Below are positions 1-64,000 of a stretch of DNA of 64,000 bases, one piece after another. This stretch comes from Nitrospirota bacterium (lineage in GTDB: Bacteria; Nitrospirota; Thermodesulfovibrionia; Thermodesulfovibrionales; SM23-35), in the NCBI GenBank assembly GCA_013388435.1, contig JACAFE010000032.1, forward strand, positions 6,851 through 70,850, given 5' to 3'. Made by a program: the position numbers and the translations under genes. The notes beneath the pieces are model-generated. The model was not told where the DNA came from. It was given only the letters and a program-made list of their open reading frames with translations, and did not search any database. Numbering within the stretch: position 1 is the first letter of the stretch; every line of letters starts with the position of its first letter.

Positions 1-1400
1 TTATCAATAAATAACTCATCCGAAATATTTAATTCAAGATTATATTTGATACTTTTATTCTTAAGAATTTCTTTAGTATGCCATTCAATAGCTGCTGTAA
101 GCCCGAGATGGTCAAGAAGCCCTGGTCTTAATTCTGTCGAAACTTTTTGAATTGTTTTAATCCCGGATTCAACCATTTCTTTCATTGATTCAATTTTCAT
201 TCTGATTGGTTTATGGTTGGTTCTTATTTTTCTTTCGAGCCATGCTAAATCAATATTTAGAACAGTAAAGAGTTGACCTAATTCATCATGCATTTCCCTT
301 GCAATGAATTTTCTTTCCTGTTCAATAGCTGAGTGCAGATATGCAGAAAGACAGCGCAATTGTTCTCGTGAATTCTTTAATTCTTTTTCTGCCTGTTTTC
401 TTTCGGTAATATCTTCGTAAACAAGCACAATCCTGTTATTTTTTGTTTTATTTTCAATGGGAGAAGCGCTGATCATGCAAACAATATCTCTGCCGTCTTT
501 CCTGCGAAGCAAAAATTCTCCAGTAAAAAATTTTGATTTATCAATAGCAGAATGAATCTGTCTGCATATTTTCTGATAATCTTTTGTGCTCCTGCAAAGT
601 ATTTCAGGACTCCGTCCAATAACTTCTTCAGGGTTCCAGCCAAAAACTTTTTTCAATCCTTCGTTAGCAAAAAATATTTTCTGTTTGGTTAATCCAACAA
701 CTGCATGAGGTATTGTTCGGAGAATCGAAGATTTAAGAGCTTCTATTTTCTGTAATTGTCTTACCGCTGATTTGCGTTCTGAAATTTCACGATCTATAGA
801 TATTATAGTCTTGTTTGTTACATCTTTCAGGCTCTCCAGAAGTTCAATACTCGAAATGCCTGTTACCCTTGCGCTTAGATCGCCTTTTGAGACTTTGTGT
901 AAAACATCAAAATATTCTGCAAGACTTATTGCGAATTCATGTGATTGATCAACGATTTCTCCGATTTCCCGGGCAGTTAAATTAATCATGTGTTTGAGCC
1001 TCGAAATTAAATCAATATCCGATTTTTCGGTAATTCTGACAGAAGGGTCACCAGAGGAAATTTTTTTTAGCGCCTCAAAAACTTCGGACATGGCAAGAGC
1101 AAGTTCCATGCTCATATTCTCGAGTTCTCTATCTCTTTCATCAACAATTCTGCGATATTCCTTGATCTGCTCATTAAAAATCCCGCAGGTTTCTGCCATA
1201 GCGCCTGAATCCATATTTTTAACAAAAACCTCACAGTTTATGCACATTTCAACTTTGTCAATGAATTTACCTTGAATTTCGTTCCTGCAATGCGTTCCAG
1301 TAAAGAGCCAGCAATTAAGATTTTTTGAATGGAATGCAGGACATTCAAGTTTATTGCATTTAAAAACTTCCCAGCATTTTACTTTACTCTTAGTCATCAT
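1..1400 (-). CDS. Sensor histidine kinase, C-terminus cut by window edge (Cys-rich N-terminal module, PAS, HisKA_3-type H-box)
   Basis: Absent from the ORF track because there is no stop inside the window. A minus-strand ATG ATG at 1395-1400 opens MMTKSKVKCWEVFKCNKLECPAFHSKNLNCWLFTGTHCRNE..CINCEVF, and the frame stays open to position 1. Further in I read a PAS-like block (GLKKVFGWNPEEVIGR) and the H-box REMHDELGQ. Confidence 0.75.
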   Translation of the reverse strand, partial: MMTKSKVKCWEVFKCNKLECPAFHSKNLNCWLFTGTHCRNEIQGKFIDKVEMCINCEVFVKNMDSGAMAETCGIFNEQIKEYRRIVDERDRELENMSMELALAMSEVFEALKKISSGDPSVRITEKSDIDLISRLKHMINLTAREIGEIVDQSHEFAISLAEYFDVLHKVSKGDLSARVTGISSIELLESLKDVTNKTIISIDREISERKSAVRQLQKIEALKSSILRTIPHAVVGLTKQKIFFANEGLKKVFGWNPEEVIGRSPEILCRSTKDYQKICRQIHSAIDKSKFFTGEFLLRRKDGRDIVCMISASPIENKTKNNRIVLVYEDITERKQAEKELKNSREQLRCLSAYLHSAIEQERKFIAREMHDELGQLFTVLNIDLAWLERKIRTNHKPIRMKIESMKEMVESGIKTIQKVSTELRPGLLDHLGLTAAIEWHTKEILKNKSIKYNLELNISDELFID

Positions 1401-1409
1401 TTTTTTAAG

Positions 1410-1832
1410 TTAATTCACGTTTGATTTTTTCCAGCAGGTTCCATGAATATCAAGACTTGCTCCCTGAAATGCATTAATTCTCTCGACCGTGCCTTCAAAA
1501 ATAATAATATCTCCTGCGGAAATTCCTGAAGTTGCATCCTGTGTTGTAAAAAGCGCAACATTATATCCCTTTTCAGGACTACTCGCAGATGTAAGAATTC
1601 TTATTCTAAATTTTTCCTTGTTTCCGGGGAGTATATTGATCACTTTTCCCTCTCCCCTCGCTATTTTCCCATGAATCTCTTTGAAATATTCCTTAACCTG
1701 AGCTTTATTAACTTTATCGGGATCGATATTGATAAGAATTGTATTCACGTCAAGTTTATTTTCTTCAGCAAATAGATATGAACAAAAAATAACTCCTAAA
1801 ACTATCCAGCAGATATTTTTAAAAATGTTCAT
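1410..1832 (-). CDS. Small exported protein of unknown function
   Basis: A 140-aa ORF with a signal-like N-terminus (ICWIVLGVIFCSYLFAEE). It sits 4-9 nt from the kinase genes on either side, on the same strand. No catalytic motif recognised. Confidence 0.55.
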   Translation of the reverse strand: MNIFKNICWIVLGVIFCSYLFAEENKLDVNTILINIDPDKVNKAQVKEYFKEIHGKIARGEGKVINILPGNKEKFRIRILTSASSPEKGYNVALFTTQDATSGISAGDIIIFEGTVERINAFQGASLDIHGTCWKKSNVN

Positions 1833-1836
1833 AATT

Positions 1837-3990
1837 TCATCCTTTCATTGATTTGTCTTCAATATATGGAATAGTAAAATAAAAAGTTGAACCTTTGCCT
1901 TTTTCCGATTCGACCCAGATTTTCCCGCCATGTTGTTCTACTATGCGCTTGCATATAGCAAGACCTATCCCTGTGCCAGGATATTCTGATTTAGAATGCA
2001 ATCTCTGAAAAATAATGAATATACGTTCTGCATCTTTAGGGTCGATTCCGATGCCATTGTCTTTAATAGAAAACAACCATTCGCCATTATTTTTTTTCGA
2101 AGAAATATGAATATGAGGCTTTTGATTGCTCTTAAATTTAATAGCATTTGCAATTAAATTCTGAAATAGACTTACGAGCTTGGTGGCATCTGCCATAACA
2201 ACCGGAAGGTTATCATATGTTATATTTGCGTTATTTTCCTCGATAGCGGTCTTTAGATTTGCAAGGGCATTTTCAAGTACTTTTGCGCAGTCAGTTGGTT
2301 TGAAAGTCTTTCCTTTTGTGCCTATCTGCGAATATGCCAGAAGATCCTTTATCAATGTATCCATTCTATTTATGCCTTCTAAAGTTAAATTAATGAACTC
2401 GTCGGCTTTTGTGTCGAGTTTGTCTTTATAGCGTTTTGCGAGTAATTTTATAAAACCTGCTACAACGCGTAAGGGTTCTTGAAGATCATGGGATGTGGCA
2501 TAGGCAAACTGCTGTAAATCGAAATTGGAACGCTTTAATTCTTCATTCAATTTCAGTAGATTTTCTTCTGCAACCTTGCGATTGGTAATGTCCCTTGAAT
2601 TCACAACGATTCCTGCAACAGCAGGGTTATCAAGGAGATTTTTTCCAGTAACTTCCAGTACCCGCCATGAGCCATTTTTATGTTTGAATCTCACCTCAAG
2701 AGAAAGAGAAACCCCTGGATTCTTAATTGAATTCGAAAGTGTATTAACAGCTACTTTAATATCTTCAGGATGAACAAAATCAAGGACTTTTTTGCCAATA
2801 AGTTCTGTTTTACTATAACCGAGAAATCTTTCTATTGAAGGGCTTTCATATTTTATTGTTCCATCAGCCTCAAGAATTGTTATCATATCAGAAGAATTTT
2901 CAGTAATAAGCCTGAAATATTCCTCGCTGCGTTTAACATTTTCTTCAGCTCTTTTATTTATAAGAGCTATTGCGGCTATCTCTGAGAAGGCTGTCGCCAT
3001 TCTTGAATCATCTTCAGTAAATCCCGAAGGTTTATTTGCTAATCCGAGCAATCCAATGACTTTATTTTCAATAATCATTGGAGCAAAAAGAATGTTATTG
3101 ATTTTTATATGACCTTTGGGCAAAAACTGTGCCCATTTGCTTTCGCCAAAATTATTATTGAATATTGTCTTGCAGGTTTTATAAACTTCCCCTCTTAAGC
3201 CTCTTACAGGCATTCCGACTTCTGTTTTTACAGAACAGGTCTCCGTGCCAGAATCAATAAATATAATTTCGATTTCGAGGGTATTTTCTTTCAATAAAGC
3301 TATATAGCCGGAAGATGCTCCTGTAAGATTTCTGCATGCATAAAAAATAGAGCGGGCCGTACTTTCGAAATCATGGTATTTCAAAATAGAACGGGTACTT
3401 TCAAGCAAGGCAGCTATTTCCGCCTGTCTATTCCTGGAGAGTTCAAGAGCTTCAATTAATGAATACTCAGTGTCCATTAGTTTTGTTACGTCTGTGAGGG
3501 CTGTTCTGAAATTTCTGCATTTTCCATCGGAATCATTAACCGGCATGCTCTGTAGCTGGAAATAAAACAACTTACCGTCTTTGCGAATTATTCTTAGTTC
3601 ACATGATTGTGGAGACTGTTTCAGAATAATGTCTTTGCAGTGAGCCCTGAATATTTCCATATCATCCTGTTCAATAAACATTGAAAAGGGTTTGTTTATC
3701 AGATATTCTTTTTTCATCCCGAGCATATTTGCTCCCGTAAGATTTACATCAAGTATCAATCCATTTTTATCAAAAGTAAAATATCCTAAAGGAGCAAAAT
3801 CATAAAGGTCTCTGTATTTGTTTTTAGAATCCTCGAGCTCTTCTTTCAACTTAAGAAGTTCAAGGTTATATTTTTCGAGTTCTTCCTGCTTGGATTCGAG
3901 TTCATTGATTAAACGTTCTGTATCAAGAAATGATAATTCCTGTAATTTTTTATTTTGAGCTCTTATTTTCTTAATTGATGATTTCCCCAT
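1837..3990 (-). CDS. Sensor histidine kinase (coiled coil, PAS, GAF-like, PAS, HisKA, HATPase_c)
   Basis: 717 aa. H-box [12 protein letters not shown]-box [10 protein letters not shown]-boxes DNGIGI and [13 protein letters not shown]. Confidence 0.9.
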
Positions 3991-4175
3991 ATAGATATTC
4001 TTTGAAAGTTTTATTTATAACACTATTCCTGATAAAGATTTTTAATGCCCTGCATCTGTAATAGTCAATATAACTAAATTATATTAATTTAATAATCTAT
4101 TAGCAAATTCTGATAAAAATAAATTTATTACGCAAGAAATTGAACAACTTCTTATAAATACATTATAGTAGATTT

Positions 4176-6011
4176 ATGTTTAAAGAGCGAGATTATGATG
4201 TAATTGTTATTGGAGCAGGTCATGCAGGCTGTGAAGCAGCTCTTGCACCTGCGCATCTCGGACTTTCAACCTGTTTATTCACAATCAATCTCGACACCAT
4301 CGGACAGATGTCGTGTAATCCAGCTATAGGTGGTCTTGCAAAGGGTCATCTTGTAAGGGAAATAGATGCTCTCGGCGGAGAAATGGCAAAGGTAACTGAT
4401 AAAGCAGGCATTCAATTCAGATTATTGAATTTATCAAAAGGACCAGCTGTATGGTCATTAAGGGCACAGGCTGACAGGGTCTTATATAAACTTGAGATGC
4501 GTAAGGCTATAGAATCTCAAAGAAATCTTGATGTTAAACAGGCATTGATTGATGAGATTATAATAGAAGATGGAAGAGTTAAGGGAGTTGTTACTTCTCT
4601 CGGTATATTTTATGGAGCGCGTGCTGTAATAGTAACTACAGGAACATTTTTAAAAGGTTTAATACATATAGGACTTGAGAATTTCTCTGCAGGACGAGCG
4701 GGTGAATTCCCTTCAATTAAACTTTCTGAATGCCTGAGGAATCTTGGATTAAAAATGGGAAGACTCAAGACTGGAACTCCCCCGCGTCTGGATGCCAAAA
4801 CAATAGATTTTTCAAAAACAGAAACTCAATTCGGAGATGACCCTCCACCACATTTTTCTCACAGTACCGAAAAAATAACAAATCCACAACTGCCCTGTTA
4901 TATTACATATACTAACAAAGAAACTCATAAAATTATTCTCTCCAATCTTGACCGGTCACCGTTATACAGCGGTAAGATCAAAGGCACAGGCGCAAGATAC
5001 TGCCCTTCTATTGAAGATAAAGTAGTAAAGTTTGCGGAACGCGAAAGGCATCAGGTGTTTCTCGAGCCTGAGGGTCTTGAAACCAAAGAATATTATGCAA
5101 ATGGAATTCCAACAAGTCTTCCATACGATGTTCAAGTAAAATTCGTAAGAACAATTTCAGGACTCGAAGAGGCTGAAATTATGAGACCAGGCTATGCAAT
5201 CGAATATGACTTTGTTTATCCTTCTCAATTAAAACACTCTCTTGAAACAAAAACAATTCAGGGTCTTTTCCTTGCAGGACAGATTAACGGTACTTCTGGA
5301 TATGAAGAAGCTGCTGCACAGGGACTTATAGCTGGCATAAATGCAGCGCTTAAAATAAAAGGTAAAGAACCATTTATTCTTGGAAGACATGAAGCATATA
5401 TAGGAGTTCTTATCGACGACCTTATAACAAAAGGGACAAAAGAACCTTACAGAATGTTTACTTCAAGAGCAGAATACAGACTATTGTTAAGACATGATAA
5501 TGCTGATTTGCGTCTTATGGATAAAGGATATGCTCTTGGACTCATTAATGAAGATCTATATAAAAAATTCAAAGAGAAAAAAGAACTAATCAATGAAGAA
5601 TTGAATCGTATCAGAAACACAAGAATTAAGCTGGATATTAATAAAACAGAAAGTCTCGAACAATTACTGAAACGACCCGAAAATAACTATGAAATTATCG
5701 AAAAACTCTGTCCATCAAATAAATCTTTATCAGACGAGGTTAAAAAACAGGTTGAGATACAGGTAAAATATCAGGGATATATCAATCAGCAGATGCAGAT
5801 GGCTGAAAGACTCAAAAAAATAGAAAACAAAAAAATACCTGAAGATTTTGATTTTAAGAAAATTAGCGGTTTATCACGTGAAGTTCTTGCAAAACTTGAG
5901 GAAATCAGACCGGAAAATCTCGGGCAGGCAAGCAGAATTCCGGGAATAACACCAGCAGCTATTTCATTACTTCTTATTGCCATAGAAAAATTAAGAAAAG
6001 GACAAACATAA
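4176..6011 (+). CDS. mnmG: tRNA uridine 5-carboxymethylaminomethyl modification enzyme MnmG (GidA)
   Basis: 611 aa. FAD motif VIVIGAGHAGCEAA, GLFLAGQINGTSGYEEAAAQG, and the length typical of the family. Confidence 0.95.
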   Translation: MFKERDYDVIVIGAGHAGCEAALAPAHLGLSTCLFTINLDTIGQMSCNPAIGGLAKGHLVREIDALGGEMAKVTDKAGIQFRLLNLSKGPAVWSLRAQADRVLYKLEMRKAIESQRNLDVKQALIDEIIIEDGRVKGVVTSLGIFYGARAVIVTTGTFLKGLIHIGLENFSAGRAGEFPSIKLSECLRNLGLKMGRLKTGTPPRLDAKTIDFSKTETQFGDDPPPHFSHSTEKITNPQLPCYITYTNKETHKIILSNLDRSPLYSGKIKGTGARYCPSIEDKVVKFAERERHQVFLEPEGLETKEYYANGIPTSLPYDVQVKFVRTISGLEEAEIMRPGYAIEYDFVYPSQLKHSLETKTIQGLFLAGQINGTSGYEEAAAQGLIAGINAALKIKGKEPFILGRHEAYIGVLIDDLITKGTKEPYRMFTSRAEYRLLLRHDNADLRLMDKGYALGLINEDLYKKFKEKKELINEELNRIRNTRIKLDINKTESLEQLLKRPENNYEIIEKLCPSNKSLSDEVKKQVEIQVKYQGYINQQMQMAERLKKIENKKIPEDFDFKKISGLSREVLAKLEEIRPENLGQASRIPGITPAAISLLLIAIEKLRKGQT

Positions 6012-6058
6012 AAAATTCTCATTATTGATAATCTTTTCTCAATAATGAGAATTTTAAA
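6012..6058 (+). terminator. Hairpin terminator after mnmG
   Basis: Perfect 17-bp stem, aaaattctcattattga (6012-6028) with tcaataatgagaatttt (6039-6055), and a 10-nt loop. The T-run lies at the 3' end of the stem. The stem is AT-rich, so its strength is uncertain. Confidence 0.55.
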
Positions 6059-6356
6059 ATTATCCTTCCGAAATAACTCCTGTAATATCCCGATAATAAA
6101 AGATTTTTCATTTATATTTTTAATGGCATAGCATTTGCTTAATATAATTTCAGGAAATTTCCATAAAATCTTCTACATGTAGAGAATCAAAATGAAGGGT
6201 TAAGCTGGAGTCTTCAGCAACCCAAGCAGACTGAAAAATCAGGTATCTGTCTGATACCTCTGAAAGTTAAAAGGAGGTGGTTATAAGAAGGATTTTTTAT
6301 CAGTGTAAGGCAAAATTAGAAATTAACTTGGAAATTTTATGAGGAGGAAATAAGGA

Positions 6357-7142
6357 ATGAAAAGAACGAGTTTTTTAGTAGCTATTTTAATAGCAATATT
6401 TGTTTCAGTTCCATTTATGGTTCAGGCAGCAATTAATCTTGGTGGCTCAGGTGCAGCAGCACCCGGACCAATGGTAAAATATGAACCTATTCCGGAAGGG
6501 CCGATAGGACTCTTGAATGGCGGGAAACATTATCAGATAAACCCTAAAAAAACAGCTTTGTTTATAATTGATCCTCAGAAAGTTTATTCTGATCCCGCAA
6601 GTCCTCTTTATTGTGAGAAGTATCAAACCGCTCTGGCAAATATCGAGAAACTTGCCAGGGCAGCACATGACAAAGGCATTAAAGTTTTCTTAATTAAACA
6701 CGTTTATTATTCAGATGGCAACGGCGGTTATACAAATTGCGGCAGACTCTGTGATTTTGGTGTACAGGCACTATGGGGTGATGACAATCCGTGGTCTGAA
6801 CTTGATGTTACACCGGGTATTCTTAAGCTTGCAAATTTCTATGCTGAGAAGTCAATTTATAGCTCATTTACTATACCTGTTGCCAGCATGTTAAGAATTC
6901 TTAAGATTGACACAGTGATAATTACAGGTTATATGACCGAATTTTGCTCTGTAACAGCTACAAGACATGGACATGACCTTGGATTCAAAATGATTTATGT
7001 AAAAGATGCAAATGATGGTCCGGCATTGCTTGAATCTTTAGGCGGTATAGATGAAAATGCGGCAATACCTTTCTGGCTTAGCATTCCTGTGGCAGATGTT
7101 TATGAAACTACCGATGATTTAATTAACGCATTACAGCAGTAA
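6357..7142 (+). CDS. Isochorismatase-family cysteine hydrolase with N-terminal signal peptide
   Basis: 261 aa. Signal-like LVAILIAIFVSVPFMVQA. ALFIIDPQ and ITGYMTEFCSVTATRHG match the Asp and Cys regions of the family's catalytic triad. Confidence 0.75.
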   Translation: MKRTSFLVAILIAIFVSVPFMVQAAINLGGSGAAAPGPMVKYEPIPEGPIGLLNGGKHYQINPKKTALFIIDPQKVYSDPASPLYCEKYQTALANIEKLARAAHDKGIKVFLIKHVYYSDGNGGYTNCGRLCDFGVQALWGDDNPWSELDVTPGILKLANFYAEKSIYSSFTIPVASMLRILKIDTVIITGYMTEFCSVTATRHGHDLGFKMIYVKDANDGPALLESLGGIDENAAIPFWLSIPVADVYETTDDLINALQQ

Positions 7143-7162
7143 AATTCTATCTGTTTTTATAT

Positions 7163-7205
7163 AAAGAGAGCCTGTTTATACGGGCTCTCTTTGTTTTTGT
7201 TTTAC
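7163..7205 (+). terminator. Rho-independent terminator after the isochorismatase-family gene
   Basis: Stem aaagagagcctg (7163-7174) with cgggctctcttt (7181-7192), 12 bp including one G-U pair, and a 6-nt loop, followed by gtttttgtttt. Confidence 0.75.
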
Positions 7206-7215
7206 AATATTTACA

Positions 7216-7244
7216 ATGACTTTTCTTATTTTCTTTGATATACT
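7216..7244 (+). promoter_or_regulatory. Candidate sigma70-type promoter with extended -10
   Basis: ATGACT (7216-7221), a 17-nt spacer, then TGaTATACT (TG at 7236-7237, -10 at 7239-7244). Confidence 0.3.
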
Positions 7245-7267
7245 TTAAATAATCTTTATATATTAAG

Positions 7268-7318
7268 CCCCCCTGGTACAACCTTATTGAAGGAATTGCA
7301 TTCAGGGGGTTTATTTTT
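7268..7318 (+). terminator. Hairpin plus T-run just upstream of kdsC (attenuator or small-RNA terminator candidate)
   Basis: cccccctg (7268-7275) pairs with caggggg (7303-7309), with an inner CCTT/AAGG stem. It is followed by tttattttt (7310-7318), 12 nt before the kdsC ATG. Confidence 0.4.
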
Positions 7319-7329
7319 AATGGAGTGGT

Positions 7330-7839
7330 ATGAGCAAACTGACAAGAAAACAAATTATCGATATAGCAAAAAATATAAAATTGCTCATTCTTGATGTTGA
7401 CGGCGTATTAACAGATGGGAGCATAATAATTGATAACAATGGCAATGAGATAAAATCATTTCATGTTAGAGACGGACACGGTATTGTAATGCTTTTGAGA
7501 AAAGGAATTAAAGTTGCTTTAATTACCGGAAGATATTCGAAAATAGTGGAAATAAGGGCAAGGGAACTCGGCATTAAAGATGTTTTTCAGAGATGCCGTG
7601 AAAAAGAGAGTGCTTATAAGATGCTTGCAAATAAATATAAACTTAAAAATAATGAGATTGCCTGCATGGGAGATGATGTTGTTGACATAGAGTTGCTTAA
7701 AATGTGTGGTTTACCGATTGCAGTGGCTGATGCTCATAGAGAAGCTAAAATGCATTCAATAATGATAACAAAGGAAAAAGGCGGAAAAGGAGCTGTAAGA
7801 GAGGTTTGCGATTTCATACTTAAAGCCAAAGGTTTTTAG
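7330..7839 (+). CDS. kdsC: 3-deoxy-D-manno-octulosonate 8-phosphate phosphatase (KdsC, HAD family)
   Basis: 169 aa. HAD motif I LILDVDGVLTDG and motif IV MGDDVVD. The size is typical of KdsC. Confidence 0.85.
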   Translation: MSKLTRKQIIDIAKNIKLLILDVDGVLTDGSIIIDNNGNEIKSFHVRDGHGIVMLLRKGIKVALITGRYSKIVEIRARELGIKDVFQRCREKESAYKMLANKYKLKNNEIACMGDDVVDIELLKMCGLPIAVADAHREAKMHSIMITKEKGGKGAVREVCDFILKAKGF

Positions 7840-7840
7840 T

Positions 7841-8374
7841 ATGAGTACCCTTAAAATAAATATTCCAACACTTTTAACCCTTAGCAGAATAATACTAATA
7901 CCGGTATTTATATTTTCAGTCCGACTTCATCCGATATTTGGAGCTCTGATTTTTGGTATTGCCTCACTCACTGATTTTCTTGACGGATACCTTGCAAGAC
8001 GTTCCGGTGAAATCACAAAATTCGGAATAATTCTTGATCCTATTGCGGATAAATTCCTCGTAATTTCTGCCCTGATCGTTCTGGTAGATATGGAAAGGCT
8101 CGCCGCATGGATAGCTATTGTAATCATTGTAAGAGAATTCTTAATAACAGCTCTCAGGGTGGTAGCGCTTTCAAAGGACATTGTTATACCTGCGGAGATT
8201 GGTGGGAAAATAAAAACAGGTGTTCAAATAGCTGCAATCTTATGCCTCGTTCTTAACAGAGCTCTTTTTGACATTAACCTGTATGATATTGGCATTATTT
8301 TAATCTGGGCTGCTATGATTTTATCAATTATTTCAGGTGTTAAATATACAATATCATTTGGTAAAAATCTATGA
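7841..8374 (+). CDS. pgsA: CDP-diacylglycerol--glycerol-3-phosphate 3-phosphatidyltransferase
   Basis: 177 aa, multi-TM, with the CDP-alcohol phosphatidyltransferase motif DFLDGYLARRSGEITKFGIILDPIADK. Confidence 0.9.
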   Translation: MSTLKINIPTLLTLSRIILIPVFIFSVRLHPIFGALIFGIASLTDFLDGYLARRSGEITKFGIILDPIADKFLVISALIVLVDMERLAAWIAIVIIVREFLITALRVVALSKDIVIPAEIGGKIKTGVQIAAILCLVLNRALFDINLYDIGIILIWAAMILSIISGVKYTISFGKNL

Positions 8375-8964
8375 TAAAACTTTTAATACTTTTCCTTGTC
8401 GCATTTTTTATAGGTTCTGTTCCTTTTGGTATAATAATAGCTAAGGCAAAAGGTGTTGATTTACGAAAAGCTGGAAGCAGAAATATAGGCGCTACAAATG
8501 TACTGAGGTCGCTCGGAAAAGGACCGGCATTATTTACCCTTTTAGGAGATGTCTTGAAAGGAACACTGGCTGTAGCTCTCGGAAGATATTTTGGTCTTGA
8601 TATATTTAATACAGGCTTGGTATCACTTGGCGCGATACTCGGACATAACTTCTCGATTTTCCTTGGCTTTAGAGGAGGCAAAGGAGTTGCCACAAGCATA
8701 GGAGTTCTAATTTTATATTCTCCTCTGATAGCTGTAATTACAATTGTTATCTGGCTGGTTACAGCCATTACAAGCCGCTACTCATCATTGGGTGCAATAG
8801 TATCTTTCTGTCTTCTGCCATTAAATATTTATCTTTTTGACATACAATATAAAGATAAAATAATCATAGCTTTCATTATTACGATTTTACTTCTGCTGAG
8901 ACATAGAGAAAACATAAACAGACTGTTAAAAGGTACCGAGAGGAAAATTGGTGAAAGAGCATGA
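8371..8964 (+). CDS. plsY: Glycerol-3-phosphate acyltransferase PlsY
   Basis: 197 aa, multi-TM, GSRNIGATNVLR motif, and a 4-nt overlap with pgsA. Confidence 0.9.
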   Translation: MIKLLILFLVAFFIGSVPFGIIIAKAKGVDLRKAGSRNIGATNVLRSLGKGPALFTLLGDVLKGTLAVALGRYFGLDIFNTGLVSLGAILGHNFSIFLGFRGGKGVATSIGVLILYSPLIAVITIVIWLVTAITSRYSSLGAIVSFCLLPLNIYLFDIQYKDKIIIAFIITILLLLRHRENINRLLKGTERKIGERA

Positions 8965-10628
8965 AAAAATACTCTATTTTTCTAATTATCCTTATATTGG
9001 TTCTACCCTCTATTCTTAAAGCAGGGGATTTATACGAGAATCAACTCAATAAGGGAATAATCAACTCTGACCTTTATGCATATCTTATGATTGAAAAGGC
9101 AAAGAATGATAAAGAAAAAGCAGAAAGTTTTCTTAGAGAAGCCTTAAAGTTTTCACCGGATCTTCCTGCTGCTTATTTCGAGCTTTCAAGAGCAAGTTTT
9201 AATTTCACTTCGAACGGGTTTTTCCAGACAGTGGATTATCTCAGACAGGGTATTGAAAAATATAGACATAATTTCTGGTGGTCTTTTATGTTTACAGCTA
9301 CAATAACTTCAAGCATAATGATTTCATTTTTTGCCGCGATTTTTCTTCTTATATTAATAAGAATATCAATAGATTTATCATTGTTTAAGCATGATATCAA
9401 AGAAAACAGAGTGAAACTATCACTGTTGCTCACTTTTATATTTTCGGTTTTAGGACCGTTATTTCTCCTCGGGAGTTTATTGATGCTTATAAGTTTTTAC
9501 AGGGATAAGTGGGGCAAGTCTGTACTTTATTCTTACCTGTCTGTTCTCATTATTTCTCCTGTAATATTTCATATCATTTCGCTTTTCTTTACTGCTCCTG
9601 CTTCAGCAGAATTAAAAGGAATCGTGGAGGTAAATGAATCAAGAGGAAACAGTTATGCTATATCAATTCTGAAAGGAAATAACAATGCTTCTGCGCTTTT
9701 TTCTTACGGACTTGCTTTAAAACGCGAAGGCAGATATAATGAGGCAATAGAAGTCTATGATTCGGTTCTCAAAATAAAATCCGATTCACGTGTTTATAAT
9801 AATCTTGCGAATTGTTATTTTGCCATCAATAATTTTGAAAAAGCCAAAGAACTATACCTTAAAGCAAAAGAAATAAAACAAACGCCAGCCATCTTCTATA
9901 ATCTAAGTCAGGTATATAGAGAAACCCTTGATTTTGAAAAGGGTGAAGAATATTTTCTACAGGCTCAGAAAATGGACCAGCAGGCTGTTTCAATGTACAG
10001 AGCAATTGCCAGCAGGAATCCAAATAGATTTGTAATTGATGAAACACTTTCATTCCCTGAAATCTGGGGGATAGCTAAAAACATCAAAGTAAAGGTTTCT
10101 ACCATGGGTTTTTCTATTGTGCCACCTTCTTTAATACCTTTGATAGCTATCGGTATGATTGCATTTTTTATTTTTATAGACAGATATTTTAAAAACCGTG
10201 CTTATCCATGCAAAAGATGCGGAAAAATTATCTGTCCTTCATGCGAAAAACATATTTTATGGGGACATATGTGCAGAAATTGTTATCGTTCTATTGTAAG
10301 AATAGATGAACTTGATGCAAAAGAAAGAGTAGCGCGTCTTCTTGCTGTTTATGCTTATCAGACAAAGAGAAGAAATATTATCAAATTATTATCTTTTATA
10401 TTGCCGGGTTCAGCTCAAATATATGCCGGCAGTATTGTGCAAGGATTTCTGATTTTATGGATATTTCTTTTCTTCCTTGCTCTTCCTTTTATGAATCGAG
10501 TATTTATTCCAGAGGTTCACGGTTCCATGCCACTCTGGTTCAGTTTGCTTTCACTCGCAATTCTTATAATTATTTATATTGTATCTAATTTCATTACAAG
10601 ACGGAGGGTTGCCAGAGGATGGCTTTAG
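8961..10628 (+). CDS. Polytopic membrane protein with TPR repeats and a cytoplasmic zinc-ribbon
   Basis: 555 aa. Signal/TM N-terminus, several TM helices, TPR-like repeats (YNNLANCYFAINNFEKAKELYLKA), and a Cys cluster CKRCGKIICPSCEKHILWGHMCRNC. Confidence 0.6.
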   Translation: MKKYSIFLIILILVLPSILKAGDLYENQLNKGIINSDLYAYLMIEKAKNDKEKAESFLREALKFSPDLPAAYFELSRASFNFTSNGFFQTVDYLRQGIEKYRHNFWWSFMFTATITSSIMISFFAAIFLLILIRISIDLSLFKHDIKENRVKLSLLLTFIFSVLGPLFLLGSLLMLISFYRDKWGKSVLYSYLSVLIISPVIFHIISLFFTAPASAELKGIVEVNESRGNSYAISILKGNNNASALFSYGLALKREGRYNEAIEVYDSVLKIKSDSRVYNNLANCYFAINNFEKAKELYLKAKEIKQTPAIFYNLSQVYRETLDFEKGEEYFLQAQKMDQQAVSMYRAIASRNPNRFVIDETLSFPEIWGIAKNIKVKVSTMGFSIVPPSLIPLIAIGMIAFFIFIDRYFKNRAYPCKRCGKIICPSCEKHILWGHMCRNCYRSIVRIDELDAKERVARLLAVYAYQTKRRNIIKLLSFILPGSAQIYAGSIVQGFLILWIFLFFLALPFMNRVFIPEVHGSMPLWFSLLSLAILIIIYIVSNFITRRRVARGWL

Positions 10629-11668
10629 AAGGCTCTCTTAAAGATTTCGGGTTTGCAGATATATTACAATTGATTTTCTTCCAGAGAAAAACAGGAGTCC
10701 TGACTATTGAGGGAAGACTCGATAAAATCAGGCTGCTTTTCATTGACGGTAATATAACGGGCGCTGAATCGAAAAGAAGATCTGAAGCGAATAGGCTCGG
10801 CAAAATCCTTGTAAAAAAAGGAGTTCTTAGCGAGGAACTTCTACAGTCAATTCTTCAGGAACAGAAAAATACCAATACAAAGCTCGGGAATCTTATTGTG
10901 CGTAAAGGTATTGTTGAAAAGGCTGACATAGAAGAAATCCTTGAAAATCAGATAAAAGAAACAGTCATTCAGATTTTCAACTGGAAAGACGGAACATATG
11001 AATTCACGCCAACTGCAGTGCCTGTTGACAAAGAAATTCCACTGTCAATTGATACGCAGCACCTTCTTATGGAAGGCCTGCGCATAGTTGATGAATGGAC
11101 CACAATAGAAGGCAAAATAACACTTGATACTGTTTTTATGAAAACAGGGATAATTGAAGCAGAACAACCTGAAGAAGAGAGAGAAATTCTCGAGCTCATT
11201 GATGGGGAAAATGATGTCAGCACAATCATAGATATTTCAGGCAAAGACGATTATTCTGTCTCAAAAGTTCTTGTGTCCCTGCTCGATAAAGGTATTATTG
11301 CCTCAAAAGAGGCTAAACCATTAATTGCTGTGCAACTTGTAATAACAGAAGCAAAACCTCCACTATCATATACTTTTCTTCCTTTAATTGTGATAATAAT
11401 TGCATTTGTCATCTCATTATTGCCGGTTTTTACGGAATCAGGAGATATTTTAAAAAATTTCATAACTTCAAAGGATATAAATGAATTAAGGTTAAAAATC
11501 GAGGCTCATAAATTTTCTTTCGGAGAGTACCCTGCTGATTTGAATTCAATCATCCGGAAATCAGACCAGTGGCATCAACCCTATATTTATAAAAACTTTG
11601 GGGAATATTACACACTTTCAAGTTCAGGACCTGATAAAATATCAGGCACACCTGACGATATATATTAA
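10619..11668 (+). CDS. DUF4388 (PATAN-like) domain protein with TM helix and GspG-like C-terminal domain
   Basis: 349 aa. The N-terminus GSLKDFGFADILQLIFFQRKTGVLTI is typical of DUF4388. There is one TM helix (LPLIVIIIAFVISLLPVF). The C-terminus YPADLNSI..WHQPYIYK..YTLSSSGPDKISGTPDDIY resembles the globular domain of type II secretion pseudopilins. Confidence 0.6.
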   Translation: MALEGSLKDFGFADILQLIFFQRKTGVLTIEGRLDKIRLLFIDGNITGAESKRRSEANRLGKILVKKGVLSEELLQSILQEQKNTNTKLGNLIVRKGIVEKADIEEILENQIKETVIQIFNWKDGTYEFTPTAVPVDKEIPLSIDTQHLLMEGLRIVDEWTTIEGKITLDTVFMKTGIIEAEQPEEEREILELIDGENDVSTIIDISGKDDYSVSKVLVSLLDKGIIASKEAKPLIAVQLVITEAKPPLSYTFLPLIVIIIAFVISLLPVFTESGDILKNFITSKDINELRLKIEAHKFSFGEYPADLNSIIRKSDQWHQPYIYKNFGEYYTLSSSGPDKISGTPDDIY

Positions 11669-11674
11669 AAATAT

Positions 11675-12406
11675 ATGAAGGCAGTAGTACTTTTAAGCGG
11701 GGGAATCGATTCGTCAACTTCTCTTGCAATAGCAAAATCCAATGGTTTTGATGTTTATGCAATAACTTTTGATTATAAACAGAGGCACAAAAGAGAACTT
11801 GAATCCGCAAAGATGATTGCAGCGGCTTTTAATGTTGTGGAACATCTGTTTATAAAATTCGATCTGAGCAAAATAGGCGGCTCTGCTTTAACATCTGATA
11901 TTGCGGTTCCAAAATCGAAATCATTTTCTAATTCGGCAGGGTCTGTAACAATACCTGTCACATATGTGCCTGCACGTAATACAATATTTCTTTCTTTTGC
12001 TCTTGCATGGGCTGAAGTTCTTGAGGCGCAGGATATTTTCATAGGTGCTAATGCTATAGATTACAGCGGATACCCTGATTGCAGGCCTGAATATTTAAGG
12101 GCTTTTGAAAATATGGCCAATCTTGCAACAAAAATATCAGTTGAAGGCAGAGCTCATTTTAAAATTCATGCTCCGCTTATTTCAATGTCAAAAGGACAGA
12201 TAATAAAAGAAGGTATAAAACTCGGGCTTGATTATTCATTGACATGGAGTTGTTATGACCCTCAACCCATAAGAAAAAAAACTTCGGATTCAAGATTCAA
12301 AATTCAAACCTCTGAATTTATTCCCTGCGGGAAATGCGATAGCTGCATTTTCAGACAAAAAGGATTTGATGAAGCAGGGATTAAAGACCCTCTTGTTTCG
12401 AGATGA
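11675..12406 (+). CDS. queC: 7-cyano-7-deazaguanine synthase QueC
   Basis: 243 aa. PP-loop [10 protein letters not shown] and a C-terminal Zn Cys cluster (WSCY..CGKCDSC). Confidence 0.9.
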
Positions 12407-12807
12407 TAAAATTAAGAGGACATCATCTTGTCTGCCTTCATTTTTTCTCGGGTGAGAGCTTTTCGGAAGAATTTATCAGTAATCTTAGAGATATAAAAAA
12501 ACGTGCAAATGAAGGAGAAACAATAAATACAGGTTATCAGGCGGATGATATATGCAAAATGTGCGTGTATCTTAAGAACAAAAAATGTCTTTATAGTGAA
12601 AATGCTGATATTGAGATAATGAACATGGATAAAACTGCTATGGCATTACTTGAGTTAAAACAGAATACAAACCTTAAATGGCAAAAAATCAGTGCAAGAT
12701 TACCATCTATGTTTAAAGACTGGTACATAAAATATTGTGTTGAATGCGATTGGCTCAATATATGTAGAAAGAATAAAGAGTTTCTAAAACTTATAGCAGC
12801 TTTTTAG
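12403..12807 (+). CDS. DUF1284-like Cys-rich protein
   Basis: 134 aa. The N-terminus [13 protein letters not shown] is characteristic of DUF1284. Its ATGA start overlaps the queC stop. Confidence 0.6.
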
Positions 12808-12876
12808 AAATGGAGGATACCTGATATAGAAAACCTTAAAAAGCTTAAAGTTAACTTTGATGAAATACAAAAAGCA

Positions 12877-13368
12877 ATGGAAGATATTGACAGGGACTCT
12901 TTTGATTATTTTCTTGATTGTATAACAGGTGATGTTGTTAGTTTTTCTGAACAAATATTAAAAGAAGTAGAAGCAAGGCTATATGAGAATGATGATGAAG
13001 AAATAAAAGATGATATTGAATATATTGAATATGATGAAATTCCTGAATTGCCTGACTGGATGGAAGATGAGATAGAGCTTGCAATGGAAATACTTTTTGA
13101 TGTTGAAAACAGGTATATAAGAATACCTGAGAGGAATTCCGGTACAGCTTTTAACACCATGATTGAATTTGTAAAAACAGTGGAGGATGAAGAACTAAGA
13201 AATATTCTAACCAGATCTCTTGAAGGCAAAGGGGCATTCAGAAAATTTAAAGTTGCTCTTCTTGAATATCCAAAGGAAAGGAAGAGATGGCACGGCTTTA
13301 ATGCAAAGACTATTAAGCAAGAAATAATCCAGTGGCTTAAATCTATAGGTATTGAACCCGAGATATGA
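12877..13368 (+). CDS. UPF0158-family protein
   Basis: 163 aa, acidic, with GKGAFRKFKVALLEYPKERKRWHGF matching the family's C-terminal signature. The frame is open for 22 more codons upstream with no canonical start, so the start is uncertain. Confidence 0.6.
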   Translation: MEDIDRDSFDYFLDCITGDVVSFSEQILKEVEARLYENDDEEIKDDIEYIEYDEIPELPDWMEDEIELAMEILFDVENRYIRIPERNSGTAFNTMIEFVKTVEDEELRNILTRSLEGKGAFRKFKVALLEYPKERKRWHGFNAKTIKQEIIQWLKSIGIEPEI

Positions 13369-13467
13369 TTGTTTTTTAATAAACTAATTTGATAAACTGG
13401 ATTATAGCATTGCAAAAATATTGAGAGTCTGAATATAAAATCCAATAGTAATAATATCAACTTGATA

Positions 13468-14472
13468 ATGAATTACAAAAAACTGCTTTCAGAATTTAAA
13501 AAGAAAAAAATCCTTGTAGTCGGTGATATTATCCTTGACCGTTATATATGGGGGAAGGTTAACCGTATATCTCCTGAAGCGCCTGTGCCTATTGTTGAAG
13601 TTACCGAGGAAGTCTTTCATCTCGGCGGAGCTTCCAATGTAGCAAATAATATTATTTCATTGGGCGGGAAAGCAACAATAGCAGGTGTTGCAGGAAATAA
13701 CGACAGAGGCGGGGAAATACTCAGAAAAATGCTTGATTCAGCAGGCATTGTATATGATGGAGTTTGCTGGACATCGAGACCGACCACAATGAAGACACGT
13801 GTTATAGCCCATAGCCAGCAGGTTGTCAGGTTTGACAGGGAGGATAAAAACAGGCTTGAAAACAAGATTCTCAAGAAATTAATTGATTATATACGATTTG
13901 AAATCTCGGGTTATGATGCGGTAATAATATCCGATTATAAAAAAGGTGTAATTTCAAGCAAACTCATAAGCGAGATAATGAAATATGCAAAACCTGAAAA
14001 TATCTTTGTTGCTGTTGATCCAAAAGTCGGTCATTTTCATTGTTATAAAAACGTTTCCTTAATAACCCCTAATTTAAATGAAGCTTCTCAAGCATCCGGC
14101 ATTGATATAGTTGATGAAAGAACATTGTTAAGTGCGGGCAAATTATTGATGAAGAAGTTATCATGTGATTCAGTGCTTATCACACGAGGCGAACATGGCA
14201 TGAGCCTTTTCAAAAAAGACTCTGTGGTACATATCCCCACTGTTGCAAAAAATGTTTTTGATGTTACAGGAGCTGGCGATACAGTTATTGCTGCCTTTAC
14301 TCTTGCGCATGCTGCTGGAGCAAGTCTTGAAGAATCAGCCATTATTGCAAATCATGCAGGAGGCATTGTGGTTGGAGAGGTTGGCACCGCTGTTGTAAAA
14401 CCCGAACAATTAATTAAATCATTAAATTCAAAAAATGGCAGAAGCAATATCACTATTCTCAGGAGGACTTGA
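13468..14472 (+). CDS. hldA: D-glycero-beta-D-manno-heptose-7-phosphate kinase (RfaE domain I / HldA type, PfkB family)
   Basis: ILVVGDIILDRYIWGKVNRISPEAPVPIV and DVTGAGDTVIAAF (PfkB motif). I chose the ATG at 13468 over the TTG at 13462. Confidence 0.8.
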   Translation: MNYKKLLSEFKKKKILVVGDIILDRYIWGKVNRISPEAPVPIVEVTEEVFHLGGASNVANNIISLGGKATIAGVAGNNDRGGEILRKMLDSAGIVYDGVCWTSRPTTMKTRVIAHSQQVVRFDREDKNRLENKILKKLIDYIRFEISGYDAVIISDYKKGVISSKLISEIMKYAKPENIFVAVDPKVGHFHCYKNVSLITPNLNEASQASGIDIVDERTLLSAGKLLMKKLSCDSVLITRGEHGMSLFKKDSVVHIPTVAKNVFDVTGAGDTVIAAFTLAHAAGASLEESAIIANHAGGIVVGEVGTAVVKPEQLIKSLNSKNGRSNITILRRT

Positions 14473-15430
14473 CAGCACCCTTGCAATCCTGATTTTAAAG
14501 GAACAGGGGATCAATGTTACTGCAATACGTTTCATAACTCCTTTTGAACCTGATTCCAATCCATTATCTGACATAAATGACCTTAATGCCCTTTCTCGAA
14601 GGTTTGATTTTAATCTTGACATATACAGAATAGCAGAGGAATTTCTTGAAATCGTCAAACATCCAAAACATGGTTATGGCAAAAATATGAACCCCTGTAT
14701 TGATTGCAGAATTTTAATGTTAAAAAAGGCAAAAGAAATAATGCAGGAAACAGGGGCTGATTTTATTGCTACAGGAGAAGTTCTTGGACAGAGGCCTATG
14801 AGTCAAAAAAAAGACATGCTTTATCATATCGACAAAGAGGCTGATTTAACAGGAAATGTTTTGCGTCCTTTGTGTGCAGGTCTGTTAAGAAAAACGATAC
14901 CTGAAGAAAAAGGGATAGTTAAGCGGGATTTGCTCTATAGTTTTAGCGGCCGTTCAAGAAAACCTCAAATGAAGCTGGCTAAAGAATTTGGTCTTGATAA
15001 ATATCCTTCCCCTGCCGGAGGCTGCCTTCTTACAGACCCGATTTATTCAAATAAACTTAGAGATTTATTGGCACATAAATTATCTCCTGCCCCGAAAGAA
15101 ATTGAACTGCTCAAAATAGGAAGACATTTCCGATTATCTCCGCATTGCAAAATAGTTGTTGGAAGAGACAAAACAGAGAATGAAATAATTCAATCTCTTG
15201 CATCAGATGATGATTATATCTTAGAAATTAAGGAGCACGGCAGCCCGGTTGTGTTAATAGAAGGTATTGCTACAGAAGAAGATATTGAAAAAGCAGCAGG
15301 AATCTGCGCGCGTTATTCTGATGCAAAAAACATGAATGAAGTTAAAGTCAGCATTATTAGGAAAGATGAACAACAGACAATGAAAGTGCAACCTGCTGCT
15401 GATGAATTTATAAATGCTATCAGGATATAA
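14435..15430 (+). CDS. PP-loop ATP pyrophosphatase, ThiI C-terminal-like (tRNA thiolation family)
   Basis: 331 aa. SLFSGGLDSTLA PP-loop, NPCIDCRILM, and TGEVLGQRPMSQ. Confidence 0.7.
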   Translation: MAEAISLFSGGLDSTLAILILKEQGINVTAIRFITPFEPDSNPLSDINDLNALSRRFDFNLDIYRIAEEFLEIVKHPKHGYGKNMNPCIDCRILMLKKAKEIMQETGADFIATGEVLGQRPMSQKKDMLYHIDKEADLTGNVLRPLCAGLLRKTIPEEKGIVKRDLLYSFSGRSRKPQMKLAKEFGLDKYPSPAGGCLLTDPIYSNKLRDLLAHKLSPAPKEIELLKIGRHFRLSPHCKIVVGRDKTENEIIQSLASDDDYILEIKEHGSPVVLIEGIATEEDIEKAAGICARYSDAKNMNEVKVSIIRKDEQQTMKVQPAADEFINAIRI

Positions 15431-15757
15431 TTAGCCCACTTAATTTATAAATCTGATGCTCATGGTTTTATGCTTTTTTTAATTGGAGCAAAGAGAATAA
15501 AAAACAAAAACATGGCAGTTTTTAATACACAATCAGGAATAAAAAAGTAAGCTGTCTTGTGGTACACTCTGTCATATAACCAAACATTTTTTGTTTGATA
15601 TTTTATTTTTACAAACTCAATAATACCAAAGTTTTCAGGATTGCTGGCTATCTTTTTAGTGAATTTTATGAATTATCCGTGATAGCTCATCTTCGCAATT
15701 TTGTTTTCATAATACCGGGACGGTAGGAATTAATTCATCATATCTTAGAAATATATT

Positions 15758-16051
15758 TTATATGCCGATACGGTTCTTCATCCGATTATAGATATCTTTC
15801 CGATGCCCAATGCCAGGAATTATGACCATAGAACGATCGAATTCAAAAACAATACGATAGTCGCCAACGCGAAGTTTCAGTTTTTCTACAAGCGCAGCCA
15901 AAGCTATGTTCTCCTGAATCTCCAGAACATCCTCGATAAGATCCTCGACAACGGAAGACATCGAAAGACCTCTTGATTTTGAAAGAGTCTGCAAATCGGC
16001 ATAAATACGTGGAGTTAAAACGACATTTATGCGCGGGTTTTTGGTAGGCAT
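15758..16051 (-). CDS. Chimeric ORF: ribbon-helix-helix antitoxin N-terminus fused to RelE/ParE toxin C-terminal remnant
   Basis: The ATG at 16049-16051 lies 5 nt after GGGAGG. Residues PRINVVLTPRIYADLQTLSKSRGLSMSSVVEDLIEDVLEIQENIALAA look like an RHH antitoxin. They run directly into LKLRVGDYRIVFEFDRSMVIIPGIGHRKDIY, which is the C-terminal strands of a RelE/ParE toxin. Confidence 0.6.
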   Translation of the reverse strand: MPTKNPRINVVLTPRIYADLQTLSKSRGLSMSSVVEDLIEDVLEIQENIALAALVEKLKLRVGDYRIVFEFDRSMVIIPGIGHRKDIYNRMKNRIGI

Positions 16052-16195
16052 ACACACCTCCCTTCTAATTTTTCAGTGTAAAACAAATAGCACACTAATA
16101 AAAGAAGAAGAAAAATAGGAAATGTCAATAATTTTACGTAACAAGTAAAATTCTATGTCTTGAGATTTAGACAATCGCTTACTATAATTTTAATT

Positions 16196-17029
16196 ATGTA
16201 CAGAAAAATTCTTGCAGCAGTTAATGAATTCACCAATTCAGAACTTGCCGCCCGTTATGCTCTGACTCTTTCACAATCATGTGATGCAAAACTTTTTCTT
16301 ATTTTTGTTGCAGAAGAAGGAATTGAAAAAAATACTTTTAAAAGAGCAGAGTCAGCACTTGAAAGGCTTTTTATAGATGCAGAAAGCAGGGGTATTGAAG
16401 TCAAAAGCATCACAGAAAAAGGAGAGCCATATAAGAATATATATGATATTGTCAGGAAAGAACATATAGATTTGGTTTTCACTGCCACACGAAGGGAAGA
16501 TGTAACAAAACGTTTTTTTATTAAAACTATCGCAAGAGAATTAATATTGAAAATGCCATGTTCTGTTGCTATGGTAAGGATAGTCCGTATGGGCAGAATT
16601 CATCCGACAAATATACTTGTACCTTTAAGAGGCATGATGAAAGACATTGAAGAAAGAGCTTTTTTCGTTGGGAAACTCGCTTCGGGTTTTAATTCAAAAG
16701 TAACCATATTTCATTGTCCGGAGCCGCTTACAGATTTCTTTCACGGGAGAATTTACCTTAATCCTGCTGTGAGAGAAAAGCATATTCCCGGAGACATCGA
16801 GACTTTTACTGAATACCTTAACAAATATGTAATTATTAATGAAAAACGAACCAGTTATGGCACAATTTCAAAAGCAATAACTATAGAAGCTGCCCATAAA
16901 AGAAATGATTTAATTATAATGGGAGCAAGCGAAAGAAGTCTTTTAAAGAGTATTATCAGCGGCAATCCGGTTGAGGAAGTACTTAAAGAAACACCCTGCG
17001 ACCTGATTATTTTGAAATCAAAAAAATAA
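16196..17029 (+). CDS. Tandem universal stress protein (UspA family)
   Basis: Two Usp-like halves (YRKILAAVNE.. and NILVPLRG..) with a C-terminal IIMGASERSLLKSIISGNPVEEVLKETPCDLIIL. I chose the ATG at 16196 over the TTG at 16160. Confidence 0.8.
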   Translation: MYRKILAAVNEFTNSELAARYALTLSQSCDAKLFLIFVAEEGIEKNTFKRAESALERLFIDAESRGIEVKSITEKGEPYKNIYDIVRKEHIDLVFTATRREDVTKRFFIKTIARELILKMPCSVAMVRIVRMGRIHPTNILVPLRGMMKDIEERAFFVGKLASGFNSKVTIFHCPEPLTDFFHGRIYLNPAVREKHIPGDIETFTEYLNKYVIINEKRTSYGTISKAITIEAAHKRNDLIIMGASERSLLKSIISGNPVEEVLKETPCDLIILKSKK

Positions 17030-17035
17030 ATATTA

Positions 17036-19687
17036 ATGAAGATACATAATCTTTCTAAAGAAGAAGTTTTAAAAAATCTTTTCACTTCAGAAAATGGTCT
17101 CTCAGAACATGATGCTTTGAGCCGTCTTTCTGAATATGGGACAAATGAAATAAAAGAAACTAAAAAAAAGCCTCTATATCTGAAGTTTTTGTCACAGTTT
17201 ACTCATTTTCTTGCACTTCTTCTATGGTTTGCTTCAGCATTATGTTTCTTATCCGAATATTTGCATCCCGGTGAAGGAATGCTTACTCTTGGAATAGCCA
17301 TAATAGTTGTAATATTCATAAATGCCATTTTTTCATTTATACAGGAATATAAAGCTGAAAAAGCACTTGAAGCCCTGAAAAAACTTCTTCCTTTTTATGT
17401 AAAGGTATTCAGAGAGCAAAGAGAAAAAGAAATTTATGCAACTGATGTTGTTCCAGGAGATATTATTTTACTTTCAGAAGGAGATAAAGTACCTGCTGAT
17501 GCGAGGCTGATAGAGTCTAATGATCTCAAAGTAAATAATGCTTCTTTGACTGGTGAATCAGAGCCAATGCTAAGAAGTCATGAACCATTTGATGGAGAAT
17601 TTATAAGGAGCCCTAATATTGTTTTTGCTGGCACAAGTGTAACAAGCGGGTCGGGCAGAGCAGTTGTTTTTGCAACAGGAATGAGCACAGAATTTGGGCG
17701 CATTGCGCATCTTACAAGCGCTGTTAGTTCAGGGTTAACCCCCCTTCAAAAGGAGATAATCAGGACAACAAGAATTCTGGCAACTATCGCAGCAGCAGTA
17801 GGCATATTTTTTTTTATTTTAGGATTTTTAATAGGAAGAGATTTCTGGCACAATTTTATTTTCGCTATTGGTATAACAGTTGCACTTATTCCTGAAGGTT
17901 TGCTTCCAACAATGACCCTGTCTCTTGCTATGTCAAGTCAGAGAATGGCTAAAAGAAAAGCTTTGATAAAAACTCTTTCATCTGTTGAGACACTTGGCGC
18001 TGTAACAGTTATATGCACTGACAAAACAGGCACGCTTACACAAAATAAGATGACTGCTGTAAAAATATATTTTAATAAAGAGCTTGTTGATGTTAAGGAT
18101 ATAAAAAATGGAGTGGCAGATAATTTATTGAAAAATGCATATCTTTGCAATAATTCTCGTTTTATGGAAGGACAATATAAAGGAGACCCCACAGAAATTG
18201 CTCTATTAAAACTCGCAAAAGAAAAAATCGGGGATTTACAGGCAAAGCGCCTTAAAGAATTTCCGTTTGACCCTGACAGAAAAAGGATGACAACGGTTAA
18301 TTTTTTAGAGGGGAAGATCAAAGCTTTTACAAAAGGCGCAACAGAAGGTCTTTTGCCTTTATGTAATACCTTTTATTTCAACGGTAATAAAATCCCGATT
18401 AATGAAAGCCTGAAAAAATCTATAATAGATGCCTGTCATATTATGATGGATAAGGGCTTAAGAGTTCTTGCTTTTGCGTATAAAGAAATAGAGGAAACAG
18501 GAGATAATGCTCTGGAACTTAAAGATATTGAAAACAATATGACATTTGCTGGTTTGATAGGACTTGAAGACCCTCCAAGACCAGAAGTGGCTGATGCAAT
18601 AAAAAAATGCAAAGAAGCAGGCATAAAAATAATAATGATAACCGGTGATAGTAGTAGAACAGCAGTGGCTATTTCAAGGGAAATTGGATTAATAAAAGGT
18701 GATCCGATAATAATCGAAGGCTATGAATTTAATAGGATGTCTGATAAAGAGCTAATAGAAAAAATTCGGGCTGAAGAAATTATATTCACAAGAATGACTC
18801 CAAAACATAAACTAAGGGTTGTTACTTTGCTTAAAGAAGAAGGTGAAATAGTTGCTGTGACAGGTGATGGAGTAAATGATGCTCCTGCTTTAAAAAAAGC
18901 TGATATTGGATTGGCAATGGGAATTTCTGGCACAGATGTGGCAAAAGAAGCTTCAGACATTGTTCTGCTTGATGACAATTTCGCAACAATTGTGAATGCG
19001 GTTGAAGAAGGGAGAACGGTTTTTGAAAATATAAAAAAATTTATAACTTATATTTTTGCTTCAAACATACCTGAGGCAGTTCCTTATCTTGCTTACATAC
19101 TTTTGAAAATACCCTTGCCTTTGACGATAATACAGATACTTGCAGTTGATCTGGGCACTGATATGCTTCCTGCTCTGGCATTGGGTGCGGAAAAGCCTTC
19201 ACCATATGTAATGAAGCAGCCGCCAAGAAGAATGAAGGAAAGACTTTTAGATCTTCCTTTAATTCTCAGGTCTTATTTATTTCTCGGACCAATTGAAGCT
19301 GCTGCGTGTATGTTTGGATTTTTCTGGGTTTTATATAACGGCGGCTGGACATGGGGAATAATGCTTAGCCCGAATAATATTCTATATCTTCAGGCAACAA
19401 CAGCCTGTCTGACTGCAATAATAATTACCCAGATAGGAAATGTATTTGCCTGTCGTTCTGCAAAGATGTCTGTATTCCAAATAGGATTCTTTTCAAATAG
19501 GCTTATATTTGCTGGTATAGCGGTTGAAATATTGCTACAAATATTTATTGTCTATCATCCAATTGGGAATAAAGTTTTTGCAACCTCGCCTTTAGATTTT
19601 AAAGTATGGCTCACTCTCATTCCCTTCAGCATAGCATTATTAATCGCAGATGAACTGAGAAAATTTTATGTAAGAAAATTCAATTAA
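17036..19687 (+). CDS. P-type cation-transporting ATPase, P2A (Ca2+-ATPase-like)
   Basis: 883 aa. TGES, CTDKTGTLT, IPEGLLPT (TM4), and TGDGVNDAPALKKADIG. Confidence 0.9.
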   Translation: MKIHNLSKEEVLKNLFTSENGLSEHDALSRLSEYGTNEIKETKKKPLYLKFLSQFTHFLALLLWFASALCFLSEYLHPGEGMLTLGIAIIVVIFINAIFSFIQEYKAEKALEALKKLLPFYVKVFREQREKEIYATDVVPGDIILLSEGDKVPADARLIESNDLKVNNASLTGESEPMLRSHEPFDGEFIRSPNIVFAGTSVTSGSGRAVVFATGMSTEFGRIAHLTSAVSSGLTPLQKEIIRTTRILATIAAAVGIFFFILGFLIGRDFWHNFIFAIGITVALIPEGLLPTMTLSLAMSSQRMAKRKALIKTLSSVETLGAVTVICTDKTGTLTQNKMTAVKIYFNKELVDVKDIKNGVADNLLKNAYLCNNSRFMEGQYKGDPTEIALLKLAKEKIGDLQAKRLKEFPFDPDRKRMTTVNFLEGKIKAFTKGATEGLLPLCNTFYFNGNKIPINESLKKSIIDACHIMMDKGLRVLAFAYKEIEETGDNALELKDIENNMTFAGLIGLEDPPRPEVADAIKKCKEAGIKIIMITGDSSRTAVAISREIGLIKGDPIIIEGYEFNRMSDKELIEKIRAEEIIFTRMTPKHKLRVVTLLKEEGEIVAVTGDGVNDAPALKKADIGLAMGISGTDVAKEASDIVLLDDNFATIVNAVEEGRTVFENIKKFITYIFASNIPEAVPYLAYILLKIPLPLTIIQILAVDLGTDMLPALALGAEKPSPYVMKQPPRRMKERLLDLPLILRSYLFLGPIEAAACMFGFFWVLYNGGWTWGIMLSPNNILYLQATTACLTAIIITQIGNVFACRSAKMSVFQIGFFSNRLIFAGIAVEILLQIFIVYHPIGNKVFATSPLDFKVWLTLIPFSIALLIADELRKFYVRKFN

Positions 19688-19743
19688 ACCAAAAAATATA
19701 TTATTTGGTAAACTTTATATAAAGTATACACTATGTTAACTAT

Positions 19744-19791
19744 TTAACCATGCACACTATTAAACTGTATGCATGGTTAATTTATATTTTT
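19744..19791. terminator. Bidirectional hairpin terminator between convergent ATPase and sufB/D genes
   Basis: 11-bp stem, ttaaccatgca (19744-19754) with tgcatggttaa (19770-19780). It is followed by tttatattttt and preceded by A/T-rich sequence. Confidence 0.6.
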
Positions 19792-19800
19792 GAGGATAAA

Positions 19801-21051
19801 TTATAACGCATCCTTTGCTGTAGCTTTTATCACTTCTTTGATATTTTTATCGAGAAACTCAGGGATAAAAGGAATATCCAGATTCAAGAAACCAGAAGTA
19901 ATTACTGAAACTGCATCATCTTTTGATATTCCTCTGGACATTAGATATTCTACCTGTTCTTCAGCAATAGGGCCTATAGATGCTTCATGCGAGAGTTCTG
20001 ATTTCATTGAACCCTCTGAGACGAGCTCAGGTATAGCAAATATTTTTGCTTTTTTAGAAAAAATTATACCCCTGCAATCAAGATGAGCTAAACAATAACC
20101 TTTTGTTTTTGCAATCAGGTCGCCTCTTGAATAAATAACGCTTTCATCTGCTCCAATTGTTCTGGCAATAGATTCACCTCTGGTGTCCTCTCCCTCAAGA
20201 ATTATTCTTGATCCAAGATCAATGTAAGAATCCTTAAGCCCATAGATTACAGTATTGAATTTTGCAGAAGAACGGTCTCCTTTGAGATGAGCCACAGGAA
20301 ATGACTGAATTGATTTTACAGGCTTAAGTAGCACGTAGTTATTAATAAATGAGCCATCTTCTTCTATGATTATTTTTGTTCTCGGTCTGACGTGGAAATT
20401 GTCTGCCCAGTTATGTATCATTGTGAAAAAAAGTTTGCCGCCTTTCTTTATATAAAATTCCGAGATTCCAAGATGTATGCCCTCAGCGTCATTTTTTGAT
20501 AAAGAACATCCAGTTATTACCTGTAGCTCTGCTCCTTCTTCTACGATTATTATATTGTGGACATTCTGACTTACATAGTTTTCAGCAACAAGCAAACAGG
20601 ACTGAACAGGATATTGCGGTTTCTGATTTGCAAAAACCCTTATAAAATATCCGTGTGTCATATTTAAAGCTACCTGAGAAGTATATTTATCCATATCAAC
20701 AGGCACAGCTTTCCAGAAATATTCTTCCATCCAATCATATTTATTAAGAGCATCAGTGGTGCTCATTATCTCGAGCTGTCCTTCATAAGATTTATTCAGG
20801 CTCTCATAAACTACAGACTGGTCTATCTGCATATAAGAGCCGGATCTTTCTTTTTCTTCAAGATTTATGCCTGTTAAAATAGCAGCTTCTTTAACCTGCC
20901 TGGATAGACTTTCAAGGCTCTCTATTTTCCCTCTTTCGATATACTGTGTGTATTTTTCAAGATTAATATCAGGTCCATAAAGTGCTTTTTTATCTTTTGC
21001 CTTTAATGCTTTTTCTTCTATTTCTTTTAAATATTCCTTTGTTATCGGCAT
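19801..21051 (-). CDS. Fe-S cluster assembly scaffold, SufB/SufD family
   Basis: Start set at MPITKEY (ATG 21049-21051), overlapping the sufC stop by 10 nt. The C-terminal SHEASIGPIAEEQVEYLMSRGISKDDA is the conserved SufB/D signature. Confidence 0.85.
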   Translation of the reverse strand: MPITKEYLKEIEEKALKAKDKKALYGPDINLEKYTQYIERGKIESLESLSRQVKEAAILTGINLEEKERSGSYMQIDQSVVYESLNKSYEGQLEIMSTTDALNKYDWMEEYFWKAVPVDMDKYTSQVALNMTHGYFIRVFANQKPQYPVQSCLLVAENYVSQNVHNIIIVEEGAELQVITGCSLSKNDAEGIHLGISEFYIKKGGKLFFTMIHNWADNFHVRPRTKIIIEEDGSFINNYVLLKPVKSIQSFPVAHLKGDRSSAKFNTVIYGLKDSYIDLGSRIILEGEDTRGESIARTIGADESVIYSRGDLIAKTKGYCLAHLDCRGIIFSKKAKIFAIPELVSEGSMKSELSHEASIGPIAEEQVEYLMSRGISKDDAVSVITSGFLNLDIPFIPEFLDKNIKEVIKATAKDAL

Positions 21052-21779
21052 TCTGCACACCTCCTGTAGCCGTGCTTTTTTATTTCTGACAGGATATCTC
21101 TCGGGTTGCCTCTGCAAAGAAGTTTTCCATCGAAAACAATATATCCCTTATCAGCATTAACGAAATCAAGAATATATCCCGTATGAGTAATAATTATTGC
21201 ACTGCGTTTTTTATCTTTCACTTTGTCTTTGCCTAACAATGAATTTATTGCTTCACCAACCAATGCTATATTTTCTATATCAACACCTGACTCTGGTTCA
21301 TCTATCAGCACAAGATCAGGTCTCTGCACCATTAACTGAAGCAATTCAGAGCGCTTCATTTCACCCCCGGAAAAGCCATCATTCAAACCTCTTTGCATAT
21401 GTCGGGAAAGATTTAATTTCTCAATTATGGAATCAAGATATTCTTTGCTCCGACCATTTGTATTAATAATTCCTATTAATTTTTCGAGGCTTACACCTTT
21501 AACCGTAGGCGGTCTTTGAAAAGATATTCCGAGCCCAAGTCTTGCTCTCTCATATAAATCAAGATGTGTTATATCCTCACCTTTAAAATATATTTTTCCC
21601 TGTTCAACCCTATATTTTGGGAAGCCCATTAATGTCATCATCAAAGTTGTTTTGCCAGCACCGTTTGGACCGAAAAGCACATTTATTTCTCCGTAGTTCA
21701 TCGAAAAATAAACGCCTTTCAATACCTGACGCTCTCCTATTGAAACCCAGAGGTCTTCGGTTCTTAACATTTCTTCCAT
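21042..21779 (-). CDS. sufC: Fe-S cluster assembly ATPase SufC
   Basis: 245 aa. Walker A GPNGAGKTT, signature FSGGEMKR, Walker B LVLIDEPESG. Confidence 0.9.
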   Translation of the reverse strand: MEEMLRTEDLWVSIGERQVLKGVYFSMNYGEINVLFGPNGAGKTTLMMTLMGFPKYRVEQGKIYFKGEDITHLDLYERARLGLGISFQRPPTVKGVSLEKLIGIINTNGRSKEYLDSIIEKLNLSRHMQRGLNDGFSGGEMKRSELLQLMVQRPDLVLIDEPESGVDIENIALVGEAINSLLGKDKVKDKKRSAIIITHTGYILDFVNADKGYIVFDGKLLCRGNPRDILSEIKKHGYRRCAECR

Positions 21780-22189
21780 CCTAAACTTCCTCCTTTCAAA
21801 ACAACACTTATTGCCAAAACTTAATCGCAGAGAACACAGGGAAAAACTCTGTGCCCTCTGTGTCTCATATTCTTTCCTCTTTTTATTAAACTATTGTCAT
21901 TACCATAAAACAGGGAAGATTATTTTTATCCTTGCAATATTGTTAAATGACAAATTGCTTTATTAACGTGTTGTTTTTAGTATATAATTAAATTAACCTT
22001 TTTATAAAGAAAATAATTTATAAATTAATCTGGTCTTTCTTGTCGGGCTATTGACAAATTATTTAATATTTTAGTATTTTATGAAAAGAACATTCTACTT
22101 TAAATAAATGTATAAACCTTCCTGGATAGGCAAAGTCCTACCGGGTTACAAAACCACCAGAATATAAATCCAATAGGAGTTAATTAATT

Positions 22190-23476
22190 ATGGATAATCC
22201 AAAGAAAAACATTATGACAGAAAACATGCCTATTTCTGCACTCAAGGAAAAAACAATTGACGAATTGACAGAAGTTGCCCGTGAACTAAATGTCGAGGGC
22301 GCAAGCAGCATGCGCAAGCAGGACCTTATATTTGCGATATTACAAGCTCAAACAGAAAAAACAGGATATGTGTTTTCAGAAGGAGTGCTTGAAATTCTGC
22401 CTGATGGGTTTGGTTTCCTGAGGTCTCCTGACTATAGTTATTTACCGGGACCAGATGATATATATGTTTCACCATCACAGATAAGAAGATTTAATCTCAG
22501 GACAGGAGATCTTGTCTCGGGTCAGATAAGGCCGCCGAAAGAAAGCGAGCGTTATTTTGCTTTACTCAAAGTTGAAGCAATAAACCATGAATCTCCTGAT
22601 GAAAACATAAAGAGACCCTTGTTTGACAATCTGATTCCTTATTATCCCACCGAAAAAATAAAGCTTGATTATGATCCGAATGATTACTGCACAAGAGTTA
22701 TGGATTTAATTACTCCAATAGGCATGGGACAAAGAGGCATGATAGTTGCTGCTCCAAGAACAGGTAAAACAATGCTTCTGCAATCTATAGCAAAAGCGAT
22801 AAAGAAAAATCACCGCGATATTCATTTGATAATACTCCTGATCGATGAAAGACCCGAGGAAGTTACTGACTGGAAGAGGCAGGTGCCTACTGCTGAAATT
22901 ATCAGTTCTACATTTGATGAGCCACCCCAGCGTCATTGCCAGGTCTCTGAAATGGTTGTTGAAAGAGCAAAACGCCTTGTAGAATGCAAAAGGAATGTGG
23001 TGATACTTCTTGACAGTATAACAAGACTGGCGAGAGCATATAACTCAGTTATTCCAGCAAGCGGAAAAGTACTGTCAGGAGGTCTTGATTCCAATGCATT
23101 GCAGAGACCCAAGAGGTTTTTTGGTACAGCAAGAAATATCGAAGATGGAGGCAGCCTTACAATTCTTGCTACAGCGCTTGTTGATACTGGAAGCAGAATG
23201 GATGACGTTATCTTTGAAGAATTCAAAGGCACGGGCAATATGGAATTGCATCTTGACAGAAAGCTCGTTGACAAGAGAATATTCCCGAGCATTGATATTA
23301 ATGCATCTGGAACACGTAAAGAAGAACTGCTTGTTGATAAAGATGTTCTTAATAAGATGTGGATTCTCAGAAAAGTTCTAACGCCTCTAAGCACTGTTGA
23401 AAGCATGGAGTTTTTACTTGGGAAGCTTATGGGAACGAAAAATAATAAAGAATTCCTCGAAAAAATGAATAAATAA
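22190..23476 (+). CDS. rho: Transcription termination factor Rho
   Basis: 428 aa. Rho N-terminal domain and RNA-binding domain (GFGFLR), Walker A APPRTGKT-like [11 protein letters not shown], and the C-terminal RKEELL motif. Confidence 0.95.
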
Positions 23477-23515
23477 ATTTTTGAGCAATGTCTGCATTAA
23501 TTGTGTCAATCTAAA

Positions 23516-23920
23516 ATGACCTCGAAAAATATTATTCTTGAAGATGACTATCATTGTTTCATTTGCGGAAAAAACAATCCTTTCGGGCTGCAGCTTGAAT
23601 TTTCATTTCATAACGGAAAAGTTATAAGTGAATTTGTTTTAAAAAAAGCGCATCAGGGTTATAAGGATATAATTCATGGCGGTATCATATCTGCAATTCT
23701 TGATGAGGCAATGGTCAAAACAGCTTTATTGCAAAATATGCCTGCTGTCACTGCTGAGATCACTATTAGATTCCGTAATCCTTTAATGGTCGATGAACAT
23801 GCTTTGGTTGAGGCATTTATAGAAAAAAACAAAAAGAAAATAATCGAGACGCGTTCAGAAATAAGAAAAACCGACAACACAATTATTGCAGAAGGTTATG
23901 CAAAATTAATCAGGGTTTGA
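23516..23920 (+). CDS. PaaI-family hotdog-fold thioesterase
   Basis: CFICGKNNPFGLQLEF and HGGIISAILDEAM motifs. I chose the ATG at 23516 over the TTG at 23501. Confidence 0.7.
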   Translation: MTSKNIILEDDYHCFICGKNNPFGLQLEFSFHNGKVISEFVLKKAHQGYKDIIHGGIISAILDEAMVKTALLQNMPAVTAEITIRFRNPLMVDEHALVEAFIEKNKKKIIETRSEIRKTDNTIIAEGYAKLIRV

Positions 23921-24559
23921 AAGCTGTAAAACAATTATATTTCTTTTAATATCAGTCAAAGGTAAAGAAACAGTTATAATTTTACTCTTTATATTCTTAA
24001 GTTCTTTAATTTCTTCCTTAAATTTTGGCCCTTTGTTTAGAACCAGCAAGCCATTTTTTTTGATTATATGGGAGGTCTTCTTTAAAAAATCTTCAGTGCT
24101 GAACAAAGCTCTTGTAACAGCAACATCAACATGCTGTTCTATATCATAATTGACTCTTACTTTCTCGATTCGATTTTGTATTACACTTATGTCTTTAAGT
24201 CTGAGTTCCCATATAACATGTTTCAGAAAAACTGTTTTTTTAACAGAGGGTTCTATTAAAAACATCTTTATTTCGGGTCTTAAAAGCTTTATTGGTATTC
24301 CGGGGAGCCCTGCACCGCTACCAATATCAGCAACCTTAATTTCTTCTTGGGGGAGTGCTTTAAGATAAAGTAATGAATCAAGGAAATGTTTAATAATTAT
24401 CTCTCTGTCGTCTAATATTGCAGTAAGATTATATGTTTTATTCCATTTTTTAAGTTCGCCAAGATAAAAAATAAAATTCTGTATCTGTTCCCCGGACAGA
24501 GAAAAATTTAATTCTGAAACTCCCTTTTTTAAAAGTTCAACAACATTTTCTTTAAACAT
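23906..24559 (-). CDS. rsmG: 16S rRNA (guanine527-N7)-methyltransferase RsmG (GidB)
   Basis: 217 aa. WNKTYNLTAI, SAM motif VADIGSGAGLPGIPIKL, and the typical length. Confidence 0.85.
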   Translation of the reverse strand: MFKENVVELLKKGVSELNFSLSGEQIQNFIFYLGELKKWNKTYNLTAILDDREIIIKHFLDSLLYLKALPQEEIKVADIGSGAGLPGIPIKLLRPEIKMFLIEPSVKKTVFLKHVIWELRLKDISVIQNRIEKVRVNYDIEQHVDVAVTRALFSTEDFLKKTSHIIKKNGLLVLNKGPKFKEEIKELKNIKSKIITVSLPLTDIKRNIIVLQLSNPD

Positions 24560-24584
24560 TCATTATATATGATTCTGTATTAAA

Positions 24585-25208
24585 CTACTTGCCTTTCATT
24601 GATTCCTTGCCTTTTCTTTTATCCCATCTTCCAGTAATTGTATTAATGACAGACAGGAACATTAATTTTATATCAAGCCATAAAGACATTTTCTCTATAT
24701 ATTCAAGATCATATTTTATTTTCAAAACCGGATCATCCTCTGGATTATAGACCTGCGCCAGTCCTGTAAGTCCTGGTCTTACACGCAGTCTTTTTGCAAA
24801 ATCAGGAATTTTGGTTTCGAGAATCTTTTGTTCATCTATTGCAAGAGCTCTTGGCCCAACAAAGCTCATATCACCCCTGAAAATACTCAATAGACTCGGC
24901 AATTCATCAAGTGCTGTTTTCCTTAAAATTTTTCCAACTTTTGTAAGTCTCGGATCATCTTCCATTGTCCATGAAGGTCCTATTTTATCAGCTTCCTTGA
25001 CCATTGTCCGAAACTTATATACAAAAAATTCTTTTCTGCCCATCCCAGCCCTTTTCTGTCCATAAAAAATAGGGAAGCCATCTTCAAGAAAAATCAAGAG
25101 CGGAATAATTATCCAGAGGACAATCCAGAGAGGAAATAAAATCACATGCGCTAAAATCAGAATGCTAAGATCAAATATACGTTTATATAAAGGAGATTTC
25201 AATTCCAT
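24585..25208 (-). CDS. Undecaprenyl-phosphate sugar phosphotransferase (bacterial sugar transferase family)
   Basis: YKRIFDLSILILA.., QKRAGMGRKEFFVYKFRTM, and DELPSLLSIFRGDMSFVGPR. Start moved to MELKSP (ATG 25206-25208) because the longer ORF would run into tRNA-Leu. Confidence 0.85.
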   Translation of the reverse strand: MELKSPLYKRIFDLSILILAHVILFPLWIVLWIIIPLLIFLEDGFPIFYGQKRAGMGRKEFFVYKFRTMVKEADKIGPSWTMEDDPRLTKVGKILRKTALDELPSLLSIFRGDMSFVGPRALAIDEQKILETKIPDFAKRLRVRPGLTGLAQVYNPEDDPVLKIKYDLEYIEKMSLWLDIKLMFLSVINTITGRWDKRKGKESMKGK

Positions 25209-25213
25209 ATTTT

Positions 25214-25300
25214 TGGTGCCGGTGGTGGGAGTCGAACCCACACGGAGTTGCCCCCACCGGATTTTGAGTCCGGCGCGTCTGCCAATTCCACCACACCGGC
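25214..25300 (-). tRNA. tRNA-Leu (anticodon CAA), CCA encoded
   Basis: The reverse complement reads GCCGGTG..CCGGA-CTCAAAA-TCCGG..long variable arm..GTGGGTTCGACTCCCAC-CACCGGC-A-CCA. It folds by eye as a class II cloverleaf. Confidence 0.9.
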
Positions 25301-25434
25301 TAACAAATGATTTTAAAGGATTTCCAGACTTTTGGTCAAATAGCTTCTATAACATGTAATTGCATTTTTTGGCTTAAGCTGTTTTTAGTTCACCTTTTAA
25401 AAATTCTCCTGTTTTTTATCCAAATGTATTGTAA

Positions 25435-26400
25435 TTATCAAAATCACATGGAAAGTATTGTTTAAAGAGATTAAAACTTAATATCATCCCAATTAACCTC
25501 AACATTTTTATGGGTTCTTATCCTTACCCGAGAAATGGGATTCTAAAATTGGATTACGAATTCATCTTAATTTTTAAGAAATATGGGAATCCCCTCAAGG
25601 TTACCAAAGAAATTAAAGATCAATCAAAATTAACAGATGAGGAATGGAATCAATATTTTACAGGACATTGGAACTTCCCAGGAGAAAAACAAGATAAACA
25701 CCTTGCGATGTTTCCTGAAGAGTTGCCAAAACGGCTTATCAAGATGTTCAGTTTTGTTGGTGATACGGTCCTTGACCCATTTATTGGAAGTGGCACAACC
25801 TCTTTAGCCGCAAAAAATCTTAATAGAAATTCTATTGGCTACGAGATAAACGGGGATTTCTTACCAGTTATAAAAGAGAAGCTTGGAATTAAACAGGGCA
25901 GTATCTTTCAGGATGTAACTTTTGAAATTATTAAGCAAGAAGAATTAAAAATAGATTTTAAAGAAGAGATAAAAAAATTGCCATATATTTTTAAAGACCC
26001 TATAAAATTTGATAAGAAAATTGACCCAAAGAGATTGAGATTTGGTTCCAAAATAGATAACCTCAACTATGAAAAGGGAAAATATCACAAAGTAAAAGAA
26101 ATATTATCTCCGGAATTCATAGTCATAGATAACGGGTTAAAAATAAGACTGATTGGGGTAAAACCAAAACCAGAGAAGAATGGTGAAGCAGTTCAATTTT
26201 TGAAAGAGAAACTGAAAGGGCAAGGGGTATTTTTAAAGTTTGACAATGTAAAATACGATGAGAAAAACCACTTGCTTTGCTATCTTTATTTATGGAACAA
26301 AACTTTCATAAATGCCCATTTGATTAAAAATGATTTGGTAGATGTGGATACTTCTTTTGATTATAAATATAAGGTTAGATTTTTAAGCTTAATCAAATAG
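25435..26400 (+). pseudogene. 5'-truncated beta-class N4/N6 DNA methyltransferase fused to a degenerate SNase-like domain
   Basis: The ORF keeps HLAMFPEELPKRLIKMFSFVGDTVLDPFIGSGTTSLAAKNLNRNSIGYEIN (motif I region). The upstream (D/S)PPY catalytic motif is missing: the frame is closed by TAA at 25432-25434 and nothing upstream encodes it. The C-terminal 110 aa (IRLIGVKPKPEKNGEAVQFLKEKLKGQGVFLKFD..HLLCYLYL) follow thermonuclease topology but lack its catalytic residues. Confidence 0.7.
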
Positions 26401-26407
26401 GTTTACT

Positions 26408-26991
26408 ATGAAAGTAAAAATCACTATTGAGGAAATCAGAAAATATCTGGATATTGAAACGCCAGAATTTCCTAAGTATGTGGCACCGCTTATCAATTTA
26501 GCAAATCAGTATGCACAGGGAACAAGACCAAAAGTAGTGGGTCAAATGAGCGAGCTTATTAAGGAATTTGAGGGGAAAACATTAACTGAGTGGGAAGAGT
26601 GGTACTTGAAGAAAAACCCGATGCAATAAGGAATGCCACAGAAAAGATATTACTGAAACTGAAAGAACTTAAAAATGCCTTAAATAAAATTAATCGGGCA
26701 ACTGTTGAACAATGGGTAAGAGATTTAGTAATTGTGAAAACCTATGCTGGGCTAAGATTTCAAGAAGCAATCTTGAAGAAAGGTGCAGAAATTAAAGGAA
26801 CAAATTATAGACTCGCCGAGCCAGATGAAGAATCAAAAGGAATAGATGGTTACATTGGAGACATTCCAGTATCTATAAAGCCACATACCTATGAACTGAA
26901 ATCCGCATTACCAGAGCACATAGAGAATAAAATTGTCTATTATAGAAAGATTGATGATGGAATCGAGGTTGATTATGGAGAGATTTTGTAA
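26408..26991 (+). pseudogene. Restriction-endonuclease-like ORF interrupted by a 1-nt frameshift
   Basis: ORFs 26408..26629 and 26590..26991 overlap. The reading ..TEWEEWYLKKN|PDAIRNATEK.. is restored by adding one base in the A5C3 tract at 26612-26619. The C-terminal half has a PD-(D/E)XK-like pattern (EPDEESKGIDGYIGDIPVSIKP). Confidence 0.6.
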
Positions 26992-27268
26992 TTAGCCACC
27001 TTATCTCCAAAAGGTTCGTGACTTATAGCACTCAACCAAATCCCGACTTCGTCGAGAATTTTTTATGCTAGGAACGTTAGCTGAACAAATAACTATTAAC
27101 AGATAACGAATATAAAATGGCACACTAAAGTATCGAAAAATTTTTTACAACATATGAATTATTTCAATAGAATTTTGGGGTTTAAACGGTTTACATTATT
27201 CTGGATAACCAGTTGATATTAACTTTTATGCTATTTCAGGATTGTTCAGGTTATTCGAGAAATTGAAT

Positions 27269-27349
<81 letters not shown>

Positions 27350-27357
27350 ATTTGTAA

Positions 27358-28071
27358 TTAATATTTAAGTATTTCAAGATAATCTGAAATATCTTTTTCT
27401 TCGAGCCCTTGCGCTCTTATTTTCCTCTCAAGAAGATCATCTGTTGCCTTTTGTTTGTTGCCCTGATATAGAGGGTCAAACTCAATTGCTTTAGTAATTG
27501 CTATTGAGGCTTCACCATACTGAGCTTTTGCATTATAGGCAAGAGCCAGTCCATAATAAGGCAAGTGAAAGGTAGAAAACCTTTTTATTGATTCCTTGAA
27601 AGAATCAAGGGCATCATCATATCTTCCAAGTCTATAATATACCATACCGAGATTATTTAATGCCATAGCAGCATTTTTATATTGAGGATTTAATATTGCT
27701 TTTTTATACGCATCTATTGCTTCGCTGTATTTACCGAGTTTTGCATATGCATTGCCGAGATTATTTGAAGCTTCAGAGAAGCTTTTATCTATATCAAGAG
27801 CTTCTTGAAAGTGTTCAATTGCCTTTGGATAATTTTCAAGTTTTACAAGATAAATTACGCCTAATGCATTGTGAATATCCTTATTGTATTTATTGAATTG
27901 TAGCGCTTTCTGAAATTCAACAAAAGCAGGTTGTATATTATTGTCATTCAGATACGAAACTCCTATCTGGTAATGGTAATTTGCTTTTTGCGCTGCTTCC
28001 TCAGATACAGTGCCTGCACATGAAGAAAGAAGAAATATAACCAATATTAAAAATAAATTGTTTTTTCTCAT
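27358..28071 (-). CDS. TPR-repeat lipoprotein (PilW/PilF-like)
   Basis: 237 aa, lipobox LLSSC, and at least five TPR units (e.g. ASNNLGNAYAKLGKYSEAIDAYKKAI). It ends 8 nt from tRNA-Pro. Confidence 0.65.
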   Translation of the reverse strand: MRKNNLFLILVIFLLSSCAGTVSEEAAQKANYHYQIGVSYLNDNNIQPAFVEFQKALQFNKYNKDIHNALGVIYLVKLENYPKAIEHFQEALDIDKSFSEASNNLGNAYAKLGKYSEAIDAYKKAILNPQYKNAAMALNNLGMVYYRLGRYDDALDSFKESIKRFSTFHLPYYGLALAYNAKAQYGEASIAITKAIEFDPLYQGNKQKATDDLLERKIRAQGLEEKDISDYLEILKY

Positions 28072-28152
28072 ATTTTTTGCCCTTTCTTTTAGACCTTATT
28101 TTAACAGAAAAACAATAATACAAAAATATACATTAATTAATTTTAAATTGTT

Positions 28153-28182
28153 TTGACAAAAAATAAAAATAAATTTTATAAT
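28153..28182 (+). promoter_or_regulatory. Near-consensus sigma70 promoter upstream of the HTH-methyltransferase
   Basis: TTGACA (28153-28158), an 18-nt spacer, then TATAAT (28177-28182). Confidence 0.55.
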
Positions 28183-28200
28183 TGTTTCAAATTGTTTCAA
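28181..28200 (+). repeat. Tandem direct repeat ATTGTTTCAA x2 (candidate operator)
   Basis: Two exact 10-bp copies at 28181-28190 and 28191-28200. They overlap the -10 element and end 10 nt before the ATG at 28211. Confidence 0.85.
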
Positions 28201-28210
28201 AAGGTTTAGA

Positions 28211-28297
28211 ATGCTTACAGAAAAAGAAATTTTAAGTGAATTAAAAATTTCAAGAACAACTTTGTGGCGTTTGAAAAAAAAGGGTTGCCATGTATAA
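28211..28297 (+). other. Short ORF encoding the first half of an excisionase/MerR-type HTH, detached from the methyltransferase frame
   Basis: My translation is MLTEKEILSELKISRTTLWRLKKKGCHV*. The second half of the same HTH (GLPCIKVGSSYRYNKSDVLEWV) is in the frame of ORF 28264..29691. The two frames meet in the A8 tract at 28274-28281. Confidence 0.7.
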
Positions 28298-29691
28298 AAG
28301 TAGGCTCTTCTTATCGTTATAATAAGTCTGATGTATTAGAGTGGGTATCAAATAATCAAGCTGATGAGTATTTACTTGATTATTTTGAAACACAACAAAT
28401 ATCAGAGAACCTTGAAATACAATTTTCATATCCAATAAATAATCAAGTAAAAAATACTTCTCCTTCCCAAAAAATAAAAAACAATTATCAAATAACAATT
28501 CCATATCTTTTAAGACATAATAAAGAGTATTTAGATAAATTACTTACCCAACACGAACTTCATGAATTACAAACACTACTTTCTAAATATAGTAAAGATA
28601 TTCAGAATGAAGAAGCAGTAAGAATATTTTCTGACTCTTATTGTGCCATTCTTAAAAAAAGATACCAATCTGAATATGAATATGATATTAAATTTGATAA
28701 ATTTTTAAACAATAGTAACAACTTGAAAATAATATGGGGAGATTGCTATAAAGCTCTTAAAAAGATGAAATCAGAATCAATACACCTTATGGTCACTTCA
28801 CCGCCTTATTATAATGCGAGGGAATATTCGAAATGGGAAAATCTAAATAATTATCTCGAAGATATGAGATTGATTATTAGGGAATCATATCGTGTTTTGG
28901 ACAACCATAGAGTTTGGGTATTTAATGTTGGAGATGTATTCGATAATGACAATCTTAAGACAAAGTCAGTTTGGGGTAAAAGAAGACTACCATTAGGTTC
29001 TTATTTCATAAAAATATTTGAAGAAGAAGGTTTTGAATTTGTAGATGACATTATATGGGATAAAGGCGAAGTTGAAAGCCAAAGACATAAAAACGGAGGG
29101 GTAAATTATCCATTTTATCAATATCCTATAAACTGTTATGAACATATCTTAATTTTTCATAAACATAGATTAGACATAAATAAGATACCCTGTCCTATTT
29201 GTGGTTCTCTAAATGTTAATGGTAATACTCAATCAGAAATCGGGGTGCAAAGCTGGGAATGTAAAAACGATAAATGCTTAGAAAGAAGTCCTCATAATAG
29301 AGGTAAAAGATTTTCTTTAAGATCAAATATGATGCAGGATATTTTTAAAAGAAAAACAGAAAATATTATTGATGAATTTACATTATTTAAATGGAGAAGG
29401 GATATTGTAAAATTTCCACCTGTAATTAAAATTGATCAAAATGGTAATAACAGACTTGGAAATTCTGCACCATTTCCTAAAGATATACCTGAAATGGCAA
29501 TAAAGTTTTTTTCTTACGATGGGGAAAAGGTTCTTGATCCATTTGCTGGAAGTTTTACAACAGCAATTGTTGCTAAAAAACTAGGGCGTATTGGTATCGG
29601 TATAGAAATAAATAAAAATTTTGAGTCTGTTATTAAAAACCATATCATTACGGAATTAAACGGGATAATATTAGAAGAATATTTTGTTTAG
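28264..29691 (+). CDS. Beta-class N4/N6 DNA methyltransferase with Zn-ribbon insertion (N-terminal HTH disrupted)
   Basis: Motif IV is MVTSPPYYNAREY. The motif I region is VLDPFAGSFTTAIVAKKLGRIGIGIEIN. The insert is CPICGS..WECKNDKC. The start in the ORF track is the GTG at 28264. Confidence 0.8.
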   Translation: MAFEKKGLPCIKVGSSYRYNKSDVLEWVSNNQADEYLLDYFETQQISENLEIQFSYPINNQVKNTSPSQKIKNNYQITIPYLLRHNKEYLDKLLTQHELHELQTLLSKYSKDIQNEEAVRIFSDSYCAILKKRYQSEYEYDIKFDKFLNNSNNLKIIWGDCYKALKKMKSESIHLMVTSPPYYNAREYSKWENLNNYLEDMRLIIRESYRVLDNHRVWVFNVGDVFDNDNLKTKSVWGKRRLPLGSYFIKIFEEEGFEFVDDIIWDKGEVESQRHKNGGVNYPFYQYPINCYEHILIFHKHRLDINKIPCPICGSLNVNGNTQSEIGVQSWECKNDKCLERSPHNRGKRFSLRSNMMQDIFKRKTENIIDEFTLFKWRRDIVKFPPVIKIDQNGNNRLGNSAPFPKDIPEMAIKFFSYDGEKVLDPFAGSFTTAIVAKKLGRIGIGIEINKNFESVIKNHIITELNGIILEEYFV

Positions 29692-30161
29692 TCCTTAGAT
29701 AATTTCTTATCTAATATTCTGAAACGATCAATGACTTGCAATTTATCATATAATTCTTTTAATGTCTTAATATTTCCAGATTGTTTTACTCTCTCTATTT
29801 CATCCCAAAGTTTGTTAGAAGCAACTTCCTCAATTTCACCATTTTTGCATGATGGACATTTTGATATTTGGGAAGATACCTCTTTTCTTAAAAATAATTT
29901 TCCACAGTTTAAACATCTTTTACTTTTTAAAAATTTGCTCTTAATAATAACTTTATTGTAAAGATCACATTTTATGTTTGTGCAAGTAACCATATGTGTT
30001 GTATCCCAAAAAGCATTACATTTTTCGCAAATAAATTATAATGCCACAATATCTATTCTTTCATAATATGGAGGGAAAAAGACAATCTACCCTCTTTTAG
30101 AAAGTTCAAAGCCAACCATATGTTCTCCAATTTTCCCAAATTGCCCTTCTTTCATTTCCAT
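29688..30161 (-). pseudogene. Zn-ribbon / nuclease-like gene with two in-frame nonsense codons (possible partner endonuclease remnant)
   Basis: A single frame runs from ATG 30159-30161 to the stop at 29688: MEMKEGQFGKIGEHMVGFELSKRG*IVFFPPYYERIDIVAL*FICEKCNAFWDTTHMVTCTNIKC... The stops are TAG at 30087-30089 and TAA at 30036-30038. The 101-aa ORF 29688..29993 is the intact 3' part and carries four CxxC-type pairs. Confidence 0.55.
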
Positions 30162-30457
30162 AATTATTAATTAAAAAATAAAACGAGTCAAAATATTTTA
30201 TTTATAAGTTATACAGAAAATAAAAATATTCACAAGCAATCAAGCTTACAAACTATAAGCAAAGAGCAAGAGCATACAAATTTATAACTCTTTATAGATT
30301 GAAAAGCTAACAAGTTATTTAGGACAAAAAATCTTAGATGTCGCTATAAAATTATTACTCGCTCTTTAGACTTGTTTAAGCTGTTCGAACGGATTAAATA
30401 ATCTGACAGTTTACAGTTTCACTTTTTATTTTTAATAATGAGAGAGTGACATCTGCA

Positions 30458-33400
30458 CTATTCGGGGCAACTTTCAACATTAACAGAATCTGATAAACAT
30501 CTAAAAAGTTCAGAGATAATATTATACTTTTCTTCCCAGGAGCTTCCGTCTGTAGCAATTTCAAAACCATCAGGTAAAAATTTCAGTCTTTTATCAACTT
30601 TTTCCTTAAGCATAAATATATCTTCAGGTTGAACTTTTGTATTGTTTGAAAAGTGTATGCTTATTATACCCTTTGATTCATTTATTTTCTTTATTAATAA
30701 TTCTCTCGATAATATTTTAAGTTTCATTATATCAAGCAAACATCTGACCTCAAAAGGTATTTTTCCAAAACGATCCTCTATTTCTGAAGCTATAGAATAT
30801 AATGCATCAGGAGATTTTGAAGCTGCTATTTTCCTGTATAAACTCAATCTTATAGTTATATCTTCAACATAATTTTCAGGGATAAATGCATTGACTTTCA
30901 TGTTAATGGAAGGCTCAAATTCTTCTTCAATTTTTACTCCCTTTAATTCAGCAACTGCTTTCTCAAGCATTTCCATATAAAGATCAAGTCCTACGGCATG
31001 AATATGCCCTGACTGTTCTGCTCCGAGAAGATTGCCAGAACCTCTGATCTCAAGATCTTTTAATGCAAGTCTGAATCCTGCTCCAAGATAACTCATTTCC
31101 TGTATTGCCTGAAGTCTTTTTTTTGCTTCAATTGTGATAATATCTTCACCTGGAATCAGAAAATAGGCATACGCGCGCAAATTGCCTCTTCCTACGCGTC
31201 CTCTCAATTGATACAAATCCGCCAGTCCCATTGTATCCGCTCTGTTTATTATTATAGTATTGGCTGATGGTATATCAAGCCCCGAACCTATTATTGCTGT
31301 TGAAACAAGAACATCAACTTTTTTCTCATAGAAGTTAAACATAACTTTTTCGAGATCTTTTTCATTCATCTGACCGTGAGCTACCGCTATTTTGATTTCC
31401 GGTATCAAATTCACAAGATAATCTGCAATTCTATATATATCCTTGATCCTGTTATGTACAAAAAAGACCTGACCTTTTCTATCCAATTCATGCGTGATTG
31501 CGTTCTTTATGATATTTTCATTAAAAACCGATACAATGCTTTTTACTGCAAGTCTTTCCTCCGGCGGAGTTTCGATTATACTCATGTCCCTGATATCCGA
31601 GAGAGCCATGGATAAGGTTCTTGGAATCGGAGTTGCTGTCAGTGTCAATACATCAATACCTTTCTTTAATTCTTTTATCTTTTCCTTCTGGCTAACTCCA
31701 AATCTGTGCTCTTCATCTATTATTAGAAGTCCGAGATTATAAAATTTTATATTCTTACCGAGTAATGCATGGGTTCCTATAACAATATCAATATCTCCAT
31801 TGTTAATGGCTTTTATAGTTTTTTTCTTATCCGATGTTGATTTAAATCTGCTTAGAAAATCAATATTAACAGGGAATCCTGAAAATCTTGTCTTAAATGT
31901 TCTGTAATGCTGTTCGCAGAGTATAGTTGTCGGAACGAGCACAGCTACCTGCATCCCGTCATATACAGCTTTGAAAGCAGCCCTAACCGCAACTTCTGTC
32001 TTGCCATATCCAACATCCCCACAGATAAGTCTATCCATTGGTTTGTCAGACTCCATATCCTTTTTTATGTCTTCAACAGCATTTAATTGGTCTGGTGTCT
32101 CTTCATATGGGAAAAAACTATCGAACTCTCTGTGTAGTTCAGTGTTTGCACTAAATGAATGACCTTTTTGAATTTTTCTTTGTGCGTAAAGAGCAAGAAG
32201 TTTCTCAGCCATTTCATGAATTTTTCTCTTCACCCTTTCTCTGGTTTTAATCCATGATTTTCCGCCGAGTTTATCGATTCTTGGAATCACACCTTCTTCC
32301 GCATGGTATTTTCTGATTTTATTTATTGCATGTAGAGGAACATATAATCTTCCTCCATCATATTCAATGAGTATTAAATCTTCCTTGATACCTTCAGTAA
32401 TTTGCTGGATTAGTCCAATAAATTTTCCGATTCCGTGTTCTGTATGTACAATAAAGTCTCCCGGACGCAAATCATCAAGGGAAGTCAGAAGTCCCGAGAC
32501 TTTTGACTTGCGCAAAGGTCTGTAAGCCGGCCTTTCCCCAAAAAGTTCTTTTTCGGTAAGAATAAGGAGCCCGGGAAGATATAATCCTGAAGAGAGACCG
32601 CCAATTACCGCTATTATATTTCCCTTATAGCTGAAAATCTCTTCCTTATTAATTAAAGGCGCAATTATATCACCTGCTCTGAGAATATCTCTTAGCCTTT
32701 CAGCCTGACCACTGGAAGATGAGACAAGAATTATACGATTGTCATCCATTAAGTTTTTTAATTTACACGGGAGTTCATCTATACTCTTTCGCTCCTGATA
32801 GGTTATCCCTAACCCTTTTATATTTAAGACACCCGAATCGATACCATCTCCTGCGATGGAAAATCTTGAAAGGATTATCGAACCTTCAGGCATATTTTCT
32901 TTTTCTTTAATTGAATCAAAAACAAACCAGATTTTATCGGAGAAAGTCTCCAAAAGACTTTTCCCATTTGAAGACTCAATCGCAGGGTAAAAGTATAATT
33001 CGCTGATACTATCTTTTGAACGCTGGGTATTTACATCAAAATATTTTATATTCTCAATTTCATCACCAAAAAACTCTATTCTTATCGGATCTTCAAAAGT
33101 TGTAGGAAATATATCCATAATCCAGCCTCGCCTGCTGAATTCGCCTTTTTCAGAAACAAGCGGCACAGAAGTATAGCCAAGCTTTTGAAGTATATTTTCA
33201 ATTTCCTCTCTTCTTATTTCGAGCCCTTTTTTAATAAATAATATCCTTTCTTCTAATTCTTTTTTTGACCAAATGGATGAATTAAAATTGATGCTCGAAG
33301 AAGTCAGGGAGTCGTTATCATTGATTGTTAAGATTATTTCTGCTCTTTTACCAGAAATTTCCGGGCCATCAGGTTCAGGCAGGTAAAATACTTTATTTTT

Positions 33401-33595
33401 CTTTAATGCGCTACGATAGAAATTTATATCCTCGCATAATTCTGCTGCAAGAGACTCGTCACCATCAACAGCAAAAAATGGTTCATCGCACATAGCAAGC
33501 AGGAGGGCAGAAGACGAGCCTGTCAGATTGTATATCCTCGAAATTTCTGATTTTCTTCTTAGAATATCCTGGAAATATGAAAGACTTATTTGCAT
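30458..33595 (-). CDS. mfd: Transcription-repair coupling factor Mfd
   Basis: 1045 aa. CarD-like region (GDFIVHTEHGIGKF), helicase motifs GDVGYGKTEVA and DEEHRFG, and a TRG-type C-terminus. Confidence 0.95.
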   Translation of the reverse strand: MQISLSYFQDILRRKSEISRIYNLTGSSSALLLAMCDEPFFAVDGDESLAAELCEDINFYRSALKKNKVFYLPEPDGPEISGKRAEIILTINDNDSLTSSSINFNSSIWSKKELEERILFIKKGLEIRREEIENILQKLGYTSVPLVSEKGEFSRRGWIMDIFPTTFEDPIRIEFFGDEIENIKYFDVNTQRSKDSISELYFYPAIESSNGKSLLETFSDKIWFVFDSIKEKENMPEGSIILSRFSIAGDGIDSGVLNIKGLGITYQERKSIDELPCKLKNLMDDNRIILVSSSSGQAERLRDILRAGDIIAPLINKEEIFSYKGNIIAVIGGLSSGLYLPGLLILTEKELFGERPAYRPLRKSKVSGLLTSLDDLRPGDFIVHTEHGIGKFIGLIQQITEGIKEDLILIEYDGGRLYVPLHAINKIRKYHAEEGVIPRIDKLGGKSWIKTRERVKRKIHEMAEKLLALYAQRKIQKGHSFSANTELHREFDSFFPYEETPDQLNAVEDIKKDMESDKPMDRLICGDVGYGKTEVAVRAAFKAVYDGMQVAVLVPTTILCEQHYRTFKTRFSGFPVNIDFLSRFKSTSDKKKTIKAINNGDIDIVIGTHALLGKNIKFYNLGLLIIDEEHRFGVSQKEKIKELKKGIDVLTLTATPIPRTLSMALSDIRDMSIIETPPEERLAVKSIVSVFNENIIKNAITHELDRKGQVFFVHNRIKDIYRIADYLVNLIPEIKIAVAHGQMNEKDLEKVMFNFYEKKVDVLVSTAIIGSGLDIPSANTIIINRADTMGLADLYQLRGRVGRGNLRAYAYFLIPGEDIITIEAKKRLQAIQEMSYLGAGFRLALKDLEIRGSGNLLGAEQSGHIHAVGLDLYMEMLEKAVAELKGVKIEEEFEPSINMKVNAFIPENYVEDITIRLSLYRKIAASKSPDALYSIASEIEDRFGKIPFEVRCLLDIMKLKILSRELLIKKINESKGIISIHFSNNTKVQPEDIFMLKEKVDKRLKFLPDGFEIATDGSSWEEKYNIISELFRCLSDSVNVESCPE

Positions 33596-33681
33596 AAGAG
33601 AATAATTTATGTGTTAAAATAAAAATTCATTATTAAATTATATCATTTTACCTATAGACAGAAGAAAGAAAGGAAATTATT

Positions 33682-34557
33682 ATGAGCAAAATTCTTCGTA
33701 TCGGATTGCCGAAAGGCAGTCTTCAGGAATCTACATTAAAACTTTTCAGAAAAGCTGGCTATCATATTTCTGTATCGAGCCGTTCTTATTATCCGTCTTT
33801 TGATGATCCTGAAATCGAGGCAATGCTTATCAGAGCACAGGAAATGGCTGGTTATGTCGAAAATGGTATTATAGACTGTGGGCTTACAGGTAAAGACTGG
33901 ATAATGGAACAGAACGCCGATGTTCATGAAGTTGCTGAACTTATTTATGCTAAAGAAGGACTCAGACCTGTAAGATGGGTTATAGCTGTTCCAAATGATT
34001 CAAAAATTAAAACAGTAAAAGACCTCAATGGAAAAAGGATAGCAACAGAACTTGTTGGGTTCACAAAAAGGTACTTAAAAAAGAATGGAGTAACCGCTGA
34101 AGTAGATTTTTCATGGGGTGCTACAGAAGTAAAACCACCTCATCTTGCTGACGCCATCGTTGAACTTACCGAAACCGGCACTTCCTTGCGGGCAAATAAT
34201 CTCAGAATAGTTGAGACAATACTCGAATCGAGCACACGTTTTATATCAAACAAGAAAGCGTGGCAGGATAAATGGAAAAGACAGAAAATGGAAAATATAG
34301 TGATGTTATTAAAAGGAGCTCTCGCTGCCGAAGAAAAAGTCGGGCTTAAGATGAATGTGGAATCAAAATCACTTAAACGTGTAATGAGTCTCCTTTCAGC
34401 AATGCACTCACCAACAATTTCTTCATTATCAGAAGAAGGCTGGTTTGCACTTGAAGTTATAATTAATGAAAAGAGCGTAAGGGATATTATTCCTAAATTA
34501 AAAATGGCAGGCGCAACTGGAATAGTTGAGTATCCCTTAAACAAAGTAATACCTTAA
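33682..34557 (+). CDS. hisG: ATP phosphoribosyltransferase, long form
   Basis: 291 aa. [21 protein letters not shown], and [14 protein letters not shown]. Confidence 0.9.
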
Positions 34558-34582
34558 AATTACCTGATAGGAGAAGATAAAA

Positions 34583-35254
34583 ATGTTTAAGGAGCGCAGG
34601 AAATTAAATTATAGTTTTGGCAGCCTTTTAATTCTTGGCATATTTTTGATGTACTTTACTTTATATCTTAACAGCACATCACATGCTTTATCTTTGAACG
34701 ATGAAATTGCGAGAATTCAAAAGACTTATGAAGATATTACTGACATGAGCGGCAATTTTGTTCAGAAAAGCCATTTAAAGGATCTTAAACGTACCGATAC
34801 TTACAAGGGTCAATTTTTCATAAAAAAACCACAGAAAGTAAAAGTTATTTATAAAGGAGAACATCCAGCCGAAATTACAGTTAATAAAGACATTGTCTTA
34901 ATCTATCAAAAAAACGAAAATCAGGTTATAAAAGGAAAATTTGATACCAGCACATATGGTCAAACACCTGTTATATTATTGAGTGGTCTGGGAAAAATGG
35001 AAGAAGAATTTAACATATCTGAAAAGAATGGTCTGTTGCTTTTAAAACCAAAAAAAAGTATGGGAGCGATTGTCTCAATTGAACTTAAATTATCAGAAAA
35101 TGACTTTCCAATACAGTCTTTTACAATTTATGATACATATTCAAACAGAACAGAAATTACACTCAGCAATATGAAAATAAATAAAAATATTGATGATAAA
35201 ATTTTCAATTTTACACCTCCAAAGAATGCAACAGTTTTAGAACATAACCCTTGA
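34583..35254 (+). CDS. lolA: LolA-like outer-membrane lipoprotein carrier protein
   Basis: 223 aa with a signal/TM N-terminus. The F.Q......R...Y.G.F.IKKP.K pattern (GNFVQKSHLKDLKRTDTYKGQFFIKKPQKV) is present. Confidence 0.65.
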   Translation: MFKERRKLNYSFGSLLILGIFLMYFTLYLNSTSHALSLNDEIARIQKTYEDITDMSGNFVQKSHLKDLKRTDTYKGQFFIKKPQKVKVIYKGEHPAEITVNKDIVLIYQKNENQVIKGKFDTSTYGQTPVILLSGLGKMEEEFNISEKNGLLLLKPKKSMGAIVSIELKLSENDFPIQSFTIYDTYSNRTEITLSNMKINKNIDDKIFNFTPPKNATVLEHNP

Positions 35255-35264
35255 GATTTTTTTC

Positions 35265-36281
35265 ATGCTTATACTTGGAATTGATACTTCATGTGATGAT
35301 ACCTCTGCTTCGGTAGTTGAAAACGGCACAAAGATAATATCTAATATTGTTTCAAGTCAGTCTGAGATACATAAAAAATATGGCGGAATTGTCCCTGAAC
35401 TCGCATCACGCAAGCATGTTGAAATGATAATACCTGTTGTTGAAGAGGCTCTTAAGACCGCTGGAATTGAACTTAAGGATATAAATGGTATCGCAGTATG
35501 TCATGGTCCGGGACTTATAGGTTCGCTTCTTGTCGGTTGTTCTTTCGCAAAAGCAATATGCTATACAACAAAAATCCCTTTGCTTTCAGTAAATCATCTC
35601 GAAGGACATATTTTTGCCTCATTCCTTGAAGAGCCGGTGCCAGAATTTCCATTTATCGCACTCATAGTTTCAGGCGGTCATACATCTCTTTACAGAGTCG
35701 AGGGATTTAGCCAGTATAAAGAACTCGGCAGGACAAGAGATGATGCTGCAGGAGAAGCTTATGACAAGGTTTCTAAACTTCTCGGGCTTGGGTATCCCGG
35801 AGGTCCAGTTATTGACAGACTTTCAAAAAAAGGCAACCCAAAAGCAATAGATTTTCCGAGAGCATATTTGCCTGAATCCTTTGATTTCAGTTTTAGCGGA
35901 ATTAAAACCGCTGTTCTGAATTTCGTCAAAGCGACTAAATCTGAAAATTCTGAAATCAAAACTCAAAAACCTGAATTATTATCTGATATAGCCGCGTCCT
36001 TTCAGGCAGCTGTTTTAGATGTGCTTATTAGAAAAATAGAATGGGCAATTAAAAGAACATGGATAAAAAGAGTTGTGCTATCTGGTGGTGTTGCGGCAAA
36101 CAGCGAGTTAAGAAGTAGAATGAAAGAAATGGGTGAGGAAAGAAACGCAGAAATATTTATTCCTTCTGTTTCATTATGTACTGACAATGCTGCTATGATA
36201 GCTGCTGCAGGTTACCACCATTTAAAATCTGGCAGATTAGCTGACCTTACTTTAAACCCGAAAGCTTATCTCCCTTTATAA
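35265..36281 (+). CDS. tsaD: tRNA N6-adenosine threonylcarbamoyltransferase TsaD
   Basis: 338 aa. LGIDTSCDDTSA, VNHLEGHI, and LIVSGGHT. Confidence 0.95.
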   Translation: MLILGIDTSCDDTSASVVENGTKIISNIVSSQSEIHKKYGGIVPELASRKHVEMIIPVVEEALKTAGIELKDINGIAVCHGPGLIGSLLVGCSFAKAICYTTKIPLLSVNHLEGHIFASFLEEPVPEFPFIALIVSGGHTSLYRVEGFSQYKELGRTRDDAAGEAYDKVSKLLGLGYPGGPVIDRLSKKGNPKAIDFPRAYLPESFDFSFSGIKTAVLNFVKATKSENSEIKTQKPELLSDIAASFQAAVLDVLIRKIEWAIKRTWIKRVVLSGGVAANSELRSRMKEMGEERNAEIFIPSVSLCTDNAAMIAAAGYHHLKSGRLADLTLNPKAYLPL

Positions 36282-36299
36282 TTTATTTACATTATTGAG

Positions 36300-37721
36300 T
36301 TAATTATTTTCATTGTAATGTTTGATAATCTGCTCTGCAAGATAAACAGCTTCTTCATGTTTTTTTATTTCTCCCCTATCCTGAGCCTCCCTGATTTTAC
36401 GAATAATCCTACCGATTTCAGGCCCCTGCTCTATTCCTAATTTTATAATATCATCCCCGGTTATAAGATTAGGTGCACTTATTTTTGCTTTAATCCAGTC
36501 GAAATAATCAAAAATAATCTTCTTTAAAGAAAGAATTAGACCATCCCTGATTTCTGAAGCAGAATTTTTACCCTGCGAACTCATAACATCGGCTATTGAG
36601 AGAATAAGAACAGCGATTGAATTATCATTCATCTTTCGGAACCATTTTAGTTTTGACAATTTTTTCACACGCCTGACAGCTAAATTAAGGGCATTAATAT
36701 GTTCTGCTATCATTTTAAAAATAAACTCCGTATCAGCTCTTGAAAGTTTGAGACGCCTGGCAATATTTAAAAATATTTTTGCTCCTTCTTTATCATGTCC
36801 ATAAAAAGTTATTTTATCTTTATTTGAATCGAATGCTTTTGTTGAAGGCTTACCAATATCATGTAATAAAGCAGAAAGTTTTAATAATTGTCTTTTTTTA
36901 GTATCTATTATCTTTGATACCATATCTCCATATGCACCAAAGAATACTGATAGATTATTCAAAATGCCTTCTGTATTTTCCATCGTAAACAATGAATGTT
37001 CCCAGACATCAAGATGATGAAATCCATCTTGCCCGCGCTTTTTCATTGGTACTATTTCAGGAAATATAATGTCCAGAATTCCTAACTTGTCCATTTCCCT
37101 GAAAGCAGAGTTGCTTCTGGTAGTAGCTAAAATAAGATAGATCTCGGACATTATTCTTTCCGGCGAAACGTTTGGAAGTAAATGTATGGAACTGGTTAAA
37201 TGTTTTAGAGTTGAATTTTCTATTTTGAGTTCAAAAACAGAAGAAAAACGAAATGCCCTTAGAATTCGCAGGGGATCATCAGAAAAACATTTGCTATAGG
37301 TCATACGAATTATTTTTTCTTTTAAATCTTTCTCGGATTGAAAGGGATCAATTATTTTCCCCGATGATACTTCGATTGCTCCTGAATTTATAGTGAAATC
37401 TCTTTTTGAAAGGTCTTCCTCAATTGTTTTCCCACGCATTTCTGATATATCAATAAAACTTGAAATGTCATTTCTGTCAACTACTCTGTAGCAGGGTTCA
37501 TCAGGCTTTTTCTCGAGCGGCACAAAAGCAGCGTTTTTTTTCTTTGAAATTTCAAGAGCTATTTCTTTAGCATTTCTGCAGGTAATATCAATATCTTTTG
37601 GTTTTTCCCCTGATAGAATATCCCTGACAGTGCCACCGACAAGATAGAACTCTGTCTTCCCAATCATATCCCTGTCAAGCCATTTTCCAACTATATGCTC
37701 TATTTTTATCATATTTTCCAT
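36300..37721 (-). CDS. cca: CCA-adding tRNA nucleotidyltransferase / poly(A) polymerase family with HD domain
   Basis: 473 aa. GGTVRDILSGEKPKDIDI, RDFTINS, and the HD motif LLHDIGKP. Confidence 0.8.
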   Translation of the reverse strand: MENMIKIEHIVGKWLDRDMIGKTEFYLVGGTVRDILSGEKPKDIDITCRNAKEIALEISKKKNAAFVPLEKKPDEPCYRVVDRNDISSFIDISEMRGKTIEEDLSKRDFTINSGAIEVSSGKIIDPFQSEKDLKEKIIRMTYSKCFSDDPLRILRAFRFSSVFELKIENSTLKHLTSSIHLLPNVSPERIMSEIYLILATTRSNSAFREMDKLGILDIIFPEIVPMKKRGQDGFHHLDVWEHSLFTMENTEGILNNLSVFFGAYGDMVSKIIDTKKRQLLKLSALLHDIGKPSTKAFDSNKDKITFYGHDKEGAKIFLNIARRLKLSRADTEFIFKMIAEHINALNLAVRRVKKLSKLKWFRKMNDNSIAVLILSIADVMSSQGKNSASEIRDGLILSLKKIIFDYFDWIKAKISAPNLITGDDIIKLGIEQGPEIGRIIRKIREAQDRGEIKKHEEAVYLAEQIIKHYNENN

Positions 37722-37825
37722 ATTATATTGTAATGGTGTATTATATTATGTGAATTTATAAAAATATATTTAAACCAGAATAATGCAGACATTGCTCAAA
37801 AATTCATTTTATGAAAATAAAATAT

Positions 37826-37993
37826 ATAGCAATAACTCAATTTGTGAAACAAAATAACTACCTTAGTATAGGGAAATGGCTTTATTTTGTATTGTAATGT
37901 ATTTACATCTTTTTTCACTGAGGCTTACGCTTCGTCTCCAGCCTCAGTATTAAAAGACACGTGATTTTGTTTCATAAATCGAGTTATTGCTAT
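37826..37993. repeat. 168-bp element bounded by 30-bp imperfect inverted repeats (MITE-like or structured RNA)
   Basis: The left arm atagcaataactcaatttgtgaaacaaaat (37826-37855) matches the reverse complement of the right arm attttgtttcataaatcgagttattgctat (37964-37993) at 28 of 30 positions. An internal GC-rich hairpin pairs ctgaggct (37918-37925) with agcctcag (37940-37947). Confidence 0.7.
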
Positions 37994-38043
37994 TTAATTA
38001 TGTTATTAAATGTTTACATTATTTCAATTTTATTTTTATGTAA

Positions 38044-40098
<2,055 letters not shown>

Positions 40099-40114
40099 AG
40101 GAGGTGGATTTAAA

Positions 40115-40492
40115 ATGAAAGCTTCAATGTCGGGTCTGGTTTTAATTTTTGTATTAATTTTGGCAGCTTCAGGATGTGCTTCCAGGGGAACTGCTCATAT
40201 TGAAAGTATCGCAAGCGCTGAACTCGGAATTAAAATAGCCAAAGACAGCAATGCAACAATTAACGCACCTCTTGAACTCAAGTTTGCTGAAGACAAGCTG
40301 TCTGCTGCGAGAGCAGCTGCAACCAGAGAAGATTTTGTAACCGCAAAACGTCTTGCTGACGAAGCACTGGTTGATGCCAAACTCGCCGAGTCCAAATCAA
40401 TTACAATCAAAGCAAAAAAACAGGCACAGGAAATGCGTGATGCTATTGATACATTACGCAAAGAAATTGACCGCACACAAATGCAGAAATAA
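40115..40492 (+). CDS. DUF4398-like lipoprotein
   Basis: 125 aa, lipobox LAASGCAS, and a helical Ala-rich body (PLELKFAEDKLSAARAAATREDFVTAKRLADEA). Confidence 0.65.
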   Translation: MKASMSGLVLIFVLILAASGCASRGTAHIESIASAELGIKIAKDSNATINAPLELKFAEDKLSAARAAATREDFVTAKRLADEALVDAKLAESKSITIKAKKQAQEMRDAIDTLRKEIDRTQMQK

Positions 40493-40511
40493 CAAACATG
40501 GAGAAAATATT

Positions 40512-42155
40512 ATGAAAAATTATTCATATTTATACAATTCGATCAAAAAAGTATTTTTACTCCTTTTTATCGCTTCATTTTTTGCTGCAGGATGTGCAAC
40601 TGTACCTGAGAGAAATGTTGCACTCGAAAATGCACGCACAGTATATGAAAAGGCTCAGGCAAACCCTGAAGTCTCAAAAAATGCTCCTGTAGCTTTGCAC
40701 GAAGCCGCACAGGCTTTAAGCAGAGCAGAAAGAGCAAAAGATAATGAGGAGAAAACACATCTTGCTTATATAGCCGAAAAAATGGCTCAGATAGCTGTTT
40801 CTCTTGCCGAACAAAAAACCTCAGAAAAAGAAGCTGAAGAATTAAGTCAGGAAAAAAATAAGATAGTTCTTCAAGCTCGAGAGATTGAACTTAAAAAAGC
40901 GCTTAATTTAGCTGAAACAAGATTGATGGATGCAGAACGTGCAAGAAAGCAGGCTGAAACAAAAGCCCTTGAACTTGAAAAATCAAAAGGAGAAGCTGAA
41001 CTTCTTGCAAGACAGGCCGAAGCTGCTAAAAAAGAGATAGAAGCAAGAATTATTGAACTTGAAAGAGCAAAAAAGGAAGCTGAAATTCTTGCGCAACAAA
41101 GGGAAGAAGCAAGAAAAGCTGCTGAAAATTCCGCGGTTCAAGCTGAACTTGCGAGAAAAGAAGCCGAGGCAAAAGCACTCGAACTTGAAAAAGCTAAACA
41201 ACTGGCTGAAACAAGAGCTATTGAGATTCAAAGAGCCAAAGAACAGGTTGAGTCTCTCGCAAGGATAAACGAAATAGCAAGAAAAGAAGCCGAGGCAAAA
41301 GCTCTCGAAATAGAACGTACAAAAGGTCAGGTGGACTCTCTTTTAAAACAAAATGAAGCCGCTAAAAAAGAACTTGAAGCAAGAGAAATAGAAATTGAGA
41401 GAGCTAAAAAATTAGCTGAAGCATTATCCCAGCAGAATGAAGCTGCAAGAAAAGAAGCTGAAGCAAGAGCACTCGAGATAGAGAGAGCTAAAAAATTAGC
41501 TGAAACATTGGCTCAGCAAAATGAGGCTGCTAAAAAAGAACTTGAGGCAAGAGAAATTGAGCTTAAAAAAATAAGGGGTGAAGCAGAAGCAAAAACTATT
41601 GAAGCTGAAAAGGCAAAAAAAGAAGCCGAGAAAAAAGCTCTTGAGCTTGCGAAAGCGAGAGAAGAGACAGAAATCAGAAAACTTGAAGCTGAAATGGCGC
41701 GCAGCAAGATTGAAGAAACAATGGCTCAAAGGAAGCTTCTCGAAAAAGAATTGAGCGAACTAAAAGCTAAACAGACCGATAGAGGAGTTGTTCTTACACT
41801 TGGTGATATTCTTTTTGAGACAGGAAAATCCAATCTAATGCCAGGCGCCAGAAGAACAATAAACACAATCGCGGATTTTTTAAAAAAATATCCAAAACGT
41901 AACATTGTTATTGAAGGGTTCACAGATAATGTCGGAAGCGACAAATTCAATATTAAGCTTTCCCAGCGCAGAGCAAGCGCTGTAAGAACAGCTTTAATGA
42001 ATAAAGGCATATCATCTGACAGAATTGCGGTTAAAGGATATGGCAAGAAATATCCTGTTGCTACAAACAAAACAGCAGAGGGAAGGCAACAAAACAGAAG
42101 AGTTGAAATAGTAATACTTGATGAAGGAGTTCTACCAGAAAAAATGCTGCGTTAA
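40512..42155 (+). CDS. OmpA-family lipoprotein with DUF4398-like N-terminus and about 300-aa repetitive coiled coil
   Basis: Start set at MKNYSY (ATG 40512) with lipobox FFAAGCAT. The C-terminal OmpA domain reads GVVLTLGDILFETGKSNL..IEGFTDNVGSDKFNIKLSQRRA..NRRVEIVI. Confidence 0.85.
   Translation: MKNYSYLYNSIKKVFLLLFIASFFAAGCATVPERNVALENARTVYEKAQANPEVSKNAPVALHEAAQALSRAERAKDNEEKTHLAYIAEKMAQIAVSLAEQKTSEKEAEELSQEKNKIVLQAREIELKKALNLAETRLMDAERARKQAETKALELEKSKGEAELLARQAEAAKKEIEARIIELERAKKEAEILAQQREEARKAAENSAVQAELARKEAEAKALELEKAKQLAETRAIEIQRAKEQVESLARINEIARKEAEAKALEIERTKGQVDSLLKQNEAAKKELEAREIEIERAKKLAEALSQQNEAARKEAEARALEIERAKKLAETLAQQNEAAKKELEAREIELKKIRGEAEAKTIEAEKAKKEAEKKALELAKAREETEIRKLEAEMARSKIEETMAQRKLLEKELSELKAKQTDRGVVLTLGDILFETGKSNLMPGARRTINTIADFLKKYPKRNIVIEGFTDNVGSDKFNIKLSQRRASAVRTALMNKGISSDRIAVKGYGKKYPVATNKTAEGRQQNRRVEIVILDEGVLPEKMLR
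41376..41570 (+). repeat. In-frame 84-bp (28-aa) tandem repeat inside the OmpA-family gene
   Basis: The units at 41376-41459 and 41460-41543 encode EAREIEIERAKKLAEALSQQNEAARKEA and EARALEIERAKKLAETLAQQNEAAKKEL, followed by a partial third unit. More diverged copies span about 40900-41700. Confidence 0.8.
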
Positions 42156-42249
42156 GAAATAAACGGGGTCTGTGTATAAACACCTTTTTAATTTTTTGGT
42201 TCAATAAGGATTTATAATGGGAATCCGGCGAATATACACAGACTCTACT

Positions 42250-43167
42250 TTATAATCTACCTTCTTCTTTTAACCTGTTAACGATTTTTTGTATTTCCGG
42301 CAAAGCTGAAATCGCTGCTTTTTCTCCCTCGAGCACTGCTTCATGTCTTTTTGAGAAATCTGCCGAACCTATATATCCAACTTTTGGTTTTATAACCACA
42401 TCAGCTTTTGCAAGTTGTATTGAAGATAATTTTGAATACATTATATTTATTGAATGCATAATTGTTTCGATTGTTCCTTTAGGTATAGAGGATGAGGTAT
42501 CGCCTGAAATATCCACTGCAATTACAACATCTGCTCCCATTTTTCTTGCTGCATCTACTGCAACAGGACTGACAACCCCGCCATCAACATACATCCTTCC
42601 TGAAATTACAGGCGGCATAAAAACTCCAGGTATAGAACAGCTTGCTCTGACAGCAGTGCCCGTATTCCCTGTCCCAAATATTATTTCATTGCCTGTTTGC
42701 ACATCTGTTGCCACTGCATAAAAGGGTATTCTTAGTTTCTCCATAGGAGTGTTTCTGAGCATGAAATTAATATATTTTTCAAGCTTCTCACCTTTGATAA
42801 ATCCATTATCAGGAATCCCAAGATCTATTAAATCATCTTTTTGAAGCTCAAATGAAAATTTCTGGAGTTCGAATGCATTAAATCCATAAGCATACAGAGA
42901 ACCCACAAAACTTCCCGCACTTGTTCCCACAATCATATGTATAGGAATCTTATTAGTTTCAAGGACTTTTAAAACTCCGATATGCGCAAAACCTTTTGAA
43001 GCGCCGGCTCCAAGAACTACAGCAATTTTTGCAGGTTTTACAGGTGGTTTTGTTTCTACAGGAGCACAGGAGAATGAATAAAATACTAATACTAAAAAGG
43101 TAAGAAATAGTATTTTCTTTGTAAAATGTAGAATTTCAATATTTTTTATATCAAGTAATAAAGACAT
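42250..43167 (-). CDS. Patatin-like phospholipase, exported/lipoprotein
   Basis: 305 aa. Oxyanion motif GAGASKGFAHIGV, the nucleophile motif GTSAGS, the Asp motif VDGGV, and the N-terminal signal FYSFSC. Confidence 0.85.
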   Translation of the reverse strand: MSLLLDIKNIEILHFTKKILFLTFLVLVFYSFSCAPVETKPPVKPAKIAVVLGAGASKGFAHIGVLKVLETNKIPIHMIVGTSAGSFVGSLYAYGFNAFELQKFSFELQKDDLIDLGIPDNGFIKGEKLEKYINFMLRNTPMEKLRIPFYAVATDVQTGNEIIFGTGNTGTAVRASCSIPGVFMPPVISGRMYVDGGVVSPVAVDAARKMGADVVIAVDISGDTSSSIPKGTIETIMHSINIMYSKLSSIQLAKADVVIKPKVGYIGSADFSKRHEAVLEGEKAAISALPEIQKIVNRLKEEGRL

Positions 43168-43348
43168 TGACTTAAATATTCACCTCCTTGTAAAGAGTCT
43201 AATAATTATATATATCAAAAACATTATAACCAACGAAACTATGAAGATATTATAATCCATAAAATGAGCTTCTCAATTCTTAATTCATAAATTTGATATC
43301 ATTAATTTTTCAGAGTCAATTACCTGATTATCTTTAAAAATTATATTG

Positions 43349-43756
43349 TTATTTAATAACTCGGGATACTATTTTTACAACAAATATTGCGGCTTTAATA
43401 GCTTCCTGGGCGTCCTTAAAGTCATACTCATCTGTGGGAATAAAATCCTCATCTCCATAAAAAGCGAGTTCTCTTTCTTTGCGAAGTTTTTTAGAGATTT
43501 TTATAATCTTATCGAGTTCTTTTAAAACAAATATAGGTAATAAAGATTTGTTTTCTTTTAATATAGGGCTCACGTCATGCCATTTTGGTGGTTCAATTCC
43601 AACATATCTAAGTAATCCTTTCAGAGCAAGTTCAACAATTTCTTGAGATTCTCTTACAACATCAGAATAAGCTTCTTCTTGAAGAAGCACATCAAGTATT
43701 TTTAATCTTTTTGTTGCTTTAATTAGATAACTCTTTGCAAGGCTATTTGTTGTCAT
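43349..43756 (-). CDS. HEPN domain protein (toxin-like partner of MNT)
   Basis: 135 aa, all-helical pattern (AKSYLIKATKRLKILDVLLQEEAYSDVVRESQEIVELALKGLL..WHDV). It overlaps the upstream nucleotidyltransferase gene by 4 nt. Confidence 0.7.
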   Translation of the reverse strand: MTTNSLAKSYLIKATKRLKILDVLLQEEAYSDVVRESQEIVELALKGLLRYVGIEPPKWHDVSPILKENKSLLPIFVLKELDKIIKISKKLRKERELAFYGDEDFIPTDEYDFKDAQEAIKAAIFVVKIVSRVIK

Positions 43757-44217
43757 ATTTCTATTATTTCACCTAACTTTAAATCAGGCTTTAAAATCCA
43801 ATACCATTTTGTTCCTTTTAAAACTTTTTTTGATCCAAGTTCTTTAAACCTTATTTTTAAATTTTCGATTATTCTCTGAAAAAAATCGTTTTTATCATAA
43901 ACAATAATTGAATCGGTAACCATGTCGAAAAGAATAGGACTTCCGTAAGAGATTTCTTCGGGCGTTTTAATAATAGGTGATATATAATGCGGAATATTTT
44001 TAATTTTTACTTCTACATTATCTATAAACTCTTCGATCCTTTTCATCTTTCTTTTAGGAAGTCTGTCAACTATTAAAAGCAAATCAATATCTGATTCTGG
44101 TGTATATGTACCTCTTGAAAAAGACCCAAAAATTATCAAACTAACAAGTCTTTCTTTGTAATAGTTAAGGACAGATTTTTTTATTTCTTTAATATATTTG
44201 TTTGAATCTCTTTTCAT
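43753..44217 (-). CDS. Minimal nucleotidyltransferase (MNT) domain protein
   Basis: 154 aa with the NTase motif IFGSFSRGTYTPESDIDLLLIV. Confidence 0.8.
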   Translation of the reverse strand: MKRDSNKYIKEIKKSVLNYYKERLVSLIIFGSFSRGTYTPESDIDLLLIVDRLPKRKMKRIEEFIDNVEVKIKNIPHYISPIIKTPEEISYGSPILFDMVTDSIIVYDKNDFFQRIIENLKIRFKELGSKKVLKGTKWYWILKPDLKLGEIIEI

Positions 44218-44296
44218 AGAAAAACTATACCAAAATGTCCTTGGAACTTCAAATTATTATTTAGGGTATGGAAATTAGAAATAAACCTGTTGGTAT

Positions 44297-45355
44297 TTAT
44301 TCTTTCCCCATAGAAGTTGAAAGTTTTCTAAGCTGTTCTTTAGTAAGTGGTGAGCCATAGCCAGCGTAATGCAACCCTGTATTTGAAATTTTTTCAAAAG
44401 GTTCCCATTTGCCATTTATATAATTAAACGGAACAAAATTGTATTGAACTCCTTCAGCTACAGGGATGATACCCTTTGATTGCTTTAATTCACCATTTTC
44501 AAGCCATGTAAGAATAAACGAACCACTCTGTGCTTTTTTAGCATTATCTGAGCCATGACAGTCAGCGCACTTTCTTCCTTCTTTCATGATTGAATGGCTG
44601 TTCTGAGGCGCAAACATAAGAAATGTTTTGTTATCCTTTAAAACATATGTCTGCATCGTTCCTGCTGTTACCTGTCCATTATAATTAATTAAAAATGTCC
44701 AGCCAGAAAGCTTCATATCAACACGTTTTTTATCATTTACAAGTGTTTCAAAGTGACAATTTGAGCAGCTTACAACATGTCTTACATGACATGCGTTGCA
44801 GTCGAGTCTGCCATTATGTATTTTATGAGCTGTGGTTTCAGTAATCACTTGATGACAGTTTTCACATTTTGCGTCAATTGCTCCTGTCTGTTTCATTGAA
44901 TTGTATTCCTTACCATCTCCATGAACATCGCGAGCAGTATGGCAGTCCATGCATTGCATACCTTTTGAAAAATGTACATCTTGCTGTTTATTATCTGAAT
45001 CTATTTTCATTATAGTTCTTTCCCTTTTGTGGCAATTCAAACAGACATCCTGATTCCTCGCTGCTTTTACAGTATATACTGCCTTGTTTCCATCAATAGT
45101 CTTATGGCAAACATCACATGATCCAATATGACAATTTACACAATCCAGTTTTCCGCTTAAATACGGCAATCCAGTATGAGTCTCGAGTCCGCCGTTTTCT
45201 TTATCATACCAGTATGCCATACCTCTTGTTGTATAATGAAGGCTGGAATTAAAAAAAGAACTTTGGTTTTTTGTTTCAGCTGCTATTGAAATTCCTGAGA
45301 TAAAAAATATAAAAAAGCCTATTAAAAATATTTGCTTTATTATTTTATCGGACAT
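44297..45355 (-). CDS. Octahaem c-type cytochrome, exported
   Basis: Eight CXXCH motifs: CVNCH, CDVCH, CLNCH, CMDCH, CENCH, CNACH, CSNCH, CADCH. The signal is IFLIGFFIFFISGISIAAE. Start set at the ATG at 45353-45355, 7 nt after GGAGG. Confidence 0.85.
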   Translation of the reverse strand: MSDKIIKQIFLIGFFIFFISGISIAAETKNQSSFFNSSLHYTTRGMAYWYDKENGGLETHTGLPYLSGKLDCVNCHIGSCDVCHKTIDGNKAVYTVKAARNQDVCLNCHKRERTIMKIDSDNKQQDVHFSKGMQCMDCHTARDVHGDGKEYNSMKQTGAIDAKCENCHQVITETTAHKIHNGRLDCNACHVRHVVSCSNCHFETLVNDKKRVDMKLSGWTFLINYNGQVTAGTMQTYVLKDNKTFLMFAPQNSHSIMKEGRKCADCHGSDNAKKAQSGSFILTWLENGELKQSKGIIPVAEGVQYNFVPFNYINGKWEPFEKISNTGLHYAGYGSPLTKEQLRKLSTSMGKE

Positions 45356-45445
45356 AAATGCCTCCTTTTCAGGAAATATCATAATCAAATAAATAGATTC
45401 AGATAATTATAAGTTTATTTTAGAAAATTCAACTAATAAAATAAC

Positions 45446-45613
45446 TTATACTCTATCGCACGGTCTGCAGGCTATTTTTTCAAGATTTTGCTCGTCGATT
45501 TCATTGATATATTCTTTCAAAGAAAATTTCTTGCCACATTCCATGCAGTTGCAGGTAACCATCCTGCAAGAAATAATTACTTTTACATTACCACCACATA
45601 TTTTACATTGCAT
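45446..45613 (-). CDS. 55-aa zinc-ribbon-like ORF (not in ORF track)
   Basis: My translation is MQCKICGGNVKVIISCRMVTCNCMECGKKFSLKEYINEIDEQNLEKIACRPCDRV*. It has Cys pairs but no obvious Shine-Dalgarno sequence. Confidence 0.35.
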   Translation of the reverse strand: MQCKICGGNVKVIISCRMVTCNCMECGKKFSLKEYINEIDEQNLEKIACRPCDRV

Positions 45614-45840
45614 AACGCAATAGTATAACTCTATTTTATTTTCAAATCCAGAAAAAAATTAATTCGAAAAGTGAAATTGAAATAATACAGATTTTGCGAA
45701 AAAATTTATTTTAAAGATATCAAACAGTTAGTATCTGTATTCAATAAAGAGCATTTATGGGTTATTGGTAGAAATTATTTACTGAAATTATTGAGACTAA
45801 ATATGTATATGATATTTTCTTCTTAGAAATTAGGTTTAAG

Positions 45841-46914
45841 TTACATTTTTACATTACATTTCAAATCAATTAAAGATAAAATCTTTTTATCAATCTCTTC
45901 AGGACTAACTACCATTCCGCCTGTCCTTCCATAGAATAATACTTCGGATCTGCCATTTATTGCTAATTTAACATCTTCAAGCATCTGACCTGCATTCATT
46001 TCAACAACAAGGAATCTTTTGTTTTCATCGGAAATTAAAAAAAGTTCATTTTCAGGGAAAGGGAATAAAGTAACAGGTCTGAATAGCCCGACTTTAATAC
46101 CCTTCCGTCTAAGTTTGATCACAGAAGAAAGAGCTATTCTCGCTGCTATACCGAACGCAACTACAATTAATTCCGCATCATCTATAAAATGACCTTCTGA
46201 AATTACCTCTTTATTTTTAATATTTTTATATTTCTTTTGTAATTTATTATTCATCATTTCAAGTTCACCGTCTCCCATATATAATGTTTTAATAACATGT
46301 GGGAGACGTCCCTCGCACCCATCAATTATCCAGTCTTTGTCAGGGAGTTCAGGTTTTTTGTAATCTGTCGGATAAAAAGGCTCCATCATCTGGCCAATTA
46401 TTGCATCTCCGAGTATCATTACCGGTGTCCTGTACTCATCGGCTTTATCAAAAGCGAGGATTGTAAGATCCCACAATTCTTGCACGCTGTATGGTGCATA
46501 CACAATTATTTTATAATCACCATGACCTCCGCCTTTTACCGCCTGAAAATAATCAGCCTGGCTTGCTGAAATATTTCCAAGACCCGGTCCGCCTCTCTGC
46601 ATGTTTACAATTACACAAGGAAGTTCAGCTCCTGCAAGAAATGATATTGCTTCCTGTTTGAGGCTGATGCCCGGACTGCTCGATGAAGTCATAGCTCTAA
46701 TGCCAGCCGCAGACGCGCCATAAACCATATTAATAGCAGCGAGTTCGCTCTCTGCCTGTATAAAAACCCCACCAACTTCAAGCATTCTCCATGATAGATA
46801 TTCGGGTATTTCATTCTGTGGAGTTATAGGATAACCGGCATAAAATCTACATCCTGCGCGCACAGCAGCTTCAGCGATAGCTTCATTTCCTTTCATTAAT
46901 ATTCTTGTTTTCAT
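45841..46914 (-). CDS. 2-oxoacid:ferredoxin oxidoreductase alpha subunit (KorA/PorA family), no beta subunit nearby
   Basis: GNEAIAEAAVRAGCRFYAGYPITPQNEI, AMTSSSSPGISL, and VNMQRGGPGLGN. I chose the ATG at 46912-46914 over the TTG at 46920. Confidence 0.8.
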   Translation of the reverse strand: MKTRILMKGNEAIAEAAVRAGCRFYAGYPITPQNEIPEYLSWRMLEVGGVFIQAESELAAINMVYGASAAGIRAMTSSSSPGISLKQEAISFLAGAELPCVIVNMQRGGPGLGNISASQADYFQAVKGGGHGDYKIIVYAPYSVQELWDLTILAFDKADEYRTPVMILGDAIIGQMMEPFYPTDYKKPELPDKDWIIDGCEGRLPHVIKTLYMGDGELEMMNNKLQKKYKNIKNKEVISEGHFIDDAELIVVAFGIAARIALSSVIKLRRKGIKVGLFRPVTLFPFPENELFLISDENKRFLVVEMNAGQMLEDVKLAINGRSEVLFYGRTGGMVVSPEEIDKKILSLIDLKCNVKM

Positions 46915-47017
46915 TATCAAAATTATACCATATTTATACTCACCAGAATAAATAACTGTTTTATCTTCAACTATAACAAAATCTCAGAATTTAGATTATA
47001 ATAAATAAAAAACTCTT

Positions 47018-47917
47018 ATGTCTGGTCAAATAGAAAAATATTCTATAATACTTCAGTGTGAAGGCATGGGGGATTGTCTTTATGCGATACCAGTTATAAA
47101 AAAACTTCATTCAATTGTTGGAGCAAATGTACAATTGTCTATTTTTACTCATCATCCTGAATTATTTAGAAAATGTCCTTATGTAAACAAAGTCCATCAT
47201 ATTACCGAAAAATCCGAATACTCTAAATATGCAAAACATATTATATTATTTGATACTACAAAATTACCTCACTTTCTGGTAGATACATATGATTTTATAA
47301 GTATTCCAGCAGGCATTGGAGAACTAAGCTTTAGAGAAAAGCAACTTGAATACTTTCCTGTTGAAGAAGATAAATCAGAGCATTTTGATGTTGTCATAAA
47401 CACATCTGAAACATGGCCTAGTAGAAGCTGGCCTATTGAAAACTGGCAGAAGCTTGCCGATTATATACTTTCATCAGGATATTCTGTAGCTGTTGTAGGG
47501 AAAGACACTTACAGCAAACACGACCAGATGTGGAAACGAAGCCTTCCCTTAAAAGGATGCACAAATTTGACTAATAAACTAAGCCTTGACCAGACATATT
47601 ACACTATAAAAAATTGTGGACTTTTTATAACGTGTCAGAATGGACTTTCTGTGCTTAGCGGAGCAACAGATACGGAAGTAATTGTTCTTGACATGTCAAT
47701 TGAATGGAGTAAAAGAGCAATTTACAGGAATGAAGATCCGCATTATAAAGTGACGTATGTAAAAGGAAACTGCCAGCTTTATTGCTGTTCAAGTTTTGAG
47801 TGCCCTGTGTATGGGGAATTCAGATGTATACCAACTGTGGAACAGGTATTAGAGGTCGTTAAAATAAAACTAAATTTTAAAGATTTAAAAATCTATCAAA
47901 AAAGCAATATTAATTGA
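47018..47917 (+). CDS. Glycosyltransferase family 9 (heptosyltransferase)-like protein
   Basis: 299 aa. MGDCLYAIPVIKKL at the N-terminus and CGLFITCQNGLSVLSGATDTEVIVL resemble GT9 signatures. There is an unusual Cys-rich tail (NCQLYCCSSFECPVYGEFRC). Confidence 0.5.
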   Translation: MSGQIEKYSIILQCEGMGDCLYAIPVIKKLHSIVGANVQLSIFTHHPELFRKCPYVNKVHHITEKSEYSKYAKHIILFDTTKLPHFLVDTYDFISIPAGIGELSFREKQLEYFPVEEDKSEHFDVVINTSETWPSRSWPIENWQKLADYILSSGYSVAVVGKDTYSKHDQMWKRSLPLKGCTNLTNKLSLDQTYYTIKNCGLFITCQNGLSVLSGATDTEVIVLDMSIEWSKRAIYRNEDPHYKVTYVKGNCQLYCCSSFECPVYGEFRCIPTVEQVLEVVKIKLNFKDLKIYQKSNIN

Positions 47918-48040
47918 CTTTCTTTAATTGGCAAAACAATAAGTTTAGAAAGTCAAATACATCCGCATTGTGAAGAAGAAAAAGCATATAAGCTAAAATT
48001 TGACTTTGCTTTTTTTGATAGCGCAACAAATATACGTCCT

Positions 48041-48280
48041 TTGGAATTTTATAAATTATATGAAAAAGGTGCCTTAACTGACCTTATTTCATTTCATGAT
48101 ACATCAAGACTTAGAGAAAAAACAATGATTATTCCTGATGAACCACAAGATAAATATGTGGAAGAGCTCGATAAAATTGAACAAAAATATTGCAGAGGAG
48201 GAATAGAATTTTGTTTTTCAAGAGGGTTAAGAATAATGCAATTAAGACAAGATATAAACCCTGCTAATAGAAAATTATAG
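48041..48280 (+). CDS. Hypothetical ORF, probably a gene fragment
   Basis: The track start is a TTG. The frame is open from 47918 with no ATG until residue 29. No motif recognised. Confidence 0.3.
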   Translation: MEFYKLYEKGALTDLISFHDTSRLREKTMIIPDEPQDKYVEELDKIEQKYCRGGIEFCFSRGLRIMQLRQDINPANRKL

Positions 48281-48367
48281 TATTTCTCACCTAATGTAAT
48301 TAATAACAAATTATAATAGATCATTATTACAGGAACATTTTACATTTTTAACTGAAAACATCCAAAT

Positions 48368-48535
48368 CTACATTATTTCAATTTCACCATATACTAATTC
48401 GAATTCCCCAACAATTTGTCCGCCTTTGGTTTCGCCTCTTGAATGTTCTTGTAGTCGTCGCATTGAATTGTTGGTAATCCCAATATAATGCTTCCCGCTG
48501 GCTGTTCCTTTGATAATATAGAGCTTGACTTTCAT
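48368..48535 (-). pseudogene. Truncated GIY-YIG nuclease-family ORF (not in ORF track)
   Basis: My translation is MKVKLYIIKGTASGKHYIGITNNSMRRLQEHSRGETKGGQIVGEFELVYGEIEIM*. It has the GIY/YIG strands and R..L.EH, but stops before the conserved catalytic Glu region. It starts 12 nt from tRNA-Glu. Confidence 0.45.
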
Positions 48536-48546
48536 TAAAATTTAAT

Positions 48547-48622
48547 TGGCGGTCCCAACGGGATTCGAACCCGTGTTTTAGCCTTGAGAGGGCCACGTCC
48601 TAGGCCTCTAGACGATGGGACC
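48547..48622 (-). tRNA. tRNA-Glu (anticodon CTC), CCA encoded
   Basis: The reverse complement reads GGTCCCA-TC-GTCT..GGAC-G-TGGCC-CTCTCAA-GGCTA-AAAC-ACGGG-TTCGAAT-CCCGT-TGGGACC-G-CCA. Confidence 0.9.
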
Positions 48623-48727
48623 GTAAAAGACAGTCAATAGTGACTTGTCATTAGTGAATAGTAAAAAAACTAATCACGCTTTAGGAATTAAAAACTGTTC
48701 ACTATTTACTTTTTACTGATAATTGTT

Positions 48728-48801
48728 TGGCTGGGGAGAGAGGATTCGAACCCCTGTAAGCAGATCCAGAGTCTGCCGTCCTGCCGCTGGACGACTCCCC
48801 A
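48728..48801 (-). tRNA. tRNA-Gln (anticodon CTG), CCA encoded
   Basis: The reverse complement reads TGGGGAG-TC-GTCC..GGAC-G-GCAGA-CTCTGGA-TCTGC-TTAC-AGGGG-TTCGAAT-CCTCT-CTCCCCA-G-CCA. Confidence 0.9.
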
Positions 48802-48848
48802 GTAATTTTAGAAATAATATTATACCATATCATTGTTAAAAGTGGCTT

Positions 48849-49481
48849 TTATTGTTCTATTATGACTTTATCAGTAAGTTCATTAATATCGTCGGGCTTA
48901 ATTGGGAAATAAAGAGCAAGTAATTCTCCTGCTTCGAAGATAGCTTCGCAAAGAGCATCGCATGCGCGTTTTTCTTTTATGCCTTTTGTAACTTTTTGCG
49001 CAAAGTTGTCTAATTTCCCCTGTTGAATTTTTTCGTATATTCCTTTGTCAGCAAGAACCCATACTTTATGTTCAAATAAAGATATGAAGAAAAGCACCCC
49101 GGTATTTTGTCTCGTTTTATAAAGTCCTTTTTCATAGAAAGCTCTGACAGCTCTCTGCAATACCGCTTTTTCCTGTCTATTCTTACTAATAAATGCCTTT
49201 TTCAATTCCGGAATTTTGTGGAATAATAACCGTGCTGGAAAGTATATGGTAAAACTTAACGGTATGTACCACCAGAGTGAGGAATGAAAAAAATAAAAAG
49301 TTATCACAAAAGAAAGAAAACTGCCCAATGTTATACCACCTAAAACCTCTGCTTCAGGATATTTGTCACTGCTGTCAACTACCATTACCGCAACTTCGCC
49401 GATGGTTTTTTTCTCTACTGATTTTATCGCATCGCTAATTCGATTCTTCTCATATTCTGAAAAAAATTTTTCTGCAATCAT
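48849..49481 (-). CDS. TPM-domain (TLP18.3/Psb32/MOLO-1 type) membrane protein
   Basis: Start set at MIAEKFF (ATG 49479-49481), which overlaps the upstream stop (TAATG). RISDAIKSVEKKTIGEVAVMVVDSS is followed by two TM helices. Confidence 0.7.
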   Translation of the reverse strand: MIAEKFFSEYEKNRISDAIKSVEKKTIGEVAVMVVDSSDKYPEAEVLGGITLGSFLSFVITFYFFHSSLWWYIPLSFTIYFPARLLFHKIPELKKAFISKNRQEKAVLQRAVRAFYEKGLYKTRQNTGVLFFISLFEHKVWVLADKGIYEKIQQGKLDNFAQKVTKGIKEKRACDALCEAIFEAGELLALYFPIKPDDINELTDKVIIEQ

Positions 49482-50371
49482 TACCAATCTCCTGATGCTC
49501 CTCCACCTCCAAAACTCCCACCCCCGCCAGAGAATCCTCCGCCAAAGTCTATTCCTGAGGAACCGCCACCCCAATAGAAACCTCCACCATGGAAAAATCC
49601 TCTGCTTCCATGATGCCTTGTTGATGAGAAAATTGATGGGAGAATAAAACCAGCCAATGCACCAAAAATAGCAAAAATTATTATTGTAAATATTCCAAAA
49701 GAGGTAAAAGTCAAAAATGCAAACAAAGGCAAACCAACAGCACCTGCAAGAATACTTAATATCCTTGAAATACTTCCTGTAACTATCAATATAATTGTTC
49801 CAAAAATAATCATTGTTAAAAGTTTCGAAGCTCTTTCATCTCTTTTTTCATATTGAATCTTATCTGCTGTGAATTCACCCCTTGTAGCATCTATTAAGGC
49901 ATGAACTCCTGCAATAAACCCGCCGTCAAAATCGCCTCTTTTGAATTTTGGTTTTATTACAAGATCTATTATTCTACCTGATAGAAGGTCTGTTAATTTA
50001 CCTTCAAGTCCTCTCCCAGCCTCTATTCTTATTTTCCTCTCTTGTTTTGCAACGAGAAAAATCACGCCGTTATCTTTTTCCTTCTGTCCTATTTTCCATG
50101 CATCAGCAACTTTAATACTAAAATCCTCAAGATTTTCTCCTTCAAGTGAAGGGATTGTAAGAATAACAATTTGTGTGGAGTCAGATTGCTCAAATGCCCT
50201 CAGTTCTGCTTCTATTTGTGACTTGGCCTGTGGAGATAACATCCCTGCATAATCATTTACATACCCCTGTAGTACAGGCACATCCAGGGCATGAGCAGGA
50301 ACAATAATAAAAATCAGGCAGAAAGCAAAAAAAATACTCGCTATTATACTTTTGTTGTTATTTAAAAACAT
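49481..50371 (-). CDS. TPM-domain protein (YgcG-like) with Gly-rich C-terminal tail
   Basis: 296 aa with a signal sequence. VNDYAGMLSPQAKSQIEAELRAFEQSDSTQIVILTIPSL, TM helices, and the tail GGGFYWGGGSSGIDFGGGFSGGGGSFGGGGASGDW. Confidence 0.8.
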   Translation of the reverse strand: MFLNNNKSIIASIFFAFCLIFIIVPAHALDVPVLQGYVNDYAGMLSPQAKSQIEAELRAFEQSDSTQIVILTIPSLEGENLEDFSIKVADAWKIGQKEKDNGVIFLVAKQERKIRIEAGRGLEGKLTDLLSGRIIDLVIKPKFKRGDFDGGFIAGVHALIDATRGEFTADKIQYEKRDERASKLLTMIIFGTIILIVTGSISRILSILAGAVGLPLFAFLTFTSFGIFTIIIFAIFGALAGFILPSIFSSTRHHGSRGFFHGGGFYWGGGSSGIDFGGGFSGGGGSFGGGGASGDW

Positions 50372-50430
50372 TATTTCTTTTGTCCCTTAATAATTAATTC
50401 CACGCCTGTATTTGTATTTTTTATCTTTTT

Positions 50431-51012
50431 TCAGAATTTTACCTGCGGAGCTTTTTCCGCTCCAGCTTCAGCTTTGAATGGCTCTTTCATTTTTAATTTG
50501 AGCAACAATGAGTTAGTAATATTATTTGGAAAGATTCTGATTGAAGTATTAAAAGTCTCAACAGCTTTATTATATCTTACACGTGCTACATTTATCCTGT
50601 TTTCCGTACCTTCTAACTGGTGCTGAAGATCTAAAAAATTCTGATTCGCTTTGAGTTCAGGGTATCTTTCAACAACCAGCATTAATCTTGAAAGCGCGCT
50701 ACTCATTGCTCCCTGTGCTTCCTGAAATTGCGCAAAGCTCTGAGGGTCTTCGATAATGTTTTTTGACATCTGAATCGAACCAACCTTTGCCCTTGCTTCT
50801 GTAACTGCAAGTAAAGTTTCTTTTTCGTGCTTTGCATATGCTTTAACAACCTCTACAAGATTGGGTATTAAATCATTTCTTCTCTGATATGCTGCTTCAA
50901 CATCAGCCCATGCAGCTTTTACCGCCTCTTCATTTGCCTGAATTGTGTTATAACCACAGCCTGATACAATTAAAAGCAAAAACATTAAAATACAAAAATA
51001 TGTCTTTCTCAT
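50431..51012 (-). CDS. lemA: LemA-family lipoprotein
   Basis: Start set at MRKTYF (ATG 51010-51012, preceded by GGAGGAGAA). Lipobox IVSGC, with [25 protein letters not shown] and [18 protein letters not shown]. Confidence 0.85.
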
Positions 51013-51050
51013 TTCTCCTCCAAATTCATTTATTATTTTCATAAATTAAA

Positions 51051-51263
51051 CTATTTGCCTTTATATCCTGGGCAACCTTCAAAACCTCTGCACCCTGCTT
51101 TCCTTAATTTACATGATGCATTCATGCAAATGTTCTCAACCTTATCTGCAGATTCGAGAGCCTTTTTCTTATTCACTCTGGAATTTAATGGTACAACATT
51201 ACGGGGTATCTTTTTCATATCCTGTAATAATTTTATCATTAGCAGTGCTTTGAGATAAAGCAT
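51051..51263 (-). CDS. Small Cys-rich protein of unknown function at the head of the LemA operon
   Basis: Up to 70 aa, start uncertain. The C-terminus reads CMNASCKLRKAGCRGFEGCPGYKGK. It ends 38 nt before the lemA start. Confidence 0.45.
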   Translation of the reverse strand: MLYLKALLMIKLLQDMKKIPRNVVPLNSRVNKKKALESADKVENICMNASCKLRKAGCRGFEGCPGYKGK

Positions 51264-51412
51264 ATTATCTTTTATTCAATTTTGGGGTTGGTTTAAATTA
51301 ACCCGACCCTGCTACTTACAACACCCCATGCATCAAATTGTGACGGGACAATGAGGGTCCTTTATTGACTTTGAATACTTAAAAACATTATTATTTAAAA
51401 AAAGAGGTAATA

Positions 51413-53845
51413 ATGTTTGAGAAATTTACCGAACGCGGTCGCAAGGTTATTATATACGCAAAAGAAGAAGCCGAAAAAAGGCAGAATGATTATCTTGGAA
51501 CAGAGCATTTATTGCTTGCAGTTTTAAAAGAGGATGACGGACTTCCTGTTGCCATTCTAAAAAGAATGGGCATTATGCCCGATGAAATTCGCATGGAAGT
51601 AGAAAGAAACCTCCCACAGGGCACAAACCTGATGACTTTTGGAGATATTCCTTTTACTCCCCGCGCAAAGAAAGTACTCGAACTCGCGGTAGAAGAAGCG
51701 AGACTCCTTGGACACAATTATATCGGCAGTGAACATATTTTTCTGGGGCTCATTAGAGAAGAAGAAGGCATAGGAGGGAAAATTTTAAGAAGTTTTGGTG
51801 CTAATCTACTTGGAGCCCGTCAGCTTACAATAAACTTTTCAATCAGGGCTCACTCACATATCAGGGAGAGAAGGAGCACTACTCCTGCACTCGATGAATT
51901 TGGGAGAGATTTGACAATGCTTGCAAGAGAAGGCAAGCTTGATCCTGTTATTTGCAGGGAAGATGAAATTGAAAGGCTCGTTCAGATACTCGGTAGAAGG
52001 ATTAAAAATAATCCTGTCATAATTGGAGAACCAGGAGTTGGTAAAACAGCTATTGTCGAAGGACTTGCCCAGAAAATAATATCAGGAAGTATTCCCGACA
52101 TTCTTCTTAATAAACGTATCATCTCGCTTGATCTCGGAGCTCTAATCGCTGGCACAAAATATCGCGGGCAATTCGAAGAGCGTTTGAAGATAGTTATGAA
52201 AGAAATTACGCAATCCGATAATATTATTCTCTTTGTTGACGAACTTCACACATTGATTGGAGCAGGCGCTGCTGAAGGTTCTGTAGATGCTTCAAGCATG
52301 CTTAAACCCGCATTATCAAGGGGTGAGATACAATGTATAGGCGCAACAACTCCGGATGAATACAGAAAATACATTGAAAGGGATGGCGCTCTCGAAAGAA
52401 GATTTCAACCTATTTATATAAATCCACCTGATGTTGAAGATGCAATTATTATTTTAAAAGGGCTTAAATCAAGATACGAGGCGTTTCATAAAGTGAAAAT
52501 AAGCGATGTTGCTGTCGAAAGCGCTGTCAGACTTTCAGACAGATATGTATCAGACAGGTATCTTCCTGATAAGGCTATAGATGTTATTGATGAAACTGCC
52601 TCAAGGATAAAACTTAAAAGATATACCCCGCCTCACGAACTAAAAGAGATAGAAGAAGATATAAAGAGATGTTCAAAAGAGAAAAATCTCTATATAAAAC
52701 TTCATGATCTCGAAAAAGCATCTTCTATAAAGCTTGAAGAAGAACGTCTGAAACGCCTGCATGAACAATTGCATAGGCAATGGATAGATAATCTTAACAA
52801 AGAAATCCCTGTTGTCAGAGAAGAGGATATCGAATATACTCTGTCAAAAATGACCGGCATCCCGCTTTCGAAGCTTGAGGAAAAAGAATTCGAGAAACTT
52901 ATCAGAATGGAAGAAAATCTGCATAAGAGAATAATAGGACAGGAAGAAGCCATTAAAGCAGTTTCAAGAGCAATAAGAAGGTCACGTGCAGGGCTAAAGT
53001 CAAGCAAAAAGCCTATTGGTTCTTTCTTCTTTTTAGGTCCGACAGGAGTTGGAAAAACAGAACTCGCCAAAGCTCTTGCAGCTTTTCTGTTCAATGATGA
53101 AACTTCTCTAATAAAAATAGACATGTCAGAATACATGGAAAGATTCAATGTTTCAAGGCTTACAGGTGCACCTCCGGGCTATGTAGGTTATGAAGAGGGT
53201 GGTCAATTAACAGAACGTATCCGGAAAAAACCTTATTCTGTTGTATTATTCGATGAAATAGAAAAAGCTCATCCCGATGTCTTCAACATACTTCTTCAGG
53301 TTCTTGATGAAGGTGTATTGACAGATAGCTTTGGAAGAAAAGTTGACTTCAAAAATACAGTGATAATTATGACATCAAATCTCGGAGCAAGGTTAATCGA
53401 GAAAGCAACCCCGCTGGGTTTCCAGAAAAATGTAAGCGGAATAGTTTATGAAAAAATAAAAGAAAATGTGCTCAATGAACTTAAAAAGACTTTTAATCCG
53501 GAATTTCTCAATCGTGTTGATGAAACAGTTGTATTTCATCCTCTCGAAAAAGAGCACCTGCTATTAATTATAGATCTTCTAATCTCTGAAACCAATAAAA
53601 TGCTTCTTGAACAGGAAATAGTCATTGATGTATCTCAGGAAGTTAAAGAATGGTTAATCGCACATTATTATCAACCTACTTATGGAGCAAGACCAATGCG
53701 AAGAGCTATTCAAAAAGAGATAGAAGACCCGCTGTCTGAAGAAATCCTCAGAGGAAAATTCAGAGGAATAAACCATATTTCCGTTGTTTTAGAAGATAAC
53801 AGACCTGCCTTTGTTGAGGCGATGGAACCAGTTGCAGTATCGTGA
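51413..53845 (+). CDS. clpC: ATP-dependent Clp protease ATP-binding subunit ClpC-type
   Basis: 810 aa. Two Clp_N repeats, AAA-1 GEPGVGKTA, a UVR-like linker, AAA-2 [15 protein letters not shown], and [10 protein letters not shown]. Confidence 0.9.
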
Positions 53846-54369
53846 AAAATAAAGGAATATTTCTTTTAATACTTATTTCCATTGCTGTTTTGACAGTATT
53901 TTTATTTATCAAAACCCCGGAAACTCCAAAAAAGGCGGTTGAAGGTAAACCAATACCCGATTTTATCCTTGTAGATGTTGATAACAATAAAGTGAATCTT
54001 TCTGATTTGAGGGGTTCTGTTGTTTTCATAAATTTCTGGGCAACATGGTGTGATTCATGCATTGAAGAAATGCCTTCGATGGAACGTCTTTACAGACGTT
54101 TATCCGGAAATCCTAATTTTAAAATGGCAACCATAATAGTCAAAGATGATCTTAATAATGCTCTTTCTTTTTTAAAAAAAAATGGATACACATTTCCTGT
54201 ATATCTGAATCCCGATGAAAGTGCTTCCCGTATTTTCAGAATTACAGGTATCCCCGAAACATTTATTCTTGATAAAAAAGGCATATTGAGAGCAAAAGCC
54301 ATAGGGCCTGAAAACTGGGATTCTCCTCAAATATTTGCAAATATTCAGGAATTGATAAACGAACTTTGA
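53842..54369 (+). CDS. TlpA/ResA-like thiol:disulfide oxidoreductase
   Basis: 175 aa with an N-terminal TM anchor and the thioredoxin motif FWATWCDSC. Confidence 0.85.
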   Translation: MKNKGIFLLILISIAVLTVFLFIKTPETPKKAVEGKPIPDFILVDVDNNKVNLSDLRGSVVFINFWATWCDSCIEEMPSMERLYRRLSGNPNFKMATIIVKDDLNNALSFLKKNGYTFPVYLNPDESASRIFRITGIPETFILDKKGILRAKAIGPENWDSPQIFANIQELINEL

Positions 54370-54381
54370 GAATCAATAAAA

Positions 54382-54906
54382 ATGGGCAGAATAGCGCCTC
54401 CAGAACGTGTAATGCTTTTTGCTGGCTTTCTTTTTAATGATACATCAATTCTCGAAAAATCCCTTGAACTTCTCACAAAACTCTATGGTGATATTCTCTT
54501 TAAAAGTCAACAAATAAACTGGAATTATTCGGAATATTATAATAATGAACTTGGCAAAAATATTTTGAGGCAATTCGTTTTTTTTAAAAATCTCATAGAC
54601 CCTGCAAATATTGTTGACATTAAAATTCAGACGAACAAATTCGAGGAAATGTTTTTAGATAATAATAGAAGAAGAATTAACATAGATCCAGGTTATATGT
54701 CTTTAGCCAAAATTGTGCTTGCTACCACCAAAAACTATTCTCATAGAATATATCTCGGCAGGGGTATTTATGCCGAAGTAACTCTTATTTACAAAAATAA
54801 CACCTTTATTCCTTTTTTCTATACATATAAAGATTACAGGGGAAAAGAATATATAGATATTTTTTTGAAAGCCCGCAACGAACTAAAGAATATTTTGAAA
54901 AATTAA
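54382..54906 (+). CDS. DUF4416-like protein
   Basis: 174 aa. INIDPGYMSLAKIVLATTKNYSHRIYLGRGIYAEVTL matches what I remember of the DUF4416 core. Not verified by alignment. Confidence 0.5.
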   Translation: MGRIAPPERVMLFAGFLFNDTSILEKSLELLTKLYGDILFKSQQINWNYSEYYNNELGKNILRQFVFFKNLIDPANIVDIKIQTNKFEEMFLDNNRRRINIDPGYMSLAKIVLATTKNYSHRIYLGRGIYAEVTLIYKNNTFIPFFYTYKDYRGKEYIDIFLKARNELKNILKN

Positions 54907-55086
54907 TCCGCTGGAATTTAAATTTCTTAATAGTTATTAACTTTTTAGGAGTTATTTGTTATCTTAAATTAAATACCTGAATAAGATATGGAGACACTTT
55001 GTTAATAAATTTAAGAAAATATATTAAATTAAAATTGACCCTCATTAGTCTTATCGAAAAATACCATCCATTCAATCTAAGTAAGC

Positions 55087-57234
55087 ATGACCATACTTCT
55101 TGGAACGGTTTTAGTTCTCGGATGGATGTCCTCGAAAAGAGTCAGAGAAACTGTTACAGATGATTTTAATCAGCAACAGCTTGTTCTTGCAAGACATGCT
55201 GCCCGTCAGATAGAAAATAGCCTTGAGTCGATAAAAAGGGAATTATTTCTTTTAAGTCTTTCTCCCTCTATACAATATAAAGAATCGGCTTTTATGGGTG
55301 ACCGTATGAAAATCGCTTTTTCAAGAATTAAACACGAAGGTACTATAGAAATGCGTTTTACTGATACTGATAACAAAACTTATATTGTTTCGGACAAAAT
55401 AAAATTCACTACAAATAAAGCAGACAGTAATGATATAGAATGCCTAAACCGGGCGAAAGATGAGAATCTAAAAGGAACTTTATTTATGACCAAGGTTACA
55501 ATCATTCCTTACAATAACAATGGTGGTAAACCCTTTATGAAAATGGCAATACCTGTATGGCAGGTATCTGTTGATGATTCACATCCTGTTGCGTTGAATA
55601 AATTTTCTGGCGTTATGGTCTTTGTTATTGACATCAGCAGTTTGATTGAGTCTGTTGTTAATGAACTTCGCTCCGGGAAAACAGGCTATGCATGGGTAAT
55701 AGATAAAGATGGAACTTTCCTGTATCATGAGGAAAAATCATTCATTGGTAAAAATGCATTTGAGGCACGTAAAAGGAAAAAACCAACTATGTCTTTTACA
55801 AGAATTAATGAAATACAAAAGGAAAAAATGCTAAAAGGTCAAGAAGGAAAAAGCTGGTATATTTCCGGTTGGCACAGAGGAATTGAAGGCGAGATAAAGA
55901 AACTAATTGCATATACACCAATTAAAATAGATGAAAAAAATCCTGACAGGATATGGTCTGTTGCGGTAGTTGCGCCTATAAGCGAAGTTGAAGGTGCAAT
56001 TCATTCTATCCATCTTCAGCAGTTTATACTTCAGGCAATAATTATATCTGTAATACTTTTTGGCGGGCTTTTCATAAACTTTATGATACTTTCATGGTCC
56101 AATATTCTTGAACAGGAAGTTGCAAGAAAAACAAATGAATTAAAGAAATCAGAGCAAAGATATAGATCTCTCATTGAAAATGCGGAGGATTTAATATACA
56201 CGGTTGATTACAATGGTAATTTTCTTTCAATTAATAAATACGGTGCAAAATTTTTAAATAAAAACAGGTCTGAAATTATCGGTAAAAATATTACCGAAAT
56301 ATTTACATGGCCGAGTTCTGAAGTACTTATCGTTATGATACAAACTGTATTTAATACAAAAGAAAGCAAGCAGCTTATACATATGGTTATTATAGGAGAA
56401 AATGAATACTGGTTCAGTACAAATTTGAGAAGGCTATGGGATGAAACAGGTAATATATACGCAGTGCTCGGCATTTCAAGAGATATAACCGACAGGAAAA
56501 AGATTGAAGAACATAGTTACTATACAGAAAAACTTGCTTCTATGGGAACTCTTGCAGCAGGTGTAGCACATGAGATTAACAATCCTCTCGGTATAATACT
56601 CGGCTTTACAGAACTTCTCTTAGAGAAATATCCTGAAGGTTCCGAAGAATACGAAATGCTAAAAACAATAGAAAAACAGGGTCTTAATGCAAAAAGAGTT
56701 GTTGAAAATCTACTTAATTTTGCTCGTCATAAAGATCATAAAGAAGAACTTGTTGATATTAACAAGAGCCTCCGAACAGTTATTTCGGTTATGGGCAATA
56801 CAATACGTTTAAATAAAATCGAAGTAAAAGAAAATTTACAGGAAGCCCTTCCGCCGGTTTTAGCCGATGAGGGAGAAATTCAACAGGTTTTCTTTAATAT
56901 TATCAATAATGCCATTTACGCTATGTCTCAGAAGGGCGGTGGCATTTTAACAATTACAACATCATATTTAAACTCAGATACAGTGGATATTCGCATATCC
57001 GATACCGGTGACGGAATGAAAAAAGAGCACAGGAAAAGAATATTCGATCCATTATTCACAACAAAAGAAGTGGGTAAAGGTACAGGTCTCGGACTTTTTA
57101 TTTCCTATGGCATAGTAACGAAACATGGTGGCTCTATTACTTTCAAGACAAAAACACGTGATGAATCCCCGGATACAGGGACAACTTTTATAATCAATTT
57201 ACCAGCAGCAAGGGTTGCTACCAAAGAAATTTAA
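55087..57234 (+). CDS. Sensor histidine kinase (Cache-like periplasmic domain, PAS, HisKA, HATPase_c)
   Basis: 715 aa. Two TM segments flank a roughly 290-aa extracytoplasmic region. H-box GVAHEINNPL, with NIINNAIYAM, DTGDGM, and GTGLGLFISYGIV. Confidence 0.9.
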   Translation: MTILLGTVLVLGWMSSKRVRETVTDDFNQQQLVLARHAARQIENSLESIKRELFLLSLSPSIQYKESAFMGDRMKIAFSRIKHEGTIEMRFTDTDNKTYIVSDKIKFTTNKADSNDIECLNRAKDENLKGTLFMTKVTIIPYNNNGGKPFMKMAIPVWQVSVDDSHPVALNKFSGVMVFVIDISSLIESVVNELRSGKTGYAWVIDKDGTFLYHEEKSFIGKNAFEARKRKKPTMSFTRINEIQKEKMLKGQEGKSWYISGWHRGIEGEIKKLIAYTPIKIDEKNPDRIWSVAVVAPISEVEGAIHSIHLQQFILQAIIISVILFGGLFINFMILSWSNILEQEVARKTNELKKSEQRYRSLIENAEDLIYTVDYNGNFLSINKYGAKFLNKNRSEIIGKNITEIFTWPSSEVLIVMIQTVFNTKESKQLIHMVIIGENEYWFSTNLRRLWDETGNIYAVLGISRDITDRKKIEEHSYYTEKLASMGTLAAGVAHEINNPLGIILGFTELLLEKYPEGSEEYEMLKTIEKQGLNAKRVVENLLNFARHKDHKEELVDINKSLRTVISVMGNTIRLNKIEVKENLQEALPPVLADEGEIQQVFFNIINNAIYAMSQKGGGILTITTSYLNSDTVDIRISDTGDGMKKEHRKRIFDPLFTTKEVGKGTGLGLFISYGIVTKHGGSITFKTKTRDESPDTGTTFIINLPAARVATKEI

Positions 57235-57270
57235 AATTATAATAAAGTATTAAGAACCCCGGAGGTTAAA

Positions 57271-57698
57271 ATGGCAGAAAAGATTTTAATAGTAGACGAC
57301 GAACCTGACATGCTAAAACTTTTAAGTATGACTTTGCAAAAGAAAACTCCCTATCAGGTTACAATTACAAATAATCCTGTCGAGGCTTTAACTCTTGCAA
57401 AAAGCGGGGAGTTCGAACTTGTGATCACCGACCTCAAAATGCCAGGACTCGACGGGATGGAACTTCTTGATGCTGTAAAAAAATCAATCCAGATACGCCT
57501 ATTATAATGATTACCGCCTATGGAACCATCGAGTCTGCTTCTGAAGCAATGGCTAAAGGTGGATTCGATTTTATAACAAAACCATTCAGAATCGAACAAA
57601 TACTTTTTACAATAGAAAAAGCGATCAAATGGCTAAATCTTCAGAAAGAGAATAGACTTCTTAAGGAACAACTCAGCAAGAAGGAAAATAATCTTTAA
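57271..57698 (+). pseudogene. Single-domain response regulator (receiver) split by a 1-nt frameshift in an A7 tract
   Basis: ORF 57271..57507 (..ILIVDDEP..VITDLKMPGLDGMELLDAVKKSIQIRLL*) and ORF 57507..57698 (MITAYGTIESA..KPF..) are the two halves of one receiver. With A8 instead of A7 at 57477-57483 the reading becomes DAVKKINPDTPIIMITAYG. Confidence 0.8.
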
Positions 57699-59316
57699 TA
57701 AATTTTTCAAAATGTCTTGCGGTAGAACCTTCATCATGCATGACTACATCAAGTTGCTTTGTATAAGCTGTCAATTTACCAATTATATCGAGTTTATTCA
57801 ATAATGATTCTTTATTATCTTTTGTCAAAATGGCATTAATGATGTCTTCTGTAATACGAACATTAAAATCGAGTTTTTTTAAGACCCTTGCGATTAAATC
57901 CACTCTTCTTATCCTTCTCTGAAAATCTGCGCCTCCACCTTTAAAATAAAATCTTATATAATTGTCAATTATATTATTACCTGTAAGTGCTTCAATCACG
58001 GAAAGATGATACCCGAGATTAATCGAAAAATTCATATAATCTTTCGAAATAAAAGCAAAACTCTTTTCGGACATTTGAGCCATTTCAGACTCAGACATAG
58101 AAGCTGTACGGGCAATCATCCCCATTATCCCGCTGAAATCTGGAAGTCGAGGTTCTGGCCATTCTATCGAAGCAAGTCCATTAATAAAAGCGGATAGAGG
58201 CATAGATAATATATCCTGCTTTGATATTTTCTTAAGTGAACCCTGGCCTGAAATACCATCCCCTAAATCTATAATGTATATTGCAAGTGGTACAATTCCT
58301 GTTAATTTTACGGTTTTTATGCCTGCTGGAAATTCATTGGTAATTCCAAAAATTTCTTCCATGACTTTTTGATGGGTATATCTTGCTATATCATGGAGGG
58401 TTTTACAATTCTCAGCGCAAAAATCTTTGTCTTCAGAGCTGGTCAAATTAAGAGGCATTATATTTTTCCATAGAAGCTCAAGCTCTTTATCGAAATCTGT
58501 TGTTAGTTTTTCATGTTCCTGTTCAACTATAATTTTCTCAAGTTCCTGGATTTTCCCATCATAAATAATTCCATTTATTGCATCTACTGTTATTTCCATT
58601 CCGTCTTTTATAATTTCAGTCGCATTTTCTGTATTAACAATCATCGGCACGCCAGCCTCTCTCGCAATAGCTGCCAGATGAACAGTTACAGCACCGACAT
58701 CAGTTACAACAGCGCTCGCATTTTTTAAAACAGGTGAATATCTTGATGAAGAATATTTTGTTATTAAAACCGCGCCTGCCGGAAAAATATTTAAGTTATC
58801 TTCGGATTTCAATATAAATGCCTTTCCAATACCGATTCCTTTTGATGCAACCCTACCTTTTTCGATGATTATTTTATGCTGTCTGTAAAAAGGCACTTTA
58901 ATATCAAGTGTTTTTTTCGAGGTTTGTGCAAGTGTGTTTTGTTTCACTGAAGACTTGTTTTCATGCAATACAAAAAAAATCTTTTTGAAACACTCCTCAA
59001 GATTCTCATTTATTTGCGTGAGTTTCAACAATAAATCAGAATACTTGCCACCTGATATTTGATTTAGTTTGATCACCATTTCTTTAACTTCCTCTGACAT
59101 TAAAACTATTTCCTTATGGAAATTATCAATTTCATCCGGTTCAACAAAAGGCAGTTTCTCTTCAATAACCATCATCGATTCAAGGAATTTATTATTGTGT
59201 GAAAGCACTTCTCTGAAAGTATTATATTTATAAATATAAATATCTTTTACGTTTTTGAGATCTACAGAAGATGGTCTCTTTTCGAGAATTTGTGATATGC
59301 GTTTTAAGATTTTCAT
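57673..59316 (-). CDS. PEP-utilizing-enzyme mobile-domain protein with uncharacterised N- and C-terminal regions
   Basis: 547 aa. The central swivel domain reads AVLITKYSSSRYSPVLKNASAVVTDVGAVTVHLAAIAREAGVPMIV. I see no ATP-grasp or TIM-barrel signature. The C-terminal region contains NLGYHLSVIEA..NYIRFYFKGGGADFQRRIRR. Confidence 0.7.
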   Translation of the reverse strand: MKILKRISQILEKRPSSVDLKNVKDIYIYKYNTFREVLSHNNKFLESMMVIEEKLPFVEPDEIDNFHKEIVLMSEEVKEMVIKLNQISGGKYSDLLLKLTQINENLEECFKKIFFVLHENKSSVKQNTLAQTSKKTLDIKVPFYRQHKIIIEKGRVASKGIGIGKAFILKSEDNLNIFPAGAVLITKYSSSRYSPVLKNASAVVTDVGAVTVHLAAIAREAGVPMIVNTENATEIIKDGMEITVDAINGIIYDGKIQELEKIIVEQEHEKLTTDFDKELELLWKNIMPLNLTSSEDKDFCAENCKTLHDIARYTHQKVMEEIFGITNEFPAGIKTVKLTGIVPLAIYIIDLGDGISGQGSLKKISKQDILSMPLSAFINGLASIEWPEPRLPDFSGIMGMIARTASMSESEMAQMSEKSFAFISKDYMNFSINLGYHLSVIEALTGNNIIDNYIRFYFKGGGADFQRRIRRVDLIARVLKKLDFNVRITEDIINAILTKDNKESLLNKLDIIGKLTAYTKQLDVVMHDEGSTARHFEKFIKDYFPSC

Positions 59317-59479
59317 TGCTTAAAATAAATATTTTGATCCCAAAATACATTACGCAGGTTAATATAACACTTGCTTAATAACATTATATCAACTATATCA
59401 GGATTATGCATTCATTTAAAATTAGTACTTTTATAGAATAATTATTTATGATCTGACCAAATATGTTATTTTATAAACA

Positions 59480-59962
59480 ATGAATAAAATAATTTCTGAA
59501 CATATTATTAAAGTTCACAATATTTTTAAGGAGAAAAAAATTACATTATCTATTGCCGAATCGTGCACCGGCGGTTTGATTAGCCATTATATTACTTCTT
59601 TCCCCGGGTCAAGCGAATTTTTTGTTGCCGGATTGGTAGTTTATTCTGCAGAAATGAAAAAAAAGATTCTGCGCATACCTTCCAGAATAATAGAAAATTT
59701 TGGGGTTGTAAGTAGTCAAACTGCGATAGAAATGGCAGATAGAATCAGGAAACTAACCTCAACTGACTTTTCTGTTTCAACTACAGGGAATCTTGGTCCA
59801 GATGTGCTTGAAGGTAAAGAAAGAGGACTTATATATATTGCTGTAAGCAGAAAAAATCATACCTCTGTAAAAGAACATAAATTTAAAGGTAACAGGCAAC
59901 AAAACAAAGAAAAAGCAGCACTTAAAGCATTAGAGTTTTTAATAGAAACCGTATCTTCTTGA
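59480..59962 (+). CDS. pncC: CinA C-terminal domain / nicotinamide-nucleotide amidohydrolase PncC
   Basis: 160 aa with LSIAESCTGGLISHYITSFPGSSEFFVAGLVVYS. Confidence 0.85.
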   Translation: MNKIISEHIIKVHNIFKEKKITLSIAESCTGGLISHYITSFPGSSEFFVAGLVVYSAEMKKKILRIPSRIIENFGVVSSQTAIEMADRIRKLTSTDFSVSTTGNLGPDVLEGKERGLIYIAVSRKNHTSVKEHKFKGNRQQNKEKAALKALEFLIETVSS

Positions 59963-60095
59963 TTTTTCCGATTTTTCTCCAAATTAGTTGCTAATTTTTA
60001 ATTTCGCAACATCTGAATTATTTCAATTGCATCATTTGGGTTAAATACTATTATTATGTTGACTTTATATTTTATTGATTGATAGACTTTAAATT

Positions 60096-60947
60096 ATGAT
60101 AGATACGCTTGAATTCTATGAAGAATTAAAAGAAGCTCTTGAACCAGCTGCTGCAAAGAAAATAGCCGAACTTCTCGGAAAACTTTACAGAGATTTGAAA
60201 AATACTGTAACAAAAGCTGAATTTGAGAGACTTACGGATGTTGTATCAGAACTGGTTCAAAGCCAGAAACAACTGGTAGAAGCTCAGAAAAGATCTGAAC
60301 AGAGACTTGACTCTCTTGCTTTGAAGATGGAAGAGCTTGCGGAAGCGCAAAAGAAGACAGAGCAAAGGTTGGATTCTCTTACATTAAGGGTTGAAGAGCT
60401 TGCAGAAGCGCAAAAGAAGACAGAGCAAAGGTTGGATTCTCTTACATTAAGGGTTGAAGAACTTGCGGAAGCGCAAAAGAAGACAGAAGAGGAGTTAAAG
60501 ATTCTTATACAAGAACATAAAAAAACACGTGAAATGGTTGCTGGATTATCTGACACTGTTGGTTATGGTCTTGAAGATAAGATAATGCCTTATATTATTG
60601 AATTTGCTAGGAAAGAATACAAAATAGAGGTATCTTTAATAGATAGAAAGAATATGCTTTATCCTGATGGCAGATATGATGAAATAAATATATATGTAGA
60701 AGGCAGAAAAAACGGTGAAAAAGTATACATGGTTGGAGAATGCAAAGCAAGACCCAGCAAAAAAGATATTGAGAGGTTTTCAAACCTTCTTAAACGTTTA
60801 AGTAATTATATTGGTGGTTCAATATATCCTTTTGTTGTAGGGTATTATTATTCACCAGATGTTGAAAAATATTTAAAAGAAAAGCATCCTGATATTAAAG
60901 CTTTGAAGAGTTTTGAGTTTGAAATGAAATACTCAAAACAAAATTAA
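60096..60947 (+). CDS. Coiled-coil repeat protein with C-terminal PD-(D/E)XK-like domain
   Basis: 283 aa. The N-terminal 140 aa are heptad-rich with 21-aa repeats (EELAEAQKKTEQRLDSLTLRV). The C-terminal part reads GYGLEDK..YDEINIYVEG..VYMVGECKARPSKKDIERF, which fits a D...E-x-K nuclease-fold pattern. Confidence 0.65.
   Translation: MIDTLEFYEELKEALEPAAAKKIAELLGKLYRDLKNTVTKAEFERLTDVVSELVQSQKQLVEAQKRSEQRLDSLALKMEELAEAQKKTEQRLDSLTLRVEELAEAQKKTEQRLDSLTLRVEELAEAQKKTEEELKILIQEHKKTREMVAGLSDTVGYGLEDKIMPYIIEFARKEYKIEVSLIDRKNMLYPDGRYDEINIYVEGRKNGEKVYMVGECKARPSKKDIERFSNLLKRLSNYIGGSIYPFVVGYYYSPDVEKYLKEKHPDIKALKSFEFEMKYSKQN
60330..60487 (+). repeat. 63-bp in-frame tandem repeat, about 2.5 copies
   Basis: The units at 60330-60392 and 60393-60455 differ at 1 of 63 nt. 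The partial third unit at 60456-60487 has 1 mismatch. An older diverged copy lies at about 60267-60329. Confidence 0.9.
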
Positions 60948-60973
60948 ATCATTTAAATTTTACGGAGGATATT

Positions 60974-61576
60974 GTGCTTAAGAAAATTACAGTAGTCTTT
61001 TTTCTAATTTTATTTGCCTCTTCAACCGTATTTGCTCTTGAATTTTCAGCAGATTCAATAACAACACAGAAAGGTGGGTATCAGATAAAAGGAAAGTTGT
61101 TTTATAAAGCTGACAAATTCAGAATGGAAACTCAAGCTCATCGCGATATGAGTATGATTACGATTACAAGGATTGATAAAAAGGTTGCATGGAATCTTAT
61201 GCCTGATACCAAAACATATATGGAAATGCCTTTGAATATGCAAAATACTCCAAAGGTTCAAGAAAAATATGAAGGCGAGATAGAAAGAAAACAGTTAGGA
61301 AGTGAAACAATAGATGGACATCCTACGAAAAAATATCTCATTACTTATAAAACAAACAATGAAACACACCAGGTTTATCAATGGCTTGCGACTGATATAA
61401 ATATGCCTGTTAAGACTTCGGCTATTGATGGTTCATGGTCGCATGAACTGAGAAACATAAAAATTGGAACACAGCCCGATAGCCTCTTCGAAATACCTGC
61501 AGGTTATCAGAAAATGCAAATGCCACAATTTCCGGGCATGCCCAGTGGAATTAATATGATGAAAAAGGCAAGATAA
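60974..61576 (+). CDS. Periplasmic DUF4412/LolA-like protein
   Basis: 200 aa with a GTG start and a signal sequence VVFFLILFASSTVFA. GKLFYKADKFRMET..ITRIDKKVAWNLMPDTKTYMEMP fits the pattern. Confidence 0.5.
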   Translation: MLKKITVVFFLILFASSTVFALEFSADSITTQKGGYQIKGKLFYKADKFRMETQAHRDMSMITITRIDKKVAWNLMPDTKTYMEMPLNMQNTPKVQEKYEGEIERKQLGSETIDGHPTKKYLITYKTNNETHQVYQWLATDINMPVKTSAIDGSWSHELRNIKIGTQPDSLFEIPAGYQKMQMPQFPGMPSGINMMKKAR

Positions 61577-61662
61577 AACTAAACCCAATTTTTAGTAGTG
61601 ATTAAATAAAAAATTCGCTCCGTACAGTAGTGCTTTCTTCATAAAAAAATTTGGGTTAACTT

Positions 61663-61851
61663 TTATCGCACTCCGTGTTCTTTGTAAGCCGTGCCTTCTT
61701 CTACAAACATTGATTTTGCAGCCCCGCATGCTGGACATACCCAGTCATCCGGCAGGTTTTCAAAAGGAGTGCCTGGTGCTATTCCCGAATCAGGATCCCC
61801 TACCGCAGGATCATAAATATAACCGCAAGCAGTGCATACATATTTTTTCAT
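61663..61851 (-). CDS. Rubredoxin
   Basis: Start set at [15 protein letters not shown]. Motifs CTACGY and [10 protein letters not shown] are present. Confidence 0.9.
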
Positions 61852-62026
61852 TTTCGAACCTCCCAAACTTTAATGGATAATTTATAAAGTAAATTATTAT
61901 AATATTTTTAAAAAGAATAATTCAAACAAAAAATAACATCCTGTTAAGACAATTTAAAATATAATTATTAGATTATGAACTATTATAAAATCTATTATAA
62001 ATAGAATGAAGGGAATTTAAAGTTAA

Positions 62027-62812
62027 ATGGATAATTCAGTTATTAATATGAAAAATGTCTCATGGAAAAATGGTTATCGTTATATCCTTAAAAAAATAAA
62101 CTGGACTGTTAAGCAGAAGGAGCACTGGGTAATATTGGGGCTTAATGGCTCGGGGAAAACTTCTTTGTTGAATCTTATAAATGGTTATATATGGCCATCA
62201 AAAGGCACAATCAGTGTTCTCGGGAAAACCTTTGGCGAATATGATATAAGACAATTAAGGAAATCTATCGGCATGGTAAGTTCTTATTTGCAGGAAAAAT
62301 TCTACACAACCGAGACCGCTGAAGAAATTATTTTAAGTGGAAAATTTGCAACTATCGGTTTATATGACCGAATTTCTTCGAAGGATTATAAAGATGTTAA
62401 AAAGATTATGGAATCTTTAGATTGTATTACAGTATTGAGAAAACCATATTGCATACTATCTCAAGGAGAAAAACAGAAGGTTCTGATAGCACGTGCGCTA
62501 ATTAATATGCCTGAAATACTTGTTTTTGATGAGCCATTGAGCGGGCTTGATATTTTCGGACGGGAAAATCTTCTCTCTTATATCGAACAGTTAGGCAGAA
62601 AAGATAATGCGCCGACTATTATTTATGTTACCCACAGAATTGAGGAAATACTTCCTGTTTTTACCCACATTCTATTATTGAAAAATGGCGAAATATATTT
62701 GCAGGGAAAGAAAAAAGATATTCTTACAAATAAAAATTTATCCTACTTCTTTGAAACACCTGTAAAAATAAGCCTGCATAAAAACAGATTCGGATTGAAC
62801 TTTATTTCTTAG
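62027..62812 (+). CDS. Orphan ABC-transporter ATP-binding protein (YlmA/ModF-like)
   Basis: 261 aa. Walker [10 protein letters not shown], signature LSQGEKQK, Walker B ILVFDEP. There is no adjacent permease gene. Confidence 0.8.
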
Positions 62813-63633
62813 CCGAATGCTACATCAAGAACCATCATTATAGCGAAACCAATCATTGCACCGGCTGTTGCTAAATCAGTATTGCCCCCGCGCTGTGATT
62901 CCGGGATTAATTCCTCAACTACAACAAAAATCATTGCACCAGCAGCAAAAGAAAGCGCGTATGGAAGTATTGGTTGAGCAATAATTACAGCTGCAGCGCC
63001 GATGATACCGGCAACAGGCTCAACAACTGCAGATAACTGACCATACCAGAAACTTTTCAGACTTGATAATCCTTCGCGACGCAAAGGTAATGAGACAGCA
63101 AGACCTTCAGGAAAATTTTGAATGCCTATTCCAATAGCCAGTGCAATAGCTCCGGTTAATGAAGCTGTAGGAATATTGGCAGCAACAGCGCCGAAAGCTA
63201 CTCCGACCGCAAGTCCCTCAGGAATGTTGTGCAAAGTTATTGCAAGAATAAGGAGTGTGCTGCGCTTCCATCCTGTTTTTATTCCTTCTGCTTCCTCGAT
63301 TGGCAAACCAAGATGCAAATGAGGAAGTAAAATATCAATGAACCGCAAACACATTCCACCGAGAATAAAACCAACCGCAGCAGGAACCCATGAAGGAATT
63401 GTTTTCCCTTCAGCCATTTCAATGGCGGGTGAAAGTAACGACCAGAAACTTGCTGCAATCATTACACCCGCGGCAAATCCGAGCATGCCGTCAAGAAGTT
63501 TTTTATTTATTTCTTTCGTAAGAAAAACTCCAGCAGAACCCAACGCAGTTAGCGCCCATGTAAAACATGTGGCAACAAAAGCCTGTAAAATAGGATGAAA
63601 GTTCTCAAATGATTCAATCATATTATTATTCAA
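62809..63633 (-). CDS. ZIP-family divalent metal (zinc) transporter
   Basis: 274 aa, multi-TM, with [11 protein letters not shown] and [11 protein letters not shown]. Confidence 0.85.
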
Positions 63634-64000
63634 GCAGCCCTACAATAATTTCTCCTCTACTTTTTTTTATGTTTTTTGAGTATATTTTTTGCCATGATAC
63701 TCTATTCAGGAAAAATTTCTTTTCTTTCTTTTCCATACGTTTCATGTATTCTGTATCAAAAATAAAGCAGACTTTTCTATTTTGCATCTTAATATTCTCG
63801 ATCTCTGAAAAATAATCGAGCTGTAATACTTTTTTGTCAATATAACTGGTAATACCAAGAAACCTTCTGTATCCGATTTCATATACAGTATCAACATCTG
63901 CAGGCAAAATAAGATTTATTTCACGGGCAACAGTTCTCTGATTTGTTTCATCTATATTTTTATATTGTATTTCTGCATTTGTATAAATAAGAAATAAAAG
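63626..64000 (-). CDS. Hypothetical protein, N-terminus outside window
   Basis: The frame is open from the window edge (..[42 protein letters not shown]..). The 'M' in the track is an internal TTG. The gene overlaps the ZIP gene start by 8 nt. No motif recognised. Confidence 0.45.

Follow-up and report, generated by a model that had tools for sequence, protein, structure and literature searches.

The minus-strand frame at positions 29688 to 30161 of the window, by which we mean the whole 64,000-nucleotide stretch of DNA analysed, is a genuine pseudogene of the nuclease partner (R) of a convergent DNA methyltransferase (M). Its parent belongs to an uncharacterised candidate family of restriction endonucleases (REases). 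We consider it very probable that the frame is the decayed REase gene of a horizontally acquired two-gene Type II restriction-modification (RM) cassette in which R was knocked out stepwise. Decay of RM systems of this kind is ordinary biology; the preservation of its successive steps in close relatives is notable.

The pseudogene and the order of its decay

The frame opens at an ATG (30161-30159), ends at a terminal TAA (29690-29688) and translates as 158 codons (MEMKEGQFGKIGEHMVGFELSKRG-stop-IVFFPPYYERIDIVAL-stop-FICEKC...LSKD-stop), leaving 157 sense and nonsense codons of a gene for a PD-(D/E)XK/triple zinc-ribbon nuclease of about 280 aa, a candidate Type II REase. A preliminary description of this DNA had reported a single minus-strand frame broken only by a TAG (30087-30089) and a TAA (30036-30038), and re-translation gave the same result. 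The guess that the TAG had once encoded tryptophan was also correct. This window-specific nonsense codon (minus strand, W25 to stop) arose from TGG by a G→A change at 30088; the codon is TGG in all relatives compared (L001, L010, L011, L005, L002 and L003), and W25 is invariant across 31 homologues. The TAA (minus strand, K42 to stop) derives from AAA and is the oldest lesion, common to the window, L001 and L010; the codon is AAA in L011, L002 and L003 and AAG in L005, and K42 is invariant in homologues. Both stops are thus base substitutions at sense codons and not homopolymer indels, as had been proposed. A further lesion, absent from the preliminary description, is the window-specific missense codon TAT at 30063-30065 (minus strand, D33Y), produced from GAT by a G→T change at 30065. 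The same six relatives keep GAT at codon 33 and the translation of L019 also has D33, a residue that lies within PPYDER and is invariant across the nuclease family.

Since homologues align across both stop positions, where they read W and K, the frame is not open by chance, and its interpretation as the true remnant of the methyltransferase's nuclease partner is upheld. The intact homologues, of 269-283 aa, span both stops. The best of them, JZK55_17560 from Dissulfurispira thermophila (P0009, 280 aa), is 76% identical, and about 30 further full-length homologous proteins exist; alignments over both stop positions have 47-81% identity, with E values down to 1e-147 for the repaired query. Intact orthologues are therefore present in related genomes.

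The window copy has in addition lost 369 bp (123 codons) in frame. Its deletion junction (29819-29828, minus strand) consists of one copy of the 10-bp direct repeat GAAGTTGCTT, and alignment of the window with L001 shows that in the undeleted allele the deleted segment is flanked by GAAGTTGCTT direct repeats. An identical deletion is found in L010. The missing segment encodes C116-C135 (the third zinc site), the sequence FRTIQVKSTH with the Q148-V-K150 strand, and the remaining core strands. The conceptual protein of 157 aa assumed earlier must accordingly be replaced by an undeleted protein of 280 aa. Likewise, the 3' part had been taken as intact with its CxxC pairs; CEKC, CLNC and CPSC are indeed present, but this part is a deletion chimera, because the 369-bp loss took the third zinc site and the Q-V-K strand. 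The longest uninterrupted open reading frame (ORF) of the pseudogene frame, 101 aa at 29688-29993 (minus strand), is such a chimera, in which the C-terminal helical tail has been joined to the second zinc ribbon (CLNC...CPSC). Given the 123-codon deletion and D33Y, both of which affect family-essential parts, an active nuclease cannot be made from the window copy.

Closely related contigs form a nested series: L011 is without the N-terminal lesions, L001 has the TAA only, the deletion joins the TAA in L010, and all four lesions are present in the window. The order of events can therefore be read directly, because the near-identical contigs L001 and L010 hold intermediate states: AAA→TAA came first, then the 369-bp deletion, then TGG→TAG and GAT→TAT. 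The ancestral N-terminus of L011 is 96% identical to the window at the DNA level; this contig, covered at 2.4x and possibly chimeric, served only for the ancestral codons. For the same reasons, the apparent joining of its N-terminus to a TPR/SH3 protein was not accepted as a real rearrangement. Window and L010 differ at four positions over 5.6 kb, and all four lie inside the 474-bp pseudogene. Constraint on the RM remnants is relaxed relative to neighbouring genes, with 13 substitutions in 1949 bp as against 11 in 6862 bp of intact genes (Fisher p = 6e-4), the counts being small. An independent R knockout with an intact M occurs in L019, a Nitrospinota metagenome-assembled genome (MAG). A neighbouring MjaI-like system has been wrecked in parallel.

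Decay began, then, with the AAA→TAA change at codon 42. The 369 bp that include the catalytic QxK strand were next deleted, presumably by slippage or recombination between the 10-bp repeats, and the changes at codon 25 (TGG→TAG) and codon 33 (GAT→TAT) followed. The methyltransferase was thereby left solitary, and appears to have later gained an A-tract frameshift in its helix-turn-helix (HTH) domain.

The parent nuclease family and its fold

In the N-terminal part of the frame, the preliminary description had noted a resemblance to the E...D...E/K core of small PD-(D/E)XK nucleases. The fold class is backed by profile and fold searches, both with 2ost as top match. As for the residues, the N-terminal part does contain E13 and D37, but the proposed FICEKC is not the (Q)xK element, which is found about 100 residues downstream, past the zinc-ribbon insert, in the deleted segment. 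The intact protein of about 280 aa comprises a helix alpha1 with E13, a strand beta2 with D37 following the invariant PPYDER (D33), a strand beta3 with Q148-V-K150 and a helical tail at its end; three predicted Cys4 zinc ribbons make up a module of about 100 residues inserted in the beta2-beta3 hairpin. This module is regarded as an insertion because insert-less relatives read IDIVAVK-x-IRTIQVKSS, and it presumably acts as the DNA-recognition element. Invariant in the family alignment are E13, D33, D37, Q148, V149 and K150, together with 11 cysteines; one more cysteine (C86) is near-invariant.

Because the zinc insert dominates the full-length model, the insert-less distant relative P0071 was modelled. 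Its AF2 model (pLDDT 89) has the alpha-beta-beta-beta-alpha-beta core, and in Foldseek it matches 2ost, the homing endonuclease I-Ssp6803I, with E 5.7e-6, probability 1.0 and a TM score of about 0.6; the next matches are SPARDA DREN, Hjc and EcoRV. A profile of insert-less relatives likewise has 2ost as its top PDB match (E 0.027), with QVKSS aligned. The full-length model (pLDDT 89; H11-22, E26-28, E38-45, the insert, E140-151 and further strands) also has 2ost as its top Foldseek match, which is weak and, at E 0.12, not significant alone. The fold of the zinc-containing proteins is accordingly assigned mainly through the distant insert-less relatives, to which they are profile-linked at E of about 4e-8. 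The active site is in keeping with this assignment: the beta2 acid D37 (in IDIVA) and Q148-V-K150 on beta3 are invariant and align to the VQVKSS strand of I-Ssp6803I. Among PD-(D/E)XK folds, that of the intact core is nearest to I-Ssp6803I/Hjc.

In structure as in profile comparisons, the family core is thus matched best by I-Ssp6803I, a tetrameric homing endonuclease assigned to PF11645 (PDDEXK_5), with GW-V..P..D..yDl and the QVKSS catalytic strand aligned in register. I-Ssp6803I is intron-encoded and has neither a zinc module nor a partner methyltransferase (PMC3384342), whereas the family described here has three Cys4 ribbons in the beta2-beta3 hairpin and an extra C-terminal helical region. 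Against PF11645 itself, P0075 scores 17.0 bits (E 0.006) and P0043 12.4 bits, below the gathering threshold of 26.1 bits, and the zinc-containing proteins have no match to it; the family is therefore a structural neighbour and, by that threshold, not a member. SPARDA DREN and Hjc have the minimal PD-(D/E)XK core topology in common with the family (P0071 model, Foldseek E 2e-5 to 1e-3). They differ in that neither has a zinc-ribbon insert, and in that the family has a constant methyltransferase neighbour in place of an Argonaute/APAZ partner or a resolvase-type context.

Scans of Pfam, NCBIfam and PADLOC with the conceptual 157-aa protein, its repaired 280-aa form and the intact homologues returned only sub-threshold generic zinc-ribbon matches, and a phmmer search of PDB sequences with the repaired protein yielded no meaningful match. 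Annotated plasmids and phages, searched by tblastn with P0009, contained no counterpart and hence no curated annotation to borrow; the available annotations of family members all read 'hypothetical'. This candidate REase family is therefore without a description or model in Pfam, NCBIfam, PADLOC or the PDB. It is also rare: 1.84 billion representatives include 44 clusters of it, and 10 loci were counted over 185,579 species genomes. It crosses the boundary between bacteria and archaea. A 26-aa match was seen in a Micrarchaeota contig (L021), with no M homologue nearby.

The partner methyltransferase and the cassette

The partner methyltransferase (28211-29691, plus strand) has an N-terminal HTH_17 domain, a beta-class N6_N4_Mtase domain with SPPY as motif IV, and an internal cysteine-rich insert. 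It matches Pfam N6_N4_Mtase (PF01555) at 6.6e-33 and PADLOC MTase_II at 5e-85, contains both the SPPY and FxGxG motifs, and is 80% identical to the partner M of Dissulfurispira. The identity of the methylated base is left between m4C and m6A by the SPPY motif and a mixed set of nearest solved homologues (TTHA0409, M.MboIIA, an N4C methyltransferase and M.PvuII). In an intact cassette, this SPPY-type N4/N6 methyltransferase would protect host DNA from a nuclease that we expect to cleave sequence-specifically.

The M gene of L001 is full-length, with 493 aa, and the window differs from it by one substitution in 1480 bp. In the window, however, the tract at 28274-28281 (plus strand) is A8 where the sister strain has A9. 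This -1 frameshift in the HTH domain affects codons 25 onward of the 493-aa protein and leads to an out-of-frame stop at 28295-28297. The frame is thus broken after codon 24, and the 475-codon catalytic part is open from a GTG at 28264; its product may still be active. As the change falls in a homopolymer, it could be a sequencing error. The preliminary description had called M an orphan methyltransferase, which fits insofar as the cognate nuclease is dead, with the caveat that the 1-nt contraction of the A-tract frameshifts its N-terminal HTH.

Upstream of M lies a promoter-like site that matches the sigma-70 consensus (TTGACA-18-TATAAT) at 12 of 12 positions (28153-28182, plus strand). Between its -10 hexamer and the M start codon are tandem direct repeats, TGTTTCA-N3-TGTTTCA(-N4-GTTT), with a 10-nt period (28183-28207, plus strand). 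The TGTTTCA motif is kept upstream of HTH-bearing M genes in seven loci from different phyla (L001, L002, L005, L019, L006, L015 and L016), and probably serves as an operator for the methyltransferase's own HTH domain, through which M would repress its own promoter. Methyltransferases with N-terminal HTH autoregulatory domains include M.SsoII, M.EcoRII and M.MspI. The methyltransferase described here resembles these in its N-terminal HTH_17 and in the tandem repeat between the consensus -10 and the start, present in the seven divergent loci and the window. It differs in that the putative operator repeats are direct, with their 10-nt period, and not palindromic, and in the broken HTH frame of the window copy.

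A homologous methyltransferase is convergent and adjacent in 12 of the 12 non-redundant loci with enough downstream sequence, as well as in the window. In the window the two convergent genes do overlap by 4 nt at the methyltransferase stop (29688-29691), as remarked on earlier, and this overlap recurs in homologous loci. The hosts comprise Nitrospirota, Nitrospinota, Bacteroidota/Saprospiraceae, Nanoarchaeota and unclassified MAGs, the flanks are unrelated, and GC content falls to 27% in the cassette region of the window as opposed to about 35% elsewhere. R and M thus move jointly between unrelated genomes, and we read this constant convergent pairing in unrelated flanks as the mark of a mobile Type II RM cassette formed by the nuclease and the SPPY N4/N6 methyltransferase.

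Known convergent Type II RM systems show the same tail-to-tail arrangement of a beta-class N4/N6 methyltransferase and a small PD-(D/E)XK nuclease, as well as a sporadic distribution across bacterial and archaeal phyla with unrelated flanks and a GC content below that of the host. As in these systems, the methyltransferase with its catalytic motifs is adjacent to a nuclease-fold partner whose active site is conserved in the intact family, though not in the window copy, which lacks QxK. The nuclease family itself falls outside the REase families of Pfam, NCBIfam, PADLOC and the PDB. Inactivation of R with retention of M also resembles the known decay of RM systems to solitary methyltransferases, from which the window differs by the frameshifted HTH domain of its retained M. 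It seems reasonably likely that the intact relatives (e.g. JZK55_17560) represent an undescribed Type II REase family, rare and distributed over bacteria and archaea, in which a triple Cys4 ribbon DNA-recognition insert occupies the beta2-beta3 hairpin of a minimal I-Ssp6803I/Hjc-like core and which is paired with an HTH-fused SPPY methyltransferase autoregulated via TGTTTCA repeats.

Alternative readings and implications

The family could instead consist of methyltransferase-associated nucleases that are not classical Type II REases and function in homing or mobility, in nicking or repair, or in methylation-dependent cleavage; on this reading too, the window copy is a pseudogene. That the closest solved structure and Pfam family are those of a homing endonuclease (I-Ssp6803I, PF11645) and not of an REase speaks for this, as do the other C-terminal extensions borne by the distant insert-less relatives P0043, P0044 and P0075. 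I-Ssp6803I is, however, structurally close to R.PvuII and Hjc (PMC3384342), and the fold neighbourhood therefore does not tell homing endonucleases and REases apart. There is no intron or intein context, and the strict convergent pairing with a methyltransferase, often with the 4-nt stop overlap, holds at every informative locus across phyla. Moreover, loss of R with retention of M has occurred twice independently, in the window lineage and in L019, a pattern expected if R is toxic without M. We therefore regard a function other than that of a Type II REase as unlikely.

Much less probable is that the 101-aa ORF encodes a functional small zinc-ribbon protein, for example a neo-functionalised DNA binder, and that the upstream frame is irrelevant. 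It is the longest uninterrupted ORF, starts with ATG, keeps one complete CxxC...CxxC ribbon and is predicted by gene callers in a second strain (P0001), but its start is an internal methionine of the family protein and it is the junction product of a recent deletion, known only from the near-identical strains of cluster P0001. The equivalent ORF has 224 aa in the undeleted sister strain and the other relatives all have about 280 aa, so the earlier proviso that the 101-aa ORF might be conserved as a gene of its own does not apply. Two of the four substitutions between window and L010 lie in this ORF, each changing an amino acid (F21I, I54L), which fits drift, n being too small for more. It is even harder to believe that the gene is functional and its lesions are sequencing or assembly artefacts, or are overcome by recoding or read-through. 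The window probably comes from a metagenome-type assembly and the adjoining M frameshift does sit in a homopolymer, yet R was damaged by substitutions and by a 369-bp deletion bounded by repeats, not by homopolymer indels; three independent assemblies have the TAA and two have the deletion. Read-through of both stops would not restore a nuclease in any case, as its activity would not survive D33Y and the missing Q-V-K strand and core sheet, and the standard code is used in neighbouring genes, for example the 1045-aa mfd. An alternative genetic code or read-through was accordingly rejected, given the sense codons in sister strains and the physical absence of the catalytic segment.

As the decayed REase gene of an RM cassette, the locus cleanly records, in nature, the sequence of events by which such systems die: R is lost first, by a point nonsense mutation, and then suffers further damage, while M is retained and touched only later, with intermediate stages surviving in co-existing strains. 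For annotation, the 101-aa ORF should be assigned to a pseudogene, and the methyltransferase recorded as a solitary Type II RM remnant that is possibly also decaying. If the parent nuclease is confirmed as an REase, it would represent a new architecture, with zinc ribbons inserted into the catalytic hairpin. Since it comes from thermophile-related lineages, the family might yield a new specificity of practical use.

Decay of the nuclease gene

The minus-strand frame running from ATG 30161-30159 to TAA 29690-29688 translates into 158 codons and contains exactly two internal stops, those given in the preliminary description (TAG 30089-30087 and TAA 30038-30036). Its CxxC pairs and its 4-nt overlap with the stop of the plus-strand methyltransferase ORF (M, ending at 29691) were likewise found, and the longest uninterrupted ORF in the frame encodes 101 aa (29688-29993). 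A search with the conceptual protein returned homologues that span both stops (P0002 and P0004-P0008, reading '...ELSKRGWIVF...PPYDERIDI.AVKFIC...'). For a second query we took the sister-strain sequence, substituting K for its one stop, and recovered approximately 30 full-length proteins of 269-283 aa, with Dissulfurispira thermophila JZK55_17560 (P0009) as top match (76% identity, E 1.5e-147). Since W25 and K42 (intact-protein numbering) are invariant in an alignment of 31 sequences, the TAG codon formerly encoded Trp, as had been guessed, and the TAA codon Lys. The upstream part is therefore not a random open frame, nor is the 101-aa ORF conserved as an independent gene; judged by these comparisons, the interrupted frame represents a real gene.

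Related strains preserve earlier states of this gene. L001, a 45-kb metagenomic contig that is syntenic with the window and >99.7% identical, shares hisG, mfd, the nuclease gene, M, a TPR gene and an MjaI-like restriction-modification (RM) remnant; its nuclease gene has 281 codons with the TAA as sole lesion. DNA alignment to L001 revealed three further changes in the window: TGG to TAG at 30088, GAT to TAT at 30065 (D33Y, within the invariant PPYDER motif), and a 369-bp in-frame deletion. The deleted segment is bordered in L001 by the 10-bp repeat GAAGTTGCTT, one copy of which is left in the window (29819-29828). Because L001 carries the TAA only, L010 (a Logan contig) combines the TAA and the deletion with retained TGG and GAT, and the more distant relative L011 (96-98% identity) keeps TGG, GAT and AAA, the lesions arose in the order K42* first, the 123-codon deletion second, and W25* and D33Y last. 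In L011 (952-1968; ENA ERZ511474 NODE_52162, cov 2.4), the first 81 nuclease codons are lesion-free and are joined in frame to P0041, a TPR/SH3 membrane protein of no relation to the nuclease; this reflects either a chimera from low-coverage assembly or a genuine rearrangement in a related strain.

Sequencing artefact or recoding as an explanation for the lesions is excluded for practical purposes, since they consist of substitutions and a repeat-bounded deletion, are common to independent assemblies, and include the physical loss of the catalytic strand. An independent function of the 101-aa ORF is unsupported: this ORF is a deletion chimera in which the second Zn ribbon is joined to the C-terminal helical tail, and it is confined to these near-identical strains. 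The window and L010 differ at four places in 5607 bp, and each of the four lies within the 474-bp pseudogene (probability under a uniform distribution 5e-5). Compared with L001, three RM remnants (this gene and two MjaI-like remnants) contain 13 substitutions in 1949 bp versus 11 in 6862 bp for the five intact genes (Fisher p = 6e-4, on small counts), a trend in keeping with dead genes drifting neutrally.

The methyltransferase and a second decayed system

M comprises an HTH_17 N-terminus and a PF01555 domain (6.6e-33) with motif IV SPPY and motif I DPFAGSFTT, and matches the PADLOC MTase_II model (5e-85). Its nearest solved homologues are a mixture of m4C and m6A enzymes, so that either base may be the target. 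In L001, M has 493 aa from an ATG equivalent to window position 28211. The window reads A8 at 28274-28281 versus A9 in L001, which shifts the frame after codon 24 in the HTH domain and brings in a stop codon at 28295-28297; from GTG 28264 the frame is open again for 475 codons. Indel aside, the two copies differ by 1 substitution in 1480 bp. The earlier proposal of an orphan methyltransferase is thus plausible but not secure, since the A8 frameshift could stem from a homopolymer error in sequencing, from phase variation or from incipient decay of M. Residues ~310-335 of the window ORF (28264-29691) form a Cys-rich insert (CPICGS...CKNDKC) that weakly matches IS1/IS1595-type N-terminal Zn-binding domains and may belong to the target-recognition region.

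Upstream of M, window positions 28153-28207 hold a perfect promoter-like site (TTGACA-18-TATAAT) directly followed by repeats. Tandem TGTTTCA-N3-TGTTTCA(-N4-GTTT) repeats occur there in the window, L001, L002, L005, L019, L006, L015 and L016, and are kept upstream of HTH-bearing M genes across phyla; they are probably an operator for autoregulation by the HTH_17 domain of the M protein. Where M is without the N-terminal HTH (402 aa), a separate 86-aa gene (L008 7035-7295, L009 2157-2417) lies immediately upstream of it, and may be a detached regulator, the counterpart of the fused HTH.

Another RM system in decay occupies 25510-26991, at a distance of 2-4 kb, between tRNA-Leu (25214-25300) and tRNA-Pro (27271-27349). 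Its methyltransferase has an SNase-like C-terminus and lacks the N-terminal catalytic DPPY/SPPY region, since the PF01555 match starts only at profile position 87, and its MjaI-family endonuclease (PF09568) is broken by a frameshift (26408-26629 and 26590-26991). L001 carries the same broken state, with CTG in place of ATG 25510, and the remnants show raised substitution density.

The parent nuclease family

The intact protein yielded zero matches above threshold among Pfam, NCBIfam and PADLOC models, and a PDB sequence search found nothing meaningful. The family alignment contains invariant E13, D33, E34, R35, D37, K42 and Q148-V149-K150, together with 11 invariant Cys and one near-invariant (C86) that make up three Cys4 sites (C45/48/60/65, C83/86/102/105 and C116/119/130/135). 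Word-indexed and exhaustive profile searches retrieved distant relatives without the Cys-rich segment, which read '...YIDIVAVKGRKIRTIQVKSS...' (P0043, P0044, P0069, P0071, P0075); the Zn module is thus a ~100-residue insertion in the hairpin joining the D-bearing and QxK-bearing strands. Strands paired in this way are the textbook layout of PD-(D/E)XK enzymes.

Three independent lines (Pfam, PDB profile and AlphaFold model) place the family core beside the PD-(D/E)XK homing endonuclease I-Ssp6803I: P0075 matches PF11645 under the cut-off (E 0.006), 2ost_A heads the PDB matches of a profile built from the insert-less relatives (E 0.027, QVKSS aligned), and the P0071 model (pLDDT 89, pTM 0.86) matches 2ost (E 5.7e-6, prob 1.0, TM about 0.6), followed by SPARDA DREN domains, Hjc and EcoRV. 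In the full-length P0009 model (pLDDT 89.1), the elements follow one another as expected (helix 11-22, strand 26-28, strand 38-45, insert, strand 140-151), with 2ost as a weak top Foldseek match (E 0.12). Since I-Ssp6803I is structurally near both R.PvuII and Hjc (PMC3384342), this neighbourhood identifies a nuclease and leaves its kind unspecified.

The restriction-enzyme reading comes from gene context. A homologue of M is immediately convergent with the nuclease gene in the window and in 12/12 non-redundant loci with enough downstream sequence (L001, L002, L005, L006/7/14, L008/9, L010, L013, L015-L019), with a 4-nt stop-codon overlap in most (six of those checked) and unrelated flanking genes between loci. 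Occurrence of the family is rare and scattered, with 44 clusters (E <= 1e-3) out of 1.84 billion representatives and 10 loci across 185,579 species genomes. Among its hosts are Nitrospirota/Thermodesulfovibrionales, Nitrospinota, Bacteroidota/Saprospiraceae and Nanoarchaeota, and there is one Nitrosotalea protein. GC content is 27% in the window's cassette region versus about 35% elsewhere. An independent nuclease pseudogene in the Nitrospinota MAG JACQEW010000087.1 (L019 5001-5572; residues 35-123 deleted, plus a frameshift) lies beside an intact, 500-aa-class methyltransferase, and repeated nuclease loss with the methyltransferase kept is what a toxic nuclease guarded by M predicts. We thus consider it likely that the family and M constitute a Type II RM system, and improbable that a non-restriction nuclease is tied to M; for the nuclease family we infer site-specific cleavage that methylation blocks. 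In a Micrarchaeota MAG (L021 5001-5078, 438-kb contig), a lone 26-codon match to the nuclease N-terminus (81% identity), with no methyltransferase homologue found within 5 kb, is either a deep remnant or chance.

Decay of restriction genes that leaves a solitary methyltransferase is well known, and our finding is an ordinary instance, correctly called in the preliminary description. What our analysis adds is a stepwise decay series preserved in related strains, and a parent family that represents an undescribed candidate restriction endonuclease architecture.

Follow-up and report, generated by a model that had tools for sequence, protein, structure and literature searches.

What is the 168-bp sequence with palindromic ends that separates the genes cca and ligA in an uncultured Nitrospirota bacterium, and how did it get there? 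The preliminary description of this locus offered two readings, a miniature inverted-repeat element (MITE) or a long-stem structured RNA. Our analysis of the 64,000-nucleotide stretch of DNA that contains the locus (hereafter the window) and of metagenome contigs indicates, with a probability of roughly three in four, that the sequence, which we call E, belongs to a dispersed, MITE-like family of non-coding repeats with palindromic ends in the intergenic DNA of uncultured Nitrospirota, and is probably an old copy that no longer moves. The family is previously undescribed and is an ordinary kind of bacterial "junk/regulatory" repeat.

E covers positions 37826-37993 on the plus strand, in the orientation of the family consensus, as delimited by blastn and nhmmer against 89 copies of the family. 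Its left neighbour is cca (36300-37721, minus strand; CCA-adding/poly(A)-polymerase family with an HD domain; Pfam PF01743, PF12627, PF01966) and its right neighbour is ligA, the gene of the NAD-dependent DNA ligase (38063-40098, plus strand; Pfam PF01653, PF03120, PF03119, PF12826, PF00533). We took the ATG at 38063 as the ligA start on the basis of alignments with relatives, and the spacer between the two genes therefore spans 37722-38062, that is 341 bp. The left arm of E (37826-37855, ATAGCAATAACTCAATTTGTGAAACAAAAT) and its right arm (37964-37993) form terminal inverted repeats that pair at 28 of 30 positions with two mismatches, and both the coordinates and the sequences given for them in the preliminary description proved correct. 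None of 100 dinucleotide shuffles of the window contained two matches to the arm at ≤3 mismatches. A repeat finder widened the inverted repeat to 39 nt at 87% (37820-37858 and 37961-37999) and placed it at the top of all inverted repeats in the entire 64-kb window. The left arm is followed (37856-37917, plus strand) by a conserved post-arm stretch of 6 nt, AACTAC, and then by a variable AT-rich core. The GC-rich hairpin (37918-37947, plus strand) is conserved, and its 8-bp stem CTGAGGCT/AGCCTCAG lies where it had been described, with the halves at 37918-37925 and 37940-37947 enclosing a 14-nt loop; the window copy carries two changes in this loop, GTCTCC versus GACTTC in the family. A moderately conserved linker (37948-37963, plus strand; family consensus TAGTGAAGACCCGTG) joins the hairpin to the right arm. 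The element is flanked by ATA on the left and TTT on the right.

The predicted folding of this region is strong on both strands, with energies of -59.9 kcal/mol (plus) and -58.9 kcal/mol (minus) against about -28 for shuffled sequences (z = -8.5 and -9.0), and it is strong in all subfamilies as well. The hairpin had been judged not to be a simple terminator, and this agrees with our finding of 0 terminator-like sites on either strand between 37600 and 38200, the nearest T-run being 17 nt past the stem. No conserved promoter or terminator was found inside E. The claim that E holds no open reading frame needs a small amendment: a 40-codon ORF with a GTG start (37796-37918, minus strand) overlaps its left half but, falling in the non-conserved core, is not a credible gene. 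Sigma-70-like promoter hits in the AT-rich spacer were many and weak, none was conserved across the family, and we discarded them as evidence.

The number of copies was obtained by scanning JGI metagenome contigs with the 22-nt arm pattern GCAATAACTCNATTTNTGAAAC, which matched at least 119 stretches of DNA, with plus and minus matches typically 140 nt apart, as in the window. When these loci (0.99 Mb) were searched with the 168 bp by blastn, 90 near-full-length matches were obtained, of which 89 are distinct and 164-170 bp long. The window copy is 80-86% identical to the 89 family copies (loci L005-L123) and is recovered by nhmmer with E = 3.6e-41. The preliminary description had made its readings depend on copy number and conservation, and both are evident: E is clearly not a single-copy sequence lacking conservation, as it has 89 distinct copies with a conserved hairpin. 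The family is dense in places. In sample Ga0315298, 8 large contigs with a total of 1.29 Mb contain 101 arms and at least 50 elements, which gives a lower bound of one element per ~25 kb; on some contigs the density reaches one per 18 kb. This high copy count refers to the contigs of a related organism, and the window's own DNA covered here, 64 kb, holds a single copy with no degraded extras according to the nhmmer family profile. In ~40 kb of DNA from three relatives, the closest ones outside the species, the same profile found no copy.

The hosts of the numerous copies can be placed by synteny. Six E-bearing loci (L088, L112, L008, L067, L074, L060) show synteny with other regions of the window, their nucleotide identity being 70-76%, therefore the high-copy hosts are relatives of the window organism and belong to different species. 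The window itself is assigned to uncultured Nitrospirota by homologues of its CCA protein, the named ones of which, at 45-48% identity, come from MAGs of Nitrospirae, Nitrospiraceae and Thermodesulfovibrionales. The GTDB representative genomes contained no E in scans with either the window-type start TAGCAAT or the consensus-type start TGGCAAT; the TGGCAAT pattern matched once, in a GC-rich MAG of the Pirellulaceae, where the surrounding DNA held no element, and this match was attributed to chance. The plasmid and phage collections gave no blastn match to E. Two hits among IMG/VR viral contigs consist of 25-nt arm identity (GCAATAACTCAATTTCTGAAACAAA) inside a 707-aa ORF, with the rest of E absent, and are probably chance similarity in AT-rich coding DNA; the coordinates of such stretches are 1072-1096 in L131, 4648-4672 in L132 and 4647-4674 in L085. 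Literature searches for the arm sequence and for Thermodesulfovibrio together with MITE found nothing, nor did we find in the literature a MITE or an ERIC-type element for this Nitrospirota lineage.

Which parts of E are conserved was determined from an alignment of 32 representative copies and, for the comparison of subfamily consensuses, from the full set. The arm consensus TGGCAATAACTCAATTT[C/A]TGAAACAAAAT is near-invariant and the ends of the family are conserved as TG...CA (TGGCAAT...ATTGCCA); the window copy has TA...TA at 37827 and 37992, with A replacing the consensus G as the third base. The consensuses of the two main subfamilies differ at 1 of 56 arm positions, at none of 9 positions of the post-arm segment, at none of 30 positions of the GC hairpin including its 14-nt loop, at 3 of 15 linker positions and at 20 of 51 positions (39%) of the ~50-nt core. 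Among the 71 copies of the main subfamily, minor alleles have a mean frequency of 0.09% in the hairpin versus 4.8% in the core. The conservation of the arms is partly an ascertainment effect of the search pattern, and that of the hairpin is free of this effect. The core can also be replaced altogether: in six variants of ~330 bp a second inverted-repeat element of ~210 bp (F2) stands in place of the core, and in one variant of 113 bp a GGCTGAAGGCT module is found instead of the core and the hairpin. Every subfamily retains the long closing stem and the hairpin in its fold, and the core structures differ. E therefore has a conserved shell, which consists of two ~30-bp arms (TG...CA), the 9-nt post-arm segment and the 30-nt GC hairpin near the right arm. 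That the shell is conserved and the core replaceable points to the arms and the hairpin as the cis-acting part for spread. This part would be recognised by a trans-acting enzyme, and the variable core would be cargo.

Comparison of orthologous sites bears on how E came into the spacer. In two relatives, L001 (GCA_020725385.1, CCA 79% identical) and L002 (GCA_900174565.1, CCA 77% identical), gene order is kept and the flanking genes share 84-88% nucleotide identity with the window; their cca-ligA spacers measure 56 bp and 60 bp, respectively, and E is absent from both, which implies that the site is empty in these organisms. L003 (CCA 71% identical) has an unrelated spacer of 204 bp. Same-species contigs from five samples (CCA at least 90% identical) share the identical spacer of 340 bp, and E is present in all of them. 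Upstream of rho the distribution is inverted, with E present in L112 and L008 and absent in the window, and none of the element-bearing metagenome loci is an orthologue of cca-ligA. The filled and empty states at cca-ligA and rho therefore imply that E was gained or lost independently at each site, the exact insertion junctions lying beyond resolution at this divergence. The only spacer polymorphism among the five same-species samples is an A to G change at position 14 of the left arm (window 37839) in L128, which turns an A/C mismatch of the stem into a G-C pair and restores pairing with the right arm; either gene conversion between the arms or selection for pairing could account for it. Two independent same-species short-read contigs stop just past E or within it, position 1 of L129 corresponding to window position ~38021 and position 1 of L130 to ~37865, as one would expect of a multi-copy repeat that breaks assemblies. 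These contig ends are a hint of further E copies elsewhere in the window species.

The empty spacers also show what the site looked like in relatives. An ancestral promoter-proximal block beside the cca start codon (37722-37752, ATTATATTGTAATGGTGTATTATATTAT) is shared with L001, L002, L003 and L004 and contains promoter-like hexamers on both strands. The extra DNA of the window, ~240-280 bp that comprise an F2 motif, E and a right-hand extension, sits between this cca-proximal block and ligA. The F2 terminal-repeat motif (AATAATGCAGACATTGCTCAAAAATTCATTTT; 37779-37812, plus strand) ends 13 bp left of E and has a weak inverted partner at 38009-38023. The extension module (TTAATTATGTTATTAAATGTTTAC; 37994-38017, plus strand, 24 bp) goes with the subfamily nearest to the window copy: the homology of L040, L007, L050, L070, L114 and L122 to the window reaches 38015-38017, past the inverted repeat. 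Both the F2 motif and the extension are common to this closest subfamily, and the order F2, linker, E occurs in L050 as well. In the window species E and the neighbouring repeat modules probably arrived as one block of ~240-280 bp and then became fixed. As to the promoters, TACAAT/TATAAT-like hexamers at 37719-37754 abut the cca start, with a -10 element ending 5 nt before the ATG and no Shine-Dalgarno sequence, and ligA likewise has none; the cca and ligA mRNAs may be leaderless or have a very short leader in the relatives with a spacer of 56-60 bp.

The position of E in the cca-ligA spacer follows the preference of the whole family. None of the 89 copies overlaps an ORF of at least 120 aa. 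In the same loci, 23 of 56 E-bearing intergenic regions separate divergent gene pairs versus 48 of 509 other regions (odds ratio 6.7, p = 8.5e-9), and the window copy is also found in a divergent pair. Between co-directional genes, E shares their orientation in 14 of 19 distinct contexts (p = 0.064). The element frequently flanks other short repeats and forms mosaic clusters with them, the recurrent companions being arrays of the GCGTTTATA-type 9-mer, a triple-hairpin TTCCAG module, a CCCCCTTTGTTAAGGGGG hairpin, GGCTGAAGGCT repeats and F2. Only E and the F2 motif of these modules are present in the window. The interior of E is found in either orientation relative to one flank type, and particular flank variants go with particular orientations, which implies some amplification of larger composite units.

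Several observations on the companion repeats were made along the way. In the related high-copy organism the clusters combine tandem 9-mers (GCGTTTATA/GCGTTCATT), terminator-like GGCTGAAGGCTTCAGCC repeats, F2 and E in variable order, and the module joined by TTCCAG is a triple GC-hairpin. Such clusters were seen in L016 (4930-5000 and 5650-5900), in the flanks of L040, L007 and L122, and in L048, L079 and L062. A second intergenic motif, AATAATGCAGAYATTGCNNAAAAATTTATTT, occurs in the window at 23476-23501 (minus), 37779-37804 (plus), 45681-45706 (plus) and 60006-60022 (minus), and its 17-nt core has 6 window matches at ≤3 mismatches versus 0.97 expected; in the related metagenome organism this motif constitutes the terminal inverted repeats of the ~210-bp F2, which is also nested in E. 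We rejected the idea that the F2 motif and the TGGCAA ends are sigma-54 sites, as the GG/GC spacing, judged by eye, does not fit.

To what extent does E deserve the name MITE? In bacterial MITEs terminal inverted repeats enclose a core and target duplications flank the element; MITEs encode no transposase, form a stable long stem-loop and are usually shorter than 200 bp (PMC3184786; PMC11602168). Most of this picture holds for E. Terminal inverted repeats longer than the 10-15 bp expected at minimum enclose a short core (28/30 in the window, arms of ~30 bp in the family); the length of 164-170 bp falls within ~50-800 bp, and E has no transposase gene, its sole ORF being the 40-codon one in the non-conserved core; dispersed copies are numerous in the contigs of one sample, with 1 copy in the 64-kb window; and the filled and empty sites at cca-ligA and rho speak for past mobility. 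The MITE reading of the preliminary description was therefore essentially correct, E belonging to a multi-copy, non-coding, intergenic family with terminal inverted repeats, and the two features that were looked for and not found are the target-site duplication and the partner transposase. Duplications of 2-9 bp, tested with six boundary offsets (0-5) and six lengths, were not consistently more frequent than in shuffled pairings among the 73 copies that have distinct flanks, and isolated excesses (e.g., 13 versus 4.4 at offset 4, k = 4) trace to recurrent flank repeat modules. These recurrent flanks are repeats themselves, so part of the amplification may concern larger mosaic units and not E alone. 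A search of ~1 Mb of E-bearing DNA for inverted arm pairs more than 331 bp apart, including 700-3000 bp, found none; the E-bearing loci yielded no multi-copy ORF family, only housekeeping genes lie between neighbouring E copies, and no IS or transposase with E ends was found in ~1 Mb of E-bearing loci or in the window. Since E fits the published description of MITEs except for the target duplication and no partner IS was found in these loci, we call it MITE-like and not a MITE.

Three other explanations have to be weighed against a MITE-like repeat. That E is a unique local palindrome, be it an operator or cruciform of cca-ligA, an unusual terminator or a chance inverted repeat, would agree with the single copy in the window and with its location in a divergent promoter region. 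This explanation is already refuted by the family census, which found at least 89 homologous copies in unrelated loci, and E is moreover absent from the same spacer in close relatives, bears no terminator signature and has a chance expectation of zero; its probability is close to nil. The structured-RNA reading of the preliminary description has more to offer. E could represent structured RNA genes or cis-regulatory leader RNAs, in which the stem and the hairpin are functional, for example as a 5' module recognised by RNase III or by a protein, and spread is secondary. The hairpin, with its 14-nt loop, is invariant across subfamilies and far more conserved than the freely varying core, and the enrichment of copies in promoter-containing divergent regions, the co-orientation with genes in 14 of 19 contexts (p = 0.064) and the pairing restored by the population SNP in L128 point the same way. 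So do the one-sided transitions in the arms, where wobble pairing is kept on the minus strand in 13 events and on the plus strand in 4; the hairpin shows the opposite trend (minus 1 versus plus 3), and the strand signal is thus weak and inconsistent. On the searches proposed for it, the reading found no positive support. No Rfam family matches E, even at E≤10: in the whole window nothing but tRNAs exceeds the gathering threshold, and the best hit in the spacer at E≤10 is a yeast snoRNA at 18.9 bits versus a threshold of 75, which is noise. RNAalifold on the 32 copies did recover the stem and the hairpin, and the covariation asked of them was essentially nil, with a covariation term of -0.01 and a compensatory double change in 1 of 34 pairs, the paired regions being almost invariant and thus giving little power. 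The most common subfamily, moreover, has a fixed C/A mismatch in the stem (51 copies), the interior of E accepts either orientation relative to one flank type, and E holds no conserved promoter or terminator. Hence we regard an RNA as the primary identity of E as unlikely.

The conserved shell and the missing target duplication raise the question whether E moved in another way than MITEs do. It could have been mobilised as folded single-stranded DNA by a single-copy enzyme of the HUH/tyrosine type (REPIN/RAYT-like, IS200/IS605-derived or "PATE"-like) or by a site-specific recombinase. Such mobilisation leaves no target-site duplication and depends on the recognition of hairpins and not of double-stranded inverted repeats, which would suit the asymmetric, subterminal position of the conserved GC hairpin and the long, near-perfect hairpin potential of E. 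A single-copy domesticated enzyme would also fit our failure to find a multi-copy transposase, and the mosaic clusters with other short palindromic modules are reminiscent of REP/BIME. The ends of E tell against it: the TG...CA termini are symmetrical inverted repeats, which are typical of DDE transposon ends, the arms lack the internal palindrome of a REP unit, and there is no conserved target motif of 4-5 nt on the 5' side of E. Nor did inspection of the ORFs near the copies reveal a Y1/HUH gene beside any of them. This route is in our judgement quite improbable. One may go further and propose that E is a self-contained shell and not a decayed IS, and that a single-copy enzyme reads it as folded single-stranded DNA or RNA and copies it, with interchangeable cargo and with no target duplication, into promoter regions. 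We consider this bolder proposal unlikely too; if true, it would amount to a new mobilisation system of Nitrospirota, which the host may have domesticated for assembling mosaic regulatory regions upstream of genes. The MITE-like repeat thus stays the preferred reading.

Whatever brought E into the spacer, its effect on cca and ligA is a matter of speculation. If ligA is transcribed from the ancestral upstream region, E would lie in a 5' leader of ~300 nt and could form a double-stranded RNA stem of ~30 bp there. E is a candidate for a long structured leader of ligA, a target of RNase III or a cause of displaced promoter elements. By its place between the cca promoter block and ligA, the insertion offers a natural experiment on the rewiring of divergent promoters.

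The window contains some further features that were noted beside E. A low-GC (27%) insertion of ~2.4 kb relative to L001 (28073-30472), between a TPR gene and mfd, encodes a 475-aa N6/N4 DNA methyltransferase as well as a Cys-rich ORF of 101 aa that has no match in Pfam, and the same-species contigs L125 and L129 have a different methyltransferase (HTH_17 and N6_N4_Mtase) at this site; the insertion is a restriction-modification islet of variable content. A leader block CCTGGATAGGCAAAGTCCTACCGGGTTA with a TTGACA promoter region (22110-22160) lies upstream of rho (22190-23476) and is conserved in L112 and L008 despite an overall identity of ~75%. This block folds into a small hairpin, is matched by no Rfam family and may be an autoregulatory leader of rho. 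Two in-frame tandem repeats, one of an 84-bp unit repeated 2.5 times in a gene for an OmpA/DUF4398 protein (41349-41557) and one of a 63-bp unit repeated 2.5 times with 96% identity (60330-60487), are ordinary coding repeats that are unrelated to E.

The family adds an undescribed, abundant small repeat and a mosaic of companion repeats to what is a poorly studied, uncultured Nitrospirota lineage. It also has a practical side: E repeats break short-read assemblies, as the two contigs that end in or beside E illustrate, and the lack of E in the GTDB representative genomes implies that surveys based on MAGs under-count the family. Additionally, since its hairpin is invariant and its core replaceable, and neither a target duplication nor a transposase is visible, E is a reasonable place to seek unconventional mobilisation.

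How does E compare with the small repeats known from other bacteria? The MITEs derived from IS elements, such as RUP, Nezha and MITEAba12 (PMC3184786; PMC11602168), share with it the inverted repeats, the non-coding core, a length below 200 bp, the multiple copies and the filled and empty sites. They are, however, flanked by target-site duplications and accompanied by an IS whose inverted repeats match theirs, and neither was found for E. The REP/BIME and REPIN-RAYT systems are likewise intergenic, very abundant and hairpin-forming, occur in mosaic clusters and have no target-site duplication. Contrastingly, REP units are GC-rich palindromes of ~20-40 bp and a REPIN is a doublet of them, whereas E is a single unit of 168 bp with AT-rich 30-bp arms that lack an internal palindrome, and neither a repeat-flanked ORF nor a RAYT gene was found in the E-bearing loci. 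ERIC (also IRU) is classed as a MITE (PMC3184786). Like E, it is an imperfect palindrome of ~130-170 bp, strictly intergenic and non-coding, with many copies and a stable long stem-loop. Variants of ERIC with an internal insertion at a fixed site exist, and no transposase is known for it. E differs from ERIC in that it shows no sequence similarity by Rfam or BLAST, belongs to a different phylum, carries a conserved GC hairpin between longer arms of 30 bp that pair almost perfectly, and prefers upstream and divergent regions. The Correia elements (CREE/NEMIS), the intergenic mosaic elements of Neisseria, are 100-160 bp long with terminal inverted repeats of ~26-30 bp and a high copy number, and are like E intergenic, adjacent to promoters and arranged in mosaics with other small repeats. 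No cognate transposase is known for them either, and their long double-stranded RNA stem is a substrate of RNase III if co-transcribed. The first six nucleotides of the window copy, TATAGC, presumably resemble the terminal inverted repeat of Correia elements, and the family consensus TTGGCA does not. Correia elements duplicate a TA target, whereas E has neither this duplication nor a Neisseria-type terminal repeat or sequence homology to them; promoter, IHF-site and RNase III effects belong to Correia elements and would be conjectural for E. It is nevertheless ERIC and the Correia elements that the E family most resembles, both being intergenic and promoter-proximal, with internal-insertion variants and an occurrence in mosaics.
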